A stretch of 64,000 nucleotides of DNA. Origin: an uncultured Acidobacteriota bacterium (GTDB lineage Bacteria > Acidobacteriota > Thermoanaerobaculia > Multivoradales > UBA5704). The stretch spans positions 736,001 to 800,000 of the forward strand of contig OY969474.1 of the NCBI GenBank assembly GCA_963700145.1. Reading direction: 5' to 3'. The notes beneath the pieces were generated by a model. That model was not told where the DNA came from, searched no databases, and saw only the letters and a list, made by a program, of their open reading frames with translations. A program made the translations under genes and the position numbers. Below, piece after piece: positions 1-64,000 of this stretch (positions are counted from its first letter, which is position 1; each line of letters starts with the position of its first letter).

Positions 1-2
1 TC

Positions 3-332
3 CAGCGCAAGGTGCTGGCCGCGCTCGGCTGCTCGCCCAAGGTCGCCTACGCCAAGCCGCAGCACCTCGAGACCTTCAACGACGTGATGGAGGGGGCCCT
101 GCGCCACGCCTCGTCGCGCGTGATCGCCGGCCTCTTCCGCGACTCGTGCCTCGCCGAGCAGGGCCTGGTCGATCGCGACCGCCTGCTCGCGACCTACGCC
201 CAGTACCGCCGCGGCGACCCGACCCACCGCGACAAGATCCTCGCCGCGGTCGTGCTGGAGCTGACGATCCGGTCGGTGGAAAAGGGGCGCGCGTCGCGCC
301 TCGCGCCGCCGCTCAGCGCTGCCGCCAGGTGA
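3..332 (+). CDS. Partial (5'-truncated) CDS; C-terminus resembles asparagine-synthase-like / lasso-cyclase family proteins
   Basis: The frame is open from the window edge. The tail 'LFRDSCLAEQGLVDRDRLLATY...VLELTIRS' resembles the helical C-terminus of Asn-synthase-related enzymes. The catalytic part is outside the window. Confidence 0.35.
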   Translation, partial: QRKVLAALGCSPKVAYAKPQHLETFNDVMEGALRHASSRVIAGLFRDSCLAEQGLVDRDRLLATYAQYRRGDPTHRDKILAAVVLELTIRSVEKGRASRLAPPLSAAAR

Positions 333-906
333 AGACCTTGAGCGGCGGCAGGTTGCGTAGGACGGTGCGCACGTCGGGGGGGCCGAAGAGGGGATCGGCG
401 AACCGCCGCACGTCGCTCACCAGTTGGTAGGCGACGAAGCGGCCGTCCGGCGGCAAGGCGCGGCGCACGGCCTCCAGGGTGCGGCGGCTGATCCGGTCGT
501 CCATCGCCGCGAAGGGGATCCCGGAGACGACGAGGTCCGCCTGCCGCTCGCCGGCGGCGGCGAGGGCGCTGGCGATCTCCTCGGCGTCCCCGGCCCAGAC
601 GGTGAGGCGCGGGTCGCGCAGGGTCTCGCGCAGCCGGCGGACGAAGTGCGGGTTGCGCTCGATGGCGACGAGCCGGCTGCCGGCCGGCATGCGGCGGAGG
701 AGCTCGCGGGTGATCGCGCCGGTGCCGGGGCCGAACTCGACGACCACGCCGGCGCGCTCGGCGGCGCCGGACTCCGCGACCTTCGCCCCCAGCGCCGGCG
801 AGCTCGGCAGCACGGACGCCACCTCTTTCGGCCGCAACAGGAAGCCGCGCAGGAAATCGAAGTGTCCCGGCCTGTCCGCCTGCGGCTGGCGCCCGTTGCC
901 TTTCAT
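313..906 (-). CDS. Class I SAM-dependent methyltransferase, phospholipid N-methyltransferase (PmtA-like)
   Basis: Motifs ASVLPSS, VVEFGPGTGAIT, IERNP, VVSGIPF and RNLPP. ATG at 906 is preceded by a GAGGG RBS. Confidence 0.8.
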   Translation of the reverse strand: MKGNGRQPQADRPGHFDFLRGFLLRPKEVASVLPSSPALGAKVAESGAAERAGVVVEFGPGTGAITRELLRRMPAGSRLVAIERNPHFVRRLRETLRDPRLTVWAGDAEEIASALAAAGERQADLVVSGIPFAAMDDRISRRTLEAVRRALPPDGRFVAYQLVSDVRRFADPLFGPPDVRTVLRNLPPLKVFTWRQR

Positions 907-997
907 CGCACCCTCCCTCGTCGCGCCGGAGGCCGGATGCACCTTGCCTGCCAGCGGTGAGCAGACCCGGCTTTAACCTAGAATCTTTCGTCACGCG

Positions 998-1723
998 ATG
1001 CCCGGTCCCGACACCCTGCCCGACGAGGTCTTGCGGCTGCTCCAGGAGCGGATCGCCCGGTCGCTCGAGGAGCGGCCGCTGGTCCTCGATCCGGTCGCTC
1101 ACCGCGAGCGTGTGGCGGCGCTGGTGGCCCGCCTCGGCTCCGCCTCCTTCTACGAGCTGCTGGGGCTTGACGTCGCCGCCTCGCCCGACGAGGTACACAC
1201 GGCGTACGAGGAGGCGGCGCGGCTGCTCCATCCGCGCCACGCGGCGCGCGTCGGCCTGGGGGAGCGGCAGGGGACCCTCGAGCTGCTCTTCGAGCGCGCC
1301 ACGCGCGCCTACCTCACCCTGAGCCTGCCCGACCGGCGGAAGCGCTACGACCGGGAGATGATGCCGTCGATGGAGGGCGCCGCCGGCGGCACCGGCCCGG
1401 CGACGGCCGCCGCCCGCGCGCGCGAGCAGCAGGAGATGGCGCGCGCCTACTTCGAGCGGGCGCGAGTGCTGGCGGAGGCCGGCGACATCCACTCGGCGAT
1501 CGAGCTGCTGGAGCTGGCGATCCACGCCGAGCGCCGGCCCGAGTACTACCACCTGCTCGGCGACCTGCAGGCCAAGAACCCCTACTGGCTGGAGCAGGCG
1601 GCCCACAGCTATCGCCGCGCGCAAGCCCTCGGCGCCAAGGACCCCGCCCTCACCGCCGCGATCCAGAGCCTCGAGGAGCGGCTGGCGGCGGCGCAGGCCG
1701 AGCCGCCGCCCCCCGCGCGGTAG
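998..1723 (+). CDS. J-domain-like plus TPR protein
   Basis: FYELLGL...AY...LHPR...AYLTLS..RRKRYD J-domain pattern, followed by TPR-like helices. Confidence 0.7.
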   Translation: MPGPDTLPDEVLRLLQERIARSLEERPLVLDPVAHRERVAALVARLGSASFYELLGLDVAASPDEVHTAYEEAARLLHPRHAARVGLGERQGTLELLFERATRAYLTLSLPDRRKRYDREMMPSMEGAAGGTGPATAAARAREQQEMARAYFERARVLAEAGDIHSAIELLELAIHAERRPEYYHLLGDLQAKNPYWLEQAAHSYRRAQALGAKDPALTAAIQSLEERLAAAQAEPPPPAR

Positions 1724-2398
1724 AATCGGCGCCGCCCTCCCCGGGCCCCCCGCATGCTCGACACGCTGCCGCAACAGAAGGCCCTGCCGCACAGCGAGGA
1801 GTCGGAGCGGGCGGTGCTCGCCGCCGTGCTCGTCGACCCGCGGGTGCTGCCCTCGCTCTCCGGGCGCCTGCGCGCGCAGGACTTCTACCTCGAGCGCCAC
1901 CAGCACCTCTACGAGGCGATGCTCGACCTCACCAACCAGGGTGCCGCTATCGACCTCCGCACCCTCCAGGCCAAGCTCGAGCAGCAGGGGCGGATCGCCG
2001 GCGTCGGCGGCATCGCCTACCTCGCCAGCCTCGACCTCGACCTCCCCGACCTCGGGCGCATCGACACCTACGTCGAGATCGTCAAGGAGCGCTCGATCCG
2101 CCGCCGCCTCATCCAGGCCTCCGGCGGCATCATCCGTGACTGCCTCGACGGCGGCCTCGAGGCCAACGCTGCCCTCGACCGCGCCGAGCAGGCGATCCTC
2201 GGCCTCGGCGAGGAAGCCATCCAGCGCGGCTTCGTGCCGCTGGCCCAGGTCTTCCACTCGACGCTCGAGGACCTCGAAGAGCGCCCCGGCACGACCCTCA
2301 TCGGCGTCCCCTCCGGCTTCATCGACTTCGACCAGATCACCCACGGCTTGAACCGCGGCAACCTGATCATCGTCGCGGGGAGGCCGGGGATGGGGAAG

Positions 2399-3865
2399 TG
2401 CCTCAGCGCCGACGCCGAGCTCGTGGAAGCCGACGGCGGCGTGCGCACGATCGCCGAGATCGTCGAGCGCCGGTCGGCGCGGCTGCTGACGCTCGCCGCC
2501 GACCGGCGGTTCGAGTGGACCTCCCCGAGCGCCTTCGTCGACGACGGGATCAAGCCGGTGTTCGAGGTCACCACGCGCTTGGGCCGGCGGGTGAAGGTCA
2601 CGGCGACTCATCCGTTCCTGACGCTGTCGGGGTGGAGACGGCTGGAGGAGCTGACGGTCGGCGAGGCGATCGGCGTGCCGCGCAGGCTGGAAGCTTTCGG
2701 CGGCGAGCCGCTCGGCGAGCACAAGGCCCGGCTCTTGGGCTACCTGCTCGGGGACGGCGGCCTCACCGGCAACGCCGCGCGGTTCACCAACGGCAGCCCG
2801 CTCCTGCGGCAGGACTTCGCAGAGGCGGTGGCGCGGTTCGGCGGCGTGCGGGTGACGGAGGCCGATTCCGGAGGAGCGCGCACCCCGACCCTGACGGTCG
2901 TGGCCGACGAGACCGCCACCGCGGCGGAGCGCACCCGCTTCGCGGAGTCGCTCGACGAGGCGCTCGTGGCCTGCGGGGCCTCGGCGCGCAGCGTCGCCGC
3001 CGCCGCCGGCGTCAGCCCGGCCTCCGTGACCGGCTGGCGCCGCGGCCGCTACGTGCCGGCGGGCGCCGCGGCGACGGCCCTGGAGTCGGTTCTCCCCGTC
3101 CGGGTCCCCACCGGCGCCCGCCACAACGGGCCCAACGCCTTCACCCGCTGGCTCACGGAGTTGGGGTTGATGGGACGTGACGCGCACGAGAAGTTCGTGC
3201 CGGACGTCGTCTTTCGGGCACCGGAGCCGGAGCTCGCCGCGTTCCTGAACCGCCTCTTCGCCACCGACGGCTGGGTCGGCACGTGGCGGAGCGGGCAGGT
3301 GCAGGTGGGGTTCTGCTCGTGCAGCGAACGGCTCGCACGCCAGGTGCAGCACCTGCTGCTTCGGTTCGGCGTGATCGCCAGCCTGCGCCGGCGCGGAGTC
3401 CGCTACCGCGGCGGCATTCGCCATGCCTGGCAGCTCGACATCACCGAGCGCGAGTCGATCCTCGCCTTCCTCACGCGCATCGGGGCCTACGGCAAGGACG
3501 CGCAGGTGCGGCGGGCGCTGGCGGCATTGAGCCGGCGCCGGCGCCATGCAAACCGCGACCTGGTGCCTGCCGAAGTCTGGGAGCTCATCGACCAGGAGCG
3601 GCGCGGAGCGCCCTGGGGGGACCTGGCCCGCCGGCTCGGCCTCGGTCGCGGCTGGAACTTCCATCGCGGCAAGCGTGGCGTGAGTCGGAGTCGCCTGCGC
3701 GCCATCGCCGCGGCGCTCGGCAGCCAGTCCCTGGCGTCGCTCGCGGAAAGCGAGCTCTATTGGGACCGCATCACCGCCATCCGCTACCTGGGAGAGGAGC
3801 AGGTCTACGACCTGACGATCCCCGACACGCACAACTTCGTGGCCAACGACATCTGTGTGCACAAC
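2399..3865 (+). mobile_element. Intein (489 aa) with LAGLIDADG homing endonuclease, inserted in the DnaB P-loop
   Basis: Starts CLSADAEL after GMGK, has block B ATHPF, LLGYLLGDG and FLNRLFATDG, and ends VYDLTI..HNFVANDICVHN followed by Thr(+1). Confidence 0.95.
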
Positions 3866-4547
3866 ACCAGCTTCGCCCTCAACGTCGCCCAGCACGTGGC
3901 GATCCGGGAGAAGCGGACGGTGGGGATCTTCTCGCTCGAGATGAGCCAGCAGGAGCTGGCGCTGCGGGTGCTCTGCTCGGAGGCGGACATCTCGTTCAAG
4001 CGGCTGCGCTCCGGCGACCTGTCGCGCAACCAGTGGACGAAGGTCATCCAGACGGTGCGCGCCACCGCCGAGACGCCGCTCTACATCGACGACTCGCCCA
4101 ACCCGACGCTGCTCGAGATGGCGTCCAAGGCGCGGCGGCTCAAGGCGGAGAAGGGGCTCGAGCTGGCGATCGTCGATTACCTCCAGCTCATGCAGGCCGG
4201 CGGCCGCTACGAGAACCGCAACCTGGAGATCGCCGCCATCAGCCGCGGCTTGAAGCAGCTGGCCAAGGAGCTGGAGATCCCGGTCATGGCGCTGTCGCAG
4301 CTCTCGCGCCAGCCGGAGCGGCGCGGCTCCGACCACCGGCCGCAGCTCGCCGACCTGCGCGAGAGCGGCGCCCTCGAGCAGGACGCCGACCTCGTGGCCT
4401 TCATCTACCGCGACGAGGTGTACAACCCGGAGGACCCCGACAACAAGGGGATCGCCGAGGTGATCATCGCCAAGCACCGGAACGGCCAGACCGGCACCGT
4501 GCAGCTCGTCTTCATCGGCGAGAACACCAGCTTCCGCAACCACTACC

Positions 4548-5791
<1,244 letters not shown>

Positions 5792-5792
<1 letters not shown>

Positions 5793-6565
5793 TGGCGGCG
5801 GTCCACGCTGTACCGGCGCTGCGCCCCGTCGAAGGATTCTTCCTCGAGGTCGGGCGCTTCTTCGTCATGCTCTGGCGGGTGCTGGTGTGGACCGTCCGCC
5901 GCCCCTACGACTGGCGCGAGCTGCTGCGGCAGATGGTGCGGGTGGGCGTCGATTCGGTGCCGGTCGTGCTGCTCACCGCGATGTTCACCGGCATGGTCAT
6001 GGCGCTGCAGATCTTCAGCGTCCTCGAGCGTTTCAACGCCGAGGGGTACGTCGGCTCGATCGTCGGCCTGTCGATGGTGCGCGAGCTCGCGGGCGTGCTC
6101 TCGGCGCTGATCCTCGCCGGCCGCGCCGGCTCGGCGATGGGAGCGGAGCTCGGCAGCATGCGGGTGACCGAGCAGATCGACGCCCTCGAGGTGATGGCCA
6201 CCGACCCGATCCACTACCTCGTCGTGCCGCGGGTCTGGGCCGCGGTCCTGACCCTGCCGCTCCTGGTCGTCCTCGCCGACGCCATCGGCATCTACGGCGG
6301 CTACCTGGTGTCGGTCGTCCTGATGGGCGCCAACCCGGTCGTCTACGCCGAGAACACCTTCCGCTTCATGCAGCTCAACGACTTCACCTCCGGCCTCATC
6401 AAGTCGGCGGTGTTCGGCCTGCTGGTGGCGGTCATCGGCTGCCAGAAGGGCTTCTACACCACCGGCGGCGCCGAGGGGGTGGGGCGCTCGACGACCAACG
6501 CCGTGGTCGTCGCCTCGATCGCCATCCTGATCGCCGACTTCTTCCTCACCAAGCTCCTCTTCTGA
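5792..6565 (+). CDS. mlaE: MlaE-family ABC permease
   Basis: VRELAGVL..LAGRAGSAMGAELGSMRVTEQIDALEVM and GAEGVGRSTT. TGATG coupling to alr. Confidence 0.93.
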
Positions 6566-7341
6566 TGGCCGCCCCCGAGGTCAAGATCCGGATCCGCGGC
6601 CTGCGCAAGTCGTTCGGCCCGAAGGTCGTGCTCGACGGCGTCGACCTCGACGTCCTGGCCGGCGAGTCGACGGTCATCATCGGCGCCTCGGGGAGCGGCA
6701 AGAGCGTGCTCTTGAAGCACGTCATCGGCCTGCTGCGCCCGGACGCCGGGACGGTGGAGGTGGATGGAATCGACCTCCACGCCCTCAACTACCGAGAGAT
6801 CACCGAGTTCCGCCGCCGCTTCGGCATGTCCTTCCAGGAGGGGGCTCTGTTCGACTCGATGACGGTGGGGGACAACGTGGCCTTCCCGTTGAAGCGGCAG
6901 GCGCGCCTGCCGCGCGAGGAGGTCGCCGAGCGGGTGGAGGAGTGCCTGGCGCTGGTGCGTCTCGAAGGGGTGGAGAAGAAGCTGCCGTCGGAGCTCTCCG
7001 GTGGCATGCGGCGCCGGGTCGGCTTCGCGCGCGCGGTGGCGCTGCAGCCCGAGATCCTGCTCTTCGACGAGCCGACGAGCGGCCTCGACCCGGTGACCAC
7101 GGCGCTCATCGACGAGGTCATCGCCGACCTCTCGAACCGCCTGCACTCGACGACGGTGACGATCACCCACGACATGGACAGCGCCTACCGCATCGCCGAC
7201 CGCATCGGCATGCTCCATGCGGGCAAGCTCATCGCCCTCGCCCCGCCGGCCGAGCTGCGCGAGCTGCCCGACCCGCGGGTGCAGCAGTTCATCCGCGGCG
7301 AGGCGCACGGGCCGCTGTCCGACGACGGACCTGGTGCGTAA
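6565..7341 (+). CDS. mlaF: MlaF-family ABC ATPase
   Basis: GASGSGKS, FQEGALFDSM, LSGGMRRRV, FDEPTSGLDP, ITHD. TGATG coupling to mlaE. Confidence 0.92.
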   Translation: MAAPEVKIRIRGLRKSFGPKVVLDGVDLDVLAGESTVIIGASGSGKSVLLKHVIGLLRPDAGTVEVDGIDLHALNYREITEFRRRFGMSFQEGALFDSMTVGDNVAFPLKRQARLPREEVAERVEECLALVRLEGVEKKLPSELSGGMRRRVGFARAVALQPEILLFDEPTSGLDPVTTALIDEVIADLSNRLHSTTVTITHDMDSAYRIADRIGMLHAGKLIALAPPAELRELPDPRVQQFIRGEAHGPLSDDGPGA

Positions 7342-7386
7342 GGCGCGAAGGCGTTCGCGCCGGGCTCTAATATTGAAGGGGACGCG

Positions 7387-8841
7387 ATGGCCAATGCCTT
7401 GAAAGTCGGCATCTTCATGACCGTCTGCCTGGTGGCGCTGGCGGTCTTCATCCTCAAGGTCGAGGACCTGGAGCTCTTCGGCGAGGACCGCGAGCGCCTG
7501 GCGGCGCAGTTCCGCGACGTCGCCGGGCTCGACGACCAGGCGGCGGTGCGGGTGGCCGGCGTGCGCGTCGGGCGGGTGGACGGCATCATCCTCGAAGGGG
7601 GGCAGGCGCGCGTCAGCCTGCTGCTCGACGAGCCGCTCCGGCTCACCGTCGGCACGCGGGCGCGGATCGCCAACATCGGCCTCCTCGGCGACAAGTTCGT
7701 GGAGCTGATCCCGGGCCCCGCCGGCGCGCCGCCCCTGCCCGAGGGGGCGGTCCTCCCCGGCGAGACGCCGGTCACCTTCGACGAGGCGCTCGCCAAGTTC
7801 AACCGCCTCGGCGACTCGATCCAGGGGCTGACCGGCTCGCTCGCCGGCGAGGACCTGGGCGGCGCCATCAGCCGCCTCCTCGCCGACATGCAGGCGACGA
7901 GCACCGAGATCCGCCTCCTGGTCGCCGCCAACCAGGCGCAGATCGGCGCCGCGATCAACAACTTCGCCAGCTTCTCCGGCACCCTCGCCCGCGAGCTGCC
8001 GCGGCTGGCCGGCGACATGGAGCGGGCGGTCACCCAGATCGCCGACCTGGTCGCCGAGAACCGCGACGACGTGGGGAAGAGCGTCGACAACGTGCGCGAC
8101 CTGACGGGGCGCCTCCAGGTCTCGGTCGACAACCTCAACGAGATCACCGGCCGCATCGCGCGCGGCGAGGGGACGCTCGGGAAGCTCCTGACCGACGAGA
8201 CCGCGCACAACGAGCTGGTGGCGACCCTCGACAGCATCCAGGGTGGCGTCGAGAACCTGAGCGGCGCCCTGGGAACGATCCAGAAGTTCCAGATCGACGT
8301 CGGGATGGAGGGGTTCTACCTCCAGGACCTCGAGGAGACGCAGTCCGCCTTCCGCCTCGACATCGGCCCCAAGGACGAGCGGCAAATGTACCGCGTCGGG
8401 ATCGCCAACACGCCGCGCGGCAACACCAAGACGAAGACGCAACGAATCACCGTCACCAACCCGGACGGCACCAGCGAGACGACGACGGTCGAGACCTTCA
8501 CCCGCGAGGACGAGAAGGTCATCTCGGCCCTCTTCGGCTACCGCGCCGCGAACGACCTGCACCTCTGGGGAGGCCTGATCGAAGACAGCGGCGGCGCGCA
8601 GGTCGAGTACCCCCTCTTCGACCGCCGCCTCTGGCTCTCGCTCGAAGCCTTCGACTTCAACCGCGACGACGACCAGGACCCGCACGTCCGCCTCAGCACC
8701 CGCTGGCTCTTCCACCCCAACCTCTACCTGATGGGCGGCTACGACGACTTCCTGGAAGACGACAACTTTTTCCTGGGTGGCGGCATCCGCTGGCGGGACG
8801 ACTACCTCAAGTACTTGCTGGGGAGCGTGCCGATCCGGTAG
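7387..8841 (+). CDS. mlaD: MlaD/MCE-family protein with long helical region and C-terminal beta-rich domain
   Basis: N-terminal TM helix, FRDVAGL...VRVAGVRVGRV, GLLGDKFVEL, GEGTLGKLL. Confidence 0.88.
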   Translation: MANALKVGIFMTVCLVALAVFILKVEDLELFGEDRERLAAQFRDVAGLDDQAAVRVAGVRVGRVDGIILEGGQARVSLLLDEPLRLTVGTRARIANIGLLGDKFVELIPGPAGAPPLPEGAVLPGETPVTFDEALAKFNRLGDSIQGLTGSLAGEDLGGAISRLLADMQATSTEIRLLVAANQAQIGAAINNFASFSGTLARELPRLAGDMERAVTQIADLVAENRDDVGKSVDNVRDLTGRLQVSVDNLNEITGRIARGEGTLGKLLTDETAHNELVATLDSIQGGVENLSGALGTIQKFQIDVGMEGFYLQDLEETQSAFRLDIGPKDERQMYRVGIANTPRGNTKTKTQRITVTNPDGTSETTTVETFTREDEKVISALFGYRAANDLHLWGGLIEDSGGAQVEYPLFDRRLWLSLEAFDFNRDDDQDPHVRLSTRWLFHPNLYLMGGYDDFLEDDNFFLGGGIRWRDDYLKYLLGSVPIR

Positions 8842-9526
8842 GGCGCCTTCCGGAGTACCAGACGAGCGACACGCCGAGGAGAAGCATCCAGAGCGGCAGT
8901 AGAGCGTTGTTGACGTCCGCGACGACTTGCACCGCGGGGACGGCATTCCGCAACGCCCCGACCGCGAAGAGCAGAGCGAACACGGCTCCGCACCAGCCCA
9001 GCCATTTCGGGAACTGCGCTTCGTTCAGCAGCGACAAGCCGGAAAGCAGGAAGAAGATCGCCAGGCACGTTTCGCCCAGGAACTCCCCGATGTAGTTCCC
9101 GAGGTAGAGGTTCAGGCCCGCGAAGACACCTGCAAGGCTGCTCTTGGCTTCAGCGCCTGACTGTGCATAGGCATCCGCCAACGCCCAGTGGACGCTCGGC
9201 CAACGCATCAAGCCCAGACACATCGCCAAGGCGCCGAGGGACGCGAAGACGAGCCCGAGCGTCATGCGACCGCGACTCGACGGGCAGGCGAAATAGGTCC
9301 CCACGGCGCCCGGAACCAGGAGCAACGGCAGAAAGGCGTAGAGCGCCCAAACCGCTCTCATGGTCGAGCCGCCGGCGCGGAGGCGTGGAAGGACCTCGGC
9401 GGCGCTGCCGTCGAGGATGTCAGGGTAGTCGAAGCTCGCGGCCAGATAGCTGAAGACGAGCACGAACGCCAGCGCGCCGACGACGAAGCTCAGGCCCCCG
9501 GCGACGATCATCTTGCGATGTTGCAT
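8807..9526 (-). CDS. Membrane protein, DUF4386-like
   Basis: About six hydrophobic segments; FDYPDIL, GLMRW and LGNYIGEFLG motifs. Confidence 0.6.
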   Translation of the reverse strand: MQHRKMIVAGGLSFVVGALAFVLVFSYLAASFDYPDILDGSAAEVLPRLRAGGSTMRAVWALYAFLPLLLVPGAVGTYFACPSSRGRMTLGLVFASLGALAMCLGLMRWPSVHWALADAYAQSGAEAKSSLAGVFAGLNLYLGNYIGEFLGETCLAIFFLLSGLSLLNEAQFPKWLGWCGAVFALLFAVGALRNAVPAVQVVADVNNALLPLWMLLLGVSLVWYSGRRPTGSARSPAST

Positions 9527-9635
9527 TGGCGTCTCCTTCGCCAGCCGCTCCAGGCGGGTAGCGCCGGCGGCGAGGCCGGAAGCGATGGGCCCAGGGGGTG
9601 GGCGATATACTACGCGTCAGCCGGGAGGCGTTCCT

Positions 9636-9884
9636 GTGGCGAAGCCGACGACCAAAGAGTTGCTCAAGGCGCGAATCGAAAAGCTACCGCCGGAGCATTT
9701 GGAGCTCGTGGATCGGGTGCTCGCGGCATTCGAGGTGCCGGCTCCTCAGAGCGCCCGCGCCTCTGATTCCTCGGCAGGCGAAGCCTGGACCGCCTTCATC
9801 CGGCAGACCTACGGCTCCATGGCAGACGATCCCATCGACCGGCAGCCCGAAGGCCTGCTCGAGGTTCGGGCACCGCTCGAGTGA
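9636..9884 (+). CDS. Small antitoxin-like protein
   Basis: 82 aa with a GGAGG RBS and GTG start. Its stop overlaps (GTGA) a PIN-toxin start. The C-terminus YGSMADDPIDRQPEG is typical of VapB-type partners. Confidence 0.6.
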   Translation: MAKPTTKELLKARIEKLPPEHLELVDRVLAAFEVPAPQSARASDSSAGEAWTAFIRQTYGSMADDPIDRQPEGLLEVRAPLE

Positions 9885-9991
9885 TCTACCTGCTCGACAC
9901 GAACACCTGCATCCGCCACCTGAATGGTCGGTCGGAGAGCATCCGACAGCATCTCGAATCGGACCCGGCTGGGAATCCCCGTATCGCTTGA
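9881..9991 (+). pseudogene. Truncated VapC/PIN toxin
   Basis: Reads MIYLLDTNTCIRHLNGRSESIRQHL, the canonical VapC N-terminus with the first catalytic Asp, then stops after 36 aa. Confidence 0.75.
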
Positions 9992-10085
9992 TGGAGCGGC
10001 TATCTCCGCAGATCCTTCGCTCGGAGTGGTCGGCACCAAAGACCTCTGTCGTTCGTAGTCGGCGATGCCTTCTCACCCTCTCTGG

Positions 10086-10107
10086 GCCCCTTTCGTCAGA
10101 AAGGGGC
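10086..10107. terminator. Stem-loop between convergent genes
   Basis: GCCCCTTTC-GTCA-GAAAGGGGC perfect 9-bp stem, with no clear U-tract. Confidence 0.35.
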
Positions 10108-10202
10108 GTCTCATCAGCCAAGCCTGGGCCAGCTCAAATAGACCTTCCGCACACATCCTCGGCAGAACTGGGAACGCTTCTTTCTCTTCTCAGCGCTTTG
10201 CG

Positions 10203-10799
10203 TCAGCTGCTCTGCCGACGATCGATGGCAAGCCACGCTTGAATGGCATCGAGGTAACTGTTGTCAACCAACCTGATTTGAATATTTCCCTCCGCGATGG
10301 TCAGGAAGCTCCCGGCGAAGCGTGGCAGGTTCATCCATGGAGGAGGTGAGTGACGTGGCCCGTAGCCCCTTGTCTCGAAGGTGCTTGCGCCGTCGATGAA
10401 CGTGATCGTGGCGATACCGTGGACCGCGGCGTAGTCGATAGCGCCTCTCTGAAAGCCTGAGGTCGAGAAGATCATTCCCTTATGAGCCCCTACGTCCTGT
10501 ATTTTGGCATGCAGAGCCAGGATCTTCTCGCGCTCGACAGGTCTGATATAACGCTTGCACTCGACCAACACGACAATGCACGCCCCACCCAAGATACTGA
10601 ACTTGATAACGATATCGAACTCGTACTCGCCCCCTTTACCCTCGAGCTTCTGGAGATGATTCGCTTGGAAACTCTCAAGGTTCCCGGCTGACTGCCTTAG
10701 CCATGCTAGCACCTGCCTCTCATATTCCTCGGGCGTCACTTCAACCGGAACTGTGGGGTTCCATGGAGTTTCTGAACCAGGGTTCCACATGCCTAGCAT
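10203..10799 (-). CDS. Mrr-like PD-(D/E)XK restriction endonuclease domain protein
   Basis: PEEYE, EFDIV..VECKRY, GMIFSTSGFQRGA..YA..HGI. Lower GC than the flanks. The start could be 10799 or 10790. Confidence 0.8.
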   Translation of the reverse strand: MLGMWNPGSETPWNPTVPVEVTPEEYERQVLAWLRQSAGNLESFQANHLQKLEGKGGEYEFDIVIKFSILGGACIVVLVECKRYIRPVEREKILALHAKIQDVGAHKGMIFSTSGFQRGAIDYAAVHGIATITFIDGASTFETRGYGPRHSPPPWMNLPRFAGSFLTIAEGNIQIRLVDNSYLDAIQAWLAIDRRQSS

Positions 10800-10897
10800 C
10801 CAAGGAGTACTTGCCGCTAGACGCTCCAAGCTGAGCGACCGGCGTCAGCCGACTCGCTCTAGCTTTGGTTGGCCAGCTCGCTCAGCCTGTATAGCCC

Positions 10898-11830
10898 TCA
10901 CGGCAACCTTATGAAAGTGACGATCGTGTCCGCGCGTTGCGGCTTCATTTGTTGAGCCTTAATCTGGAACTCGGACCGACCATGCGCAGGATCCACTGCA
11001 CGTACTGTATCGTAGGTCGGGGGGACTATTGCGTCGAAACGAACGCCGTCCTTAGTTCCATCTTCAAACCGGACGGTCGCTGTGACTTCTACCTGAGATC
11101 CGGACTGAATCTCCGCGTGCGCGTGTCGATCAAAGCGAGCCGTCCACACCATCTCCTCGGAATGAAACATGTGAACTAGCGATGCAGTGAGGTCGCCCAC
11201 ATGGACGCTACCCTCGACGTGGCCGCTACCTATGCAGACAATTTCTACGTTGAGGTCGCCGCCGCCCAGACTGCGGAGCTCCACCCACTCGATCCGATGC
11301 GGAATAGCATCCCAAAGTATATCGTAGTCGGAGTCGATATCAAATTGCACAAAACGACCGGCTTGGTCGAGGGTGAGCTGCACAACACGCTCGCGAATAA
11401 AGGTTTGCCGATCGCGACGTGGCGACAGGTCGGGGCTTTTAAAGTGGAGTTTGTAGTACAACTGAGCACCACCGCTTTCGCTCCGCCCCTCCAGGTAATC
11501 GACTTGAGGCTCTCTCAGGGCGTGTTCTGCAAGCTCGGCGTATCGGCGCCCCGCGTAGTACTCCTCCTGAGCAGCCACTCGATGAGTAGCAAGCTCTTTC
11601 TCCTGCCTAAAAGCCGGTTGTTGTTTGATGGCTAGTACCTCCCCTGCCCACCGTGCATCCTGCGCATAGATACGATCGAACTCGTCCTCCTTGATCATTG
11701 TAAAAAGGCGGCTTAGGGCTTCATCGGGCGACGATTCTACGCCACGACAGGAGTAGAGCCACATAGCCAGACTCGCGGCGATGACTGTAGCAACCCCAAG
11801 TGCTCGCTCCTTAGTGGGACCCACAAACAT
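10898..11830 (-). CDS. Hypothetical exported/lipoprotein
   Basis: 310-aa lower-GC ORF with an N-terminal hydrophobic stretch ending LYSC. No recognisable family. Confidence 0.55.
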   Translation of the reverse strand: MFVGPTKERALGVATVIAASLAMWLYSCRGVESSPDEALSRLFTMIKEDEFDRIYAQDARWAGEVLAIKQQPAFRQEKELATHRVAAQEEYYAGRRYAELAEHALREPQVDYLEGRSESGGAQLYYKLHFKSPDLSPRRDRQTFIRERVVQLTLDQAGRFVQFDIDSDYDILWDAIPHRIEWVELRSLGGGDLNVEIVCIGSGHVEGSVHVGDLTASLVHMFHSEEMVWTARFDRHAHAEIQSGSQVEVTATVRFEDGTKDGVRFDAIVPPTYDTVRAVDPAHGRSEFQIKAQQMKPQRADTIVTFIRLP

Positions 11831-12384
11831 GTCTTGCTCCCCATGATCTCAGCGTCGAGAGTCCTACACAGCGGCCAACCTTTGCTTCTAGGGATTGGAC
11901 GGTTCTCGAAGGTGAGGGCAGCCGTTCGCTTGTCCGCAGGTGCTCCTGCTCCGGGCTGGCCCATCACTTGCCAGATGCTTTCTCCTCTATAAGTTGCGCG
12001 ATTGTGGCAGGAGGAGAGCAGCGGCGCGAATGCGGCGAGTGAGCGCCATATTCGGAGTCCTCCATGGGGGAAGGGTTAAGGCCTATCCCGGCAGTTGCTT
12101 AGGCGAGCGCGGAGCCGGCTACTGCGGAGGCAGGGCCCGCCTTCACCCCTAGTGATGGCGGGCGCGACGGATCAACAGCGTCGTCTAGCCGGCCCGGCAG
12201 GACCGGGGGTGGCGCGTCGGTGCCGCATCCTCGCCGCCTGTGCGCCGCCAAGGCGTGGGCCTGCCCAGTATGCGAGCCTTCGCTCGGAGTTTCGCCCGAT
12301 TTGGTGCTGTTGCCTAAGCGTCGGGCAGGGTGGAGTTGCCCCGCTTTGGTGGACACCTCATCCTTCGGGAGAAAGGAGTCCATG

Positions 12385-12702
12385 ATGGGGAGTCACCGCG
12401 GCAAGCCCTACCCGGCGGAGTTTCGTCGGCGGATGGTTGAGTTGGTGCGGGCCGGGCGGACGGCCGAGGAGCTGAGTCGGGAGTTCGAGCCCTCGGCCGA
12501 GTCGATTCGCGACTGGGCACGCCAAGCCGACCGGGACGAGGGCCGGCGCGACGACGGGCTGACGACGGCCGAGCGCGAGGAGCTGCGCCGGCTGCGGCGG
12601 GAGAATCGCCAGTTGCGTGAGGACCGGGAGATTCTGGCAAAAGCCGCGGCCTGGTTTGCTCGGGAGACCGAGTCGAGCCCACGGAAGGGTTCGGATTCGT
12701 GA
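12385..12702 (+). CDS. IS3 transposase OrfA (HTH)
   Basis: YPAEFRRRMVELVRAG..., EELRRLRRENRQLREDREILAKAAAWF. AAAAG slippery motif at 12639-12643. Confidence 0.9.
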   Translation: MGSHRGKPYPAEFRRRMVELVRAGRTAEELSREFEPSAESIRDWARQADRDEGRRDDGLTTAEREELRRLRRENRQLREDREILAKAAAWFARETESSPRKGSDS

Positions 12703-13544
12703 GGGCGCACCAGGCCTGCTACAGGGTAGTGAGGATGTGCCGACTGCTGGGTGTCTCCTCCAGCGGGTATTACGCCTGGTGTCGGCGTCAGGCCGGTGCG
12801 CGAGCCCGAGCCGACGCGGCGCTCGGCGCGCAGATCCGGGCGATCCACGCGCGGTCGTGGGGGACTTATGGGGCGCCCCGGATCCACGCCGAGCTGGCGG
12901 CGCAGGGCGTACGGGTGGGGCGCAAGCGTGTGGGGCGGCTGATGCGCGAGGCCGGGCTTGGGGGCGTCAGTCGGCGGAAGTGGCCCCGGACGACGGTGCG
13001 AGACGGCCAAGCCCGCCCGGCGCCGGATCTGGTCGGCCGTCACTTCACGGTCGACGCTCCGGATCGGCTCTGGGTGGCCGACATCACCTACATCCCGACC
13101 ACGGCAGGGTTTCTGTACCTGGCCGTGGTCGTCGACGCCTGGAGTCGGCGCGTGGTGGGCTGGTCGATGGCGACGCATCTGCAGACCGAGCTCGTGGTGG
13201 CGGCACTGGAGATGGCGCTTGGACAGCGGCGGCCGCAGGGCGTGATCCATCATTCCGACCAGGGGACGCAGTACACCTCGTTGGCCTTCGGCCAGCGCTG
13301 CCGACGAGCCGGTGTGCGGCCGTCGATGGGGTCGGTCGGGGACTGCTACGACAACGCGCTGTGCGAGAGCTTCTTTGCCACGCTCGAGTGCGAGCTGCTC
13401 GACCGGCGGCGCTTCGGGACCCAGACCGAGGCCCGGATGGCGGTGTTCGAGTTCCTCGAGGGCTGGTACAACCCGCATCGCCGGCACTCGGCCCTGGGCT
13501 ATCTCAGCCCGGCGGAATTCGAGCGCCGGCGACGGGCAGCCTGA
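12699..13544 (+). CDS. IS3 transposase OrfB (DDE integrase core)
   Basis: YGAPRI, WVADITY, HHSDQGTQY, CYDNALCESFF, WYNPHRRHSALGYLSP. Confidence 0.93.
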   Translation: MRAHQACYRVVRMCRLLGVSSSGYYAWCRRQAGARARADAALGAQIRAIHARSWGTYGAPRIHAELAAQGVRVGRKRVGRLMREAGLGGVSRRKWPRTTVRDGQARPAPDLVGRHFTVDAPDRLWVADITYIPTTAGFLYLAVVVDAWSRRVVGWSMATHLQTELVVAALEMALGQRRPQGVIHHSDQGTQYTSLAFGQRCRRAGVRPSMGSVGDCYDNALCESFFATLECELLDRRRFGTQTEARMAVFEFLEGWYNPHRRHSALGYLSPAEFERRRRAA

Positions 13545-13692
13545 GATGCACGTCACTCCTGGCGTTTTCGTCGGATCGTGGGACGGGCAGCTGCCCGCCT
13601 CACGCAGGGGAGGAGACCCCAAACTTCAACTGTCCACCAAACCGGGGTAAGTCCAGGGGGCGGAGCAAGGCAACGACAGGGAAGTCCGCCGG

Positions 13693-14060
13693 GCCAGAGC
13701 CGCTTTCCATGGACTCCAACGGAAGTTCCGAGAGACCCGTGGCAAAGTTCGTGGACCTCGGGGGAATCTCCGGGCGGCCCAAGCTGAGCTCCCTCCGGCC
13801 GAAGCCGCGTTCCATCCGCCTTCCGCGATCGTCCATGGGCTCCAGGCAATTTTCCATGGGCCCCAAGCCATTTTGCATGGGGCCCAAGCGGTTTTGCATC
13901 GCGCCCAAGCCGTTTTGCATGGGGGCCCAAGTCGTTTTCGATGGCACCCAAGCCGTTTTCCATGGACTCCAAGCCGTTCTGCATCGGGTCCAAGTCGTTT
14001 TGCATGGCGCCCAAGCCAGTTTCCATGGGGCCCAAGTCGTTTTCCATGGCGCCCAAGCCG
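13693..14060. repeat. Degenerate 21-bp tandem repeat array (consensus about CCCAAGCCGTTTTSCATGGSG)
   Basis: About 10.5 clear units at 13841-14060, one of them 22 bp. More diverged units extend left to about 13693. Confidence 0.85.
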
Positions 14061-14153
14061 GAGCCCGCGGGCCTCCGGCGACCGCCCGGCCGTCCCCGCC
14101 ACAGCCCCGCACGCCGCCGCGGGGAGCGCTGCGGGCCCAGGCGCCCCGGCTTT

Positions 14154-16388
14154 TTACGCCGGCAGCGTCGCCAGCACCTCCAGCACCTCCCCGGCCGACT
14201 GGTAGCGCTTGTCCGGCTCCTTGGCGAGGAGGCGGTCGAGGAGGGCGGCCCATTCCGGCGGGGTGTCGGGGCGGACGGTGCGCACGTCGGGGGGCTTCTC
14301 GCGCAGGTGCTTGGAGAGCAGGGCGTTGGCGTCGGCGGCGTCGAAGGGCTCGCGGCCGGCGACCAGGGCGAAGGCGATGATGCCGAGGGAGTAGAGGTCG
14401 GAGCGGCCGTCGAGCTCGTTGCCGAGGATCTGCTCGGGCGAGATGTACATCGGCGAGCCCATGACCACGCCGGCCTGCGTCAGGCGGGCGCCGAGCCCTT
14501 CCATCGAGGCGATGCCGAAGTCGAGGATCTTGACCCGGTTGGCGGTGACCATGACGTTGCTCGGCTTCAAGTCGCGGTGGACGATCCCCTGGCCGTGCGC
14601 CTCGTGCAGGCCGGCGGCGATCTCGAGCAGCAGCGCGCGGACGCGCGCCAGGGGCAGCGCCCCTTCGATCCCGATCAGCTCCTCCAGGCTCTGCCCCTCC
14701 AGGTACTCCATGGTGACGAAGAGGCCGGCCGCGAAGCGCCCGATGTCGTACACCCGCACCACGTTGGGGTGGCTGATGCGGCGGCAGATCTGCACCTCGC
14801 GCAGGAAGCGCGCCTCGTCCCCCTTGCCGCCCTCGGCGGGGGCGAGCACCGTCTTGATCGCGACGATCTCGCCGAGCTCCAGGTCGCGCGCCTTGTAGAC
14901 CTTCCCCATGCCGCCGCGGCCGAGGTCGGCGAGGATCTCGTAGCGCCCGGCGAGCCGCTTGCCGACGACCGGGAGGTCGGCGTCGGCGGCCGCCGGGCCC
15001 AGAATGCTCATGGTCGGCTCGACCGCGATCTCCAACGCCGCGGCCCCCGCCAGCCGCTCGCCGGCGTCGCGGTGCCCCGGATCGCGCGCGGTCACCCGCT
15101 CGTAGGCGGCGGCCGCCTCCTCGGTCCTTCCCAGGGCCTCGTGGCACCGCCCCTCCCAGTAGGCGCGCTCGACCTCCAGCTCCTGGGCCGCCGCCGGGAT
15201 GCGGCGCAGGCGGTCGAGCGCGTCCTCGGCGAACCCCTCGTCGAGGAGCAGCGGGGCGAGGAGGACGGCGCCCTCGGCGAAGCCCGGCTCTTCCGGCCGC
15301 AGCGGGATGAGCAGCGAGGCGGCGCGCGCCTTGTCGCCGGCCGCGAGGTAGGTGCGCGCGGCGTCGATGGCGCGCCCGCCGCGCACCTGCAGCGCGATCG
15401 CCTGCTCGGCGTTGCCGGCGCGGGTGTGGGTCTCGGCGGCGCGCTCCAGCTGGCCCGCGGCCTCGTAGCAGCGGGCGGCGTCGCGCAGCCGGCCCGCGCG
15501 CTCATAGCACTCGGCGGCGCGCAGCGGCGTGCGCGCCGCCTCCCAGCGGTAGGCGGCCCAGCCCCACTGCTGTGCCGCTTCGTAGGCCTCCGCCGCCTCG
15601 CGCGCCAGGCCGAGCTGGCTCAGCAGATGGCCGGCCTCGACCGGGCGGCCGGTCTGCAGGTAGAGCTGCGCCAGCAGGCGCTGCCGGTTGGGGGTGCGCG
15701 CCGCCACCCGCGCCGCGTCCTCGGTGCGCCCCAGCTCGAGGTAGCGGTGGAAGGCCTCGACGTAGCGCCCGGCGCGCTCCAGCAGCTCGGCGACGCGCGG
15801 GCTCGGCGGCATGGTGCGCAGGAGCTTGGCGGCGGCGTCGCCGCGCCCGAGCCGCACCAGCAGGTGCGCCCGCTTGGCGTTGATCTCCTCGATGCGGCCG
15901 GCGCCGGACGTGGTGCCGCCGATCGTCCGCTGCAAGCTGAGCACCCCCTCCTCGGCGGTGTGCAGCGCCTCCGCCAGCTTCCCCGCGTCCTCGTGCGCCC
16001 GGATCGCCTGCAGCCAGGCGCCGTCCTGCTTGAAGAAGGTGACGGCGCGCTCGGTCTGCCCGGCGGCCAGCGCCGCCTCGCCGGCCTTCAAGAAGGCCCG
16101 CGCCCGCTCGAGGAGCGGGACCGCCTCGGCGGGGTGCCCCTTCGCCGCCAGCAGGCTGCCGGCCTGGAGCGGGGTGCCGGCTCCCCCTTCCGGCACCCGC
16201 CCGAAGGCGGCCAGCAGCGAGTAGCGGACGAGCTTCTCGTCGTCGCCGACCTCGGCGGCGAGCTGCGCCGCGTTCTTCCAGTCGCCGGCGCGCGCGAAGA
16301 GCTCCATCGCGCGGTGCCGGTCGCCGCCGCCCAGGGCCTCCTCGGCGGCCTGCTTCTTGCGGCCCGAGCGGATGGGGATCTGCGGCAT
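14154..16388 (-). CDS. TPR-repeat plus C-terminal Ser/Thr protein kinase
   Basis: [41 protein letters not shown]-terminal helical A..YE.AG repeats. Confidence 0.9.
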
Positions 16389-16396
16389 GCGGCGGC

Positions 16397-17293
16397 CTAG
16401 AGCTCGGGCTCGCGCCCGGTGAGCCGGCGGAAGGCCTCCAGGTAGCGCTCGCGCGTGCCCTCCACCACCTCGTCCGGCAGCGCCGGCGGCGGCGCCTGGT
16501 GATCCCAGCCGGAGGCGTCGAGCCAGTTGCGGACGTACTGCTTGTCGAAGGAGACCGGCTCGGTGCCGGGCCGCCACTGCGCGGCGTCCCAGTAGCGGGA
16601 GGAGTCGGGGGTCAACGCCTCGTCGATCAGCAGCAGCTCGCCCGCCGCGGTGAGCCCGAACTCGAACTTGGTGTCGGCGAGGATCAGGCCCTGTGCGGCG
16701 GCGTGCGCGGCCGCCCGCCTGTAGAGCGCCAGGGTGAGGTCGCGCAGCCGCGCCGCCAGCTCCGCGCCGACGTCCGCCGCCATGCGCTCGAAGGTGACGT
16801 TCTCGTCGTGCCCCACCTCGGCCTTGGTCGCCGGGGTGAAGATCGGCTCCGGCAGCTTGCTCGCCCGCACCAGGCCCGGCGGCAGCGGGATGCCGCAGAC
16901 GCTCCCGCCCGCCACGTACTCCTTGTAGCCGCTGCCGGCGAGGTAGCCGCGCGCCACGCACTCGAAGGGGACGACCCGCGCCTTGCGCACCAGCGCCGAG
17001 CGCCCGGCGAGGAGCGGCGCTTCCGCCGGCAACGGCTCGGGGAACGCCGCCGGGTCGGTCGCCAGCAGGTGGTGGGGCGCGACGTCGGCCAGCCGCGCGA
17101 ACCAGAAGGCCGAGAGCTGGTTCAAGATCTTCCCCTTGTCGGGGATCCCCGGCGACAGCACGTGGTCGTAGGCCGACAGGCGGTCGGTGGCGACGATCAA
17201 CAGCCGGTCGCCGAGGTCGTAGACGTCGCGCACCTTGCCGCGCTTGGGCGGCGGCAGGGACGGCAGCTCGGTGTGCGAGACAGCGGTGCTCAT
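16397..17293 (-). CDS. purC: SAICAR synthetase
   Basis: [51 protein letters not shown]. Confidence 0.96.
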
Positions 17294-19320
17294 CGTCCCC
17301 CCTCCGCGGCCTGCGCCCGCGGCCCCCAGCTCTCCGAGAGCCGGCCGGCCGACTCCCGGTCGAGCGCCGCGAGGAGCCCCTCGGCCGGCGCGTCCGCGAG
17401 GCTCGCGGGGTCGAGCTCGGCGCCGTCGAGGACCTCGAAGACCGCCACCCGCTCCAGCCCCTTGAGCCGCGCCGCCCCGAGCTTGCGCACCCCGACCGAA
17501 AGCCCGCCGTCGAGCGGCACGACGACGTAGCCGCGCGGACCCTGCGCGCCACGCCGCAGCTTGGCCGCGGGGAGCTCGCCGTCGAGCTGGGTCAGGAAGG
17601 GGGCGGTCGCCACGATGCCGTTGTTGACCAGCGCGCCGTCCTGGGTGATGTAGGCGTAGAAGGGGCGCGCCTCCTCCTGCTTGTCGACGACGTCGAGGTT
17701 GTGCCGCGCCAGCGGCTCGAAGAAGCGGTAGACCGTCTGCTCCGGGTAGCCCTGATTGACCAGCAAACTCTTGACCTCCTCGATCTCGCGCGTCGTCTTG
17801 CCCGAGGTCAGGCGCGACAGCTCGATCAGGCCGTGGCCGAAGAACTCGTAGTGCTCGCCGACGCCGTCGGGGCCGCTGCCCATCGGGATCAGCCGGTAGC
17901 GGCCGTAGTTGAGAGCCAGGCGCAGGCCGCGGTCGAAGGGGAAGCCGTCGCGCACCGCCTGGCGGTACTGCCGCTGCAGCTCGACGGCGGCGCGCAGCAG
18001 GCGCCAGGCCTCGCGGCTGGAGTAGAAGGCGCCGTCGCCCAGGTACTTCTCGAGCTTCATCCGGTGCGTCGCCGCCAGCGCGTTGACCCGGCGCTGGAAG
18101 CGGAACATGGCGCGGAACCCTTCGTCCTGGATCTCGTCGCCGGAGCGGTGGAGGATGGAGACGGTCTGCGCGAACTCACTGATGTCGTAGATCAGCCCGC
18201 AGCGGTCGACTTTCGGGTCGAGCACCCAGGGCTCGAAGAAGTCGAGCGGGCGGGTGGAGGGGACGAAGCGGACCTCGCCGCGCAGACCGCCGCGGCCGCC
18301 GGGGGCGTCGCGGCAGAGGAAGTGGCCGTCGCGCCACTCGAGCGTCAGGACCAGCCGCCGCGCCGCCTGCAGCGCCTCGAACTCCTTGAGCTTGCCGAGC
18401 AGGCCCTCCCAGACGGCGATGAGCGGCGGCGGCAGGAGCTTGGCCGGGTTGTAGCCGCGGCGGGTGGCGAGGTAGGAGAAGTAGCCCGGGCGCTTGAGCA
18501 TCTCGTCGCGCGCGGTCCAGAAGTCCACCCCGAGGAGGTGGGTCACCGCGTCGCGCAGCTCGCGGTCGCTCTCGAGCTGCTCGCCGTGCCACTGGATCGT
18601 GCGCTCCAGCCGCTCGCGGAAGTCGCGGCCGTCGATGCGCAGCATGCCGGTGAAGTAGCTCCCCAGCTCGCCGAGGTCGCGGCCGACGTGGTCCTCGGTG
18701 AAGACCAGGACGTTGTCGCGCATGCGGGTGAGCAGGCGCGGGAACATCTCCTCCTCGGGCGCGTCGGTGGCGTTGGCCAGCCCCTGCGCCACGTCGTAGG
18801 CCGTCGACAGCACCCGGTCCATCGCCCGCTCGAAGACCCGGTACTTGATCTGGTCGCCGGAGCGGCGCCCCAGCGCCAGGTCCTCGCGCACCGCGCGCTT
18901 GGGTGTCTCCTTGAGCAGGCGGGCGACGTCGAGCGAGTGGAGGAGCCAGAAGATCTCGGGGAAGCGGCGGCCGTAGCTCGACAGCGCGGCGTGCTCGAGC
19001 GCCCGCGCCAGCAGCTCGCGGTAGCGCTCCCAGACGAGGCTGTGGAGGCGCAGCTCCGGCGGCTCGCGGCGGAGGATGGCGCGCTGCACCGCCTCCTCGG
19101 CCAGCACGTACTGCCGCAGCGCCTCGCGCAGCGCCTCCATGCCCTCGGACAGCAGCACCGGGAAGCCCTGGATCGGGGTGGCGCCTTCGTCCTCCAGGAA
19201 GAGCGGCTTGGGCACCGGCAGCGAGGAGGCGATCTCCGGCAGGACGCGGCGCAGCTCCGCCTCGTCCTGCCGCAGGAAGTTGAAGGGCCCGGCCAGGACC
19301 TGGAGGAGCGAAGGGGGCAT
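17290..19320 (-). CDS. Hypothetical protein with divergent class III nucleotide-cyclase-like C-terminal domain
   Basis: [30 protein letters not shown] and LKGL..VAVFEV occur in cyclase order. The N-terminal region is helical. Confidence 0.55.
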
Positions 19321-19377
19321 CCGGAAAAGGGGCCTGTCTCGGGAGCCAGGGGAAAGTTAACGTATAGCATAAGGAAC

Positions 19378-20838
19378 GTGAGCGAGACCATCGCCGTCGA
19401 GGTGGCAGCCCGCGAGGACGACGACTGGGAGCTGCTCGCCGCCGGCTGCTTCGAAGGGGAGGGGCCCGATCTCGACGGCCTGCCCGCGGCGGTGCGCGAC
19501 GCCTTGCAGGCGATCGCCGCGCGGCCGGGCTGGAAGGGGGGCGACGAGCAGTGCGGCGAGACGGCGGCCGGCCCCCGCGTCGCCGCCCTCCACGGCCTCG
19601 GCAAGCGCTCCGACTTCACCTACCGCCGGCTCGCCGCCTGGCTCGCCCGCCTCGCCGATGCCGCCTCCGGCAACGGCTTCGCGCGCCTGGCGGTCCTCCT
19701 GCCGCCGCACGCGGAGACGGCCGGGCCGGCGGCCGACCGGGTGCTGCGCGCCGCCGGCGTCGCCGGCTACCGCTACGAGCGCCACCAGACCGAGCGCCGG
19801 CGCAACCTTCTCGCCGCCATCCGGGTGCTGCCGCCGCGCGGCGAGGAGCCGGCGTATCGCGAGGCGGTGGCGGCGGCGGCCAAGGTCGCCGCGGCGATCC
19901 TCTGGACGCGCGACCTGGCGAACTCGCCGGCCAACGAGGGGACCCCCGACTGGATGGAGGCCCAGGCGCGCGAGCTGGCCGGGGAGCGCGGCTTCACGCT
20001 GACCGTGCTCGACGCCGAGGAGCTCGGGCGCCGCGGCATGGGCGGCATCCTCGCCGTCGGCGCCGGCTCGGTCTACCCGCCCCGCCTGCTGCGGCTGGAG
20101 CGGGGGGAGGAGGGGCCGGTCGTGGCGCTGGTGGGCAAGGGGGTGACCTTCGACACCGGCGGCATCTCGATCAAGCCCGCCCTCGACATGGACGAGATGA
20201 AGTACGACAAGAGCGGCGCCTGCGCGGCGCTCGGGGCGGCGCGCGCCGTCGCCGACCTCGGCCTGCCGGTGCGGCTGCGCGTCTACCTGCCGCTGGCCGA
20301 GAACATGCTCGACAGCCGCTCCTACCGCCCCGGGGACATCGTCCGCTGCTACAACGGCAAGACGGTCGAGATCACCAACACCGACGCCGAGGGGCGGATG
20401 ATCCTGGCCGACGCGCTGTCGCTCGCCGCCGAGGAGGGCGCCGACGTGCTGCTCGAGTACTCCACCCTGACCGGCGCCTGCGTCGTCGCCCTCGGCCGCT
20501 TCGCCGCCGGCCTCTACACCCACGACGACGGCCTCGCCGGCGAGCTCCTCGCCGCCTCGGCGCACAGCGGCGAGCGGCTCTGGCGGCTGCCGCTCTGGCC
20601 GGAATGGGTCGAGGAGATGAAGGGCACCCACGCCGACCTCAAGAACTCCGCCGGCCGCTGGGGGGGCGCCAACACCGCCGCCGCCTTCCTCTCGCAGTTC
20701 GTGGGCGACCTCGCCCGCTGGGCCCACCTCGACATCGCCGGCGTCGCCTGGGTCGATTCGAAGGAGGAGGGGTACAAGGGGGCGACGGGCTTCGGGGTGG
20801 CCTGCACGGTTGACTGGATCCGCCAGCTCGCGAGCTGA
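19378..20838 (+). CDS. pepA: Leucyl aminopeptidase (M17)
   Basis: VGKGVTFDTGG, MKYDKSGA, AENM, NTDAEGRM, TLTGA, WAHLDIAG. Confidence 0.93.
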   Translation: MSETIAVEVAAREDDDWELLAAGCFEGEGPDLDGLPAAVRDALQAIAARPGWKGGDEQCGETAAGPRVAALHGLGKRSDFTYRRLAAWLARLADAASGNGFARLAVLLPPHAETAGPAADRVLRAAGVAGYRYERHQTERRRNLLAAIRVLPPRGEEPAYREAVAAAAKVAAAILWTRDLANSPANEGTPDWMEAQARELAGERGFTLTVLDAEELGRRGMGGILAVGAGSVYPPRLLRLERGEEGPVVALVGKGVTFDTGGISIKPALDMDEMKYDKSGACAALGAARAVADLGLPVRLRVYLPLAENMLDSRSYRPGDIVRCYNGKTVEITNTDAEGRMILADALSLAAEEGADVLLEYSTLTGACVVALGRFAAGLYTHDDGLAGELLAASAHSGERLWRLPLWPEWVEEMKGTHADLKNSAGRWGGANTAAAFLSQFVGDLARWAHLDIAGVAWVDSKEEGYKGATGFGVACTVDWIRQLAS

Positions 20839-21838
20839 CCTCTCGGCGCCGCTGCTCCGCGTCGAGGGGCTGACCGTCGACTTCCCGGTCGGGGGCCGGC
20901 GGGTGGCGGTGGTGCGCGACGTCGGGCTGGCGGTCGGGACGCGCGAGATCGTCGGCTTGGTGGGGGAGTCCGGCTCGGGCAAGAGCATGACCGCGCTGGC
21001 CCTGCTGCGCCTGGTGCCGGCGCCGGGGCGGATCGCCGCCGGGCGCGTGCTCCTCGACGGCGAGGACCTCCTCGGCCTTCCCGAGGCCCGCCTCCGCCGG
21101 GTGCGCGGGCGGCGGATCGCCATGGTCTTCCAGGAGCCGGCGACGGCGCTCAACCCGGTCTACTCGATCGGCTTCCAGATCGCCGAGGCGGTGCGCGCCC
21201 ACCGCCCGCTCTCCCGCCGCGCCGCCCTCGACGAGGCCGCGCGCCTCCTCGACCTCGTCGCCCTGCCCGATCCCCGCCGCCGGCTCGCCGACTACCCGCA
21301 CCAGCTCTCCGGCGGCCAGCGGCAGCGGGTGATGATCGCCATGGCCCTCGCCTCCGGCCCCGACCTGCTCCTGGCCGACGAGCCGACGACGGCGCTCGAC
21401 GTCACCGTCCAGGCGCAGATCCTGGAGCTGCTCGAGCGGCTGCGGCAGGAGCTGGGGCTCTCGGTGCTGCTCATCACCCACGACCTGGCGGTGGTGGCCG
21501 AGACCTGCGAGCGGGTGGTCGTCATGTACTGCGGCGAGGTGGTCGAGGAGGCCGGCGTCGGCGACCTCTTCGCACGGCCGGCGCACCCCTACACCCGCGC
21601 CCTCCTCGCCGCCCTGCCGCGGCTCGGCGCGCCGGCGGCGCGCGGCCGGCTCCCCGCCGTCCCCGGCCAGGTGCCGGACCCCGCCGCCCGCCCCTCCGGC
21701 TGCGCCTTCCACCCCCGCTGCCCGGAGGTCTTCGCACCCTGCCCGGCGGTCGAGCCGCCTCTCTACGCACTCCCCGGCGGCCGCGCCGCGCGCTGCCTCC
21801 TCCACGACCCGGCGGCCGTGGCCGGCGAGACGGCATGA
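20810..21838 (+). CDS. oppD: Oligopeptide/dipeptide ABC ATPase (OppD/DppD)
   Basis: [41 protein letters not shown]. Confidence 0.88.
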
Positions 21839-22854
21839 CCGCGATCCTCGAGGCGGAGCGGGTCAGCAAGGACTTCCCGGTCCGCCGCGGCCTCCTGCAG
21901 CGCCTGCACGGCGTGGTGCGCGCCGTCGACCAGGTGGACCTCGCGGTCGAGCGCGGCGAGTGTCTGGCGCTGGTGGGGGAGTCGGGGAGCGGCAAGACGA
22001 CCCTTGGCCGCTGCCTCGTCCGGCTGGTCGAGCCGACCGCCGGCCGCGTGCGCTTCCAGGGGGAGGACCTGCTCGCCCTGCCGCGCGAGGCGCTGCGGCG
22101 GAAGCGCCGGCACTTCCAGATGGTCTTCCAGGACCCCTACGGCTCGCTCAATCCGCGCCTGCGGGTGGGGGACGCGGTGGGGGAGCCGATCGAGGTGCAC
22201 GACCGGCCGCCACGGCCGGAGCGCGAGCGGCGCGTCGCCGAGCTGCTTGAGACCGTCGGGCTCTCGCCCGGCCTCGCCCGCCGCTACCCGCACGAGCTGT
22301 CGGGCGGGCAGCGGCAGCGGGTGGGGATCGCCCGCGCCCTCGCCACCCGGCCCGAGCTGCTGGTCGCCGACGAGCCGATCTCGGCGCTCGACGTCTCGGT
22401 GCGGGCGCAGGTGCTGAACCTCCTCGCCGATCTCCAGGCGCGCCTCGGGCTGACCGTCCTCTTCATCGCCCACGATCTGGCGGTGGTCGAGCAGATCGCC
22501 GACCGGGTGGCGGTCATGTACCTCGGCCGCATCGTCGAGCTGGCGCCCCGCGCGGCGCTCTTCGCCCGGCCGGCGCACCCCTACACGGCGAGCCTGCTGT
22601 CGGCCGTGCCGGAGCCGGTGCCGGCGCGCCGCCGGGAGCGGATCGTCCTCCCCGGCGAGCCGCCCAGCCCGATCGACCCGCCGTCCGGCTGCCCCTTCCA
22701 CCCGCGCTGCCCGATCGCCCGCCCGCGTTGCGCCAACGAGACGCCGCCCCTCGCCGAGGTCGCCCCCGGCCAGCTGGCCGCCTGCTTCTATCCGTTCGAG
22801 CTGTCACCGTCCGGCCATGCCGCAACGCGGAACTTTCCCCCCGTTGCGACGTAA
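21835..22854 (+). CDS. oppF: Oligopeptide/dipeptide ABC ATPase (OppF/DppF)
   Basis: [49 protein letters not shown]. Confidence 0.88.
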
Positions 22855-22922
22855 GATCGGAGTGCGGGGGCAGTGCCCCCGCGCTCCGTATCCGGACCAC
22901 TTCGCACGTGAGGATGTTTTCG

Positions 22923-24575
22923 ATGCGTAAGCTCTGTGCCTGCTTGCTCCTCTCGGCCGGCGTCGCCCTGCCCGCGGCCGCCCAGGAACCGCCGCCGCCC
23001 GCCGACCCGCCCGCCGCCGGCGCCAGTCTCCAGGTGACCACCGACGCGGCCGAGCGGCCGGTGGCGATCGAGCCGGTGCGCGGCGACGGCAAGGTCCTCC
23101 TGACCCTCGACGACGCCGTCGCGATCGCCCTGCGCGCCAACCTGGGCATCGCGGTGCAGCGCTACGAGCGCCAGCGCTCGCGCTACGCGGTCTTCCAGAA
23201 CGTCGGGATCTACGACCTGCGGGCGGAGGCCTTCGCCCGCGCCCTCGACCGCACGTCGCCCACCGGCTCGCAGCTCGAGGCCTCGGCCTTCGACCAGCAG
23301 GTCGCCAACGTCGGCGTGGCGCAGCTCCTGCCGACCGGCGGCGACTTGAGCCTCTTCTGGAACAACGACCGCACCGGCACCGACAACCTCTTCCAGACCC
23401 TCAACCCGCAGTTCCGCAGCGAGGCGGGCTTCGAGTACACCCAGCCGCTGCTGCGCGACTTCGGCCGCGTCGCCACCGAGTACGGCATCCGCCTGGCCCG
23501 GCTCGACAGCCGGGTGAGCGGCGCCGAGTTCGAGCGCACGGTGGCGACGACGGTGCGCGACGTCGAGACCGCCTACTGGAACCTGGTCGAGGCGCGCGAG
23601 CAGCTCGTCGTCGCCGAGGAGAGCCTGGGGCTCGCCCGCGAGCTCCACGAGCGCAACCGCATCCAGGTCGAGGTGGGGACGATGGCGCCGCTCGAGATGG
23701 TGCAGAGCGAGGCGGCCATCGCCCTGCGCGAGGAGGACATCATCCGCGCCGGCGCCGGCGTCGAGGACGCCGCCGACCAGCTCCGGCGCCTCCTCAACTT
23801 CCCGCCGGGGGAGCTGTGGACGCTGCCGATCGAGCCGCAGACCCCGGCCGAGATCGCGCACCTCGCCGTCGACCTCGACGCGGCCATCGCGACCGCCCTC
23901 GCCGAGCGCTGGGAGCTCGGCCAGCAGCAGCTCCTCATCGAGCGCGGGCAGGTGGACGAGGCCTACCTGCGCAACCAGACCCTGCCCGACGTCGACCTGG
24001 CGATCCGCTACAACTACTCGGGCCTGGGCGGCGACCTCTTGGAGCGCGACCCGCTCACCGGCGAGCCCACCGGCCGCGTCGTCCCCGGGGGCTTCGGCGA
24101 CGCCTTCGAGCAGCTCACCGGCATCGACTTCGACACCTGGTCGGCGACCCTCACCTTCGGCTATCCGCTGCAGAACCGCGCGGCGCGGGCGCGGCGGACG
24201 AGCGCCGAGCTGGCGGTCGAGCGCGAGCGGGCGGAGCTGGAGGACCTCAAGGCGGGGATCGTCACCGAGGTACGCACCGCCGCCCGCGCCGTCGAGACCG
24301 CCGCCAAGCAGATCGAGGCGGCGCGCGCCTCGCGCGTCTTCCAGGAGCGCAACCTCGACGCCGAGCGCAAGCGCTACGAGAACGGTATGTCCACCAGCTA
24401 CCGCATCAACGAGATCCAGGAGGACCTGGCCCTGGCGCGCAGCCGCGAGGTGACGGCGGTGACGACCTACCGCCGGGCCCTCGCCGACTACTATCTGGCG
24501 ACCGGCCGGCTGCTGGAGGAGAAGGGGATCGACATCGCCGACCAGGAGGCGGAGGTGGAGCGCTTCACGTTCTGA
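22923..24575 (+). CDS. TolC-family outer membrane protein
   Basis: Signal peptide, LTLDDAVAIALRAN, YTQPLLR, V..AYWNLV, RYENGMST. Confidence 0.85.
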   Translation: MRKLCACLLLSAGVALPAAAQEPPPPADPPAAGASLQVTTDAAERPVAIEPVRGDGKVLLTLDDAVAIALRANLGIAVQRYERQRSRYAVFQNVGIYDLRAEAFARALDRTSPTGSQLEASAFDQQVANVGVAQLLPTGGDLSLFWNNDRTGTDNLFQTLNPQFRSEAGFEYTQPLLRDFGRVATEYGIRLARLDSRVSGAEFERTVATTVRDVETAYWNLVEAREQLVVAEESLGLARELHERNRIQVEVGTMAPLEMVQSEAAIALREEDIIRAGAGVEDAADQLRRLLNFPPGELWTLPIEPQTPAEIAHLAVDLDAAIATALAERWELGQQQLLIERGQVDEAYLRNQTLPDVDLAIRYNYSGLGGDLLERDPLTGEPTGRVVPGGFGDAFEQLTGIDFDTWSATLTFGYPLQNRAARARRTSAELAVERERAELEDLKAGIVTEVRTAARAVETAAKQIEAARASRVFQERNLDAERKRYENGMSTSYRINEIQEDLALARSREVTAVTTYRRALADYYLATGRLLEEKGIDIADQEAEVERFTF

Positions 24576-24586
24576 GGGAGGGAGCC

Positions 24587-25291
24587 ATGCACGAATCGGC
24601 GTTCGGACGTCTGGTGTCGGTCCTGATCGCCCCGGGGAAGACCTTCCGCTCGATCGCCGAGCGGCCGACCTGGGGTGTGGCCCTGATCGTCCTCCTGGTG
24701 CTCACCGCGGGCACCACGATGCTGTTCTTCCAGAAGCTCGACTTCGAGGACATGGTCCGCCAGCAGATGGCGGAGCAGGGGCGGGAGCTGCCCCCCGAGG
24801 CCGCGGGGCAGATGGGCATGATGCGCGGCTGCGCCATGGGCGCGGCCCTCGGCTTCCCGGTCATCTTCTACTTCGGCGTGCCGCTCCTCTTCTGGGGCGC
24901 CTTCACGCTCCTCGGCGGCATCCTCAACTACAAGACCAGCCTCGCCGCGGCGCTGCACGCCATGATGCCGGCGGCGGTCGGGGCGCTGCTCTCGATCCCG
25001 GTCCTCCTGGGGCGGGCGGAGGTCAGCGTCGAGGAGGCGCAGGCGGGCAGCGTCCTGGCCTCGAACCTCGCCCAGTTCGCGCCCGACGGCGCCTCGCCAA
25101 TGCTCATCGCCCTGCTGGCGAGCTTCGACGTCTTCACCATCTGGATGGTCGTCCTGCTCGTCATCGGCTATCACATCGTCGCCAAGGTGTCGAAGGGCAA
25201 GGCGGCGGCCGTCGTCCTCGGGCTCTGGCTGGTGGCGATCCTCCTCAAGGTGGGGATGGCGGCCCTCCAGGGGGCGGGAGGGGGCGCGTGA
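24587..25291 (+). CDS. Yip1-family membrane protein (YknW-like)
   Basis: [15 protein letters not shown] motif and five TM segments; lies between TolC and the adaptor. Confidence 0.75.
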
Positions 25292-26549
25292 AGAAGGTCC
25301 TGATCGTCGCCGGCGTCGTCCTCGTGCTCGGCGCCGTCGTCTTCGCCAGCATGCGCGGCCGGAGCGGCGAGAAGGGGAAGAAGGTCTACGCCGAGGAGGT
25401 CGAGCGCCGCGACATCTCCCGCCTGGTCAAGGCGAGCGGCGAGATCGACCCGCGCGAGAAGGTCAACATCTCGGCCCACGTCATCGGCAAGATCGAGCGG
25501 CTGTACGTCGAGGAGGGGGACCGCATCGAGGCCGGGCGGCCCTTCCTCGACCTCGAGAAGGAGGCCTTCGTCGCCGAGCGCGACCAGTGGGCGGCGCAGG
25601 TGCGCAGCGCCCGCACCGACGTCTCCCGCGCCGAGGTGGCGCTGGCCGACGCCCGCCGCAAGCTGACGCGCGCCCGCACCCTGTCAACCCAGGGGGTCGT
25701 GTCGCGCGAGCAGCTCGAGGCGGCGGAGCTCGAGGAGCGCTCGTTGCGCCTGCAGGTGCAGGGGGCGCGCGAAGCGGTGCAGCAGGCCGAGGCGCAGCTC
25801 AGCCGGGCGCGCGACGACCTCGGCAAGACGACGATCTACGCGCCGCTCTCCGGCCGGGTGATCAAGCTCTCGGCCGAGGAGGGGGAGGTGGTGGTCTCGG
25901 GGACGATGAACAACCCCGCCTCGGTCATCGGCACCATCGCCGACCTCTCCGAGATCCTGGCGCGGGTGGACGTCGACGAGACCGAGATCGTCTACGTCCG
26001 CCCCGGCCAGACCGCGAAGCTCAAGGTGGACGCCATCCCCGACCGCGCCTACAGCGGCCGCGTCGTGGAAGTGGGGAGCTCCAGCATCACCAAGCCGCAG
26101 CAGCCGGACGTCACCTTCTTCGAGGTCAAGCTCCTCTTCGACCGGCCCGACGAGGACCTGCGCCCGGGGATGTCGGTGCGCGCCGAGATCGACACCGCAA
26201 CTCACAAGGGGGCCCTGGTCGTCCCGATCCAGGCGGTCGTGGACCGGCCGCCGCTCGACGCCGAAGGGGAGCCCCGGGACGACGCCGAGGAGGTCAAGGT
26301 GGTCTTCGTCGTCGCCGACGGCAAGGCCCCGCAGCGGCCGGTCAAGACCGGGCTCTCCGACGAGACCCACGTCGAGATCGTCTCCGGGTTGAAGCCCGGC
26401 GAGGAGGTCGTCGCCGGTCCCTACCGGATCCTCCGCGACTTGCGGCACGACGACGCCGTGCGGATCAGCGAGACGAGCGAGGCGGAGGACCGGCGCGCCG
26501 GCCGGGAGCGCCGCGACGACGAGGCCGAGGAGGAGGAGGAAGACAACTG

Positions 26550-26550
<1 letters not shown>
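25288..26550 (+). CDS. Periplasmic adaptor / membrane fusion protein (MacA/YknX-like)
   Basis: ASGEI, LYVEEGD, IYAPLSG, VDETEI, LRPGMS, KTGLSD. Confidence 0.9.
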
Positions 26551-27242
<692 letters not shown>

Positions 27243-27248
27243 GCGCCG

Positions 27249-28472
27249 ATGGTCTTCCTCGAGAACTTCCGCATCGCGCTCTCGGCGCTCCGCGCCAACA
27301 AGATGCGGTCGATCCTCACCACGCTGGGCATCGTCATCGGCGTGGCGGCGGTGGTGGCGGTGGTCTCGATCGTCCAGGGGCTGCAGTTCATGATCAGCAA
27401 CGAGCTCGGCGGCCTCGGCGCCACCTTCATCCTCATCGACCCGGACTTCGGCCGCGGCATCCCCGGCGTCGCGGCGCGGCAGATCAAGCTCACCTGGGAG
27501 GACGGCCTGGCGATCAAAGAGAAGGTCCCCGGAGTGCGCTACATCACGCCGGTCCTGATCGGCCAGGACAAGGTCAAGTACCGCGACCGGCAGCACCAGC
27601 CGGACTTCGTCTTCGGCACCAACCAGGACTGGCCCGAGGTCGCCAACTACGGCGTCGAGCACGGGCGCTTCTTCTCGCGGCTCGACCTCGAGACGCGCAA
27701 GAAGGTGACGGTGGTCGGCTCGGAGGTGGTGGAGGAGCTCAAGCTGGGCCGCGAGCCGCTGGGCAAGGAGATCTACATCGGCAAGTACCCGGCGACGGTC
27801 ATCGGCGTCATGGAGGACAAGGGGCAGTCGCTGGGGATGAACTACAACGACCTGGTCTACCTCCCCTTCGATTCGGCGGTGGGCCTCTTCGGCCGCGAGA
27901 GCGCCAACCTGGTGCGGCTGCGGCTGCAGGCGGAGAGCCCCGAGGACGTCGAGCAGATCAAGGACCAGATCAAGGCCCTGCTGCGGCAGCGTCACAAGAT
28001 CCCCCTCGGCGAGCCCGACGACTTCCAGATCGCCACCCAGGACGAGATCCTGGAGACGGCCGGCGCGATCCTGCGCGGCACGACGGCGGTGGTCGGCGGG
28101 GTGGTGGGGATCGCTCTGCTGGTCGGCGGCATCGGCATCATGAACATCATGCTGGTCTCGGTCACCGAGCGGACGCGCGAGATCGGCACCCGCAAGGCGG
28201 TCGGGGCGCGGCGGCAGGACGTGCTGCTGCAGTTCCTGATCGAGGCGGTGACGCTGTCGCTGCTGGGCGGGGTGGTGGGCCTCCTCCTCGGCTGGGGCTT
28301 CGGCGTCCTGGCCGTGAAGCTCCTCCCCGGCGACCTCCCCCCGGCCCACGTCCCCCTCTGGGCCGTCATCCTCGCCTTCGGCTTCTCGACCCTCGTCGGC
28401 GTCTTCTTCGGCATCTACCCCGCAGCCAAGGCCGCCAGGCTCGACCCCATCGAAGCGCTGCGGTACGAGTAG
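27249..28472 (+). CDS. MacB-type ABC permease
   Basis: [55 protein letters not shown]. Confidence 0.93.
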
Positions 28473-28572
28473 CTGGCTCCTAGAACTTCCTCCTCCTCTA
28501 GCTTGATCTTTCCGAGGGAAATTCCGTGTGTATGGGACGCTGTACTGTCGGTCCGTGATAATATTGGCGAAT

Positions 28573-29619
28573 ATGCATGAGTTGTACGAATCCCAGAGCG
28601 CAGCCGCCGAGGGGAACGAAGACCCTCCCAAGATCCTGGGTGACTCGGCCCACACGCAGGCCCTGCGGCGCGCGCTGCACGAGACCTACATCCCCGTCCT
28701 CGAGGCGGACCATCCCGAGCCGGTCCTCCTCCTGGGCGAGCGGGGAACGGGCAAAGACCTCGTCGCCCGCTATCTGCACGCCTACAGCTCCCGCCGCCGC
28801 AAGCCGCTGGTAGTCGTCAACTGCGCCGAGATCACGGACGAGCTGGCGGCCTCCCGCTTCTTCGGCCACAAGAAGGGGTCCTTCACCGGCGCGCTGACCG
28901 ACGAGCCCGGCTTCTTCCGGGCGGCCCACCGCGGGATCCTCTTCCTCGACGAGGTGGCGGATCTGTCGTTGCGGGCGCAGGCCCATCTCCTCCGGGTCCT
29001 GGAGAACCATCGGGTCGTGCCCGTGGGGCAGACGCGTGAGATCCCCGTCGATGTCGACGTCCTGATGGCGACCAACCGCGATCTGGACGAGGCCACCCGG
29101 AAAGGCGCTCTGCGGGCTGATTTCTACGACCGCTTCCGCACCCTAGCCATCCGGCTCCTGCCCCTGCGCGAGCGTCCCTGGGACATCCCGCTACTCCTCG
29201 AACACTTCCGGCGACATCACGAGAGCAGGCAGCGCAAACGGACCCTCGGCTTCAGTCGCGAGGCGCAACGGGCACTGGTCTCCTACCCGTGGCATGGCAA
29301 CGTGCGCGAGCTGTCACACGCCTGCTCGCTCTTCGTCATTCATGCGCAGCCGGGCGCCTGGATCGATCAGGTGCTGATCGAGCGCTGCCTACCGGAGATC
29401 CTGGGGGCAGACCCCAATCCCAAGGCGGGCCCGTTGGTCGAAGAGCGGCAATCGATGCGGGACGCCGTGGCCGCGTTCCAACGCGAGCTCATCCTGGCGC
29501 GCCTGGAACGCTACGGCGGCAGCATCAAAGCAGCGCGGGAGAGCCTGGGGCTGAGCAGGGCGACGTTCCACCGGTATATGAAAGCGTTGGGCGTCAAAGA
29601 GGGCAATGCCGGAGACTGA
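28573..29619 (+). CDS. Sigma54-dependent enhancer-binding protein lacking an N-terminal sensor domain
   Basis: GERGTGKD, VNCA, FGHKKGSFTGA, LFLDEV, ATNRDL, YPWHGNVREL, and a Fis-type HTH (LGLSRATFHRYM). Confidence 0.9.
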   Translation: MHELYESQSAAAEGNEDPPKILGDSAHTQALRRALHETYIPVLEADHPEPVLLLGERGTGKDLVARYLHAYSSRRRKPLVVVNCAEITDELAASRFFGHKKGSFTGALTDEPGFFRAAHRGILFLDEVADLSLRAQAHLLRVLENHRVVPVGQTREIPVDVDVLMATNRDLDEATRKGALRADFYDRFRTLAIRLLPLRERPWDIPLLLEHFRRHHESRQRKRTLGFSREAQRALVSYPWHGNVRELSHACSLFVIHAQPGAWIDQVLIERCLPEILGADPNPKAGPLVEERQSMRDAVAAFQRELILARLERYGGSIKAARESLGLSRATFHRYMKALGVKEGNAGD

Positions 29620-29630
29620 GCCGCGGGCAG

Positions 29631-29679
29631 GTCTCATATCTGAGACATACCCCTCTTCCGGCCGTCTCAATCCTGAGAT
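29631..29679. promoter_or_regulatory. Paired palindromic enhancer-like sites
   Basis: GTCTCA-TATC-TGAGAC (29631-29646) and GTCTCA-ATCC-TGAGAT (29664-29679), 33 bp apart. Confidence 0.65.
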
Positions 29680-29741
29680 CGGAGCCGGGAGAGCCGCGCC
29701 GCAAGCTTCGTGGAATCAGGCATTTTCAATTTGTCCATCAG

Positions 29742-29757
29742 TTGGCGTTCTCCTTGC
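29742..29757 (+). promoter_or_regulatory. Sigma54 (-24/-12) promoter
   Basis: TTGGCGTTCTCCTTGC has GG and GC at the canonical spacing, about 60 bp before the ATG at 29817. Confidence 0.7.
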
Positions 29758-29816
29758 CCTGCTCCGCCCTGTCCTGGTGACTTCATGCCAGGACCACGAC
29801 CAAAGGAGTAGAACGC

Positions 29817-30692
29817 ATGAAGAACCCAATCCAACTCGGAATTCTTCTCTGCCTGGTCCTCGTTGCTTCAGGGTTCGTGTCCCCTGCGACCGCGCAGACA
29901 TGTATGGGGTTCACTTGTACCATCGTGGGCACCAGCGCTGGCGAAACCATCAACGGAACGCCCAACGTGGACGTCATCTGCGCCCTTGGCGGGAACGATA
30001 CGGTCAACGCCGCGGCCGGCGCCGACAAGATCTGCGGCGGCACCGGTGTAGACCAGCTCAATGGCGATGCCGGCGACGATCTGATCGATGGTGAAGGGGG
30101 CACCGATACGATAAATGGTGGGACAGCCACGGACACGGCCGCCTTTGGCTTTGCTGTGACCGCCGATCTTTTGAACTCAAACACCAGCGATGGCGACACC
30201 CTGGTCGCCATCGAGAACCTGTCCGGGTCCAGTAGCAACGATACGCTGATCGGTAACGACAGCGCCAACACTCTGATCGGGCAAGGGGGCGACGACATTC
30301 TGACCGGCAACGGCGGCGACGACTCTCTGCAAGGCCGGAACGGAAATGATCAACTGAACGGAGGAGCCGGCGCCGACAGCCTCGCTGGCGAGGGCGGCAC
30401 CGATACTGCGGTCTTCGGCACTGCCATCGATGCGAGCCTGCTGGACGGCACGGCGTTCGACGGCACCAGCACGGATACCCTGGCCACCATCGAAAACCTG
30501 ACGGGCTCGTCCGGCAGCGACACCCTGGAGGGTGACAGCAACAACAACGTCCTGAACGGCGGCTCCGGCGACGACATCCTGGATGGGGGAGACGGCACCG
30601 ATACCTGCAACGGCGGCCCGCCACCGCCGCCGATTTTCTCGGAAGAAACCGATTTCTGCTCCAACTGTGAGACGGTAACCAGCTGCGGCTGA
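29817..30692 (+). CDS. Secreted hemolysin-type (RTX-like) Ca-binding repeat protein
   Basis: Sec signal peptide (ATA-Q), many GGxGxDxL nonapeptides, IENLxGS repeats, Cys at both ends, AAGGAG RBS. Confidence 0.85.
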   Translation: MKNPIQLGILLCLVLVASGFVSPATAQTCMGFTCTIVGTSAGETINGTPNVDVICALGGNDTVNAAAGADKICGGTGVDQLNGDAGDDLIDGEGGTDTINGGTATDTAAFGFAVTADLLNSNTSDGDTLVAIENLSGSSSNDTLIGNDSANTLIGQGGDDILTGNGGDDSLQGRNGNDQLNGGAGADSLAGEGGTDTAVFGTAIDASLLDGTAFDGTSTDTLATIENLTGSSGSDTLEGDSNNNVLNGGSGDDILDGGDGTDTCNGGPPPPPIFSEETDFCSNCETVTSCG

Positions 30693-30710
30693 GCAGCGCC
30701 ACAACACACA

Positions 30711-30748
30711 ATGGGCTCCTGGCGCCGGCCGTGGCACCAGGAGCCCAT
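30711..30748 (+). terminator. Strong hairpin downstream of the RTX-like gene
   Basis: ATGGGCTCCTGG...CCAGGAGCCCAT perfect 12-bp stem. Confidence 0.5.
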
Positions 30749-30932
30749 GGTCCTTGAGAGACGACCCTCCTTCTGCAGCACGAACGTGACGTTCCTCGAG
30801 ACCTCGATAGACGAGTTGAGGTACGCGCCGAAAGCCTCTGCATCCCCGTAGCTCTGGGCGGCGTTGTGCCAGTGGCGGTAAAGATCGTTCAGCCAGAAAT
30901 AGGCCTCGTGACCTCGGCCTCCACAGTCGAGA

Positions 30933-30998
30933 TCAGGAAGCGACCAGACTCGCCAAGTCCAGCGAGTCGACGACGACCGGCCGCTCAGCCGAGGGCAT
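30933..30998 (-). pseudogene. Remnant of a PIN-type toxin start
   Basis: MPSAERPVVVDS... overlaps the end of the UPF0175 gene and stops after 21 aa. Confidence 0.35.
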
Positions 30999-31248
30999 TC
31001 GCGACGTCTCGACTGAGCTCGTTCGGGTCGTCGCTGAAGGGGGATGCCTTGAACCGGTGGAGGGCGTTCAGGAACTCCATCCGCGGGAGGCCCGCCAGTT
31101 CCGCCGCCCGGCCGGTGGAGATCCGGCCCATCTCGAACAGCTTGACGGCCAGCAAGAGCCGGGCCTCGGCCTCGAATTCCTCCGGGGTCTCTTTGAGCGA
31201 CACGAGGAGGTCGTCGGCGTAGGGGATCGTGAGGGTCCGCCGGTTCAT
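30985..31248 (-). CDS. UPF0175-family antitoxin-like protein
   Basis: ARLLLAVKLFEMGRISTGRAAELAGLPRMEFL signature. Confidence 0.8.
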   Translation of the reverse strand: MNRRTLTIPYADDLLVSLKETPEEFEAEARLLLAVKLFEMGRISTGRAAELAGLPRMEFLNALHRFKASPFSDDPNELSRDVANALG

Positions 31249-31307
31249 GTCGGCGACCATGATAACCCGCCGGATGAGGGCAGCGAGCGGCCCCGGAGGG
31301 GCGCATA

Positions 31308-31559
31308 ATGGTGTCGATGGAGACGCGCCACCCCTTCGAGATTCTGACCGAGACGGGCTTCATAGGGTCCGGGAGCGGGCCGGACGATCTCTCCATGCGT
31401 TACAAGGAGGAGCTCCGCAAGCTGCTCGCAACCAAGCATGGTGAAGGGGCCGGTGGGGGAGATCCGGAAGACTTCCCGCCGGCGGTCGCGGATGTCTCGG
31501 CAAGCGCCGAGGATGACCGAGCGGGCCCCGAGGATCTGTCCTTAGCGGCCCGAGAGTGA
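31308..31559 (+). pseudogene. Possible antitoxin C-terminal fragment
   Basis: GFIGSGSGPDDLSMRYKEEL..KHG resembles CopG/RHH antitoxin tails. No DNA-binding N-terminus is present. Confidence 0.35.
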
Positions 31560-31689
31560 TCTCCGGGGCCTGCGGAAACGTCCTCCGCAGCGACCCCCGC
31601 GGCTAAGGCGGCAAGGCTGGACCCGATCGAAGCGCTGCGGTACGAGTAGGCGATCTCCTTCAGTCAATAGGGGTTCAATGGCGGCGCCG

Positions 31690-31930
31690 TGCCTGGGGCC
31701 GCGGTGCGAGACGCTCGGACCGCGATGTGAGACGTCGGGACTGCGGTACCAGGAGCTCGTACCCGGGTACCGGGCGCTCGTCCGGCGGTACCAGGTCCTC
31801 GTACCGCCGGACCGGCGGTCCGTACGGCGGGGACACGGCCCTCGTACCGCAGTACCTAGCAGTCGTACCCTCCCGCGGTACTGGCCGCTCGTACCGCGGT
31901 ACCAGCCGCTCGTACTCCGGTACGAGGCTC
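31690..31930. repeat. Degenerate 21-bp tandem repeat (consensus about CTCGTACCGCGGTACCAGCCG)
   Basis: Roughly 10 units with palindromic core GTACCGCGGTAC; reads LVPRYQx heptads. Confidence 0.75.
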
Positions 31931-32139
31931 TCCTAACGTGCCGCACTCCAGCAGTCCGGCGACGTGAAGTCCTTGCCGGCGCGGTCATGGTTTCGTCGAA
32001 GAGGACCGTGAAGCCCTCGAACAGCTTGACGGCCAGTAGGAGCCGGCCTCGGCCTCGCCTCGCCTTCCGCAAGAAGCTTCCAGGACAGCGGCTTGCGGCT
32101 GCTCCAGGAGCTGCCGCCGCTGGAGTTCCCGCCGGAGCA

Positions 32140-32515
32140 GGAGAAATGCACCATTTCGCCGCCGCTTTGCACCATTCGGCGGCCGGAAAGAAGGGAACGG
32201 ACGCTCGGGATGCCCAGGCGGCGCCTGCCGGAGCCGCCGCGGGAGGAAAAATGCACCCCGCCGGGCCTGCGGGGTGCACCGCGGGCGCTGGGGGAGGCGC
32301 CGCAGCACCATTTATGCACCATTTTCGGCCGGCTTTGCACCATTTTGGTCCCGCGGCAGGGTTCCGAGGCCCCGCGGCGTCCTCCGGAGGCGTCGCGGCA
32401 GGCCGCTGAGCCCTCGTTTGGTGCATAGCAGGCGAAAAGTGGTGCACCTTTTCGTCTGAGGATATGTCCTCAGGCGCCGAGGGGTGCATTTCTGGCCCCG
32501 CATGGTGCATTTTTC
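32140..32515. repeat. Degenerate 21-bp-spaced TGCACCAT repeats, direct then inverted
   Basis: ATGCACCATTT / TTTGCACCATT pairs at 32146-32345, and GGTGCA copies in the opposite orientation at 32420-32512. Confidence 0.6.
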
Positions 32516-32539
32516 CTCCCCAGGGGGGACATGAAGGGC

Positions 32540-32626
32540 TGGTGCCGGAGGTGGGAGTCGAACCCACACGGGCGCAGGGCCCGGGGGATTTTGAGTCCCC
32601 TGCGTCTGCCATTCCGCCACTCCGGC
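32540..32626 (-). tRNA. tRNA-Leu(CAA)
   Basis: GCCGGAG acceptor stem, D-arm GGCGGAATGGCAGAC, anticodon arm GGGGA-CTCAAAA-TCCCC, long variable arm, GTTCGAC, CCA end. Confidence 0.97.
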
Positions 32627-32684
32627 CGGGTGGGGTGGGAGCGGGGATCGTAACCCGATCGCCGCCCGGGTGTCTTCCCGCGCC

Positions 32685-32713
32685 TTGACGCGATCTCCGA
32701 ACTGGTGTATAAA
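32685..32713 (+). promoter_or_regulatory. Sigma70 promoter of carD
   Basis: TTGACG-17 bp-TATAAA. Confidence 0.7.
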
Positions 32714-32793
32714 TAGGCGCGTAAAGGTAAGTCCACAAGCGACTTGCCGGTCGTACGCCAATCTACCCTCTGCAGACCTAGGGAGTCGGGAAC

Positions 32794-33303
32794 GTGCCAT
32801 TCAAGGTCGGTCAGAAAGTGGTCTACCCCAACCACGGGGTGAGCGTGGTCGAGAAGATCGAGCCCACGAAGATGGACGGGACAGAGCAGACCTACTACCA
32901 CCTGCGGCTGCTGTCCAACAACTCGAAGGTGATGATCCCCAAGACCAACCTCGACCTGGTTGGGCTGCGCCCGCTGTGCCCGTCGCGCGAGATCCGGATG
33001 CTCTTCGACATCCTCGAGGACGGCAACATCGATACCTACAAGGACTGGAAGGGCCGCTACAAGCAGAACCTCGACAAGATGAAGACCGGGCGGCTGCCCG
33101 AGGTCGCCGAGGTGCTCAAGAACCTGCGCCTGGTGTCGCAGCGCAAGAGCCTCTCCTTCCGCGAGAAGAAGATGTACGAGCGCGCCAAGTACTTCATCGT
33201 CAGCGAGGTGGCGCACGTCCGCGACATCCCCGAGCGGGAGTCGGAGGCGATGGTCGAGCAGGCCCTGACCTCGAGCCTCGAGAAGCGGCTCAAGGCGAGC
33301 TGA
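32794..33303 (+). CDS. carD: CarD-family transcription factor
   Basis: FKVGQKVVYPNHGV, GLRPL, WKGRYK.N.DKMKTG, LSFREKKM. Confidence 0.92.
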   Translation: MPFKVGQKVVYPNHGVSVVEKIEPTKMDGTEQTYYHLRLLSNNSKVMIPKTNLDLVGLRPLCPSREIRMLFDILEDGNIDTYKDWKGRYKQNLDKMKTGRLPEVAEVLKNLRLVSQRKSLSFREKKMYERAKYFIVSEVAHVRDIPERESEAMVEQALTSSLEKRLKAS

Positions 33304-33328
33304 CGAGCGTCCACCTCCCGCGGCGCGC

Positions 33329-33949
33329 GTGAACAAGGACAATCTGCTGTACGCCCTGGCGGGGCTGCTGCTGGGGTTCGTCTCGAGCTACCTGCTGTTC
33401 GAGGCGATGGCGGCCCGCCAGCCGCCGCGGCGCCCGCCGGGCGCGGTGCTGCCCGGCGACGCACCGGCCGCGGAGGCGGGCGCTCCCGGGGCCGCGGCGC
33501 CGCCCGGCGGCGCGCAGGCCGGGGCCGCCGGCCAGCCGCCGATGGAGGAGATCCTCCGCTTGCGCGACCACGTCGCCAAGAACCCCGACGACGCCGACGC
33601 CGTCATCCGCCTCGCCAACCTCAACTTCGACATCCAGAACTGGGCGCGGGCGCGCGAGCTGTACGAGCAGTACCTGAAGCTCCGCCCCGGCGAGCCCGAC
33701 GTCCTCTCCGACTTGGGCGTCACCTACTTCGAGATGGGCGACGCGCAGGGGGCGGTGGCCCTCTTCGACCGCGCCCAGGCGCTGAGCCCCGACCACTGGC
33801 AGTCGCGCTTCAACGAGGTCTTCGTCCGCGCCGCGGTCGAGGACTTCGCCGGCGCCGAGGCGGTGATCGGCGAGCTCCAGCGGCTGCAGCCGAACAACCC
33901 GGACGTCGCCCGCCTCGCCGCCGAGGTGGCGCGGCGCAAGGCGGGTTGA
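33329..33949 (+). CDS. Membrane-anchored TPR protein
   Basis: N-terminal TM helix; NPDD..A..LANL, DVLSDLGV..FEMG. Confidence 0.8.
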   Translation: MNKDNLLYALAGLLLGFVSSYLLFEAMAARQPPRRPPGAVLPGDAPAAEAGAPGAAAPPGGAQAGAAGQPPMEEILRLRDHVAKNPDDADAVIRLANLNFDIQNWARARELYEQYLKLRPGEPDVLSDLGVTYFEMGDAQGAVALFDRAQALSPDHWQSRFNEVFVRAAVEDFAGAEAVIGELQRLQPNNPDVARLAAEVARRKAG

Positions 33950-36375
33950 CCTCGCCGCTCTACGCCGAGGTCGCCCTCCCGCTCCCGCTCCCCGGCCCGC
34001 TCACCTACGAAGTCCCCGACGCCTTCGTGCCGCTCGCCCGCCCGGGCGTGCGGGCGCGGGTGCAGGTCGGCCGCCGCCGGCTGGTCGGCGTCGTCGTGGC
34101 GGTCCACGCCGAGCGCCCCCCTGACCTCGAGGAGCGGATCGAGCTGCGGCCGCTCGAGGAAATCATCGACCTCGAGCCGGTGCTCGGGCCGGAGCTGCTC
34201 GAGCTGGCCGGGTTCGTCGCCGGCTACTACCTGGCGCCGCCGGGCGAGGTCTTCCGCGCCATGCTGCCGCCGGACCTGCCGCCCTGGGGCGATCGCCGGG
34301 TCTGGCTGACCGACGCCGGGGCGCTGGCGCCGCCGCGCTCGGCGGGGGAGGCGGCGGTCGTCGAGGCGCTGCGCGGCGGCGGGCGGGCGAGCGCCGCCGA
34401 GCTGCAGGCGCGGCTCGGGATCGCCGGTCTCGGCGAGGTGCTGGAGGGCCTGGCCGCCTCCGGGCGGATCGGCCGCGAGGAGCGCGAGCGGCGCGGCGCC
34501 CGCTACGTCACCGCGGTCGAGCTGCCGCCCGGCGACCGGGAGGCGCAGCTCGCGGCCTGCGGGCGCTCGCCGGCCGGGCGCGCGGCGGTCGAGTACCTGG
34601 CGGCGATCGGGCGGCCGGCGACGATCGCGGAGGTGAGCGCCGCCGCCGGCGCCAGCCCGGCCGTCGTCAAGCGGCTGGCGCAGCGCGGCGTCCTCCGCCA
34701 GTTCACGCAGGTCGAGAAGCTGGCGCTCGATCACCACATGCTGGACGGGAAGGCCGAGGCGCCGTTCCGCCTCCGCCCGGACCAGGAGGAGGCGCTGGCG
34801 GTGCTGGAGCGCGCGCTCGCCTCACGCCGCTACGCCCCCTTCCTCCTCCACGGCATGACCGGCTCCGGCAAGACCGAGGTCTACCTGCGGGCCGTCGAGG
34901 CGGCGCTCGGGGCCGGCCGCACCGCCCTCCTGCTGGTGCCGGAGATCGCCCTGGTGCCGGCGCTGGCGCGGGCGGTCGAGCAGCGCTTCGGCGAGCGGCT
35001 GGCGATCCTCCATTCGGGGCTGGGCGGTCCGGAGCGGCAGCAGGAGTGGGAGCGGGTGCGGCGCGGCGAGGCGCGGGTGGTCCTCGGGCCGCGCTCGGCG
35101 CTCTTCGCGCCGCTCGCCGACCTCGGTCTCCTGGTCGTCGACGAGGAGCAGGACCCGGCCTACAAGCAGGAGAGCGTGCCGCGCTACCAGGGGCGGGACG
35201 TGGCGCTGGTGCGCGGCAAGGCGGCCAAGGCGGTGACGCTCCTGGTCTCGGCGACGCCGAGCCTGGAGAGCCGGCACAACGCCGAGCGCGGCAAGCTCCG
35301 TCCCCTTCGGCTCACCGAGCGGGTGGGGGAGGGCGGCGTGCCCGAGGGGGTGCTGGTCGACCTGCGCGGCCTCGTCCCGCGCCGTCCGGGGGAGATCTAC
35401 TTCTCCGAGCGGCTACGCGAGGAGATCGCCGCGGCGCTCGCCGCCGAGGGACAAATTATCCTGCTCCGCAACCGGCGGGGCTACTCGCCGCTCCTCCTCT
35501 GCCGCGCCTGCGGCGAGGACCTGCGCTGCGACCAGTGCGGCCTGCCGCGCACCTTCCACCGCCGCGCCGGGCGCCTCCTCTGTCATTACTGCGGCTCGAC
35601 GCTGGCCGTCCCGCAGCGCTGCCCGACCTGCGGTGAGGCGGCGCTCGAGCCGATCGGCGCCGGCACCGAGCGGGTGGAGGAGACCTTCGCCGAGCTCTTC
35701 CCCGGCGTGCCGCTCGACGTCCTCGACCGCGACACCGCCCGCCGCCCGGGCGGCCCGGCGGCGATCCTCGAGCGCTTCGCGCGCGGCGAGGTGCGGGTCC
35801 TGGTCGGCACCCAGATGGTGTCGAAGGGGCACCACTTCCCGGCGGTGGCGCTGACCGCCGTGCTCGCCGCCGACACCTACCTGGGCTTCCCCGACTTCCG
35901 CGCCGTCGAGCGCACCTACAACCTGCTGGTGCAGCTCGCCGGCCGCGCCGGGCGCGGCGATCGGCCGGGGAAGGTGGTGATCCAGACCTTCCACCCCGAG
36001 CACTACGCCATCCAGGCGGCGCTCCTCGGCGACGACGCGGCGTTCGCGCGCGAGGAGCTGCGCTTCCGCCGCGTCTTCCACTACCCGCCGTTCAGCCGCA
36101 TGGTGCAGCTCCTGGTCGAGGACCGCAACCGCGCCAAGGCGGAGGCGCGCATCGGCGAGCTGGCGGCGCGGCTCGGGGCGCACCCGCTGGCGCGGTCGGT
36201 GCGGGTGACCGGGCCGGCCCCGGCGCCGCTGGAGCGCCTGCGCGGCCTCTGGCGCTTCCAGCTCCTCCTGCGCTCCGCCGCCGTGCGCGACCTGCACCGC
36301 CTCCTCGCCGCCGTCCTGCCGCCGCCGCCGCACAAGGGGCTGGTGGTGGACGTCGATCCGCAGCAACTGCTCTAA
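33946..36375 (+). CDS. priA: Primosomal protein N'
   Basis: GMTGSGKTEVY, VPEIAL, DEE, SATPS, four CxxC pairs, GTQMVSKG, GRAGR. Confidence 0.96.
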   Translation: MTSPLYAEVALPLPLPGPLTYEVPDAFVPLARPGVRARVQVGRRRLVGVVVAVHAERPPDLEERIELRPLEEIIDLEPVLGPELLELAGFVAGYYLAPPGEVFRAMLPPDLPPWGDRRVWLTDAGALAPPRSAGEAAVVEALRGGGRASAAELQARLGIAGLGEVLEGLAASGRIGREERERRGARYVTAVELPPGDREAQLAACGRSPAGRAAVEYLAAIGRPATIAEVSAAAGASPAVVKRLAQRGVLRQFTQVEKLALDHHMLDGKAEAPFRLRPDQEEALAVLERALASRRYAPFLLHGMTGSGKTEVYLRAVEAALGAGRTALLLVPEIALVPALARAVEQRFGERLAILHSGLGGPERQQEWERVRRGEARVVLGPRSALFAPLADLGLLVVDEEQDPAYKQESVPRYQGRDVALVRGKAAKAVTLLVSATPSLESRHNAERGKLRPLRLTERVGEGGVPEGVLVDLRGLVPRRPGEIYFSERLREEIAAALAAEGQIILLRNRRGYSPLLLCRACGEDLRCDQCGLPRTFHRRAGRLLCHYCGSTLAVPQRCPTCGEAALEPIGAGTERVEETFAELFPGVPLDVLDRDTARRPGGPAAILERFARGEVRVLVGTQMVSKGHHFPAVALTAVLAADTYLGFPDFRAVERTYNLLVQLAGRAGRGDRPGKVVIQTFHPEHYAIQAALLGDDAAFAREELRFRRVFHYPPFSRMVQLLVEDRNRAKAEARIGELAARLGAHPLARSVRVTGPAPAPLERLRGLWRFQLLLRSAAVRDLHRLLAAVLPPPPHKGLVVDVDPQQLL

Positions 36376-36483
36376 AGCTCGCGCAGTAACGAAGCGGCCG
36401 CGGCCGGCGCCCATCACTGCGCGCTGGGGGTCGCCCGGGGTCCATGGCGGACCCGACGCGGACGCGCCCCCGAGGAAGGGAAC

Positions 36484-36792
36484 ATGGACGACAAGAGAGG
36501 TTCGACGGAGCTCCGCGCGCGGTTCGACCAGCCGGTCGAGCTGAGCGGGGAGCAGCTCAAGAAACTGGTGGCCGCGGCCGAGACGACATCGAGCCGCATC
36601 CTCAACTGGGAGATCTACGGCAAGCCCGGCATCGATCGGCTCAGGGCGAGCTTCTCGATCGCCCCCGACCAGCTGCCGGACTTCGTCCGGCACCTCGTCG
36701 CCAACGAGGCCCGCTTCGGCTGGGAGGTCTTCCCGGAAGGCGTGCCGCCGTTCATCGACCAGTTCCGGGTCGATCTCAAGCAAGGGTTCTAG
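36484..36792 (+). CDS. Small hypothetical protein with internal two-fold repeat; candidate radical SAM substrate
   Basis: 102 aa, GAGGAAGG RBS, WEIYGKPGID / WEVFPEGVPPFID motifs, abuts the radical SAM gene. Confidence 0.7.
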   Translation: MDDKRGSTELRARFDQPVELSGEQLKKLVAAAETTSSRILNWEIYGKPGIDRLRASFSIAPDQLPDFVRHLVANEARFGWEVFPEGVPPFIDQFRVDLKQGF

Positions 36793-36807
36793 GTGAGGGA
36801 GGCGGCG

Positions 36808-37833
36808 ATGGGACCCACCGGACGCTCGCGAGTCGTGCAGATCCACCCCACGCGGCGTTGCAACCTGCGCTGCCTTCACTGCTACTCCTCTTCCGGTCCC
36901 GAGGAGCGCGGCGAGCTGTCGGCCGCGCTCCTCGGCGACGCCCTGGAGGCGGCGGCCGCCGAGGGCTACACGACGGCCAGCGTCTCCGGCGGCGAGCCGC
37001 TGCTCTACCGGCCGCTACGCGAGGTGCTGGAGCGCGCCCGCGCCGCCGGCCTCGGCACCACCGTCACCAGCAACGGCATGCTGCTCGACGAGCGGCGCCT
37101 GGCGACTCTCGCCGGCTGCGTCGACGTGCTGGCGATCAGCCTCGACGGCATGCCGGCGACGCACGACCGCATGCGCTGCGACCCGCGCGCCTTCTCGGCG
37201 ATGGCGGCGCGCCTCGACGGCGTGCGGCGCTCGGGGATTCCTTTCGGCTTCATCTTCACCCTGACCCTGCACAACCTGCACGAGCTGGAGTGGGTCGCGG
37301 GCTTCGCCCTCGAGCAGGGGGCGTCGCTGCTGCAGATCCACCCGCTGGAGGAGGCCGGCCGGGCCCGCGAGCGGCTCGCCGGCAAGCGCCCCGACGACAC
37401 CGAGTGCTCCTACGCCTTCCTGGTCGCCGCCCAGCTCCAGGAGTCGCTGGGCGACCGCCTGCACGTCCAGCTCGACCTGATCAGCCGCAGCTACGTGCTG
37501 GCCAGCCCGGCCTGCTTCTTCGCCGAGGGGGGGATGGCCTGCGCCGGCGAGCGGCCGCTCGCGGAGCTGGTCTCGCCGCTGGTCATCGAGGCCGACGGGA
37601 CGGTGGTGCCGCTGGAGTACGGCCTGGCCCGCGCCTACGTCCTGGGCAATCTCCACCAGGCGCCCTTGGCCGAGCTGGCCGCCGCCTGGCGGCGCGACAC
37701 CTACCCGGCCTTCCGCCGCCTCTGCCGGGCAGCCTGGGAGGACGTCGAGGCCGACGAGGCCGCCCCGCTCGCCAACTGGTACGAGCGGGTGCAGAAGGCG
37801 GGGGAGGCCGGGCTGGCCGCCGCCGCCGGTTGA
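36808..37833 (+). CDS. Radical SAM protein with degenerate SPASM/twitch-like C-terminus
   Basis: CNLRCLHCY, SGGEPLL, TSNG, ISLDG..HD, VIEADGTVVPL..LGNL. Confidence 0.9.
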   Translation: MGPTGRSRVVQIHPTRRCNLRCLHCYSSSGPEERGELSAALLGDALEAAAAEGYTTASVSGGEPLLYRPLREVLERARAAGLGTTVTSNGMLLDERRLATLAGCVDVLAISLDGMPATHDRMRCDPRAFSAMAARLDGVRRSGIPFGFIFTLTLHNLHELEWVAGFALEQGASLLQIHPLEEAGRARERLAGKRPDDTECSYAFLVAAQLQESLGDRLHVQLDLISRSYVLASPACFFAEGGMACAGERPLAELVSPLVIEADGTVVPLEYGLARAYVLGNLHQAPLAELAAAWRRDTYPAFRRLCRAAWEDVEADEAAPLANWYERVQKAGEAGLAAAAG

Positions 37834-37867
37834 CGGCCCCGGGGGGGCTTGTTACGGTGCCCTCCCC

Positions 37868-38821
37868 ATGGCGACGCAAGAGGTCTCCTTCGAGGAGCCG
37901 CTCACCGAGCTGCGGCGGAAGATCGAGGAGCTCGAGGGGTACCCGGCGGGGAGCGGCTACGAGAAGGAGCTGGAGCGGCTGCGCGGCAGCCTGCGCAAGC
38001 AGACGGCCGAGGTCTTCGGCGGCCTCTCGCGCTGGCAGAAGACCCTGGTCGCCCGCCACCAGGACCGCCCCTACACCCTCGACTACGTCGGCCACCTGAT
38101 GGAGGACTGGGTGGAGCTGCACGGCGACCGCGGCTACGCCGACGACGCCGCCATCGTCTCCGGCTTCGCCACCTTCCGCGGCCGCAGCGTCGCGGTCGTC
38201 GGCCACCAGAAGGGCCGCGACACCAAGGAGCGCATCGTGCGCAACTTCGGTCAGCCGCGCCCCGAGGGCTACCGCAAGGCGCTGCGGGTGATGAAGCTGG
38301 CCGAGAAGTTCGGGCGGCCGGTGCTCACCTTCATCGACACCGCCGGCGCCTACCCCGGGATCGACGCCGAGGAGCGCGGCCAGGCCGAGGCGATCGCCCA
38401 CAACCTGATCGAGATGGCCTCGCTGCGGGTGCCGATCGTGGTCACGATCACCGGCGAGGGGGGGAGCGGCGGCGCCCTGGCCCTCGGCATCGGCGACCGG
38501 GTCTACATCCTGGAGTACGCCACCTACTCGGTGATCTCGCCCGAGGGGTGCGCGGCGATCCTCTGGAAGGACCAGGAGCGCAAGGCCGAGGCCGCCGAGG
38601 CGATGCGCTTGACCGCCCCGGACCTGCAGGCGCTGCGCGTCGTCGACGGCATCATCCCCGAGCCGATGGGCGGCGCCCACACCGACCCGGCCGAGACCTG
38701 CCGGCGGGTGGGCGAGACGGTCCACGCCGCCCTCGCCGAGCTGGAGCGCAAGGAGATCGACCAGCTCCTCGAGGAGCGCTACCGGAAGTTCCGCCAGCTC
38801 GGCGTCTTCGAAGAGAGCTAG
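37868..38821 (+). CDS. accA: Acetyl-CoA carboxylase carboxyltransferase alpha
   Basis: ARH..RPY, LHGDR, GHQKG, PEGYRKA, GAYPG..AEERGQ, SVISPEGCAAILW. Confidence 0.96.
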   Translation: MATQEVSFEEPLTELRRKIEELEGYPAGSGYEKELERLRGSLRKQTAEVFGGLSRWQKTLVARHQDRPYTLDYVGHLMEDWVELHGDRGYADDAAIVSGFATFRGRSVAVVGHQKGRDTKERIVRNFGQPRPEGYRKALRVMKLAEKFGRPVLTFIDTAGAYPGIDAEERGQAEAIAHNLIEMASLRVPIVVTITGEGGSGGALALGIGDRVYILEYATYSVISPEGCAAILWKDQERKAEAAEAMRLTAPDLQALRVVDGIIPEPMGGAHTDPAETCRRVGETVHAALAELERKEIDQLLEERYRKFRQLGVFEES

Positions 38822-38822
38822 G

Positions 38823-40499
38823 TTGAAGGCCGCCCGTCCGGAGTGGCGCGCCGCCGAGGTGCCGCCGGCGGCGGAAGCCCTCGTGCGCGAGGGCGTGCCG
38901 GCCGAGCTCGCGCCCCTCCTGGCGCGGCGCGGGGTCGCCGACGGCGCCGCCGCCCGCGCCTTCCTGACGCCCTCGCTCGACCAGCTCCACGACCCCTTCG
39001 GCCTCGCCGGGATGGAGGCGGCGGTCGGGCGCCTGCTCCTGGCGCGCGAGCGCGGCGAGACGGTCGCCGTCGTCGGCGACTACGACGTCGACGGCGTCAC
39101 CGCCACCGCGCTCCTGCTGGCCGTGCTGCGCGCCTGCGGCGTCGCGGCGCAGCCGGTCCTGCCGCACCGCATGCGCGAGGGGTACGGCTTCCAGCCGGTG
39201 CACGTCGAGCGGGCGGTGGAGCTGGGGTGCCGGGTGGTGCTCACCGCCGACTGCGGCACCTCGGCCGGCGAAGCGGTCGAACGGGCGCGGGCCGCCGGGC
39301 TCGACGTCCTGATCACCGACCACCACCTGCCGGGGGCGCCGCTGCCGGCCGGCGCGGTGGTCGTCAACCCGCGGCAGGCCGGTTGCGACTACCCGTTCGC
39401 GGAGCTGTGCGGGGTGGGCTTGGCGCTCAAGCTGGCGCTGGCCTTCGCCGGCCGCTGCGGGCGCGCCCTCGACCTGCCGCCGCTGCTGCGCATCGCCTGC
39501 CTCGGCACGATCGCCGACCTGGTGCCGCTGACCGGCGAGAACCGGGTGATCGCGGCGCTCGGCCTCTCGGCGCTGCGCGACGTGCGCTCGGCCGGGCTCA
39601 AGGCGCTGATCGCGCGGGCGGGCCTGAGGCCCCCCTTCGCCGCCGCCGACGTCGCTTACCGGCTCGGGCCGCGCCTCAACGCCGCGGGCCGGCTGGACAG
39701 CGCCGACCGGGCGCTCGAGCTCCTGCTGACGCGCGACGGCAAGCGAGCGGCCGAGCTGGCCGAGGAGCTGGAGACGCGCAACCGCGAGCGGCAGGGGGAG
39801 GAGGCGCGCGCCGTCGCCGAGGCGCGGCAGCAGATCGAGGAGCGCGGAGCGCTGCCGCCGATCCTGGTGGCCTGGAGCGAGGGGTGGCACCGCGGGGTGG
39901 TCGGGGTGGCGGCCGGGCGGCTGGCCCAGGAGCTCTGCCGGCCGGCGCTCCTCTTGGCCGTCGCCGACGGCGTGGCCACCGGCTCGGGCCGCAGCGTGCC
40001 GGGGATCGCCCTCCACGCCTTTCTGGAGCGCTGGCAGGACCGGCTGGAGCGCTTCGGCGGCCACGCCCAGGCGGTCGGCCTGACGGTGCGCGGCGACCGG
40101 CTGGCGGAGCTGGCGCGGGAGTGGGAGGAGGCGGCCGCCGAGTGGCCGGAGGCGACGCGGACGCGGCGGCTGGAGTACGAGCTGGAGGCGGCGCCGGCGG
40201 AGCTCACGCCCGGGCTGCTCAAGAAGCTGCAGCGCCTCGAGCCGCACGGGCAGGCCAACCCGCGGCCGCTCCTGCGCACCGGCCCGCTGCGGCTGGACCT
40301 GCCGCCGCGCCGCTTCGGCAACGGCCACCTCTCGGCCCGCGCGCGCGGCGCGGACGGCGCGGTGGTGTTCCTCCTCGGCTGGGGTTGGGAGGAGCGCGCC
40401 GCCGAGCTCGAGGCGCCGTTCGAGGCCCTCGGGCACCTCGAAGCCGATACCTTCTTGGGCGGCGTCGTGCTGCGGCTGGCGGACGTGCGTCCGGTCTAG
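38823..40499 (+). CDS. recJ: ssDNA exonuclease RecJ
   Basis: GDYDVDG, EGYG, TDHH, GTIADLVPL, PRLNAAGR, GSGRS, FGGH. Confidence 0.94.
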   Translation: MKAARPEWRAAEVPPAAEALVREGVPAELAPLLARRGVADGAAARAFLTPSLDQLHDPFGLAGMEAAVGRLLLARERGETVAVVGDYDVDGVTATALLLAVLRACGVAAQPVLPHRMREGYGFQPVHVERAVELGCRVVLTADCGTSAGEAVERARAAGLDVLITDHHLPGAPLPAGAVVVNPRQAGCDYPFAELCGVGLALKLALAFAGRCGRALDLPPLLRIACLGTIADLVPLTGENRVIAALGLSALRDVRSAGLKALIARAGLRPPFAAADVAYRLGPRLNAAGRLDSADRALELLLTRDGKRAAELAEELETRNRERQGEEARAVAEARQQIEERGALPPILVAWSEGWHRGVVGVAAGRLAQELCRPALLLAVADGVATGSGRSVPGIALHAFLERWQDRLERFGGHAQAVGLTVRGDRLAELAREWEEAAAEWPEATRTRRLEYELEAAPAELTPGLLKKLQRLEPHGQANPRPLLRTGPLRLDLPPRRFGNGHLSARARGADGAVVFLLGWGWEERAAELEAPFEALGHLEADTFLGGVVLRLADVRPV

Positions 40500-40562
40500 C
40501 GAGGCGCGAAGGCTTCCGCGCCGGGCTCCAATCAATTGCCGGGGCTCTACAATCAGCCCGCC

Positions 40563-42605
40563 ATGGCGCCCGCGCCCCGCCGCCCGCCGCTGCGGGCCCT
40601 CCGCCGTCTGCTGCTCGCCGCCCTCGTGGTGATCGTGGGCGGCATCGTGGCCCTCTTCCTCTTCGGCCGCTCGGGCAGGCAAGGAGTGCAGGGGCCGGCG
40701 CTCGAGCCGGTGGGGGAGACCGCCGGCGGGGAAGGCGCCACCCTGATCGGCGAGGACTTCGACTACACCTACACCGAGGGGAAGCGCCCGCTCTTCCGCA
40801 TCCGCGGCGACAGCATCCGCGCCGACCGCCAGGAGACGCTCTACCTCGACGGCGTCGGCTTGACGCTCTACGACGAGGAGGGGCAGGCCTACGAGGTGCA
40901 GAGCCGCGAGGCGAGCTTCAACCGGACGCAGAACGAGGGCCGCCTGCGCGGCCGGGTCTTCCTGCGCGGCCCGCACGGCCTCGAGCTGCGGACACCGGTC
41001 TTGCAGCTGCGCGACAAGGGGCGTCTCCTGGTGAGCACGCGGCCGGTCGAGCTGCGCTACGGTGGCGCCTACGTCGCCGAGGCGGCCCGCATCCGCGTCC
41101 ACCTGCCGCAGGAAGTCTTCGTGCTGGCCGGCAACGTCACCGTGCGCGGCGTCCCGGGCGGCGCGGCGGGTTTGACGGCGCCGGTCTTCCTGCGCGCCGG
41201 CCAGATCCTCTACGACCGCAACCGCCGGCTGCTGCGCTGCGAGCGGAAGGTCTTCATGCGGCGCGGCCAGGACGAGGTGCAGGCCGAGAAGGTCAACGCC
41301 TACCTGACGCAGGACGAGCGCTCGCTCGTCTTCCTGCGCGCCCTCTGGCAGCTCTCCGGGCGCACGGTCTCGACCCGCGCCGGCACCACGCCGACCCGCA
41401 TGCGCTTCACCGGCAACGACCTCTCCGTCCTCTTCCAGCCGTCGGCGCCGGGGCAGGGCCGGAGCGGGGTGGCGGCCAACCACGTCGAGCTGACCGCCCC
41501 GGCCCGCCAGCCGGTGCTGGTCGAGACGAGCGCGGCCGATGGTGTCGTCCGCACGCTGCGGGCGCCGCGCCTGGTCGGCCAGCTCGATCAGGGGGCGCTG
41601 GTGCAGGCCGACGCCGAGGGCGGCGTCCAGATGACCGAGGCGGGCGGCCGCCCGCCGCTCGCCCGCCGCGCCAGCGGCCGCCGCGCCGAGGCCCGCTTCC
41701 GCGCCGACGGCCAGCTCGCGGTGCTGACCCTCACCGAGCAGGTCCGCTTCCACGACCCGGAGGTGGACGCCGAAGGGGACCGCGCCGTCGTCGACCTCGA
41801 CGCCGGGCGCGGCGAGTTCTTCGGCGCGCCGGTGCGCGCCACCAGCGCGCGCGGCCGGATGCAGGGGCCGCACCTCGTCTACACCCGGCAGGACGGGCTC
41901 TTGCAGGCCGACGGCGGCGTGCGCGCCATGTTCGAGCGGGAGTCGGAGTCGGCAGAGCTCGCCGCCTCGCCGCTGGGCGAGGGGGAGGGGCCGGTGTGGG
42001 TGGAGTCGCGCGAGGCCTTCTGGCGCCAGCAGCCGCCGGGCTTCCTCTTCCGCGGCGACGTCCGCGCCTGGCAGGGGGAGAGCCTGCTGCGCGCCGCCGA
42101 GCTGCGCGGCGACGAGCAGGGCGAGAAGCGGCTCACCGCCAAGGGCGGGGTGAAGAGCCTCTGGGTGCCGGCGAAGGAGCCCGGAAAGCAGCGGGGCGCG
42201 GCGCCGGCCGCGGCGGCGGGCGGCAAAGGGGACCAAGGTCCCATCGAGGTCACCGCCGACGAGCTGCTCTACCGCGAGACCGCCGGCGTCCTGACCTACA
42301 CCGGCAACGTCCGCGTCGAGCAGCAGGCGCGCACCCTGGTCTGTAGGGCGTTGGAGGTGGAGCTGGACGAGGACGGAGGGGCCGAGCGGATGACCTGCAC
42401 CGGCGACGCCAAGCTCACCGACACCGTGGCGGGCCGGACGATCGAAGGGGAGCGCGCGATCTACCGCCTGGACGAGCGGCGGATCGAGATGTTCGGCACG
42501 CCGGTCGCGGTGCGCGACCGCGACGGCAACCGGGTGCAGGGCAAGCGCCTCGACTACTACGTCGACGACGGCCGGGTCGAGGTGCGCGGGCGGGGGGAGC
42601 CGTGA
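40563..42605 (+). CDS. Long LptC/LptA-like beta-jellyroll protein (LPS export)
   Basis: N-terminal TM, repeated beta-rich OstA-like segments ([20 protein letters not shown]), directly upstream of lptB. Confidence 0.75.
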
Positions 42606-43342
42606 ACGAAAACGGCCGGCCGCAAAGCCTTTCCACCCGCGACTTGCAGAAGGTCTACCGCGGCCGGGCCGTGGTGCAGGACGTGTCGATCGACGTCGCG
42701 CCGGGGGAGATCGTCGGGCTCCTCGGCCCCAACGGCGCGGGGAAGACCACGACTTTCTACATGGTTGTAGGGTTGACCCCTCCGGACGCCGGCAGCGTCT
42801 TCCTGGGGGAGGAGGACATCACCGAGCTGCCGATGTACGTGCGCGCCCAACGCGGCATCAGCTACCTGCCGCAGGAGCCCTCGATCTTCCGCAAGATGTC
42901 GGTCGAGGACAACCTGCGGGCGATCTTCGAGACGCTGGACCTGTCGCACGCCGAGCAGGAGCGGCGCATCGACCAGCTGATCACCGACTTCGGCCTCGGC
43001 AAGGTGCGCAAGAGCCGGGGCTACTCGCTCTCCGGGGGCGAGCGCCGGCGCGTCGAGATCGCGCGCGCCCTGGTCATCAGTCCCTGGTATATCCTTCTCG
43101 ACGAGCCGTTCGCGGGGATCGACCCGATCGCCGTGCTCGACATCCAGGGCATCATCCGGCACCTCAAGTCGATGGGTATCGGCGTCCTGATCACCGACCA
43201 CAACGTGCGGGAAACATTGAAGATCACCGATCGGGCCTATATCATCAACAACGGCGGCATCCTGCGCTCCGGCACCCCCTCCGACCTGGCCTCCGATCCG
43301 CAGGTGCGGAAGATCTACCTGGGCGAAGACTTCCGGCTGTAG
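42602..43342 (+). CDS. lptB: LPS export ABC ATPase
   Basis: [55 protein letters not shown]. Confidence 0.95.
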
Positions 43343-43357
43343 AGCCCCCTTCAGACG

Positions 43358-44830
43358 ATGGCACTGGAACAGAAACTCTCGCTCAAGCTGGCGCAGAAGC
43401 TGGTGATGACGCCGTCGCTGCAGCAGGCGATCAAGCTGCTGCAGATGACGCGCATGGAGCTCGAGACGCTGCTCACCCAGGAGCTGGTCGAGAACCCGGT
43501 GCTGGAGGAGAACGAGGCGACGCCCGAGGAGGAGGCCCCGGCGGAGGAGGAGCGGCCGCAGGAGGCGGCGGCGAACGGCGACACCCCCGACCACGCCGAG
43601 TCGATGGAGAACATCGACCTCGACGCCTACTTCGGCGACTACTGGGAGAGCTCGGCCTATTCCTCGATGGCCGAGGAGCGCGAAGACCCGCCGATCGAGA
43701 ACAGCCTCAGCCGCGAGCCCGACCTCTACGACCACCTGCTTTGGCAGCTCCACATGGCCGAGGTGCCGCCGCGGCTGCGCGAGATCGGCGAGCTGATCAT
43801 CGGCAACCTGAACCCCGACGGGTTCCTCGCCGCCACCGCCGAAGAGATCCAGGCGATGGGCGATCCGATCGAGGCGGGGGAGGAGTCGGGCCGGGCCTAC
43901 ACCCTCGACGAGGTCCACCAGGCCCTCGAGCTGATCCGCAGCTTCGACCCGCCCGGCATCGCCTGCCGCGACCTCCGGGAGAGCCTGCTGCGCCAGCTCG
44001 ACGTCCTCGGAATCGGGGACGACGATCTTGCCCGCCGCGTCGTCGCCGAGGCCTGGGACCTCTTCCTGCGCCGCCAGTTCCCGGCGGTGGCCAAGAAGCT
44101 GGGGGTGGAGCTCGCCGAGCTGGAGCCGGCGGTCGAGCTGATCCGCAGCCTCGAGACCCAGCCGGGCCGGAAGTTCTCGACCGAGCGCACCCACTACATC
44201 GAGCCTGACGTCTTCGTCCGCCGGGTGGGCGACGAGTACGTCATCCAGCTCAACGACGACGGCCTGCCGCGCCTGCGCGTCAGCCGCGCCTACCGCCGCA
44301 TGCTCCAGACCATGCGCAGCGAGGGCCGGCAGAGCGAGGCGCAGCAGTTCATCAAGGACAAGATCCGCTCGGCGGTGTGGCTGATCAAGAGCCTGGATCA
44401 GCGGCAGCGGACGATCTACAAGGTGGCGGCCTCGATCATCCGCCAGCAGCGCGAGTTCCTCGACCAGGGCATCGAGTACCTGCGGCCGATGGTGCTGCGC
44501 GACGTTGCCGAAGACATCAGCATGCACGAGTCCACGGTCAGCCGCGTCGTCTCCAACAAGTACATGCACACGCCGCGCGGACTCTTCCCGATGAAGTTCT
44601 TCTTCCACAGCGGCATCGACCGCGAGTACGGCGAGAACATCTCGTCGCTGACGGTGAAGCGCAAGATCGAGCAGCTCATCCAGGCCGAGGACCCGAAGCG
44701 GCCGCTCTCCGACAGCGAGCTCATGCGGATCCTCAACCGCGAGGGGATCCAGATCGCCCGCCGCACGGTGGCCAAGTACCGCGACGAGCTCTCCATCCCG
44801 TCCTCGACCGACCGCAAGCAGATCTTCTAA
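43358..44830 (+). CDS. rpoN: RNA polymerase sigma54
   Basis: LQQAIKLLQ, MHESTVSR, RpoN box IARRTVAKYR. Confidence 0.97.
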   Translation: MALEQKLSLKLAQKLVMTPSLQQAIKLLQMTRMELETLLTQELVENPVLEENEATPEEEAPAEEERPQEAAANGDTPDHAESMENIDLDAYFGDYWESSAYSSMAEEREDPPIENSLSREPDLYDHLLWQLHMAEVPPRLREIGELIIGNLNPDGFLAATAEEIQAMGDPIEAGEESGRAYTLDEVHQALELIRSFDPPGIACRDLRESLLRQLDVLGIGDDDLARRVVAEAWDLFLRRQFPAVAKKLGVELAELEPAVELIRSLETQPGRKFSTERTHYIEPDVFVRRVGDEYVIQLNDDGLPRLRVSRAYRRMLQTMRSEGRQSEAQQFIKDKIRSAVWLIKSLDQRQRTIYKVAASIIRQQREFLDQGIEYLRPMVLRDVAEDISMHESTVSRVVSNKYMHTPRGLFPMKFFFHSGIDREYGENISSLTVKRKIEQLIQAEDPKRPLSDSELMRILNREGIQIARRTVAKYRDELSIPSSTDRKQIF

Positions 44831-44856
44831 GGCACGCGGCGACCAGGGAGACCACG

Positions 44857-45402
44857 ATGAACATCGAGTACATCGGCCGCAACTTCCACATCGACGACCG
44901 CCTCCGCGAGCACATCGCCGAGCGGCTGGAGAAGCTGAGCCGCTTCCTCGACGAGCCGATCGAGGGGCGGGTGACGCTGGAGGTCGAGAAGCACCGCCAC
45001 CGGGCCGAGATCCACCTCACCCACCGCTTCGGCGTCCTGACCGCCACCGAGGAGACCGACGGCACGATGCTCGACGCCGTCAACCTCGCCGCCGAGAAGA
45101 TCGAGCAGCAGGCCCGCCGCGTCCACAAGAAAGTGGTCGACAAGCGCCGGCGCGGCGACCGCAACGGCCACCGCTGGCCGCTCGACATCCTGGAGCGGGA
45201 GAGCGTCGAGGGCGGCGGGACGCCGCGGGTGATCTCCTCCACCCACCTGCAGATCAAGCCGATGACGATCGAAGAGGCGGCGCTGCTGCTGGAGGAGTCG
45301 AAGAACGAGTTCGTCGTCTTCCGCGACGCGAGCAGCGACCGGGTGGCCGTCCTCTACAAGCGCAAGGACAATAATTACGGACTGATTGCTCCGGAGTTTT
45401 GA
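44857..45402 (+). CDS. hpf: Ribosome hibernation promoting factor (long HPF)
   Basis: MNIEYIGRN, KPMTIEEA, YKRKDNNYGLI; follows rpoN. Confidence 0.9.
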   Translation: MNIEYIGRNFHIDDRLREHIAERLEKLSRFLDEPIEGRVTLEVEKHRHRAEIHLTHRFGVLTATEETDGTMLDAVNLAAEKIEQQARRVHKKVVDKRRRGDRNGHRWPLDILERESVEGGGTPRVISSTHLQIKPMTIEEAALLLEESKNEFVVFRDASSDRVAVLYKRKDNNYGLIAPEF

Positions 45403-45536
45403 GGTGCCCTCTGTCTGCGGGTTTGCCTTTGGCCACCCACCCGCAAAGGCGATTGACTCCGATACCCCCTCCCCGGCCCTCCCCCGCTGCGCGGTGGAGG
45501 GAGGAACGTCCGCGCTCCGCCCCGGCGCCTAGCTCG

Positions 45537-45989
45537 ATGCGCCTGGAGGCCCTCACCCGGCCGGAGCTGATCCTGCCGCAGCTCGCCGCCGCCGACGCCG
45601 AGGGCGTGCTGCGCGAGGTCGCCGACGAGATCGCCGCCGCCGGCTTGGTGCCCGACGCCGACGAGCTCTTCCAGAAGCTCGCCGAGCGCGAGCGGCTCGG
45701 CTCGACGGCGGTGGGGGGCGGGGTGGCGATCCCGCACTGCAAGCTGCGCGGCCTCGGGCAGGCGGTCGTGGCCATCGGGCGGGTCGAGCCGGGCATCGAC
45801 TTCGGCGCCGCCGACGGCGAGCCGGTGCGCGCCTTCTTCGTCGTCGTCTCCCCCTCCGAGGCGCCGGCCGAGCACCTGCGGGTGCTGTCGACGGTCGCGC
45901 GCTGGATCAAGGGGAAGGAGAACGTCGAGCAGCTCCTGGCGCTCGAGGACCGCGACCGCCTCTGGGAGCTGCTGGGAGGGGGGCGGTGA
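45537..45989 (+). CDS. ptsN: PTS EIIA(Ntr)-like
   Basis: RERLGSTAVGGGVAIPH, IDFGA.DG.PV, HLRVL. Confidence 0.85.
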   Translation: MRLEALTRPELILPQLAAADAEGVLREVADEIAAAGLVPDADELFQKLAERERLGSTAVGGGVAIPHCKLRGLGQAVVAIGRVEPGIDFGAADGEPVRAFFVVVSPSEAPAEHLRVLSTVARWIKGKENVEQLLALEDRDRLWELLGGGR

Positions 45990-46948
45990 GCGAGGAGCGC
46001 TGGGTCGCGGTGGCGGAGATCCTGGGCGACGAGCTCTCCGAGCTCCACCTCCGCGTCCTCTCCGGCGAAACCCATCTCGACAACCGGATCGTCAACCCGC
46101 GGGTGCAGAAGCCGGGGCTCGCCTTCGCCGGCTACTACGCCTACATCAAGCCGGGGCGGGTGCAGATCATCGGCGAGAGCGAGACCGAGTACCTGAAGAC
46201 CCTCGACGCCGAGGAGCGGCAGGAGCGCTTCGACCGGATCACCGCGCTGCCGGTGCCGGTCTTCGTCATCACCAAGGGGATCGAGCCGCTGCCGGGCTTC
46301 CTGCGCGCCTGCCAGGAGCGGGAGCTGCCGGTCCTCTCCTCGACGTCCCTCTCCTCGACGGTCATCAAGGAGATCAGCTACTTCCTCGAAGACCACCTGG
46401 TCCCCTCGACCACGCTGCACGGCGTGCTGCTCGAGATCTACGGCATCGGGGTGCTGTTGATCGGCGAGAGCGGGGTGGGCAAGAGCGAGTCGGCGCTCGA
46501 CCTCATCTCCCGCGGCCACAGCCTGGTGGCCGACGACCGGGTGACCGTGCGCCGCTACCCCAACGGCGAGCTGGTGGGCTACTCGGAGGGGCCGCTGCGC
46601 CACCACATGGAGCTGCGCGGCATCGGCATCATCAACGTGCAGGACCTCTTCGGCCTGGCGGCGGTGCGCGAGCGCGCGCCGATCGACCTGGTCATCGAGC
46701 TCGAGCACTGGCAGGCCGGCCAGGCGTACGACCGCCTGGGCCTCGACGAGACCCTGTTCCCGATCCTGGACACCCCCTGCCCCTACATCCGCATGCCGAT
46801 CGCGCTGGGGCGCAACGTCAGCATCCTGGTCGAGATCGCGGCGCGCAACCACGTGCTCAAGCTCCAGGGACACCACTCCGCGCGTGAGTTCGCCCGCAAG
46901 CTCGAGGAGCAGCTTGAGCGCAACCGCAACCGACAGCTCGAAGGCTGA
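45986..46948 (+). CDS. hprK: HPr kinase/phosphorylase
   Basis: LHGV, GESGVGKSE, LVADD, ELRGIGII, GRNVS. Confidence 0.93.
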   Translation: MSEERWVAVAEILGDELSELHLRVLSGETHLDNRIVNPRVQKPGLAFAGYYAYIKPGRVQIIGESETEYLKTLDAEERQERFDRITALPVPVFVITKGIEPLPGFLRACQERELPVLSSTSLSSTVIKEISYFLEDHLVPSTTLHGVLLEIYGIGVLLIGESGVGKSESALDLISRGHSLVADDRVTVRRYPNGELVGYSEGPLRHHMELRGIGIINVQDLFGLAAVRERAPIDLVIELEHWQAGQAYDRLGLDETLFPILDTPCPYIRMPIALGRNVSILVEIAARNHVLKLQGHHSAREFARKLEEQLERNRNRQLEG

Positions 46949-47813
46949 GGAGAAGACGAAGCTGGTGCTCATCACCGGCCTCTCGGGGTCGGGGAAGAGC
47001 AGCGTCGCCAAGTGCTTCGAGGACCTCAACTACTACACGGTCGACAACCTGCCGCTGCCGCTGCTGCGGCAGTTCCTCGACAGCCCGCAGGAGCTGGCGC
47101 GCGGCTACGGCCGCATCGCGGTGGTGACCGACGTGCGCGCCCCCGGCTTCGCCGAGGAGTTCCCGCGCCTGCTCGGCGCCCTCGACCGCGAGCGGATCGA
47201 GGTGGCGCTGCTCTTCCTGGAGGCCTCCGACGAGGTGCTGGTGCGGCGCTTCTCGGAGACCCGCCGCCCGCACCCGCTGGCCCCCGACGAGCCGGTCATC
47301 GCCGGCATCCGCCGCGAGCGCGAGCTCTTGGCCGAGCTGCGGGCGCGCGCCGACATGGTGCTCGACACCAGCGCCTGGTCGATCCACGAGATCCGCAGCC
47401 AGGTCTTCCGCGAGTTCGCCACCCACCCGGGGGAGGCCGCCGGCATGGTGGTCTCGCTCGTCTCCTTCGGCTTCAAGCACGGCATCCCCTACGGCAGCGA
47501 CCTGGTCTTCGACGTGCGCTTCCTCTGCAACCCGCATTTCGTGCCGGGGCTGCGCGAGCGCACCGGGCAGGACCCGGAGGTCGAGGAATATCTCCTCCGG
47601 GAGCCCGATTACGAGGAGGTGGTGGCCCGGGTGGCCGACCTGCTGCTCTTCCTGCTGCCGCGCTACCGCAAGGAGAACCGGAGCTACGTCACCGTCGCGG
47701 TCGGCTGCACGGGCGGACGGCACCGGTCGGTCGCGGTCTGCGAGCGGCTGCGGACGCGCCTGGAGGAGGGCGGTTGGCCGGCGCGGTGCGTCCACCGCGA
47801 CCTGGCCCGATAA
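46884..47813 (+). CDS. rapZ: RNase adapter / P-loop protein RapZ
   Basis: GLSGSGKS, VDNLP, RRFSETRRPHP, SFGFKHG, DVRFL, GCTGGRHRSV. The start is uncertain. Confidence 0.92.
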   Translation: MSSPASSRSSLSATATDSSKAEEKTKLVLITGLSGSGKSSVAKCFEDLNYYTVDNLPLPLLRQFLDSPQELARGYGRIAVVTDVRAPGFAEEFPRLLGALDRERIEVALLFLEASDEVLVRRFSETRRPHPLAPDEPVIAGIRRERELLAELRARADMVLDTSAWSIHEIRSQVFREFATHPGEAAGMVVSLVSFGFKHGIPYGSDLVFDVRFLCNPHFVPGLRERTGQDPEVEEYLLREPDYEEVVARVADLLLFLLPRYRKENRSYVTVAVGCTGGRHRSVAVCERLRTRLEEGGWPARCVHRDLAR

Positions 47814-47848
47814 GGCGCTACCATAGCCGGCGGCTTCGCCCCACGACC

Positions 47849-48289
47849 ATGATCGGCACCCTGATCCTCACGCACGGCGGGATGGCGCGCGAGCTGCTCG
47901 CCTCGGCGAACGTCATCGTCGGGCCGATGCCCAACTTCGAGGCCCTGTCCCTGGAGTGGGGGGACTGCTTCGACGACGCGCAGGCCAAGATCCGCGAGGC
48001 GCTCGGCCGGCTCGAGCAGGGCGAGGGGGTGCTGATCCTCACCGACATGTTCGGCGGCACGCCGTGCAACCTGGCGGTCAAGTTCCAGAGCCCGGGGCAC
48101 GTCGAGGTGATCGGCGGCGTCAACCTGCCGATGGTGCTGCGGCTGGCCGGCCTGCGCGACGACGGCATGACGCTCGCCGAGGTCGCGCGCTGGCTGCAGG
48201 TCAAGGGGCAGCGGAGCATCTGCCTGGCGAGCGACGTGCTCGAGAGCCCGGCGGAATCCGACGGCGGCGACCGGCGCGCGGGCGGTTGA
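47849..48289 (+). CDS. PTS mannose-family EIIA
   Basis: ILTHG, LTDMFGGTPCN, GVNLPM. Confidence 0.88.
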   Translation: MIGTLILTHGGMARELLASANVIVGPMPNFEALSLEWGDCFDDAQAKIREALGRLEQGEGVLILTDMFGGTPCNLAVKFQSPGHVEVIGGVNLPMVLRLAGLRDDGMTLAEVARWLQVKGQRSICLASDVLESPAESDGGDRRAGG

Positions 48290-48294
48290 GCGGG

Positions 48295-48564
48295 GTGGTC
48301 GAGAAGGAGGTCGAGATCGTCAACCGCCTCGGTCTCCACGCCCGTGCCGCGGCCAAGCTGGTGCAGGCCGCCTCGGCCTTTCGCAGCCGCGTGCTGCTGG
48401 TGACCGACGACGAGGAGGTGGATGCCAAGAGCATCCTCGGGCTCCTGCTGCTGGCCGCCGCCCAGGGCACCCGGCTGCGAGTGCGCTGCGAGGGGCCGGA
48501 CGAGGAGGAGGCGCTGGCGGCGGTCGCGGCGCTGATCGCCAACCGATTCGAGGAGGAGAGTTGA
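48295..48564 (+). CDS. ptsH: Phosphocarrier HPr
   Basis: NRLGLHARAAA, DAKSILG, GPDEEEA. Confidence 0.92.
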   Translation: MVEKEVEIVNRLGLHARAAAKLVQAASAFRSRVLLVTDDEEVDAKSILGLLLLAAAQGTRLRVRCEGPDEEEALAAVAALIANRFEEES

Positions 48565-50411
48565 GCAGCTCGCACGACGACCGGATGCAGGTCCTCAGGG
48601 GCATCGGTGTCTCGCCGGGGATCGCCATCGGCCGCGCCGTCTCGATCGAGACGCGGACGGGGGAGATCTACCGCTTCACCCTGCCGGAGGCCGAGGTGGA
48701 GGCCGAGGTCGCGCGCCTGCACGAGGCGGTCGAGCACGCGCAGAAAGAGCTGCGGCGCATCCGCGAAAAGGCCGGCACCGAGCTGGGCAAGGAGCTGGCG
48801 GGCATCTTCGACGCCCACCTCCTGCTGATGAAGGACCCCGGCTTCCTGGGCAGGATCGAGGACCGCATCCGCGGCAAGCGGGTCAACGCCGAGTGGGCGG
48901 TGCAGAAGACGGCGGCGGAGCTCGACGAGCGCTTCGCCCAGATCGACGACCAGTACTTGCGCGGGCGCAGCGAAGACCTCACCGACGTCAGCCGCCACAT
49001 CCTGCGCAGCCTGCAGGGCATCGACCACCACGAGCTGTCCGAGATCGGCGAAGACGTGGTCATCGTCGCCGACGACCTGACGCCGGCCGACGCCGTCCGC
49101 CTGGGCCGGGAGCGGGTGGTGGGGTTCGTGATGGAGACCGGGGGCCGCACCTCGCACACCGCGATCATCGCGCGCTCCCTGCACCGCGCCGCGGTGGCGG
49201 GGGTCGAGGGGATCTCGCAGCTCAACCTCGACGAGGTGCCGGTCGTCGTCGACGGCGAGCGCGGCGAGGTGGTCATCCACCCGACGCCGGCCGTGCTGAC
49301 GCGCTACCGGCGCCGGCGCGACGAGCTGGACCGGGAGGAAGAGACGCTCCTCGCCACGGCGAAGCTGGAGGCGGTGACGCGCGACGGGGTGGCGGTGTCG
49401 CTGATGGCCAACATCGACCTCCCCGAGGAGCTTGCCGAGGTCCGCGCCTTCGGCTCGTGCGGCATCGGCCTCTACCGCAGCGAGTTCCTCTACATCGAGA
49501 AGAGCCCGGAACTGCCGAGCGAGGAGGAGCATGTCGAGCTCTACCGCCGGCTGGTCGAGGCCGCGGCGCCCGAGCCGGCGATCATCCGCACCTACGACCT
49601 CGGCGGGCGGAAGCTCGCCCGCGAGCTGATGGCGACGCACGAGGACAACCCGGTCCTCGGCCTGCGCGGCATCCGCTTGACGCTCCGCCGCCCGGACATC
49701 TTCAAGACCCAGCTCCGGGCCCTGCTGCGCGCCGCCCTCCACGGCGACCTCTGGATGCTGCTGCCGATGGTCAGCACGGTGGGGGAGGTGCGCCGCTTCC
49801 GAGCGCTCTTGGAAGAGGTGATGGCCGAGCTGGAGGCGGAGGGGACCCCGTTCCGCCGCGACGTGCCGCTCGGCGTGATGATCGAGGTGCCGGCGGCGGC
49901 GATGACCGCCGACCTGCTGGCGCGCGAGGTCGACTTCTTCTCGATCGGCACCAACGACCTGATCCAGTACGCGCTCGCCGTCGACCGCAACAACGAGCAC
50001 GTGGCCGACCTCTACCAGCCGCTTCATCCGGCCATCCTGCGCATGCTACGCTTCGTCCTCGACAGCGCGCGCGACGCCGGCATCGAGGTCAGCCTCTGCG
50101 GCGAGATGGCCGCCGACCCGCGCTGTGCTTCGCTGCTCGTCGGCCTCGGCCTTCGGCGGCTGTCGATGAGCCCGCGGGCGATCCCGGAGGTGAAGACCCG
50201 CATCCGGGAGCTCGCCGCCGGGGAGCTCGCCGAGCTTGCCGAGCGCTGCGCGCGGCTGGCCACGGCGGACGAGGTGCTGCAGCAGGTGGACGCCTACCTC
50301 GCCGCCAGCGTCCGTCCCGCCGCCGCCGGCCGCCGGCGGGCGGTTGTCGCCGAGGAGAAGGACCCGCATGCGCCTGCCGATCCGACGCGTCGAGAAGCCC
50401 TGGGGTTATGA
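48561..50411 (+). CDS. ptsI: PTS enzyme I
   Basis: GVSPGIAIG, GGRTSHTAIIAR, GIGLYRSEF, NPVLGLRG, MIEVP, SIGTNDL, CGEM. Confidence 0.95.
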   Translation: MSSSHDDRMQVLRGIGVSPGIAIGRAVSIETRTGEIYRFTLPEAEVEAEVARLHEAVEHAQKELRRIREKAGTELGKELAGIFDAHLLLMKDPGFLGRIEDRIRGKRVNAEWAVQKTAAELDERFAQIDDQYLRGRSEDLTDVSRHILRSLQGIDHHELSEIGEDVVIVADDLTPADAVRLGRERVVGFVMETGGRTSHTAIIARSLHRAAVAGVEGISQLNLDEVPVVVDGERGEVVIHPTPAVLTRYRRRRDELDREEETLLATAKLEAVTRDGVAVSLMANIDLPEELAEVRAFGSCGIGLYRSEFLYIEKSPELPSEEEHVELYRRLVEAAAPEPAIIRTYDLGGRKLARELMATHEDNPVLGLRGIRLTLRRPDIFKTQLRALLRAALHGDLWMLLPMVSTVGEVRRFRALLEEVMAELEAEGTPFRRDVPLGVMIEVPAAAMTADLLAREVDFFSIGTNDLIQYALAVDRNNEHVADLYQPLHPAILRMLRFVLDSARDAGIEVSLCGEMAADPRCASLLVGLGLRRLSMSPRAIPEVKTRIRELAAGELAELAERCARLATADEVLQQVDAYLAASVRPAAAGRRRAVVAEEKDPHAPADPTRREALGL

Positions 50412-50724
50412 GCTGATCTTCGCCCACACCGACCGCTACGTCGGCAAGATCCTCCACGTGAACCCGGGCGAGGCCCTCTCGCTCCAGTACCACGAGAAGA
50501 AGGACGAGACCCTCTACCTCGCCGAGGGGGAGGTCGAGCTGGTCGTGGAAGAGGACGGGGAGCTCCGCCACACGACGCTGCGGGCGGGGGAGTCCTACCG
50601 CATCGTCCCGTTCACCCGCCACCGCATGGTGGGGGGCGCGGCGGGGTGCGACATCATCGAGGTTTCGACGCCCGAGCTGGACGATGTCGTGCGGCTGGAG
50701 GACCGGTATGGCCGTGCGGGGTAG
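50368..50724 (+). CDS. Cupin protein (mannose-6-phosphate isomerase-like)
   Basis: VEKPWGYE, LSLQYH..KDET, HRM, EVSTPELDDVVRLEDRYGR. Confidence 0.85.
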   Translation: MRLPIRRVEKPWGYELIFAHTDRYVGKILHVNPGEALSLQYHEKKDETLYLAEGEVELVVEEDGELRHTTLRAGESYRIVPFTRHRMVGGAAGCDIIEVSTPELDDVVRLEDRYGRAG

Positions 50725-51535
50725 GAGCTGGCTGCTCGCGAGCCTGCTACTCGCCGCCTGCGCCCAGGCGCCGCAGCCGGTCCAGCCGGCGGAGGCCAAG
50801 CCGGAGGCGGTGCAGCCGCCGGAGGCGGCCGCGGAGCCCGCGGCCGAGCCGGCTCCGCCCGCGACGGAGGCCGAGCCCGCGGCGCCGGCGCCCCCTCCCG
50901 ACCCGACGGTCATCGTCATCGAGCCCGGCGGGGTGGACAGCGGCGACGTCGACCTGGTGGCGGCGTCCACGGCCGAGCGGGAGCGCCGCGCCGCCGCGCC
51001 GCCCGTCACCCGGAGCATCACCAACCAGAACCTGGTCAAGGCCAAGCCGGGCGAAAAGTCGCCCGGCAAGCCGGTGAAGCCGGCCGAGCCGGCGGGCGCC
51101 GCGCCGGCCGCAGCGGCTCCGGGCGGGAGCGGGGAAGCGTTCTGGCGCAGCCGGTCGCGCGAGCTGCGGCAGCGCTGGAAGGACGTGGTGGACGAGGTCG
51201 CCGACCTGGAGAGCGACGCCGATCTCCTCCGCCGCCGCTTCTACGCCGAGGCCGACCCGTACGTCCGCGACGGCCGGATCAAGCCGGACTGGGACCGGGT
51301 GCTCGACCGCATCCGGACGCTGCGGGAAGAGGCGGAGCGGCGGCGCGAAGCGGTGACGGCCCACCTCGAGGAGGGGCGGCGGGCGGGCGCTCTGCCCGGG
51401 TGGCTGCGGGAGGGGATCGACCTCGAGCCGGCGGCCGAGGGCGCGCGGCCCGAGGAGGGGGCGCACGAGTCCGTCGAGCCGCCGATCTACCCCGAGCCGC
51501 GCGAGCCGATCGGCGACGAGGACGGCGACGGATGA
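50708..51535 (+). CDS. Hypothetical lipoprotein
   Basis: Lipobox LLAAC, Pro/Ala-rich linker, ITNQNL, coiled coil, GALPGWLR. Confidence 0.65.
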   Translation: MAVRGRSWLLASLLLAACAQAPQPVQPAEAKPEAVQPPEAAAEPAAEPAPPATEAEPAAPAPPPDPTVIVIEPGGVDSGDVDLVAASTAERERRAAAPPVTRSITNQNLVKAKPGEKSPGKPVKPAEPAGAAPAAAAPGGSGEAFWRSRSRELRQRWKDVVDEVADLESDADLLRRRFYAEADPYVRDGRIKPDWDRVLDRIRTLREEAERRREAVTAHLEEGRRAGALPGWLREGIDLEPAAEGARPEEGAHESVEPPIYPEPREPIGDEDGDG

Positions 51536-52884
51536 GCGGCGCCGCGCCGGGAGCGAAGCCCCGCCGCTTCTTCATCGAGACCTGGGGCTGCCAGATGAAC
51601 GAGCTGGACAGCCAGCGTTTGGCCGGTCAGCTCATGCAGCAGGGGGTGCTGCCGACGCGCGCGCCCGACGAGGCCGACGTCATCCTCCTCAACTCCTGCA
51701 GCGTCCGCGAGAAGGCCGAGCAGAAGGTCTACTCGCGCCTCGGCGAGTACCGCAAGCTCAAGGAGCAGAACGAGTTGCTGCTGATCGGCCTGTGCGGCTG
51801 CGTGGCCCAGCAGGAGGGCGAGCGGGCGCTCCGGCGGGTGCCCGACCTGGACTTCGTGATCGGGCCGGCGCGAGTGGGGGAGCTGGGGCGGGTCATCGCC
51901 GAGCGGCGGGCCGGGCGCCGGGTGGTGGCGACCGGCTTCCCTGAGGAGCGGAGCTACGACATCGACGCGGTCTCCCGCCAGGGCGAGTACAAGGGGATGG
52001 TCACGATCATCGAGGGGTGCGACAAGGTCTGCACCTTCTGCATCGTGCCCAAGACCCGCGGCCCGGAACGCAGCCGGCCGCTCGCCGAGGTGGTGCGCGA
52101 GGTGCGCCACCTGATCGACTACGGCTTCCTCGAGATCGAGCTCCTCGGCCAGACGGTCAACCACTGGCGTGAGCCGGCCGGCGGCGCCGACTTCGCCGAC
52201 CTGCTGGCCGCGGTGGCGCCGCTGGACGGCCTGGCGCGCCTGCGGTTCGTCACCTCCTACCCGCGCGATTTCACGCCGCGCATGGTCGAGCAGGTCGGGC
52301 GCCACGAGAACATCTGCCCGTATCTGCACCTCCCTGTCCAGTCGGGCTCCGACCGGGTGCTGCGGCGGATGGGTCGCGGCTACGCCCGCGCCGACTACCT
52401 CGAGCTGGTCGGCCGCCTGCGGGCGGCACGGCGGCGGCTCGCCCTCTCGACCGACTTCATCGTCGGCTTTCCGGGCGAGACCGAGGACGACTTCCAGCAG
52501 ACGCTCGACCTGGTCGCCGAGGTGCGCTTCGCCGCGCTCTACGCCTTCAAGTACTCGCCGCGTCCGCTCACCGCCGCGCCGCGCCTCGACGGCGCCGTGC
52601 CGGCCGAGGTGGCCGACGAGCGGCTGCAGCGCCTCTTCGCGCTCCAGGAGAGGATCCAGCGCGAGATCAACGCGACCCTGGTGGGGGAGGAGCACGAGGT
52701 CCTGGTGACCGGCTGGGCCCGCCAGCCCGGTTTCCTCACCGGCCGCACCGCCTGCCACCGCGCCGTGCATTTCGCCGCCGGCGCCGAGCCGGCGCCGCTC
52801 GGCCGGCTCGCCCGCGTCGTCATCGAGCGCGCCCTGCCGCACAGCCTCGCCGGCCGCCGTCTCGACCTCCCCGCCGCGGCCTAG
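51532..52884 (+). CDS. miaB: tRNA methylthiotransferase MiaB
   Basis: TWGCQMN, NSCSVRE, GCVAQ, CDKVCTFC, HLPVQSG, IVGFPGET, TRAM-like tail. Confidence 0.94.
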   Translation: MSGAAPGAKPRRFFIETWGCQMNELDSQRLAGQLMQQGVLPTRAPDEADVILLNSCSVREKAEQKVYSRLGEYRKLKEQNELLLIGLCGCVAQQEGERALRRVPDLDFVIGPARVGELGRVIAERRAGRRVVATGFPEERSYDIDAVSRQGEYKGMVTIIEGCDKVCTFCIVPKTRGPERSRPLAEVVREVRHLIDYGFLEIELLGQTVNHWREPAGGADFADLLAAVAPLDGLARLRFVTSYPRDFTPRMVEQVGRHENICPYLHLPVQSGSDRVLRRMGRGYARADYLELVGRLRAARRRLALSTDFIVGFPGETEDDFQQTLDLVAEVRFAALYAFKYSPRPLTAAPRLDGAVPAEVADERLQRLFALQERIQREINATLVGEEHEVLVTGWARQPGFLTGRTACHRAVHFAAGAEPAPLGRLARVVIERALPHSLAGRRLDLPAAA

Positions 52885-52898
52885 AACGTGCATCGGGG

Positions 52899-52927
52899 TT
52901 GACCGCCGCGACGGCGCCCCGCACAAT
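52899..52927 (+). promoter_or_regulatory. Sigma70-like promoter
   Basis: TTGACC-17 bp-CACAAT just before the ATG at 52937. Confidence 0.45.
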
Positions 52928-52936
52928 GGCCTTTCG

Positions 52937-53437
52937 ATGAGCGAGACCAACCAGGAGATCCGGATGGAGATCAAGGGGTTGATGCTCGACCCCACCTCCA
53001 ACGTCCCGATCGTCATCCTGCGCGACCTCGAGAGCGACCTCTTCCTGCCGATCTGGATCGGCGGCTTCGAGGCCCACGCCATCGCGCTCCGCATCGAAGG
53101 GGTGGAAGTCCCGCGCCCGCTCACTCACGACCTCCTCCGCGCGGTGGTCGAGCAGCTCGGCGCCGCGGTGGAGAAGATCGTCATCTCCGACCTCCGCGAC
53201 AACACCTTCTTCGCGCTCATCCACCTGACTCACGAAAGCGGCGCGCTGACGGTGGACTCGCGTCCGAGCGATGCCATCGCGCTGGCGCTGCGGACGGAAG
53301 CGCCGATCTTCGTCCTCCGCTCGGTGCTCGAGAAGGCGCAGGCGGTGGACCTGGCGAGCCAGGCGAGCGACGACGAGAAGCTGCGGAAGTGGCTCGAAGA
53401 GATGAGCCCGGAAGACCTCGGCAAGTACACGATGTAG
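52937..53437 (+). CDS. Bifunctional nuclease family (DUF151)
   Basis: LPIWIG..EA.AI, PRPLTHDL, DSRPSDAIALA. Confidence 0.9.
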   Translation: MSETNQEIRMEIKGLMLDPTSNVPIVILRDLESDLFLPIWIGGFEAHAIALRIEGVEVPRPLTHDLLRAVVEQLGAAVEKIVISDLRDNTFFALIHLTHESGALTVDSRPSDAIALALRTEAPIFVLRSVLEKAQAVDLASQASDDEKLRKWLEEMSPEDLGKYTM

Positions 53438-53478
53438 CCGTCGCCGTAATCCCCTCAATCAACGTAACTTAGAGTAAT

Positions 53479-53535
53479 TGTCGGCGCGCCGACATCGGCG
53501 GCTGCATTGACCGGCTGGGAGTGGTCTCGTACACT
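53479..53535 (+). promoter_or_regulatory. parA promoter with upstream perfect 16-bp palindrome
   Basis: TGTCGGCGCGCCGACA (53479-53494), then TTGACC-17 bp-TACACT (53507-53535). Confidence 0.6.
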
Positions 53536-53549
53536 GCCGGCGTCCTTCC

Positions 53550-54311
53550 ATGATCGTCACCATCGCCAATCAGAAGGGCGGGGTCGGCAAGACGACGACC
53601 GCCATCAATCTCGCCGCGGCCCTCGCCAACAAGGGATTGAAGACGCTGCTGGTGGATCTCGACCCGCAGGCCAACAGCTCGATGTCCTTCCTGGACGTCC
53701 ATCAGCTGAACGGCGGCTCGATCTACGACGCGCTGACGGACCAGGGCGTCCGCTTGAGCGAGGTACTGCGGCCCGCCGAGAAGATCCCCAACCTCCACAT
53801 CGCCCCGTCGAACATCGCGCTGGCGAAGATCGAGTCGAAGCTGCTGGGGGAGCTCGACAGCCACTACCGTCTGAAGGACGCGCTGCAGCCGGTGCAGGAT
53901 GCCTTCCCGTACGTCGTCATCGACACGCCGCCGACCCTCGGGATCATCACCGTCAACGCCCTGGTCGCGGCGACGCACGTGCTGATCCCGATCCAGGCGA
54001 GCTACTTCGCCTTGGAGGGGACCGACGACCTGCTGGAGACGATCGACAAGATCAAGCTGCGGGCGAACCCGCAGCTCCAGATCCTGGGAGCGCTGATCAC
54101 CCTCTACGACAAGCGGACCTTGCTGGCCAAAGACATCCACGACCAGATCCGCAAGGTCTTTGGCGACAAGCTCTTCAACACGGTCATCACCAAGAGCGTG
54201 CGACTGGAGGAGAGTCCGGCCTACCGCGAGTCGATCTTCACTTTCGCCCCGCGCTCCACTGGGGCGTTCGAGTACTACCAGCTCTCCGAGGAGGTCCTCA
54301 GCCGTGTCTGA
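53550..54311 (+). CDS. parA: ParA/Soj-family ATPase
   Basis: NQKGGVGKTTT, DLDPQAN, IDTPP, ALEG. Confidence 0.93.
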   Translation: MIVTIANQKGGVGKTTTAINLAAALANKGLKTLLVDLDPQANSSMSFLDVHQLNGGSIYDALTDQGVRLSEVLRPAEKIPNLHIAPSNIALAKIESKLLGELDSHYRLKDALQPVQDAFPYVVIDTPPTLGIITVNALVAATHVLIPIQASYFALEGTDDLLETIDKIKLRANPQLQILGALITLYDKRTLLAKDIHDQIRKVFGDKLFNTVITKSVRLEESPAYRESIFTFAPRSTGAFEYYQLSEEVLSRV

Positions 54312-55170
54312 GCCGGCCAAGAAGCGCGGTCTGCCGATGAGGGTCAAGATGCGCCACGACACCCACTTCGTGGAGGCGCTGACGGCCCGCCACGAGACCC
54401 CGGTCGGCCGGATGCTGCCCCTCGCCGCGATCGCCCCGGACCCCAAGCAGCCGCGCACCGCGATGGGAGAGCTGGCCGAGCTCGTCGGCTCAATCCGGGA
54501 TAAGGGGGTGCTCGAGCCGATCCTCGTCCGTCCGCTGCCCGAGGCCGAGCTCGGTCCGGGCGGCCCGGTCTACCGCATCATCTCCGGCGAGCGCCGCTAC
54601 CGCGCCGCGCAGGAGGCGGGGCTCTTCGAGATCCCGGCGATCGAGATGGAGGTGAGCGAGCAGGAGGCGCTGGAGATCGCGCTCGTCGAGAACCTCCAGC
54701 GCAAGGACCTCACGCCGTTCGAAGAGGCCGAGGGGTACCGCGCCCTCGCCGAGCGGCACGGCTACACCCACGAGGAGATCGCCGAGGCGGTGGGGAGGTC
54801 GCGCAGCCTCGTTACCGAGAGCCTCTCCCTTCTCGCCATGCCGCCGCGGGTCCGCGACACCGTCCAGGCGCTCGGCCTCGGGGCGCGGTCCCTGCTCCTG
54901 GAGGTCCTCAAGGCCGGCGACGAGACCGAGATGCTCCGGCTGCTCGAAGAGGTCGCGACGCGCGGCCTCAACCGCGACGACCTGCGCCGCCGGCTGCGCA
55001 AGGAGCAGCCGGGCCATGGCGGCCGTCGGAAGCCGTTCACCTTCAAGTTCCGCTCGCCCGACAGGAAGTACAGCCTCGCCGTGAGCTTCCGGCAGAGCGA
55101 GGTCGACCGCGACGACCTGATCCGGGCCCTAGAGCAGGTCCTGGCCGACCTCCGAAAGGCGCGGGAGTAG
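54304..55170 (+). CDS. parB: ParB-family protein
   Basis: QPR, GVLEPILVR, ISGERRYRAA, ALVENLQRKDL, HTH. The N-terminus (MRHDTHFVE) is atypical. Confidence 0.9.
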   Translation: MSEPAKKRGLPMRVKMRHDTHFVEALTARHETPVGRMLPLAAIAPDPKQPRTAMGELAELVGSIRDKGVLEPILVRPLPEAELGPGGPVYRIISGERRYRAAQEAGLFEIPAIEMEVSEQEALEIALVENLQRKDLTPFEEAEGYRALAERHGYTHEEIAEAVGRSRSLVTESLSLLAMPPRVRDTVQALGLGARSLLLEVLKAGDETEMLRLLEEVATRGLNRDDLRRRLRKEQPGHGGRRKPFTFKFRSPDRKYSLAVSFRQSEVDRDDLIRALEQVLADLRKARE

Positions 55171-55277
55171 CCGCAGGAGGAGGGGGGTCCCCGGCGTTTT
55201 GCCGCCTGCTCCAATTGGCCGATAAGGATTATTATGTCAACCCGCGACGGGCAGCGGATCGGGCGCGCATCGAGCCC

Positions 55278-55724
55278 CTACTGTGCAGCCCACTCCGCGG
55301 CGAGGTCCTCGTCCTCCTCCAGCCGCAGTCCGACCAGCTCCACACCGGTAGGCCCTCTCTCTTCCAGCGCCCGCTGGATCCACAGCACCAAGTTCTCGCT
55401 CGACGGCACCAACCCGCCAGCGCCGAACTCCGGCAGGGCGTGGTTGAGGTGCTGGTGGTCGAGGCGGTCGAGGACGGCTTGCGTGACCCAGGCGTCGAGC
55501 GCGGCGAGGTCGACGACGAAGCCGGTCGTCGGGTCGACCGCCCCGGCGACCTGGACGTAGAGCCGGTAGTTGTGCCCGTGCCCCGGCAGGTTGGCGCAGC
55601 GGCCGAAGCGGGCGCGGTTTTCCTCCTCGCTCCACTCGGGGCGGCGGTAGAGATGGCTGGCGCTGAAGCGGTAACGCCGCTCGAGACGGACCCGCGGCGG
55701 CTCGGGGGTGCCGGAGGGCTCCAT
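55278..55724 (-). CDS. 6-pyruvoyl-tetrahydropterin synthase / QueD family
   Basis: FSASH, C...HGHNY, GFVVDL, LDH..LN, SSENL. Confidence 0.88.
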   Translation of the reverse strand: MEPSGTPEPPRVRLERRYRFSASHLYRRPEWSEEENRARFGRCANLPGHGHNYRLYVQVAGAVDPTTGFVVDLAALDAWVTQAVLDRLDHQHLNHALPEFGAGGLVPSSENLVLWIQRALEERGPTGVELVGLRLEEDEDLAAEWAAQ

Positions 55725-55739
55725 TAGAATCGCGGGCGC

Positions 55740-58163
55740 GTGAGGCTGCGGATCGATCGCTACATCGTCGCCGAGATTGCCGGTCCCCTGGCGCTCGGGT
55801 TCCTAGTCTACACGTTCATCCTGCTGCTCCGATTCCTCTTCACCTCGGCGGAGATGATCATCCGGCGGGGGCTGCCGGTGGCCACGGTCGGCCAGCTGCT
55901 GCTCACGACCCTGCCCAACATCGTCGTCCTGACGATCCCGATGTCGCTCCTCTTCGGCATCCTGATCGCCATCGGGCGGATGGCCTCCGACAGCGAGCTG
56001 ATCGCCCTGCGCTCCTGCGGCGTGAGCCTGCTCACCCTCTACCGGCCGGTGCTGGCGATCTCGGCGTTCTTCACCCTGGCCAACACGGCGCTGATGGTCT
56101 GGGCGCTCCCCTGGGGCAACTCGTCGCTGCAGCAGCTGCGGCTCGACATCCTCACCCAGACCGTCTCGCAGCAGGTGCAGCCGCGGGTCTTCTACGAGGA
56201 GTGGGACCCCTACGTGGTCTATGTCTTCGAGGTGCCGCCCGGGCAGAGCCGCTGGAAGGGCGTGTTCCTCGCCGAGTCGATCCCCTCGGCCGACGACAAC
56301 CAGATCACCACCGCCGAATGGGGCGAGGTGAAGGTCGAGGAGCAGGGCGAGCGGGTGGTGCTCCAGCTCTACAACGCCATCCGCCACAAGGTGGACCTGA
56401 GCTCTCCGGGCCGTTACGAGATCAGCCGCCACCGCCGTCTGGAGCTGGTGCTGGAGGACCAGTTCACCTCGACCCAGCGGGCCAAGGTCTCGGTCTCGAA
56501 GGGGGTGCGCGAGCTCACGCTAGCCGAGCTGCGCGACCTGCGCGACGACCCGGCGGCGTCCAGCGAGCAGCGCAACCTGGCGGAGGTCGAGATCCACAAG
56601 AAGTTCGCGATCCCGGTCGCTTGCCTGGTCTTCGGCCTCTTCGCCCTGCCGCTTGGCTTCAACAACCGGCGCGGCGGCAAGGCCTCCGGGTTCGCCCTCT
56701 CGATCGCCGTCATCGTCGTCTACTACGTCCTGCTAGCGAACGGCGAAGAGGCGGCGCGCTACGGCCGGCTCCCCGCCTGGGCGGGCATATGGGCGCCGAA
56801 CCTGATCCTGGCGGCGGCGGGGGTCTTCCTGCTGGCGCGGCGCAACCGCGACAAGGGGCTGCTGTTGAGCGGCATCGACCGCTGGCTGCGGCACAAGGTC
56901 TGGCCGGTGCTGCTGGCGGTGCCGCGACTCACCCGCCGCTGGCGGCGCCGCCGCGAGGAAGCCGGCCAGGGTCCGCCGGCGGCGCCCGCGCCGGCGACCG
57001 CTCGCGCCGCGCACCCACGGCGTGGCCGCCGAGCCGGGCTGGTCTTCCGCCTCCCCCGCCCGCGCATCACCTTCCCCAGCCTCCTCGACCGCTACGTGGC
57101 GCGGCAGTTCGCCGGAGTGTTCCTGCTCGTCGTCCTCTCGGGGGTGACTCTCTACGTCATCGCCGACCTCTCCGAGACAATCGACGAGATCCTCAAGAAC
57201 AAGGTGCCGCGCGACATGGTCTTCGACTACTACAAGTACATGTCGCTGCAGATCTTCTACGACATCGCGCCGATCGTGGTGCTGGTGACGACCCTGATCA
57301 CCTTCTCGCTGCTGTCGCGCACCAGCGAGGTCACCGCCTGCAAGGCGCTCGGCCTCTCGCTCTACCGGCTCTCGCTCCCCGCCCTCGCCTGGGCGGTCCT
57401 GATCGTCGTGCTCGCGGCCTTCCTGCAGTCCGAGGTCCTGCCCGCCTCGAACGAGCGGGTGGCGCAGCTCAAGGACCGCATCCGCGGCCGCGAGGCGGCG
57501 CGCACCTACCGCCGCGCCGATCGCCAGTGGCTCTTCGGCCAGGGCCGCTACATCTACAACTACATCCACTACGATCCGGCGCGGCAGGGCCTGCAGCGCC
57601 TGCAGGTCTTCGACTTCGACCCCGAGCACCAGCTCCGCCGGCGGTTGGTAACCGACCGCGCCACCTACGACCCGAACCGCGAGGCCTGGCTCTTCGAGAA
57701 CGGCTGGGCGCGCTCGTTCGCCGGCGTCGAGGTCACCGACTACGTCCGCTTCGAGGAGCCGCTAGTGGTCCGCTTCCCGGAGACCCCCGACTACTTCGAC
57801 TCCGAGATGCGCCCGCCGGAGCAGATGCGCTTCGGCGAGCTCAAGGACTACGTGCGGGAGCTCGAGGAGAGCGGCCAGCCGGTGCCGGAGCTGCTGGTCG
57901 AGCTGTACAACAAGATCGCCTATCCGGTGGTGTCGCTGGTGATGGCGCTGGTCGCGCTCCCGTTCGCCTTCCGCCTCGGGCGGCAGGGGGCGCTCTACGG
58001 GGTGGGGATCTCGATCGCCCTGGGGATGGCGTTCCTCGGCATCTACGCCTTCTTCACCACCCTCGGCGAGACCGGGGCGCTGCCGCCGGTGGCCGCGGTG
58101 TGGAGCCCGAGCGCCGTCTTCGCGATCCTGTCCGCCTACCTCTTCCTCGGGGTGAGGACCTAG
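55740..58163 (+). CDS. Fused LptF-LptG LPS export permease
   Basis: Two halves, each starting I/LDRY, with SDSELIAL and TSEVTACKALG motifs. Confidence 0.88.
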   Translation: MRLRIDRYIVAEIAGPLALGFLVYTFILLLRFLFTSAEMIIRRGLPVATVGQLLLTTLPNIVVLTIPMSLLFGILIAIGRMASDSELIALRSCGVSLLTLYRPVLAISAFFTLANTALMVWALPWGNSSLQQLRLDILTQTVSQQVQPRVFYEEWDPYVVYVFEVPPGQSRWKGVFLAESIPSADDNQITTAEWGEVKVEEQGERVVLQLYNAIRHKVDLSSPGRYEISRHRRLELVLEDQFTSTQRAKVSVSKGVRELTLAELRDLRDDPAASSEQRNLAEVEIHKKFAIPVACLVFGLFALPLGFNNRRGGKASGFALSIAVIVVYYVLLANGEEAARYGRLPAWAGIWAPNLILAAAGVFLLARRNRDKGLLLSGIDRWLRHKVWPVLLAVPRLTRRWRRRREEAGQGPPAAPAPATARAAHPRRGRRAGLVFRLPRPRITFPSLLDRYVARQFAGVFLLVVLSGVTLYVIADLSETIDEILKNKVPRDMVFDYYKYMSLQIFYDIAPIVVLVTTLITFSLLSRTSEVTACKALGLSLYRLSLPALAWAVLIVVLAAFLQSEVLPASNERVAQLKDRIRGREAARTYRRADRQWLFGQGRYIYNYIHYDPARQGLQRLQVFDFDPEHQLRRRLVTDRATYDPNREAWLFENGWARSFAGVEVTDYVRFEEPLVVRFPETPDYFDSEMRPPEQMRFGELKDYVRELEESGQPVPELLVELYNKIAYPVVSLVMALVALPFAFRLGRQGALYGVGISIALGMAFLGIYAFFTTLGETGALPPVAAVWSPSAVFAILSAYLFLGVRT

Positions 58164-59419
58164 AAGCGGGAGAGGTCCCGCCCGAAGAGCATCGCCTTCG
58201 CCCAGTCGAAGAGGACCTTCACCTTGTTGGCCGGCGATACCAGCTTCGTGAGATAGACCGAACGCCAGAAGAGCCAGGCGGCGCGGCCGCTCCACTTGAC
58301 GTGCGGCAGGTCGGCGAGCGCCTGGCCGGCGCCGATGTAGGCGAGCATGCCGGCCGAGCGGAAGCGGAACGGGCCGACGGGCCGGCCGCGGCGGCCGCGG
58401 TCCAACGCCTTCGCCAGGTACTCCCCCTGCTGCTGCGCCACCTGGGCGGTGGCTGGAAGCCCCAGCTCCCCCACCGCCGCGCAATCGCCCAGAGCGTAGA
58501 CCCCAGATCGTCCCGCTAGCCGCAGGTGGTCATCGACACGGATCCGTCCGCGTGGCGTCAGCGGCTCTCCGAGCGCGGCGACGAGCGGGACGGGGGCGTT
58601 CCCTCCCGCCCAGAGGACCAGGCCGGCGGGGAGGAAGCCGCCGTCGCGCAGCCGCACGCCGTCGCGCTCGACCGCCGACACCGCGGTGGCGAGGCGCACC
58701 TCGATCCCTTCGCGCTGGAAATGGCGGTGGGCGTAGGCGCCGAGCGCCGCGTCGAAGCCGCCCAGCATCCGCTCGGCCGCCTCGACCAGCACCACCCGCC
58801 CCCGCGGCGCCAGCTCGGGATAGCTCGCGGCCAGCTCGCCGGTGAGGAGGTCGTGCACCTCGGCCGCGACCTCCACGCCCGTCGCGCCGCCGCCGCAGAC
58901 GACGAAGGTCAACCGCCGCGCCACCTCCTCGTCGGAGAGCCCGGGCACCTCGGCGCGCGCGAACTGGTCGAGGATGCCGCGCCGCACCGCCCGCGCGTCC
59001 TCGACGCTCGCCAGGGTCAGCGCGTGCTCGCGCACGCCGGGAACGCCGTAGTCCGCCACCCCGGCACCCACGGCGATCGCCAGCAGGTCGAAGAGCAGGG
59101 CGAAGCGCTCCTCCCCCACCGCCGAGACGCACTCCACGCGACGCGCCTGCCAATCGACGCGCTCCGCCCGTCCCTCGATCAGCCGCACCTGCCGCAGGCG
59201 CCGGCGCACCGGCTCGAGAATGCTGCGCAACTCGACGGTGCCGGCGGCGGCCGAGGGGAGGAGAGGCGTGAAGAGGAAGTAGTTGCGCGGCGAGAGGAGC
59301 GTGACGTCGAAGCGGCCGCGCGGCAGGCGCCGCAGGAGGGAGAAGCCGGCGAAGCCCGAGCCGAGGACCAGGAGCTTCGGCGGCGCGGCGGCCGAGCTCT
59401 TGCCGCCGGCTGGATCGCT
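58160..59419 (-). CDS. ndh: Type II NADH dehydrogenase-like flavoprotein; no canonical start codon
   Basis: The frame is open upstream of 59230 and reads KLLVLGSGFAG..SPRNYFLFTPLL. Also VCGGGATGVE, ALGD, ATAQVAQQQG, FGRDLSRF. Confidence 0.85.
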   Translation of the reverse strand, partial: SDPAGGKSSAAAPPKLLVLGSGFAGFSLLRRLPRGRFDVTLLSPRNYFLFTPLLPSAAAGTVELRSILEPVRRRLRQVRLIEGRAERVDWQARRVECVSAVGEERFALLFDLLAIAVGAGVADYGVPGVREHALTLASVEDARAVRRGILDQFARAEVPGLSDEEVARRLTFVVCGGGATGVEVAAEVHDLLTGELAASYPELAPRGRVVLVEAAERMLGGFDAALGAYAHRHFQREGIEVRLATAVSAVERDGVRLRDGGFLPAGLVLWAGGNAPVPLVAALGEPLTPRGRIRVDDHLRLAGRSGVYALGDCAAVGELGLPATAQVAQQQGEYLAKALDRGRRGRPVGPFRFRSAGMLAYIGAGQALADLPHVKWSGRAAWLFWRSVYLTKLVSPANKVKVLFDWAKAMLFGRDLSRF

Positions 59420-60776
59420 AGGCGAAGCGCAGCTCCGGGTTGGCGCGCGCCCGGTTCAGGAAATCGGCGACGCTGCGCACCAGCTCCAGCCCCGCCTCCT
59501 CCATCTCCGCCGCCCGGCGGAAGACGATGAGCGCCGCCAGCGCCTCGCGGTGGATGCGGCGGGAGGTGAAGACGGGCAGCATCTCCTCGGCCAGGCGGCG
59601 GACCTGGGCGGCGCGCCCCTGCGCGGCGTAGAGGGCGGCGAGGTCCAGGCTCACGAGCGCTGCGTCGTAGTCGAGATGCTGCTCGAGGAACCCCTCGCGC
59701 GCCTCGCGATAGGCGGCCTCGGCTTGGTCCGCCCGTCCCAGCCCGTAAGCCACGGTCCCCTCCACCCAGCGCAGGCGGGTCAGCCAGACCCGGCCGCCGT
59801 GCTCGAGGTAGAGCGGCCGGGTGTGGAAGAGAAGGGCGAAGGCCTCGCGGTGCTGGCCGGTGTCGTTGAGACCGAGGATGAGGTTGTGGCGCACCGCGAG
59901 CGCCATCCGCGGGTCCTCGCGCGGGTCGAGGTGGTCGAGGGCGGCGCGCAGCAGCTCGATGGCGGTGGCGTTGTCGCCCGCCTCCCCGCAGACGCCGGCC
60001 TTCTGCGCCAGGCCGCGGCCGTAGAGGTGGCGCTGCCCGAGCTGGCGGTAGATCCCGATCACCCGGTCGAGAAGGCGCAGCGAGTCGTCGAACCGCCGCT
60101 GGTCCTTGCGCAGCGACGCCTTCCAGTCGAGCACGCGCGCGCGGTCCAGCAGGTCGCCGACCTCGCCGGTCACCAACAGCTCGGCCTGGCCGATCGCCAG
60201 CTCGGCCGCCTGCTGATTGCCGCGCACGCGGTGGGCGTTGCCGAGCGTCCCCCAACAGCGGGCGGAGAGACCGCGCAGCTCCTCGCCGTCGCCCGCCGCT
60301 TCCAGCCGCTCCACCACCTGCTGCGCCAGCTCGGCGAGCTCCACCGCCCGCTCCCCGTCCTGGAAGCAGGCCTCCTGGCTCTTGGCGAGGAGCAGCTCGC
60401 CGAGCGACCGGTTGGCGAAGCGCGTGCTGTTGCGCACCAGCATCTGCTGCCGGCTCGCCGGGTGCTGCTCCAGCTCGAGCCAGAGCTGCTCGGCGGCGGA
60501 CTGCTCGCGCTCGATCGCTCCGCGCCGGCGCTCGACGCTGCGGAAGGCGCCGTCGATGGCGCGGTCGTAGGCGGCCTCGAGCTCGGGAGACAGCGCGGCG
60601 AGCAGCGCCTCGTCCTCTTCGTCCGCGCCGGCGAAGGTGAAGATCCCCCCCGCCTCCTCCCGGCAGGCGGCGCAGCCGCTCAGCAGGTGGCGGAGCACCC
60701 GGCGCGATTCCGGCCCCGGGAGCTCGGCCCGCAGGAAACGCTCGAGCTGCTCGCGCGGCGGGTGCACGTCAGCCAT
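59418..60776 (-). CDS. Zinc-finger (HxxxCxxC-like) anti-sigma N-terminus plus TPR protein, copy 1
   Basis: HPPREQLERF...RHLLSGCAAC followed by about 350 aa of TPR-like helices. No TM segment. Overlaps the upstream ECF gene. Confidence 0.75.
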   Translation of the reverse strand: MADVHPPREQLERFLRAELPGPESRRVLRHLLSGCAACREEAGGIFTFAGADEEDEALLAALSPELEAAYDRAIDGAFRSVERRRGAIEREQSAAEQLWLELEQHPASRQQMLVRNSTRFANRSLGELLLAKSQEACFQDGERAVELAELAQQVVERLEAAGDGEELRGLSARCWGTLGNAHRVRGNQQAAELAIGQAELLVTGEVGDLLDRARVLDWKASLRKDQRRFDDSLRLLDRVIGIYRQLGQRHLYGRGLAQKAGVCGEAGDNATAIELLRAALDHLDPREDPRMALAVRHNLILGLNDTGQHREAFALLFHTRPLYLEHGGRVWLTRLRWVEGTVAYGLGRADQAEAAYREAREGFLEQHLDYDAALVSLDLAALYAAQGRAAQVRRLAEEMLPVFTSRRIHREALAALIVFRRAAEMEEAGLELVRSVADFLNRARANPELRFA

Positions 60777-61305
60777 GGCGACTCTCCTTTACGACACCTG
60801 CGGCGACGAGCTGGCGCATCAGGGCGGCCAGGCAGCGGTTGGTGATCTTGCCGATGCTGGAGGTGCGATAGCCGAGGCGTTGCGCCAGCTCCGGCGCTTC
60901 GTAGCCCTGCTGATAGCGGAGCTGCAGGAGATTGCGGCAGCGCTGCGGCAAGCGTTGGATCAGGTGCTCGATGTCGCGGCGCAGGTCGGCGTCCTCCTGG
61001 ACCAGCGCCTGCGGCCGGGCCAGCCACTCGAGCATGGCGTCGTCGACCGCGTCGTAGACCCGCCGGCGCCGGTCGCGCCAGTAGAGGAGGCACTTGTGGC
61101 GGAGCGTGCCGGCCAGCCAGGCGGCGGGATCGCGAACCTCCCCCGCGCGATGGACGAAGGCGAGCAGCGCCTGCTGCAGGAGGTCCTCGGCGTCCTCGGG
61201 GGGGATGCGGTAACGGAAGAAGACGCACTTGAGCCGCGGCCGCACCCGTTCCAGGAACAGCTCCCAGGAGGAGCCGTCTACGTGCGGTTGGTCTAGGACG
61301 CTCAT
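60769..61305 (-). CDS. ECF sigma factor, copy 1
   Basis: DAEDLLQ region 2, AWL, LPQRCRNLLQLRY..G...ELAQRLG region 4. Confidence 0.85.
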   Translation of the reverse strand: MSVLDQPHVDGSSWELFLERVRPRLKCVFFRYRIPPEDAEDLLQQALLAFVHRAGEVRDPAAWLAGTLRHKCLLYWRDRRRRVYDAVDDAMLEWLARPQALVQEDADLRRDIEHLIQRLPQRCRNLLQLRYQQGYEAPELAQRLGYRTSSIGKITNRCLAALMRQLVAAGVVKESRHG

Positions 61306-61422
61306 CGTGCCGCGCAGGGCTATAGGGTGTCTGCGAAGACACTACCACCCTGGCCGGACTCTTGTCCAGCCGCGCGGCTACCGGGCGGGAGGTTTAGCCG
61401 CTAGCCGTCGTCGGCCCCGGCG

Positions 61423-61641
61423 CTAGCGGCCGCCATTGCCGTCAATGCGGCTGCCGACCGCACTAACCACTTTCGTGAAGCGCGTCCAGATCTCCTGCAG
61501 GAGGCCGTGGGTGGCCACGAAGCGCCCCTGCACCGGGTCGCTGTCCCGCCACCGGGCCGCCTGCGCGGGTCCGGCGGCGAGCAGTGAGACGGCGGCGGTG
61601 AGGGCGAATGCGGCGAAGCCGCGGCGCAGTCTGCTCGTCAT
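61423..61641 (-). CDS. Small secreted peptide 1 (72 aa), C-terminal GSRIDGNGGR
   Basis: GAAGGAG RBS, basic N-terminus, hydrophobic core, AQA cleavage motif. Confidence 0.7.
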   Translation of the reverse strand: MTSRLRRGFAAFALTAAVSLLAAGPAQAARWRDSDPVQGRFVATHGLLQEIWTRFTKVVSAVGSRIDGNGGR

Positions 61642-61809
61642 GTCTCTTTCTCCTTCGTTTGCAAGCATTAACGTAAATCCGCCAGGGTTCGGCGGAAGTT
61701 CCCTCTCCCTCAACATGAGTTGCCGATGGTAGGGCTGCGGAGGACAAGGCCGCCCCCTTTTCTGCGGGCGGCGGCCTGGAAGAACGGCCGAAGGGCTGCC
61801 GGCGGGGGG

Positions 61810-63156
61810 CTAGCCGGCGTCGCGGAGCTTCAACCCCGCCTGCACGCGGGTGCGGCAGAGCAGGTCGCCTACCTCGCGCACCAGGCCGACGGTCACCCGC
61901 TCCCGCACCGCGGCGCGTTGCAGGACCGTGAGCGCGACGAGCGCCTCGCGCTGGACGTCGCGCGCCGCGAAGAGCGGCAGGATCTCCTCGGCCATGTGCC
62001 GGACCTCGCCGGTCCGCCCCTGCTTGAGGTAGACCTCGATGAGGTCGAGGGACACGAGGCCGACGTCGTATCCCAGGTCGCGGGCCAGCATCTGCTCCCG
62101 CACCGCCAGGAGCCCGGCCTCCGCCTCCTCCAGCCGGCCGGCGCCGCGGGCGAGCTTCGCCTCCAGCCAGCCGACGCGCAGCCGCCCGAGCCGGTCCTCG
62201 AAGCGGTCGTAGAGGGGCCGGGCGCTCTCGAAGGCGGCCGTGGCTTCCTCCAACCGCCCGCTCTCGACGAGGTAGTGGATCAGGTTGTGATGGCCGGCGA
62301 CCACCAGGCGGAACTCGGCCGCGGGATCGCTGAGCTCGAGGCCGCGACGCAGGGTCTCGATCGCCCCGGCGGCGTCCCCGGAGTGGCCGAGGAAGACCCC
62401 CTTGCCGATCAAGCCCTTGCCCGCGAGGTGCCGGTCGCCCGCCCGCCGCGCCAGGGCCACGCCGCGGTCGAGGAGGCGGAAAGCCTCGGCGAAACGACGC
62501 TGGTCGCCGAGCAGCGAGGCCTTCGACAGCAGCAGCGTCGCCTTCTCGAGCGGGTCGCCCGTGCCTTGGCGCAGCAGCCGCTCGGCGCGGAGGAAGGCCG
62601 CGGTGGCGTCGCGGAAGTGGGAGCGGATGCGGCGCGCCGTGCCGAGAGCGGTCCAGGCGCGCGCCATCAAGTCGTGTGTCCGCTCGGAGCCGTACGCGGC
62701 GGCGTCGAGCTTCGCGGTCGCCGTCACCGCCAGCTCGGCCAGCTCCACCGCGCGCCCCGCGTCGTGGAAGCCGGCTTCCTGGGCCGCTTCGATCAGCCGC
62801 GCGCAGAACGACCAGGTGCGGTAGCGGGCGCTCTGCCCCACCAGCATCCGCTGCCGCTCGAAGGGGTGAGTGGCGAGGCCGTCGAGCAACTCCCCCGCCG
62901 CCGCCTGCTCCTCGGCGATCTCGAGCTGGCGCGCCATGACCGCGCGCTCGGCGCGCACGAAGGCGTCGTCGTAGTCGGCCATCCGGGGGCGCCGGGCACC
63001 CGGCGCCGCGGCGGGCGGGAAGAGCGCCGCCGCCACCTCGGCACAGGCGGAGCAACCGCGCAGCAGGTGGCGGATGAGGGCGCGGACTTCCGATCGCGGC
63101 AGCTCGACACGCCCGAGCTGCAGCAGCGTCGCCCGCTCAGGATGGCTTCGACTCAT
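61810..63156 (-). CDS. Zinc-finger anti-sigma N-terminus plus TPR protein, copy 2
   Basis: HPERATL...RHLLRGCSAC. Paralogous to copy 1 (HP..RQ.MLV, HNLI, YD..LVSLDL, REAL.AL). Confidence 0.75.
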   Translation of the reverse strand: MSRSHPERATLLQLGRVELPRSEVRALIRHLLRGCSACAEVAAALFPPAAAPGARRPRMADYDDAFVRAERAVMARQLEIAEEQAAAGELLDGLATHPFERQRMLVGQSARYRTWSFCARLIEAAQEAGFHDAGRAVELAELAVTATAKLDAAAYGSERTHDLMARAWTALGTARRIRSHFRDATAAFLRAERLLRQGTGDPLEKATLLLSKASLLGDQRRFAEAFRLLDRGVALARRAGDRHLAGKGLIGKGVFLGHSGDAAGAIETLRRGLELSDPAAEFRLVVAGHHNLIHYLVESGRLEEATAAFESARPLYDRFEDRLGRLRVGWLEAKLARGAGRLEEAEAGLLAVREQMLARDLGYDVGLVSLDLIEVYLKQGRTGEVRHMAEEILPLFAARDVQREALVALTVLQRAAVRERVTVGLVREVGDLLCRTRVQAGLKLRDAG

Positions 63157-63682
63157 GCTCCGACTCCTTGTGGAAGCCCACCGCCAGCAGCTGGCGGGTG
63201 AGCGCCGCGAGACAGCGGTTGGTGACCTTGCGAATGCTCGACGAGCGGTAGCCCATCTGCTCCGCCACTTCGTTGGGGCCGTAGCCGAGGCCGTAGCGCA
63301 GGCGCAGCAGCGAGCGGCAGCGCGAGGAGAGGCGGCTCAGCACACGGTTGAGGTCGGAGCTCAGGTCCGCCCGCTCTTGCGGCGGCGCCTGCGGCGTCGA
63401 GATCAGCTCGAGGATCGCCGTGTCCACCGCGTCGCAGAGGCTGCCGCGGCGCTTGCGCCAATACATGATGCACTTCTTCTTGACCGTGCCGATCAGCCAG
63501 CTCTCGGGGCTGCGCACCGTGTCCCACTTGTAGATCAGGGTGAGCTGGGCGTCCTGGAGGATGTCCTCGGCGTCCTCCGGCGGCACCTCGAAGTGCCGGA
63601 GCACCCGCTCGAGTCGCGGCCGCGAGTCCGTCAGCAGCTTGTTGAGCGATTCCCGGAGTTCGGGTTGATCCAGCGTCGCCAT
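63137..63682 (-). CDS. ECF sigma factor, copy 2
   Basis: PPEDAEDILQ, SWLIGT..KCIMYWR, RCRSLLRLRY, GYRSSSIRKVTNRCLAAL. GAAGGGA RBS. Confidence 0.85.
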   Translation of the reverse strand: MATLDQPELRESLNKLLTDSRPRLERVLRHFEVPPEDAEDILQDAQLTLIYKWDTVRSPESWLIGTVKKKCIMYWRKRRGSLCDAVDTAILELISTPQAPPQERADLSSDLNRVLSRLSSRCRSLLRLRYGLGYGPNEVAEQMGYRSSSIRKVTNRCLAALTRQLLAVGFHKESEHESKPS

Positions 63683-63795
63683 GTCCCTTCGGTCCCCCCG
63701 GCCGGCTGGGGCTTGATAGGCTAGCACCCGCTTCGCTCCCTTGTCCAGTTGGACTCGTAGTTGCGCGACGGCCATGACGCGCCGCCACGCGCGAC

Positions 63796-63978
63796 CTACA
63801 GACAGCCGCCCCAGGGGTCGAGCGTGCAGCCGCTCGGCGGCGGCGGATCGAACTGCGACGCCGCCGTCGTGGACCGGGTCGGGCCGGAGCTGTCGCCGAC
63901 CGAGAGGAGCTCGAGCAGGGCGAGCAGCCAGGGGAGGAGGAACAGGGCGAGGGGCCGGCGGAAAGACCTCAGGGTCAT
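63796..63978 (-). CDS. Small secreted/membrane peptide 2 (about 60 aa), C-terminal GCTLDPWGGCL
   Basis: AGGAG RBS, basic N-terminus and Leu-rich hydrophobic core. The alternative start is 63984. Confidence 0.65.
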   Translation of the reverse strand: MTLRSFRRPLALFLLPWLLALLELLSVGDSSGPTRSTTAASQFDPPPPSGCTLDPWGGCL

Positions 63979-64000
63979 CACCATCTCCTAAAGAAGTCGA

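Follow-up and report, generated by a model that had tools for sequence, protein, structure and literature searches.

Genes for small, putatively exported peptides paired with a zinc-motif/TPR protein, and in two tandem units with an ECF sigma factor, in a soil Acidobacteriota genome

An undescribed gene pair occurs many times over in a soil Acidobacteriota genome. It encodes a small, apparently exported peptide and a cytoplasmic zinc-finger/TPR protein, which in two copies in the window analyzed here (the whole 64,000-nt stretch of DNA) is coupled to an ECF sigma factor. The pair looks like peptide-controlled gene switching outside the Gram-positive bacteria, to which switching of this kind is, to our knowledge, so far confined. 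No published description of a peptide-linked ECF/TPR system was found in the literature, in agreement with the sequence-only reading, which had not recognized it as a described system. The RRNPP-like logic proposed in that reading is partly supported in silico: conserved peptide genes, their linkage to the TPR protein, a ZAS-like N-terminus and a groove model speak for it, whereas the count of two channels and the canonical zinc spacing did not hold.

The two units lie in tandem on the minus strand (59418-63984), and all six ORFs were found again there in the order already described: a small signal-peptide ORF, an ECF sigma factor and a soluble Zn-motif/TPR protein of about 450 aa. In unit A, pepA (61423-61641) encodes 72 aa from an ATG behind a GAAGGAG RBS (the listed ORF extends to 61716), followed by ECF-A (60769-61305; 178 aa) and the ZAS-like TPR-A (59418-60776; 452 aa), which overlap by 8 nt. 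Unit B comprises pepB (63796-63984), an ORF with RBS encoding 62 aa, or 60 aa from an ATG at the third codon, ECF-B (63137-63682), with 181 aa from an ATG at 63682 that aligns with the ECF-A start in a frame open to 63775, and TPR-B (61810-63156; 448 aa), whose start lies 20 nt inside the end of ECF-B. Where related loci were read, the TPR and ECF genes overlap by 4-8 nt. TPR-A and TPR-B share 43% identity over 452 aa (E 7e-94) and ECF-A and ECF-B 51% (E 5e-63); judged by these alignments, the duplication of the unit is far beyond chance.

Both sigma factors are of the ECF type, as had been read, scoring 67.8 (ECF-A) and 62.9 bits (ECF-B) against TIGR02937 (ECF superfamily; cut-off 42.9) and matching Sigma70_r2 (E 8.7e-9 and 2.3e-10, respectively) and region 4 in Pfam. 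The pairing of an ECF factor with a soluble ZAS is, as such, already catalogued, ECF270 being a group with a soluble ZAS at position +1.

The TPR proteins have TPR_12 as their only Pfam match and lack any hydrophobic stretch of transmembrane grade (maximum KD19 1.04 in TPR-A and 1.15 in TPR-B). In TPR-A, residues 1-48 form an anti-sigma-like Zn domain and residues ~120-445 a TPR superhelix. Both proteins contain H30-x4-C35-x2-C38 plus H5, a spacing one residue longer than the H-x3-C-x2-C of canonical ZAS proteins. Pfam zf-HC2 does not recognize the N-terminus (E 1.5), and none of its 10 matches in the genome is a TPR paralogue. An hhalign comparison of 25 N-termini with the genome's nine canonical zf-HC2 anti-sigma factors gave a probability of 90.7% (E 1.3e-6, 47 columns), with a one-residue gap required between H and C. 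When the N-terminal model was run through Foldseek, 7 of the 10 best rows were anti-sigma domains (RslA in five, RsiW and ChrR), followed by DdvA and MucA, each row being non-significant singly (E at least 1.4). Sequence comparison thus supports a diverged zinc anti-sigma domain; of the HxxxCxxC-type domain noted earlier, the homology to ZAS stood and the spacing did not. The TPR-A model (pLDDT 85.9) is of the superhelical, peptide-binding TPR type, its concave face being the predicted peptide-binding groove. Its best Foldseek matches are LGN/Pins complexed with extended peptides (E 4e-7), and the fold also resembles the Rap receptors RapJ (4gyo, 1.8e-5), RapF (3ulq), RapH (3q15) and pLS20 Rap (6t46).

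The product of pepA begins with a signal peptide (end AQA|A), has an amphipathic helix that contains Trp, and carries GSRIDGNGGR as its C-terminal core. By tblastn, homologues occur at the equivalent position in 29 loci (E<0.05), and an HMM built from them picked out 70 of 41,121 six-frame ORFs (E<1e-3), with pepA itself at E 6.7e-24. Each of these combines a basic/hydrophobic signal peptide, of the AxA type at its end, with a helix rich in Trp and an [ILMV]-D-[PGD]-x-G core, which in the family takes the form G-x-R-[ILM]-D-[GPD]-[NDE]-G at the C-terminus. In the n-region, R6 and R7 form a nearly invariant Arg-Arg (at least 90% conserved, A2). In 49 of the 66 motif-bearing members, 0-2 residues separate the last core from the stop, and 25 of the 70 ORFs have two to four copies, such as three of KLGVRIDDNG in L070 and four MDP[DN]G cores in L092. 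Repeated cores are a hallmark of precursors cut into short peptides and therefore count in favor of processing. PepB combines an N-terminal hydrophobic signal-like segment with a Cys-bracketed core, C-TLDPWGG-C; it shares with PepA this architecture and a short [IL]-D-[GP]-x-G motif, with no overall sequence similarity. These comparisons support the small ORFs as conserved genes with signal peptides, and the earlier description of signal-peptide-like N-termini behind an RBS stands, extended by a family-wide C-terminal core.

In related genomes, 57 ECF-A/TPR-A pairs had sufficient flanking sequence; 46 of them carry a pepA-family gene upstream (E<1e-3) and four more show weak matches; of the seven without a match, six have 104 nt or less available. 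Of ECF-B/TPR-B pairs with flank, 9 of 12 lack a peptide gene. Stand-alone TPR genes have a peptide gene directly upstream in 14 of 15 cases. No such gene, nor an ECF gene of their own, belongs to 29 "third" TPR genes located behind TPR-A in related loci. A blind regular expression (start, basic residue, hydrophobic run, motif no more than 25 aa from the C-terminus) was run on six frames of the 5.46-Mb genome and returned nine ORFs, every one on the same strand as a TPR paralogue and 33-647 nt upstream of it. Together with pepB and one match found by HMM only, 11 of the 16 TPR paralogues have a peptide gene, and none was detected beside the other five. Linkage of the peptide genes is thus supported to the TPR family itself, also where the ECF is absent. 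Only two of these at least 11 modules have an adjacent co-oriented ECF, so that the two paralogous channels first proposed correspond to the ECF-bearing units of a larger family that mostly lacks one.

TPR-A was modelled with PepA residues 29-72 in three runs with three controls, using our own alignments. The complex reached a median ipSAE of 0.69 (0.61, 0.69 and 0.69), against 0.00 for the best of the three controls; among solved complexes 116 of 157 reach this mark, and among mismatched pairs 2 of 215, counts that are rough for models from our own alignments. At least 65% of contacts agree between runs (partner pLDDT at least 49). Confident contacts involve W52, F55, T56, V59 and residues 63-72 (GSRIDGNGGR) of PepA and, in TPR-A, family-invariant or near-invariant positions including F138, N180, R183, S221, R254, Q258, H297, N298 and R334. 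The interface shows a modest excess of residues at least 90% conserved (15/36 versus 83/290 in the rest of the TPR region, permutation p 0.13). The model supports placement of the conserved core in the groove, as anticipated for the peptide tail; such a pass favors binding rather than demonstrating it, the peptide's own fold being uncertain (pLDDT ~50).

A bipartite promoter-like motif, TGTCC-N16-CGGCAAC (61719-61746, minus strand), precedes the pepA start by ~80-105 nt and is the top PWM match genome-wide (26.6). Its consensus, TGTCY-N15/16-GCGGNAAC, is matched once on the plus strand, at the corresponding position, in 63 of 80 related loci, compared with a single match on the minus strand in 613,634 nt, and is absent from the six loci without room for pepA. 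In ECF-linked loci the motif is upstream of pepA; in eight stand-alone loci it separates the peptide gene from the TPR gene, and a variant with an identical upstream half belongs to pepB.

There is, in our judgment, about an even chance that each unit works as a sigma/anti-sigma module gated by a peptide, with an RRNPP-like peptide route, groove binding and autoregulation. The 450-aa protein would act as a cytoplasmic anti-sigma factor whose Zn domain (H5, H30, C35, C38) holds the co-translated ECF. The small protein would be exported by its signal peptide and probably cut into one to several cores, which would return to the cytoplasm as in Firmicutes RRNPP systems, this route being the least certain step. 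Binding of the core from the upstream-encoded protein (G-x-R-I-D-G-N-G from pepA, C-TLDPWGG-C from pepB) in the concave groove, as modelled, may then alter the hold on the sigma factor. The pepA-ECF-A-TPR-A operon stands behind a motif that, judging by its conservation, the ECF itself probably recognizes, which would close a feedback loop. Because most of the at least 11 peptide/TPR pairs lack their own ECF, several peptides may feed into the three or four related ECFs.

Several features fit this module poorly. The core is near-identical across orthologues, unlike fast-diverging pherotypes, and conservation extends over the whole pro-region with its Trp-rich helix, an unusual trait in an RRNPP pro-peptide. 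We know of no precedent in Acidobacteriota for re-import across two membranes, and of the three Opp/Dpp-type binding-protein genes in the genome none is part of a module. Two cysteines bracket the cores of pepB, of the ORFs at 1851417, 3384211, 3886370 and 4412603 in this genome and of those in L015 and L089, which suggests a disulfide loop formed, and a target located, outside the cytoplasm. Re-import would be unnecessary if the groove bound the core before export, so that under slow export the accumulating precursor would occupy the anti-sigma factor and free the ECF, the small protein being a sentinel substrate rather than a cell-to-cell signal. Only at that stage are receptor and precursor in the same compartment, and no module contains an importer gene. 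The nearly invariant Arg-Arg and the conserved pro-region also favor this reading, and the complex model (0.69 versus 0.00) fits it equally well; the modelled helix contacts W52, F55 and V59 would exist only in uncut precursor. We nevertheless consider this unlikely, as tandem cores are easier explained by several released short peptides, the Cys-bracketed cores point to an oxidized extracytoplasmic form, and a single export pathway would hardly need 11 or more paralogous sentinels in one genome. Alternatively, the peptides may be output, that is, secreted effectors (for instance membrane-active or disulfide-looped) co-regulated with the sigma/anti-sigma pair, with the TPR protein sensing another protein or metabolite. 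As the first gene behind the motif, pepA would be induced together with the ECF, and motifs of this type also precede other secreted-protein genes here, namely those of a Cys-rich small ORF (G000, ~3033620) and a 1213-aa PKD-like protein; Trp-rich amphipathic helices, and Cys pairs in some peptides, would suit such a role. Strict one-to-one pairing with TPR paralogues (9/9 in the blind scan) argues instead for ligand and receptor, as does the complex model having passed its controls. It is moreover the core and not a folded domain that is conserved, the peptide gene is not behind the motif in the eight stand-alone loci, and genes for immunity, modification or dedicated export are absent from the modules, all of which makes effectors a rather doubtful explanation.

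SecM, VemP and MifM exemplify translation arrest, and pepA could by analogy be a Sec-monitoring leader whose C-terminus stalls the ribosome while mRNA structure controls downstream translation. A signal peptide, a conserved motif beside the stop in 49 of 66 members and a position directly upstream of the regulated genes are consistent with this, as is the pepA to ECF-A spacer (61306-61422, minus strand), which is predicted to form stable hairpins that lack a U-tract and in which an RBS for ECF-A is not obvious. The structure signal is modest (61290-61470: MFE -91 kcal/mol, z -2.58, equalled by 3 of 200 shuffles) and the spacer has no Rfam match. Internal core repeats lie far from the stop, spacers of 33-647 nt hold a separate promoter-like motif in stand-alone loci, and the constant pairing with one TPR family would be left unexplained, so that we regard a leader as improbable. 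Least credible of all, at next to no chance, is that the small ORFs are accidental frames beside a duplicated ECF/anti-sigma pair. The DNA is 70% G+C, high-G+C genomes have many spurious ORFs (here 53 of at least 40 aa in 9 kb), and pepA and pepB cannot be aligned with each other; against this stand conservation of the protein sequence in dozens of genomes, a correctly spaced RBS, the genomic association with TPR paralogues and core repeats at the protein level. For pepA, chance is refuted by the tblastn homologues, the HMM family and the blind scan (9/9).

For pepB as a real gene, support from sequence is thinner than for pepA and comes from three related genomes, peptides of this type being found only in the closest relatives. 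RNA-library contigs from a close relative span 63702-63936 in the pepB region, which is not proof of transcription. The gene recurs ahead of ECF-B in L014, with 93.5% aa identity, and in L064, with 55%, and in L015 an analogous Cys-bracketed ORF takes its place.

All six ORFs named in an earlier sequence-only reading were found on the minus strand of the window, where they form two units. Unit A comprises pepA (61423-61641; 72 aa from an ATG following a GAAGGAG RBS), the sigma gene ECF-A (60769-61305) and TPR-A (59418-60776), which overlaps ECF-A by 8 nt. Unit B comprises the small ORF pepB (63796-63984), ECF-B (63137-63682; ORF open to 63775) and TPR-B (61810-63156), which overlaps ECF-B by 20 nt. 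The two TPR proteins share 43% identity (E 7e-94) and the two sigma factors 51% (E 5e-63). Both sigma factors passed the ECF superfamily threshold (TIGR02937, cut-off 42.9 bits; ECF-A 67.8 bits, ECF-B 62.9 bits) and carry Sigma70_r2 plus r4/r4_2, as expected of group 4 ECFs, which have regions sigma-2 and sigma-4 only and a length of about 170-200 aa. Pfam and NCBIfam searches of the small ORFs returned no family, and an Rfam search of window positions 59000-64000 gave nothing at E <= 1. The repeated three-gene unit described in that reading is confirmed and extended here; its interpretation, RRNPP-like peptide sensing wired to an anti-sigma output, is supported in part.

Conservation indicates that the small ORFs are genes. 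A tblastn search with pepA located homologues at the same position, upstream of ECF-A, in related loci, and an HMM built from 26 of the pepA homologues retrieved 70 ORFs (E < 1e-3) among 41,121 six-frame ORFs from the loci and the genome. All 70 have a basic n-region (usually Arg-Arg), a hydrophobic stretch and an AxA-like end, and past this signal region come a Trp-rich amphipathic helix and the conserved C-terminal motif G-x-[RM]-[ILMV]-D-[GPD]-[NDE]-G, hereafter the core. One core is present in 41 ORFs, two in 15, three in nine and four in one, where one "double" is a regex artefact; variant cores, for example INPDG, are found in four further ORFs. Between the last core and the stop lie 0-2 residues in 49 of 66 ORFs. 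In several paralogues, two cysteines bracket the core as in pepB (C-TLDPWGG-C), and the peptide of related locus L091, which contains both IDPNG and IDPWGG cores, ties the pepA type to the pepB type. The ESM Atlas lead for pepA was a cluster of 72-aa "hypothetical protein" sequences from Acidobacteriota at 0.89, and no lead reached 0.9. Contigs from two soil RNA-library runs of one study (X19 and X20) contained pieces about 95% identical to ECF-A, TPR-A, TPR-B, ECF-B and positions 63702-63936 (pepB), with no cover of 61505-61838 (pepA and upstream); such contigs cannot show transcription, strand or absence, so this cover was not used as evidence of expression.

The co-occurrence of small signal-peptide ORFs with ECF/TPR homologues, a check proposed in the earlier reading, was borne out for most ECF-A/TPR-A pairs and stand-alone TPR genes, although not as a universal rule. 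Of the 57 ECF-A/TPR-A pairs whose upstream flank reached 350 nt or more, 46 had a peptide gene (E < 1e-3), four had weak matches and seven had none; in six of these seven, the preceding ECF and ECF-A lie no more than 104 nt apart. TPR genes that stand alone, without an adjacent ECF, had a peptide gene directly upstream in 14 of the 15 cases with flank. Third TPR genes, located 10-244 nt after TPR-A, had none (0/29). Within the 12 flanked ECF-B/TPR-B pairs, a peptide gene was found only in L015 (by HMM) and in L014 and L064 (by tblastn with pepB), and pepB is therefore restricted to the closest relatives.

A blind six-frame scan of the window's own genome, with a regex specifying a Met, a basic residue, a hydrophobic run of at least 11 and the motif no more than 25 aa from the C-terminus, returned nine ORFs, every one of them on the same strand as a TPR paralogue and 33-647 nt upstream of it. 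Together with pepB and an HMM match at 1858079-1858501, this gives a peptide gene for 11 of the 16 TPR paralogues, instead of the two paralogous channels originally proposed; none was seen for paralogues 3645703, 4274978, 3108750, 1473612 (truncated) and 334996. As far as sequence comparison goes, peptide and TPR genes are paired one-to-one throughout the family, exceptions aside, and a predicted three-gene operon is conserved behind a conserved motif.

The 16 paralogues were obtained with TPR-A as query (E <= 2.7e-13) in a genome consisting of a single 5.46-Mb contig, and 14 of them retain all four putative zinc ligands. This genome has 44 ECF-type matches, of which only ECF-A and ECF-B sit directly before a TPR paralogue. 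A third related ECF (2755411-2755860) is divergent from the TPR paralogue at 2753416-2754783, and a fourth (G000:C1 4071173-4071631) stands alone. Public protein collections hold at least 1394 members of the TPR-A family (E <= 1e-5) among 8000 candidates scored. Their only names are "tetratricopeptide repeat protein", "hypothetical protein" or "MalT-like region", and those with a stated source derive from MAGs of Thermoanaerobaculia or Acidobacteriota. When 301 genomes were sampled evenly across the phylum, five had a TPR-A match at E <= 1e-25, all of them from the window's own order.

The related loci, L013-L092, are the best 80 of 263 relatives from a scan with one genome per species. Their gene maps give the conserved order ECF-B, TPR-B, often a third ECF, pepA, ECF-A, TPR-A and often a third TPR. 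The third ECF, between TPR-B and pepA, and the third TPR, right after TPR-A, occur in most of L016-L074 (e.g., L023 2311-2859 and 5086-6447) without a peptide gene of their own, and both are missing from the window and its closest relatives (L013, L014, L015, L064 and L019). A second class of loci (L075-L092 except L078 and L085) contains stand-alone TPR genes about 40% identical to TPR-A and no ECF.

The N-termini of TPR-A and TPR-B contain H5 and H30-x4-C35-x2-C38, ligands that are invariant in 25 of 25 family N-termini. This spacing exceeds by one residue that of canonical class I zinc-binding anti-sigma (ZAS) domains, H-x3-C-x2-C with an upstream His/Cys, which was found in nine canonical ZAS proteins of the own genome. 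The HxxxCxxC motif named in the sequence-only reading therefore does not hold, while the anti-sigma-like homology that it implied is likely. An hhalign comparison of the 25 family N-termini with the nine zf-HC2 anti-sigma factors, each adjoining an ECF, gave a probability of 90.7% (E 1.3e-6, 47 columns), with a one-residue gap between the His and the first Cys. Pfam zf-HC2 matched the TPR-A N-terminus below threshold (E 1.5) and left the TPR paralogues unmatched in the genome scan. In the PDB sequence search, the N-terminal domain of DdvA was the sole anti-sigma entry (E 0.56, residues 9-49), and in the ESM Atlas the N-terminus led to a cluster with zf-HC2 on 13% of its members (0.82), no lead reaching 0.9. 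Residues 1-110, modelled separately (pLDDT 83), matched nothing at E <= 0.001 in Foldseek; seven of the ten best rows were anti-sigma domains, including a non-significant ChrR row with an rmsd of 2.9 A over 50 columns and 30% identity. A wide VIA-align search with the same model was uninformative, the list being filled by coiled coils that matched the long helix 50-110. The profile alignment leads us to conclude that the N-terminus of the TPR-A family is a predicted, diverged zinc anti-sigma domain. An ECF directly precedes the TPR gene in units A and B and likewise precedes 102 ECF-linked TPR genes from the related loci; none of the other paralogues of the own genome is so placed, and one has a divergent ECF. 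Because of the ZAS-like N-terminus and the translational coupling, the TPR protein is a putative ECF-binding partner.

In one divergent TPR paralogue (G000:C1 334900-336267, minus strand), adjoining the 336859 module, the spacing is the canonical H-x3-C-x2-C (HLLA-CSRC) and the N-terminal HP is missing; no peptide gene was detected for it. This protein may be intermediate between the TPR-A family and canonical ZAS proteins.

In the all-helical AlphaFold model of TPR-A (pLDDT 85.9, pTM 0.72), three short helices at the N-terminus are followed by a linker, then a long helix and finally a TPR superhelix. Neither TPR-A nor TPR-B has a signal peptide, a transmembrane segment or a membrane-grade hydrophobic stretch, and TPR_12 was the only Pfam match in either. 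Among solved structures, the best fold matches of TPR-A were the LGN/Pins TPR domains that wrap extended peptides (E 4e-7), followed by Rap receptors (4gyo at 1.8e-5, then 3ulq, 3q15 and 6t46). The predicted structure shows a TPR fold of the peptide-binding type; since LGN/Pins and not Rap gave the best matches, the fold is not evidence of homology to RRNPP receptors. Like those receptors, TPR-A appears to be cytoplasmic with a TPR-type peptide-binding domain, and it has an adjacent small ORF for a pro-peptide whose export is predicted from signal-peptide features. Pfam and NCBIfam gave no match in the TPR proteins to the Rap, NprR, PlcR, PrgX or AimR families or to their output domains, which leaves them outside RRNPP by membership, and the one other named match, to NsdA_fam_reg, was weak (E 4.6e-4; 19.8 bits, cut-off 75).

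Structure prediction of the TPR protein with the peptide tail, likewise proposed in the earlier reading, favored an interaction. TPR-A (alignment A1) and pepA residues 29-72 (alignment A2) gave an ipSAE of 0.69 (runs 0.61, 0.69 and 0.69), while the best of three controls gave 0.00. Among reference pairs, 116 of 157 solved complexes and 2 of 215 mismatched pairs attained the mark used for this score, a calibration that holds only roughly because our own alignments were used. The runs agreed in at least 65% of contacts, and the pLDDT of the pepA partner (at least 49) makes the fold of the peptide itself uncertain in the complex. The confident interface places pepA W52, F55, T56, V59 and residues 63-72 (GSRIDGNGGR) against the concave TPR face, with the tightest contacts between pepA D67-G70 and TPR-A 134-138, 180-184, 217-224, 254-261 and 294-297. 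Within the family, TPR-A residues F138, N180, R183, S221, R254, Q258, H297, N298 and R334 show little or no variation. Positions at least 90% conserved were only modestly, and not significantly, enriched at the interface relative to the rest of the TPR region (15/36 vs 83/290; permutation p 0.13), and covariation of interface residues with core variants gave no clean pattern among 14 paralogues, which are too few data. The model supports, but does not prove, binding of the peptide core in the TPR groove.

Of the 80 related loci, 63 have a single coding-strand copy of a bipartite motif, TGTCY-N15/16-GCGGNAAC(T), which frequently follows a T-rich tract, and the opposite strand gave only one match in 613,634 nt; the match in L081, which falls inside a gene, is probably due to chance. 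In ECF-linked loci, the motif precedes pepA by about 80-110 nt (61719-61746 in the window), and it is missing from the six loci without room for pepA. In eight stand-alone loci, it sits between the peptide gene and the TPR gene. The pepB variant, TGTCC-N16-CAGCACT, lies just outside the window. The strict pattern had no exact match near the stand-alone paralogues of the own genome; related, unscored variants are visible by eye between their peptide and TPR genes. The motif is the putative promoter of an autoregulated operon and of stand-alone receptor genes, and it is probably recognised by ECFs of this family.

The best PWM match in the own genome was the pepA site, followed by 1137958(-), 3033527(+) and 1127071(-). 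At G000:C1 ~3033527-3033900 (+; L095), the motif (PWM 20.2) precedes a Cys-rich small ORF of about 71 aa (C-GDDPW-LTC), whose core is like that of pepB, with no TPR paralogue nearby and two overlapping frames. The ORF may be a further family or regulon member. At G000:C1 1123330-1127071 (-; L094 4331-7972), the motif (PWM 19.1) lies upstream of a gene for a 1213-aa secreted PKD-like protein (weak PKD match), and further downstream on the same strand is a gene for a 1026-aa protein with FN3 and matrixin-like (Peptidase_M10) domains (L094 380-3460). Both are possible ECF targets. The leader between the motif and the pepA start (61642-61718 in the window, and the matching region of L036-L056) contains hairpins that vary in sequence by lineage (CCGCC...GGCGG in the window), and a subset of loci have the block GCCTATGGCTATTCGGCCACA in common. 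It may be a conserved leader structure, for which Rfam gave no match.

In the mechanism we propose, the anti-sigma domain of the TPR protein would hold the ECF, the small protein would be exported and then cut, the core would return to the cytoplasm, and occupancy of the TPR groove by the peptide would alter sigma release. The predicted complex would look the same if the core bound the groove before export, with the system acting as a secretion monitor, and this is the main rival. No module contains an importer gene and the pro-region is conserved, both of which favor binding before export, whereas the repeated cores and the Cys pairs favor a processed extracellular form. The own genome has three SBP_bac_5 genes, none within a module. 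One lies about 2 kb from a peptide/TPR pair, parted from it by an aminotransferase gene and a 330-aa ORF without a Pfam match, and the TPR gene of this pair is followed downstream by PilZ, amidase and MreB-like genes. No importer link is therefore claimed. That the peptide is instead the output of the system, or that the small ORF is an arrest-type leader peptide, we consider less likely.

If a processed peptide does return to its receptor, a diderm soil bacterium would use a multi-channel peptide code with at least 11 cognate peptide/receptor pairs per genome, and its precursors would carry up to four [ILMV]-D-P-N-G-type cores, some of them disulfide-closed. The receptors would be paralogous zinc anti-sigma proteins competing for three or four related ECFs and would themselves be expressed from ECF-type promoters, so that population- or kin-level peptide signals would be integrated directly at RNA polymerase. 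Taken jointly, the claim that this is the first RRNPP-like cytoplasmic peptide-receptor system outside Firmicutes, the first anti-sigma factor gated by an encoded exported peptide and a multi-channel code of at least 11 pairs with receptors competing for ECFs is tentative, and we would not yet expect all of it to hold.

The arrangement resembles that of RRNPP systems (Rap-Phr, NprR-NprX, PlcR-PapR, AimR-AimP) as outlined in the accessible text of the RRNPP_detector paper (PMC10075063): the gene for an exported pro-peptide adjoins that of a cytoplasmic TPR-type receptor, the conserved and presumably active part is at the pro-peptide C-terminus, and there are many paralogous pairs per genome. 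The predicted position of the peptide in the concave TPR groove and the presence of Rap among the TPR-A fold matches add to this likeness. Unlike in RRNPP, the host is a diderm member of the Acidobacteriota and not of the Firmicutes, the output domain is zinc anti-sigma-like and not an HTH or a response-regulator-binding bundle, and the precursors have a conserved Trp-rich helix, often two to four cores and sometimes a Cys pair. The accessible portions of the same paper assign peptide quorum sensing via cytoplasmic receptors to Firmicutes and the mobile elements of Firmicutes, and they mention neither Acidobacteri* nor sigma (PMC10075063).

As in ChrR-sigmaE (2q1z), RslA-SigL (3hug), RsiW-SigW (5wuq) and ECF270, a gene for a soluble anti-sigma factor follows and overlaps the ECF gene. 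The proteins also have in common the N-terminal His...His-x(n)-Cys-x2-Cys on three short helices, and profile homology to zf-HC2 extends this likeness. The units differ in the H-x4-C-x2-C spacing, in a sensor that is a 330-residue TPR superhelix versus a cupin domain or nothing, and in having a cognate gene for a small exported peptide; moreover, most family members have no adjacent ECF. ECF270 is described as "soluble ZAS in +1", with context conservation that stops at the ZAS and promoter motifs that are not conserved (Casas-Pastor et al. 2021, PMC7826278 supplement), and that description names neither TPR, nor a peptide, nor Acidobacteria among the representative taxa. A review places ECF270 under "unknown mechanism", its example being a protein of "Acidobacteria bacterium SCN 69-37" (PMC8999054). 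Compared by the published description, ECF-A and ECF-B agree with ECF270 in "soluble ZAS in +1" and not in taxa.

DdvA of the DdvA-DdvS pair of Myxococcus xanthus (PMC11506125; PDB 8rlz) also combines a ZAS-type N-terminus with TPR repeats in an anti-sigma factor. According to the accessible text, it differs in being transmembrane, with its TPR-CHAT part outside the cytoplasm and no paired small peptide gene (PMC11506125), and its similarity to TPR-A (E 0.56 in the PDB sequence search and a Foldseek row) is not significant in either comparison. ECF42, as summarized in the available parts of PMC8999054 and PMC7826278, receives its regulatory input through TPR repeats in a C-terminal extension of the ECF sigma factor itself and has no anti-sigma, whereas in the units the TPR repeats sit on a protein of their own, joined to an anti-sigma-like domain. 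The ECF/soluble-ZAS pairing is already known, and the peptide/TPR logic resembles RRNPP in arrangement, not in phylum, output domain or precursor architecture. In heterocystous cyanobacteria, which are diderm, a short C-terminal motif from the small gene product PatS acts on the cytoplasmic transcription regulator HetR. To our knowledge, these proteins are unrelated to those of the units and involve no such signal peptide, sigma/anti-sigma pair or TPR receptor.

Published descriptions of the combination of ECF/ZAS with peptide/TPR were not found in our search, for which bioRxiv supplements and most subscription journals were out of scope, in keeping with the earlier impression that the system had not been described. 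The search also returned no literature on RRNPP in Acidobacteri* or on sigma factors in Thermoanaerobaculia, and literature joining anti-sigma factor, peptide pheromone, quorum sensing and ECF was, by title and abstract, unrelated work only; for ECF270, the search led only to the review (PMC8999054). As far as could be searched, known kinds of parts, ECF/anti-sigma and peptide/TPR receptor, are joined here in an undescribed way.

Bacteria rely heavily on ECF sigma factors for signal transduction. For ECFs with soluble anti-sigma factors, a 2022 review of non-canonical ECFs gives, in its accessible sections, the categories conformational change (mostly oxidative stress), partner switching, mechanosensing and "unknown mechanism" (PMC8999054). 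An encoded peptide ligand for an anti-sigma factor would, if real, be a new class of input. Acidobacteriota are abundant, poorly cultured soil bacteria. An analogous system in this phylum would alter the Firmicutes-only picture and open a way to study how cells in soil signal to one another. With a soluble receptor, a sigma factor, peptides short enough to synthesise and a defined promoter-like motif, the system lends itself to direct testing, and its parts could serve as orthogonal peptide-inducible switches.

A stand-alone TPR gene of the own genome, 1856739, is followed downstream by genes for a PilZ-domain protein, an N-acetylmuramoyl-L-alanine amidase and an MreB-like protein (G000:C1 1853095-1856699, minus strand; L093). 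This arrangement was not found at the stand-alone loci of other genomes, and the module has no neighbors in common with L075-L092. In the window, a type II NADH dehydrogenase gene (Pyr_redox_2 + NDH2_C; 58160-59230, minus strand) lies 187 nt past TPR-A on the same strand. A same-strand NDH-2 gene follows the cluster in 28 related loci, and a gene for a 271-aa protein lies divergently upstream in several; the cluster therefore occupies a conserved chromosomal site. The retained position of the NDH-2 gene reflects either conserved synteny or membership in the transcription unit. Beyond it, on the plus strand (55740-58163), is an 807-aa ORF with two LptF_LptG matches (E 1.9e-162), whose domain content suggests a lipopolysaccharide export permease in which LptF and LptG are fused.

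Follow-up and report, generated by a model that had tools for sequence, protein, structure and literature searches.

Most cases of intracellular peptide signalling of this kind known to date come from Gram-positive Firmicutes, and the introduction of PMC10075063 links quorum sensing by peptides with Bacillota and that by small molecules with Pseudomonadota and Actinomycetota. In the described RRNPP systems (Rap-Phr, NprR-NprX, PlcR-PapR and AimR-AimP), as set out in PMC10075063, a small precursor with a basic N-terminus, a hydrophobic region and a C-terminal core is encoded adjacent to a cytoplasmic TPR receptor of 250–500 aa; cores can be duplicated within a gene, one genome can have many pairs, and receptors occur with and without an HTH. 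Counterparts of these features were seen in the system described here (gene adjacency in most orphan pairs), which, judged by sequence, agrees or nearly agrees with the five-criterion RRNPP signature of the same source. A second group of described relatives is formed by zinc anti-sigma proteins. DdvA of the DdvA-DdvS pair of Myxococcus xanthus (PDB 8rlz) has a zinc anti-sigma domain followed by TPRs and an ECF sigma partner, and is a single-pass protein whose TPR-CHAT protease domain is periplasmic and whose zinc site is of the CHCC type (PMC11506125); ChrR, RslA and RsiW (PDB 2q1z, 3hug and 5wuq) have a three-helix N-terminal His/Cys zinc domain, are encoded just downstream of their sigma factor and carry a cupin or membrane domain as sensor.

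The window (a stretch of DNA of 64,000 nt, analysed as a whole) contains on its minus strand, in the order of transcription, peptide 2, ECF2, TPR2, peptide 1, ECF1 and TPR1:

63796..63984, minus strand: peptide 2 precursor, 62 aa (60 aa if read from the ATG at 63978), tail SGCTLDPWGGCL
63137..63682, minus strand: ECF2, an ECF sigma factor of 181 aa with Sigma70_r2 and r4
61810..63156, minus strand: TPR2, soluble, 448 aa, N-terminal zinc anti-sigma-like domain (H..H-x4-C-x2-C) and TPR solenoid
61423..61641, minus strand: peptide 1 precursor, 72 aa from the ATG at 61641, tail VGSRIDGNGGR
60769..61305, minus strand: ECF1, an ECF sigma factor of 178 aa
59418..60776, minus strand: TPR1, 452 aa, HHCC zinc anti-sigma-like N-terminal domain (H5, H30, C35, C38) and TPR solenoid

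Both peptides (72 and 62 aa) fall within the RRNPP propeptide size of 10–100 aa, TPR1 and TPR2 fit the RRNPP receptor description (250–500 aa, TPRs, cytoplasmic), and most orphan pairs of the family lie within the RRNPP neighbour distance of −60 to 400 bp, whereas in the window an ECF gene separates each peptide from the TPR assigned to it, by about 625–650 nt (RRNPP values from PMC10075063). The system differs from RRNPP in its host (Thermoanaerobaculia, Acidobacteriota, instead of Bacillota), in its output (a zinc anti-sigma domain predicted to act on ECF sigma factors) and in its core (a turn-like D-P-N-G motif, often with a predicted disulfide loop), all three of which are new here. In addition, its precursors are longer (median length 94 aa) and contain an amphipathic Trp helix, and a genome can have as many as about 60 receptor matches. 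The likeness to RRNPP is one of proposed function; descent from a common RRNPP ancestor is not established. Unlike DdvA, the window TPR proteins lack a transmembrane segment and a CHAT match, carry a zinc site of the HHCC type and are each accompanied by a peptide gene of their own, and unlike ChrR, RslA and RsiW their sensor is a peptide-paired TPR solenoid. No published description of a peptide/ZAS-TPR system was found among titles and abstract openings, a corpus that largely leaves out subscription journals, and passages of the ECF classification (PMC7826278) show no matching group, although its supplements could contain these ECFs. The locus is best read as a peptide-signalling system resembling RRNPP whose output runs through an anti-sigma domain, in a presumably diderm lineage.

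Peptide genes and precursor family

In the preliminary description, two small ORFs with unrelated middles had been reported to share a C-terminal motif. Both ORFs were present as described, each upstream of an ECF sigma and ZAS-TPR gene pair, and their middles could not be aligned (global alignment score 23, with the tails not brought into register). Peptide 2 is the first gene of a peptide-ECF2-TPR2 unit; its basic N-terminus is followed by a hydrophobic stretch, a Ser/Thr/Pro linker, the core G-C-T-L-D-P-W-G and, two residues past the core, a second Cys, so arranged that a disulfide loop is likely. It is an atypical short precursor that lacks both an A-x-A site and a distinct amphipathic Trp helix. 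Peptide 1, 169 nt downstream of TPR2, has an RBS-like GAAGGAGA 5′ of its ATG and consists of a signal-peptide-like N-terminus with an AQA site, an amphipathic Trp helix and the core G-S-R-I-D-G-N-G, of which D-G-N-G is mostly kept among orthologs. Judged by hydropathy alone, the two precursors reached KD12 values of 2.16 and 2.54. The ECF stop overlaps the start of the next TPR gene in both ECF1/TPR1 and ECF2/TPR2; ECF1 and ECF2 are 51% identical, and ECF2 is 80–86% identical to its orthologs from the same family. Relatives keep the window as a central locus with peptide A, ECF, TPR, often another ECF, and then peptide B, ECF, TPR. Four soil RNA runs from one study covered small shares of the stretch with contigs that overlap parts of both peptide genes; there was no silent-stretch control, hence this is no sign of expression.

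For the genome-wide search that had been suggested, all stop-to-stop ORFs of at least 30 aa in the 5.46 Mb genome carrying the window (G000) were scanned for G..[ILM]D[PG][NWD]G within 8 aa of the stop. Four ORF tails matched, and each of the four lay no more than 1.2 kb upstream of a TPR paralog (against a background fraction of 0.0021); this includes both of the matches outside the window (P about 5e-6). The expected enrichment over shuffled controls held, shuffled tails giving a mean of 0.25 matches against 4 real ones, and chance was ruled out as the origin of the motif by this regex/shuffle test. With a regex loosened after the first result, 8 of 11 matches lay upstream of a TPR paralog. 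The final G-G of the proposed motif had to be given up: conservation extends as far as D-[PG]-x-G, whose Gly is the very last residue in 31/91 precursors.

Precursor anatomy was analysed in these 91 precursors (85 candidates, less 4 dropped by eye as false matches, plus 10 from G000), which contain 132 cores with the consensus G-x-x-[ILMV]-D-[PG]-[ND]-G, in 1–4 copies per signal-peptide precursor. Gly was found at −4 in 106/132 cores, though the regex made no demand there, positions −6 and −5 were often acidic, and 112 distinct 8-mers were counted among the 132 cores. Because cores repeat 2–4 times in 34/91 precursors, the idea of a precursor with a C-terminal active core is supported; core copies had 3.4 of the 6 variable positions in common within one precursor versus 1.4 between precursors. 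A core Cys predicted a second Cys at most 8 residues after the core (32/34 versus 3/98; in held-out loci 55/63 versus 4/107; raw counts, kinship ignored), and since the Cys residues come in pairs, the disulfide-closed loop postulated for Cys-bearing members also gained support. The varying Cys spacing ruled out a beta-hairpin with one fixed register for the Cys pair. In a larger set, 130/190 precursors were 100 aa or shorter and 137/190, as well as peptide 1, had an A-x-A site; a Trp-bearing amphipathic middle segment was seen in 161/174. Pfam and NCBIfam contained no family matching the peptides. The mature signal may comprise about 8–11 residues.

Some RiPPs characteristically have precursors with several cores, and the Asp-Pro bond is known to undergo autocleavage; both would suit peptides that are RiPP precursors or sorting/self-cleavage tags with TPR genes as incidental neighbours. 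We regard this as very improbable, given that Asp-Gly core variants exist beside Asp-Pro, that XRE-HTH regulators were the commonest recurrent flanking families (237 loci), that no recognised modifying enzyme was present among 15 representatives from the 16 largest flanking clusters (same 237 loci; flanks of 0.9–1.9 kb), and that the core/groove co-variation reported below largely refutes it.

Putative receptor family and its N-terminal domain

The AF2 model of TPR1 (pLDDT 93) has a small domain at its N-terminus, then a long helix and then a TPR solenoid, in which N180, R183, H297, N298, R334, W337 and D378 are conserved. TPR_12 scored above cut-off in both TPR1 and TPR2 (452 and 448 aa), and neither has a transmembrane-like segment (maximum KD19 1.04 and 1.15). 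The top structural matches were peptide-binding TPRs: LGN came first (Z 24.9), and the best bacterial ones were RapJ-CSF (4gyo; Z 22.3 over 297 aligned residues, rmsd 4.4), phage Rap (Z 22.1) and NprR (Z 21.7). RapJ was also matched at E 2.5e-8, with LGN, designed TPRs and APPBP2 scoring higher. The TPR fold alone is generic, because eukaryotic LGN and APPBP2 outscore Rap.

The N-terminal domain has three helices in the AF2 model, and H5, H30, C35 and C38 are conserved at 82–85% in a 93-row alignment with the spacing H-x4-C-x2-C, in agreement with a ZAS (an N-terminal three-helix domain with His/Cys zinc ligands). Its profile matched the anti-sigma domains of DdvA, ChrR and RslA (E 1.6e-5 to 1e-3), with DdvA as the best sequence match (E 1.6e-5). 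Foldseek with the isolated domain returned nothing at E ≤ 0.001; anti-sigmas nonetheless ranked 1–9. In one subfamily an XRE-HTH takes the place of the ZAS (HTH_3 at E < 0.01 in 11/12 such proteins scanned), and there the peptide gene is often on the opposite strand. An HTH-TPR architecture is also found in PlcR and NprR.

The peptide might bind the TPR protein with the opposite sign or another output, by stabilising sigma sequestration or with the ZAS-like domain as a sigma-associated co-activator. Such a reading would fit the paralogs, most of which have no adjacent ECF gene (14 full-length TPR paralogs versus 4 close ECF paralogs in G000), the loss of the Cys motif in some TPR proteins, the H-x4-C-x2-C spacing and the match of Pfam zf-HC2 to only 4/93 members. 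We consider it improbable, as class I anti-sigma domains top both profile and fold searches (the latter with weak E-values) and the ECF and TPR genes overlap, as is usual for sigma/anti-sigma pairs.

An upstream motif peptide was found at 12 of the 14 full-length TPR paralogs of G000; at another, a peptide-like ORF lacks the final Gly and stop and continues further, and at the last there is no peptide. The TPR family was present in 29/31 related genomes, close relatives being labelled Thermoanaerobaculia; related Thermoanaerobaculia carry tens of paralogs each (33 TPR matches in G006, 61 in G010). Across the phylum, the family profile at E ≤ 1e-40 matched 9/201 genomes, all of the same class (8 candidates scored per genome). 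Among 1.84 billion representatives, 6136 proteins were matched at E ≤ 1e-30, a figure that includes generic TPRs. In held-out loci from 8 genomes, 98/159 TPR genes had a motif peptide within 450 nt, and for 61/159 no peptide was detected.

Co-variation of peptide core and predicted receptor groove

Co-variation was analysed in a discovery set of 73 pairs (53 representatives; three pairs dropped by eye beforehand) and in a held-out set from the loci of 8 genomes (63 representatives; one pair shared with discovery and one dropped by eye). Overall core similarity was not related to receptor similarity (Mantel rho 0.007, 73 pairs). By position, receptor column 301 ranked first for peptide −3 and column 258 second for peptide +2 in the discovery set, and in the held-out set both were at the top of 275 columns (z 7.0 for 301/−3 and 10.0 for 258/+2; control signal-peptide positions at most 4.7), as anticipated in the proposal that tail residues co-vary with TPR pocket residues. 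Columns 258 and 301 are groove-facing TPR helix-A positions, 6 and 9 in the numbering of TPR structures. The proposal that variable positions set specificity has computational support, because −3 and +2 co-vary with groove residues. As a whole set, groove positions were weakly enriched (held-out p 0.056–0.74 per position); the discovery pair A294/−1 failed to replicate in the held-out set, and pairs 294/−1, 265/−2 and 225/−5 were rejected with no or marginal support in held-out or contrast tests.

Among 150 pairs, with the residue classes K/D and W/G named only after the combined table was viewed, Lys258 occurred with Asp(+2) in 24/32 versus 4/118, and Trp301 with Gly(−3) in 22/28 versus 7/122. 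For the phylogenetic contrasts, the groove columns were left out when the tree was built. Lys258/Asp(+2) gave 19 independent contrasts, 15.3 in the same direction and 0.1 in the opposite one (median p 6e-5; held-out alone p 0.008), and Trp301/Gly(−3) 11 of 15 (p 1e-3; held-out p 0.016; discovery alone not significant); Asp301 occurred with Ser/Thr(−3) in 17/22 versus 18/128 of the 150 pairs (p 0.008). Crossed controls were not significant in these contrasts, and 28–30 specificity changes were placed on the tree. The Lys-Asp, Trp-Gly and Asp-Ser/Thr pairings are chemically complementary.

In the window, TPR2 has an Ile257 equivalent, a class paired with Pro(+1) in 104/104 representatives, and its Gly258 equivalent faces Trp(+2). 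TPR1 has Ala257; small or polar residues at 257 occurred with Gly(+1) in 6/6 versus 0/144, a comparison with 2 contrasts in which the window-clade pairs were set by gene order. The Ile257/Pro and Ala257/Gly classes support the pairing of peptide 2 with TPR2 and of peptide 1 with TPR1, and going by these residues TPR2 is likely the receptor of peptide 2 and TPR1 that of peptide 1. In complex prediction, TPR2 with the C-terminal 32 aa of peptide 2 scored 0.51 versus 0.01 for the best control, which is weak support and to which likeness to solved TPR-peptide complexes may contribute; the runs agreed in at least 49% of contacts, with a partner pLDDT of at least 39. The score mark used was reached by 116/157 solved complexes and 2/215 mismatches; with a score of 0.60 or under, it was reached by only 18/157 solved complexes and by both mismatches. 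Taken as computation, the ligand-receptor pairing of peptide and TPR is well supported. Since core and groove co-vary across many Thermoanaerobaculia pairs, peptides and TPR proteins likely form a peptide-signalling system.

Proposed circuit and candidate regulon

It is probable that the peptides, themselves likely exported, which co-vary with the TPR groove and are predicted to bind it, act by freeing an ECF sigma factor from the zinc anti-sigma-like domain. The precursor would leave the cytoplasm by Sec export, be trimmed to a core of roughly 8–11 residues (closed by a disulfide loop in Cys members) and be taken back into the cell, for which an Opp/Dpp-type ABC locus is available in the genome (three SBP_bac_5 genes in G000, one with two permeases, an inner-membrane Opp/Dpp-type locus). 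In the absence of peptide, the ZAS-like domain of the soluble TPR protein likely holds the ECF sigma, and a core bound in the TPR groove would release it. Freed sigma would then transcribe the peptide 2-ECF2-TPR2 unit, as a positive feedback, and secreted-enzyme genes. The numerous orphan peptide-TPR pairs probably feed into a small number of ECF sigmas, much as different Rap-Phr pairs act on common targets.

Passage of the peptide through the outer membrane of the presumed diderm host has no explanation in this model. The host lineage is presumably diderm, so an outer membrane would retain peptides, which favours the same ligand-receptor pair in a cell-autonomous role, with periplasmic or membrane processing and re-import by the same cell, as a timer or a secretion/envelope sensor and not a measure of density. 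The amphipathic Trp middle segment of most precursors could anchor them at the membrane, many proteins of the candidate regulon look secreted, and the SBP_bac_5 and permease locus is an inner-membrane one. This role is rather unlikely, since dozens of pairs per genome, the 112 distinct cores among 132, core multiplication and the repeated specificity switches fit signals between cells better. For between-cell signalling in its fullest form, a peptide quorum-sensing network of Thermoanaerobaculia that is independent of, or deeply diverged from, RRNPP, the chances appear evenly balanced; it would include up to dozens of pairs per genome, a residue code (Lys-Asp, Trp-Gly), soluble anti-sigma domains through which the pairs act on few ECF sigmas directing secreted proteases and NRPS, and a sister order with related receptors and another peptide code. 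Tails of the sister system resemble L-D-x-x-x-x-P-[KR]-P. A large family of peptide-TPR pairs with an anti-sigma output, if it signals in Acidobacteriota, would bring intracellular peptide signalling to a diderm soil lineage and mean a new mode of ECF sigma control; its natural pairs, roughly 150 with a code at the level of single residues, would allow testable swaps and possibly a library of orthogonal peptide-inducible sigma switches.

A sigma-70 promoter scan of 59200–64000 found none. A spaced-motif search 5′ of 85 peptide genes yielded TGTCCCG-N16-GCAC, which was located for peptide 2 beyond the window:

G000:C1:800033-800060, minus strand: ECF-type promoter motif TGTCCCG-N16-GCACT of peptide 2, about 60 nt past the window end

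The motif was present at 10/10 peptide-2-position orthologs chosen as seeds, 77–96 nt before the start, and ECF2 is the best candidate for its reader because the motif heads ECF2's own unit. The strict pattern TGTC[CA]CG-N16-[GA]CAC[TC] occurred 18 times in G000 versus 0–4 times at 13 other spacers, and 4–23 times versus 0–5 across 19 family genomes; it was near background in most TPR-poor genomes, and G025, which has no TPR match, still had 4 sites versus 1. Among held-out orphan peptide genes, a strong match was found at 8/97 (wrong spacer 2; shuffles 1%). Of the 18 ORFs downstream of strict sites, about 9 look secreted by hydropathy (a raw count, without genome background). The candidate regulon hints at a route by which NRPS and protease genes that are silent might be activated in a group with few cultured members. 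Of 14 downstream proteins chosen from the strict and PWM lists, 8 had no Pfam family and 6 had one, the families downstream of the motif including subtilase, M36 protease, NRPS and a P-domain protein.

Sequence element upstream of the ECF genes

Both ECF sigma factor genes of the window were preceded by a common upstream element, CTGGACAAG-N11/12-GGGTG[GC]TAG, located on the minus strand in the interval from the end of the peptide gene (its stop) to the start of the ECF gene:

window 61341-61369 (-), shared ECF-upstream element
window 63716-63748 (-), shared ECF-upstream element

The element may be an internal promoter; the sigma-70 scan returned no call at it upstream of the window ECF genes.

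XRE-HTH proteins and a probable sister system in another order

In some loci an N-terminal XRE-HTH was found in place of the zinc anti-sigma-like (ZAS) domain on the same TPR domain (L037, L038, L049, L050, L052, L060, L067, L079, L091 and L100), often with the peptide gene on the opposite strand and flanked by two TPR genes; none of the 14 full-length TPR paralogs of the source genome (G000) was of this version. Small XRE-HTH regulators (clusters of 18, 9, 4 and 3 loci) were also the commonest family flanking orphan peptide-TPR pairs (L297, L209, L086, L177, L236 and L208, among others).

A different order within the class contained distant ZAS-TPR and ECF relatives, next to small precursors which were built as in the main system but had another tail sequence, L-[DE]-[DE]-x-x-x-x-P-[KR]-P:

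L142:1290-1484, small precursor with this tail
L149:2851-3156, small precursor with this tail
L150:1166-1447, small precursor with this tail
L154:1216-1461, small precursor with this tail

These relatives are likely to represent a sister system using another peptide code.

Anomalous reading frames and further genes of the source genome

Two reading frames were irregular:

window 58160-59455 (-), NDH-2-like gene, after TPR1
L134:144-1571 (G000, contig C1, about 4274660-4274900), locus in which the peptide gene preceding one TPR paralog lacks a proper end

The NDH-2-like open frame begins inside the TPR1 3' end, and its N-terminal GSGFAG motif precedes the first in-frame ATG/GTG/TTG. The start may be non-standard or lost, or the assembly may be in error here. 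In the L134 peptide gene the signal part and the core start were present, but the final Gly and the stop were missing and the frame read on; a frameshift or assembly error is the likely cause.

Further genes were located elsewhere in the source genome:

L155:12716-14311 (G000, contig C1, about 1860700-1862300), SBP_bac_5 peptide-binding protein gene
L131:2644-3162, ECF paralog
L132:2867-3406, ECF paralog

Two peptide-TPR pairs lie at distances of ~2 kb and ~8 kb from the SBP_bac_5 gene; one of the two additional ECF paralogs is solitary and one is divergent from a peptide-TPR pair.
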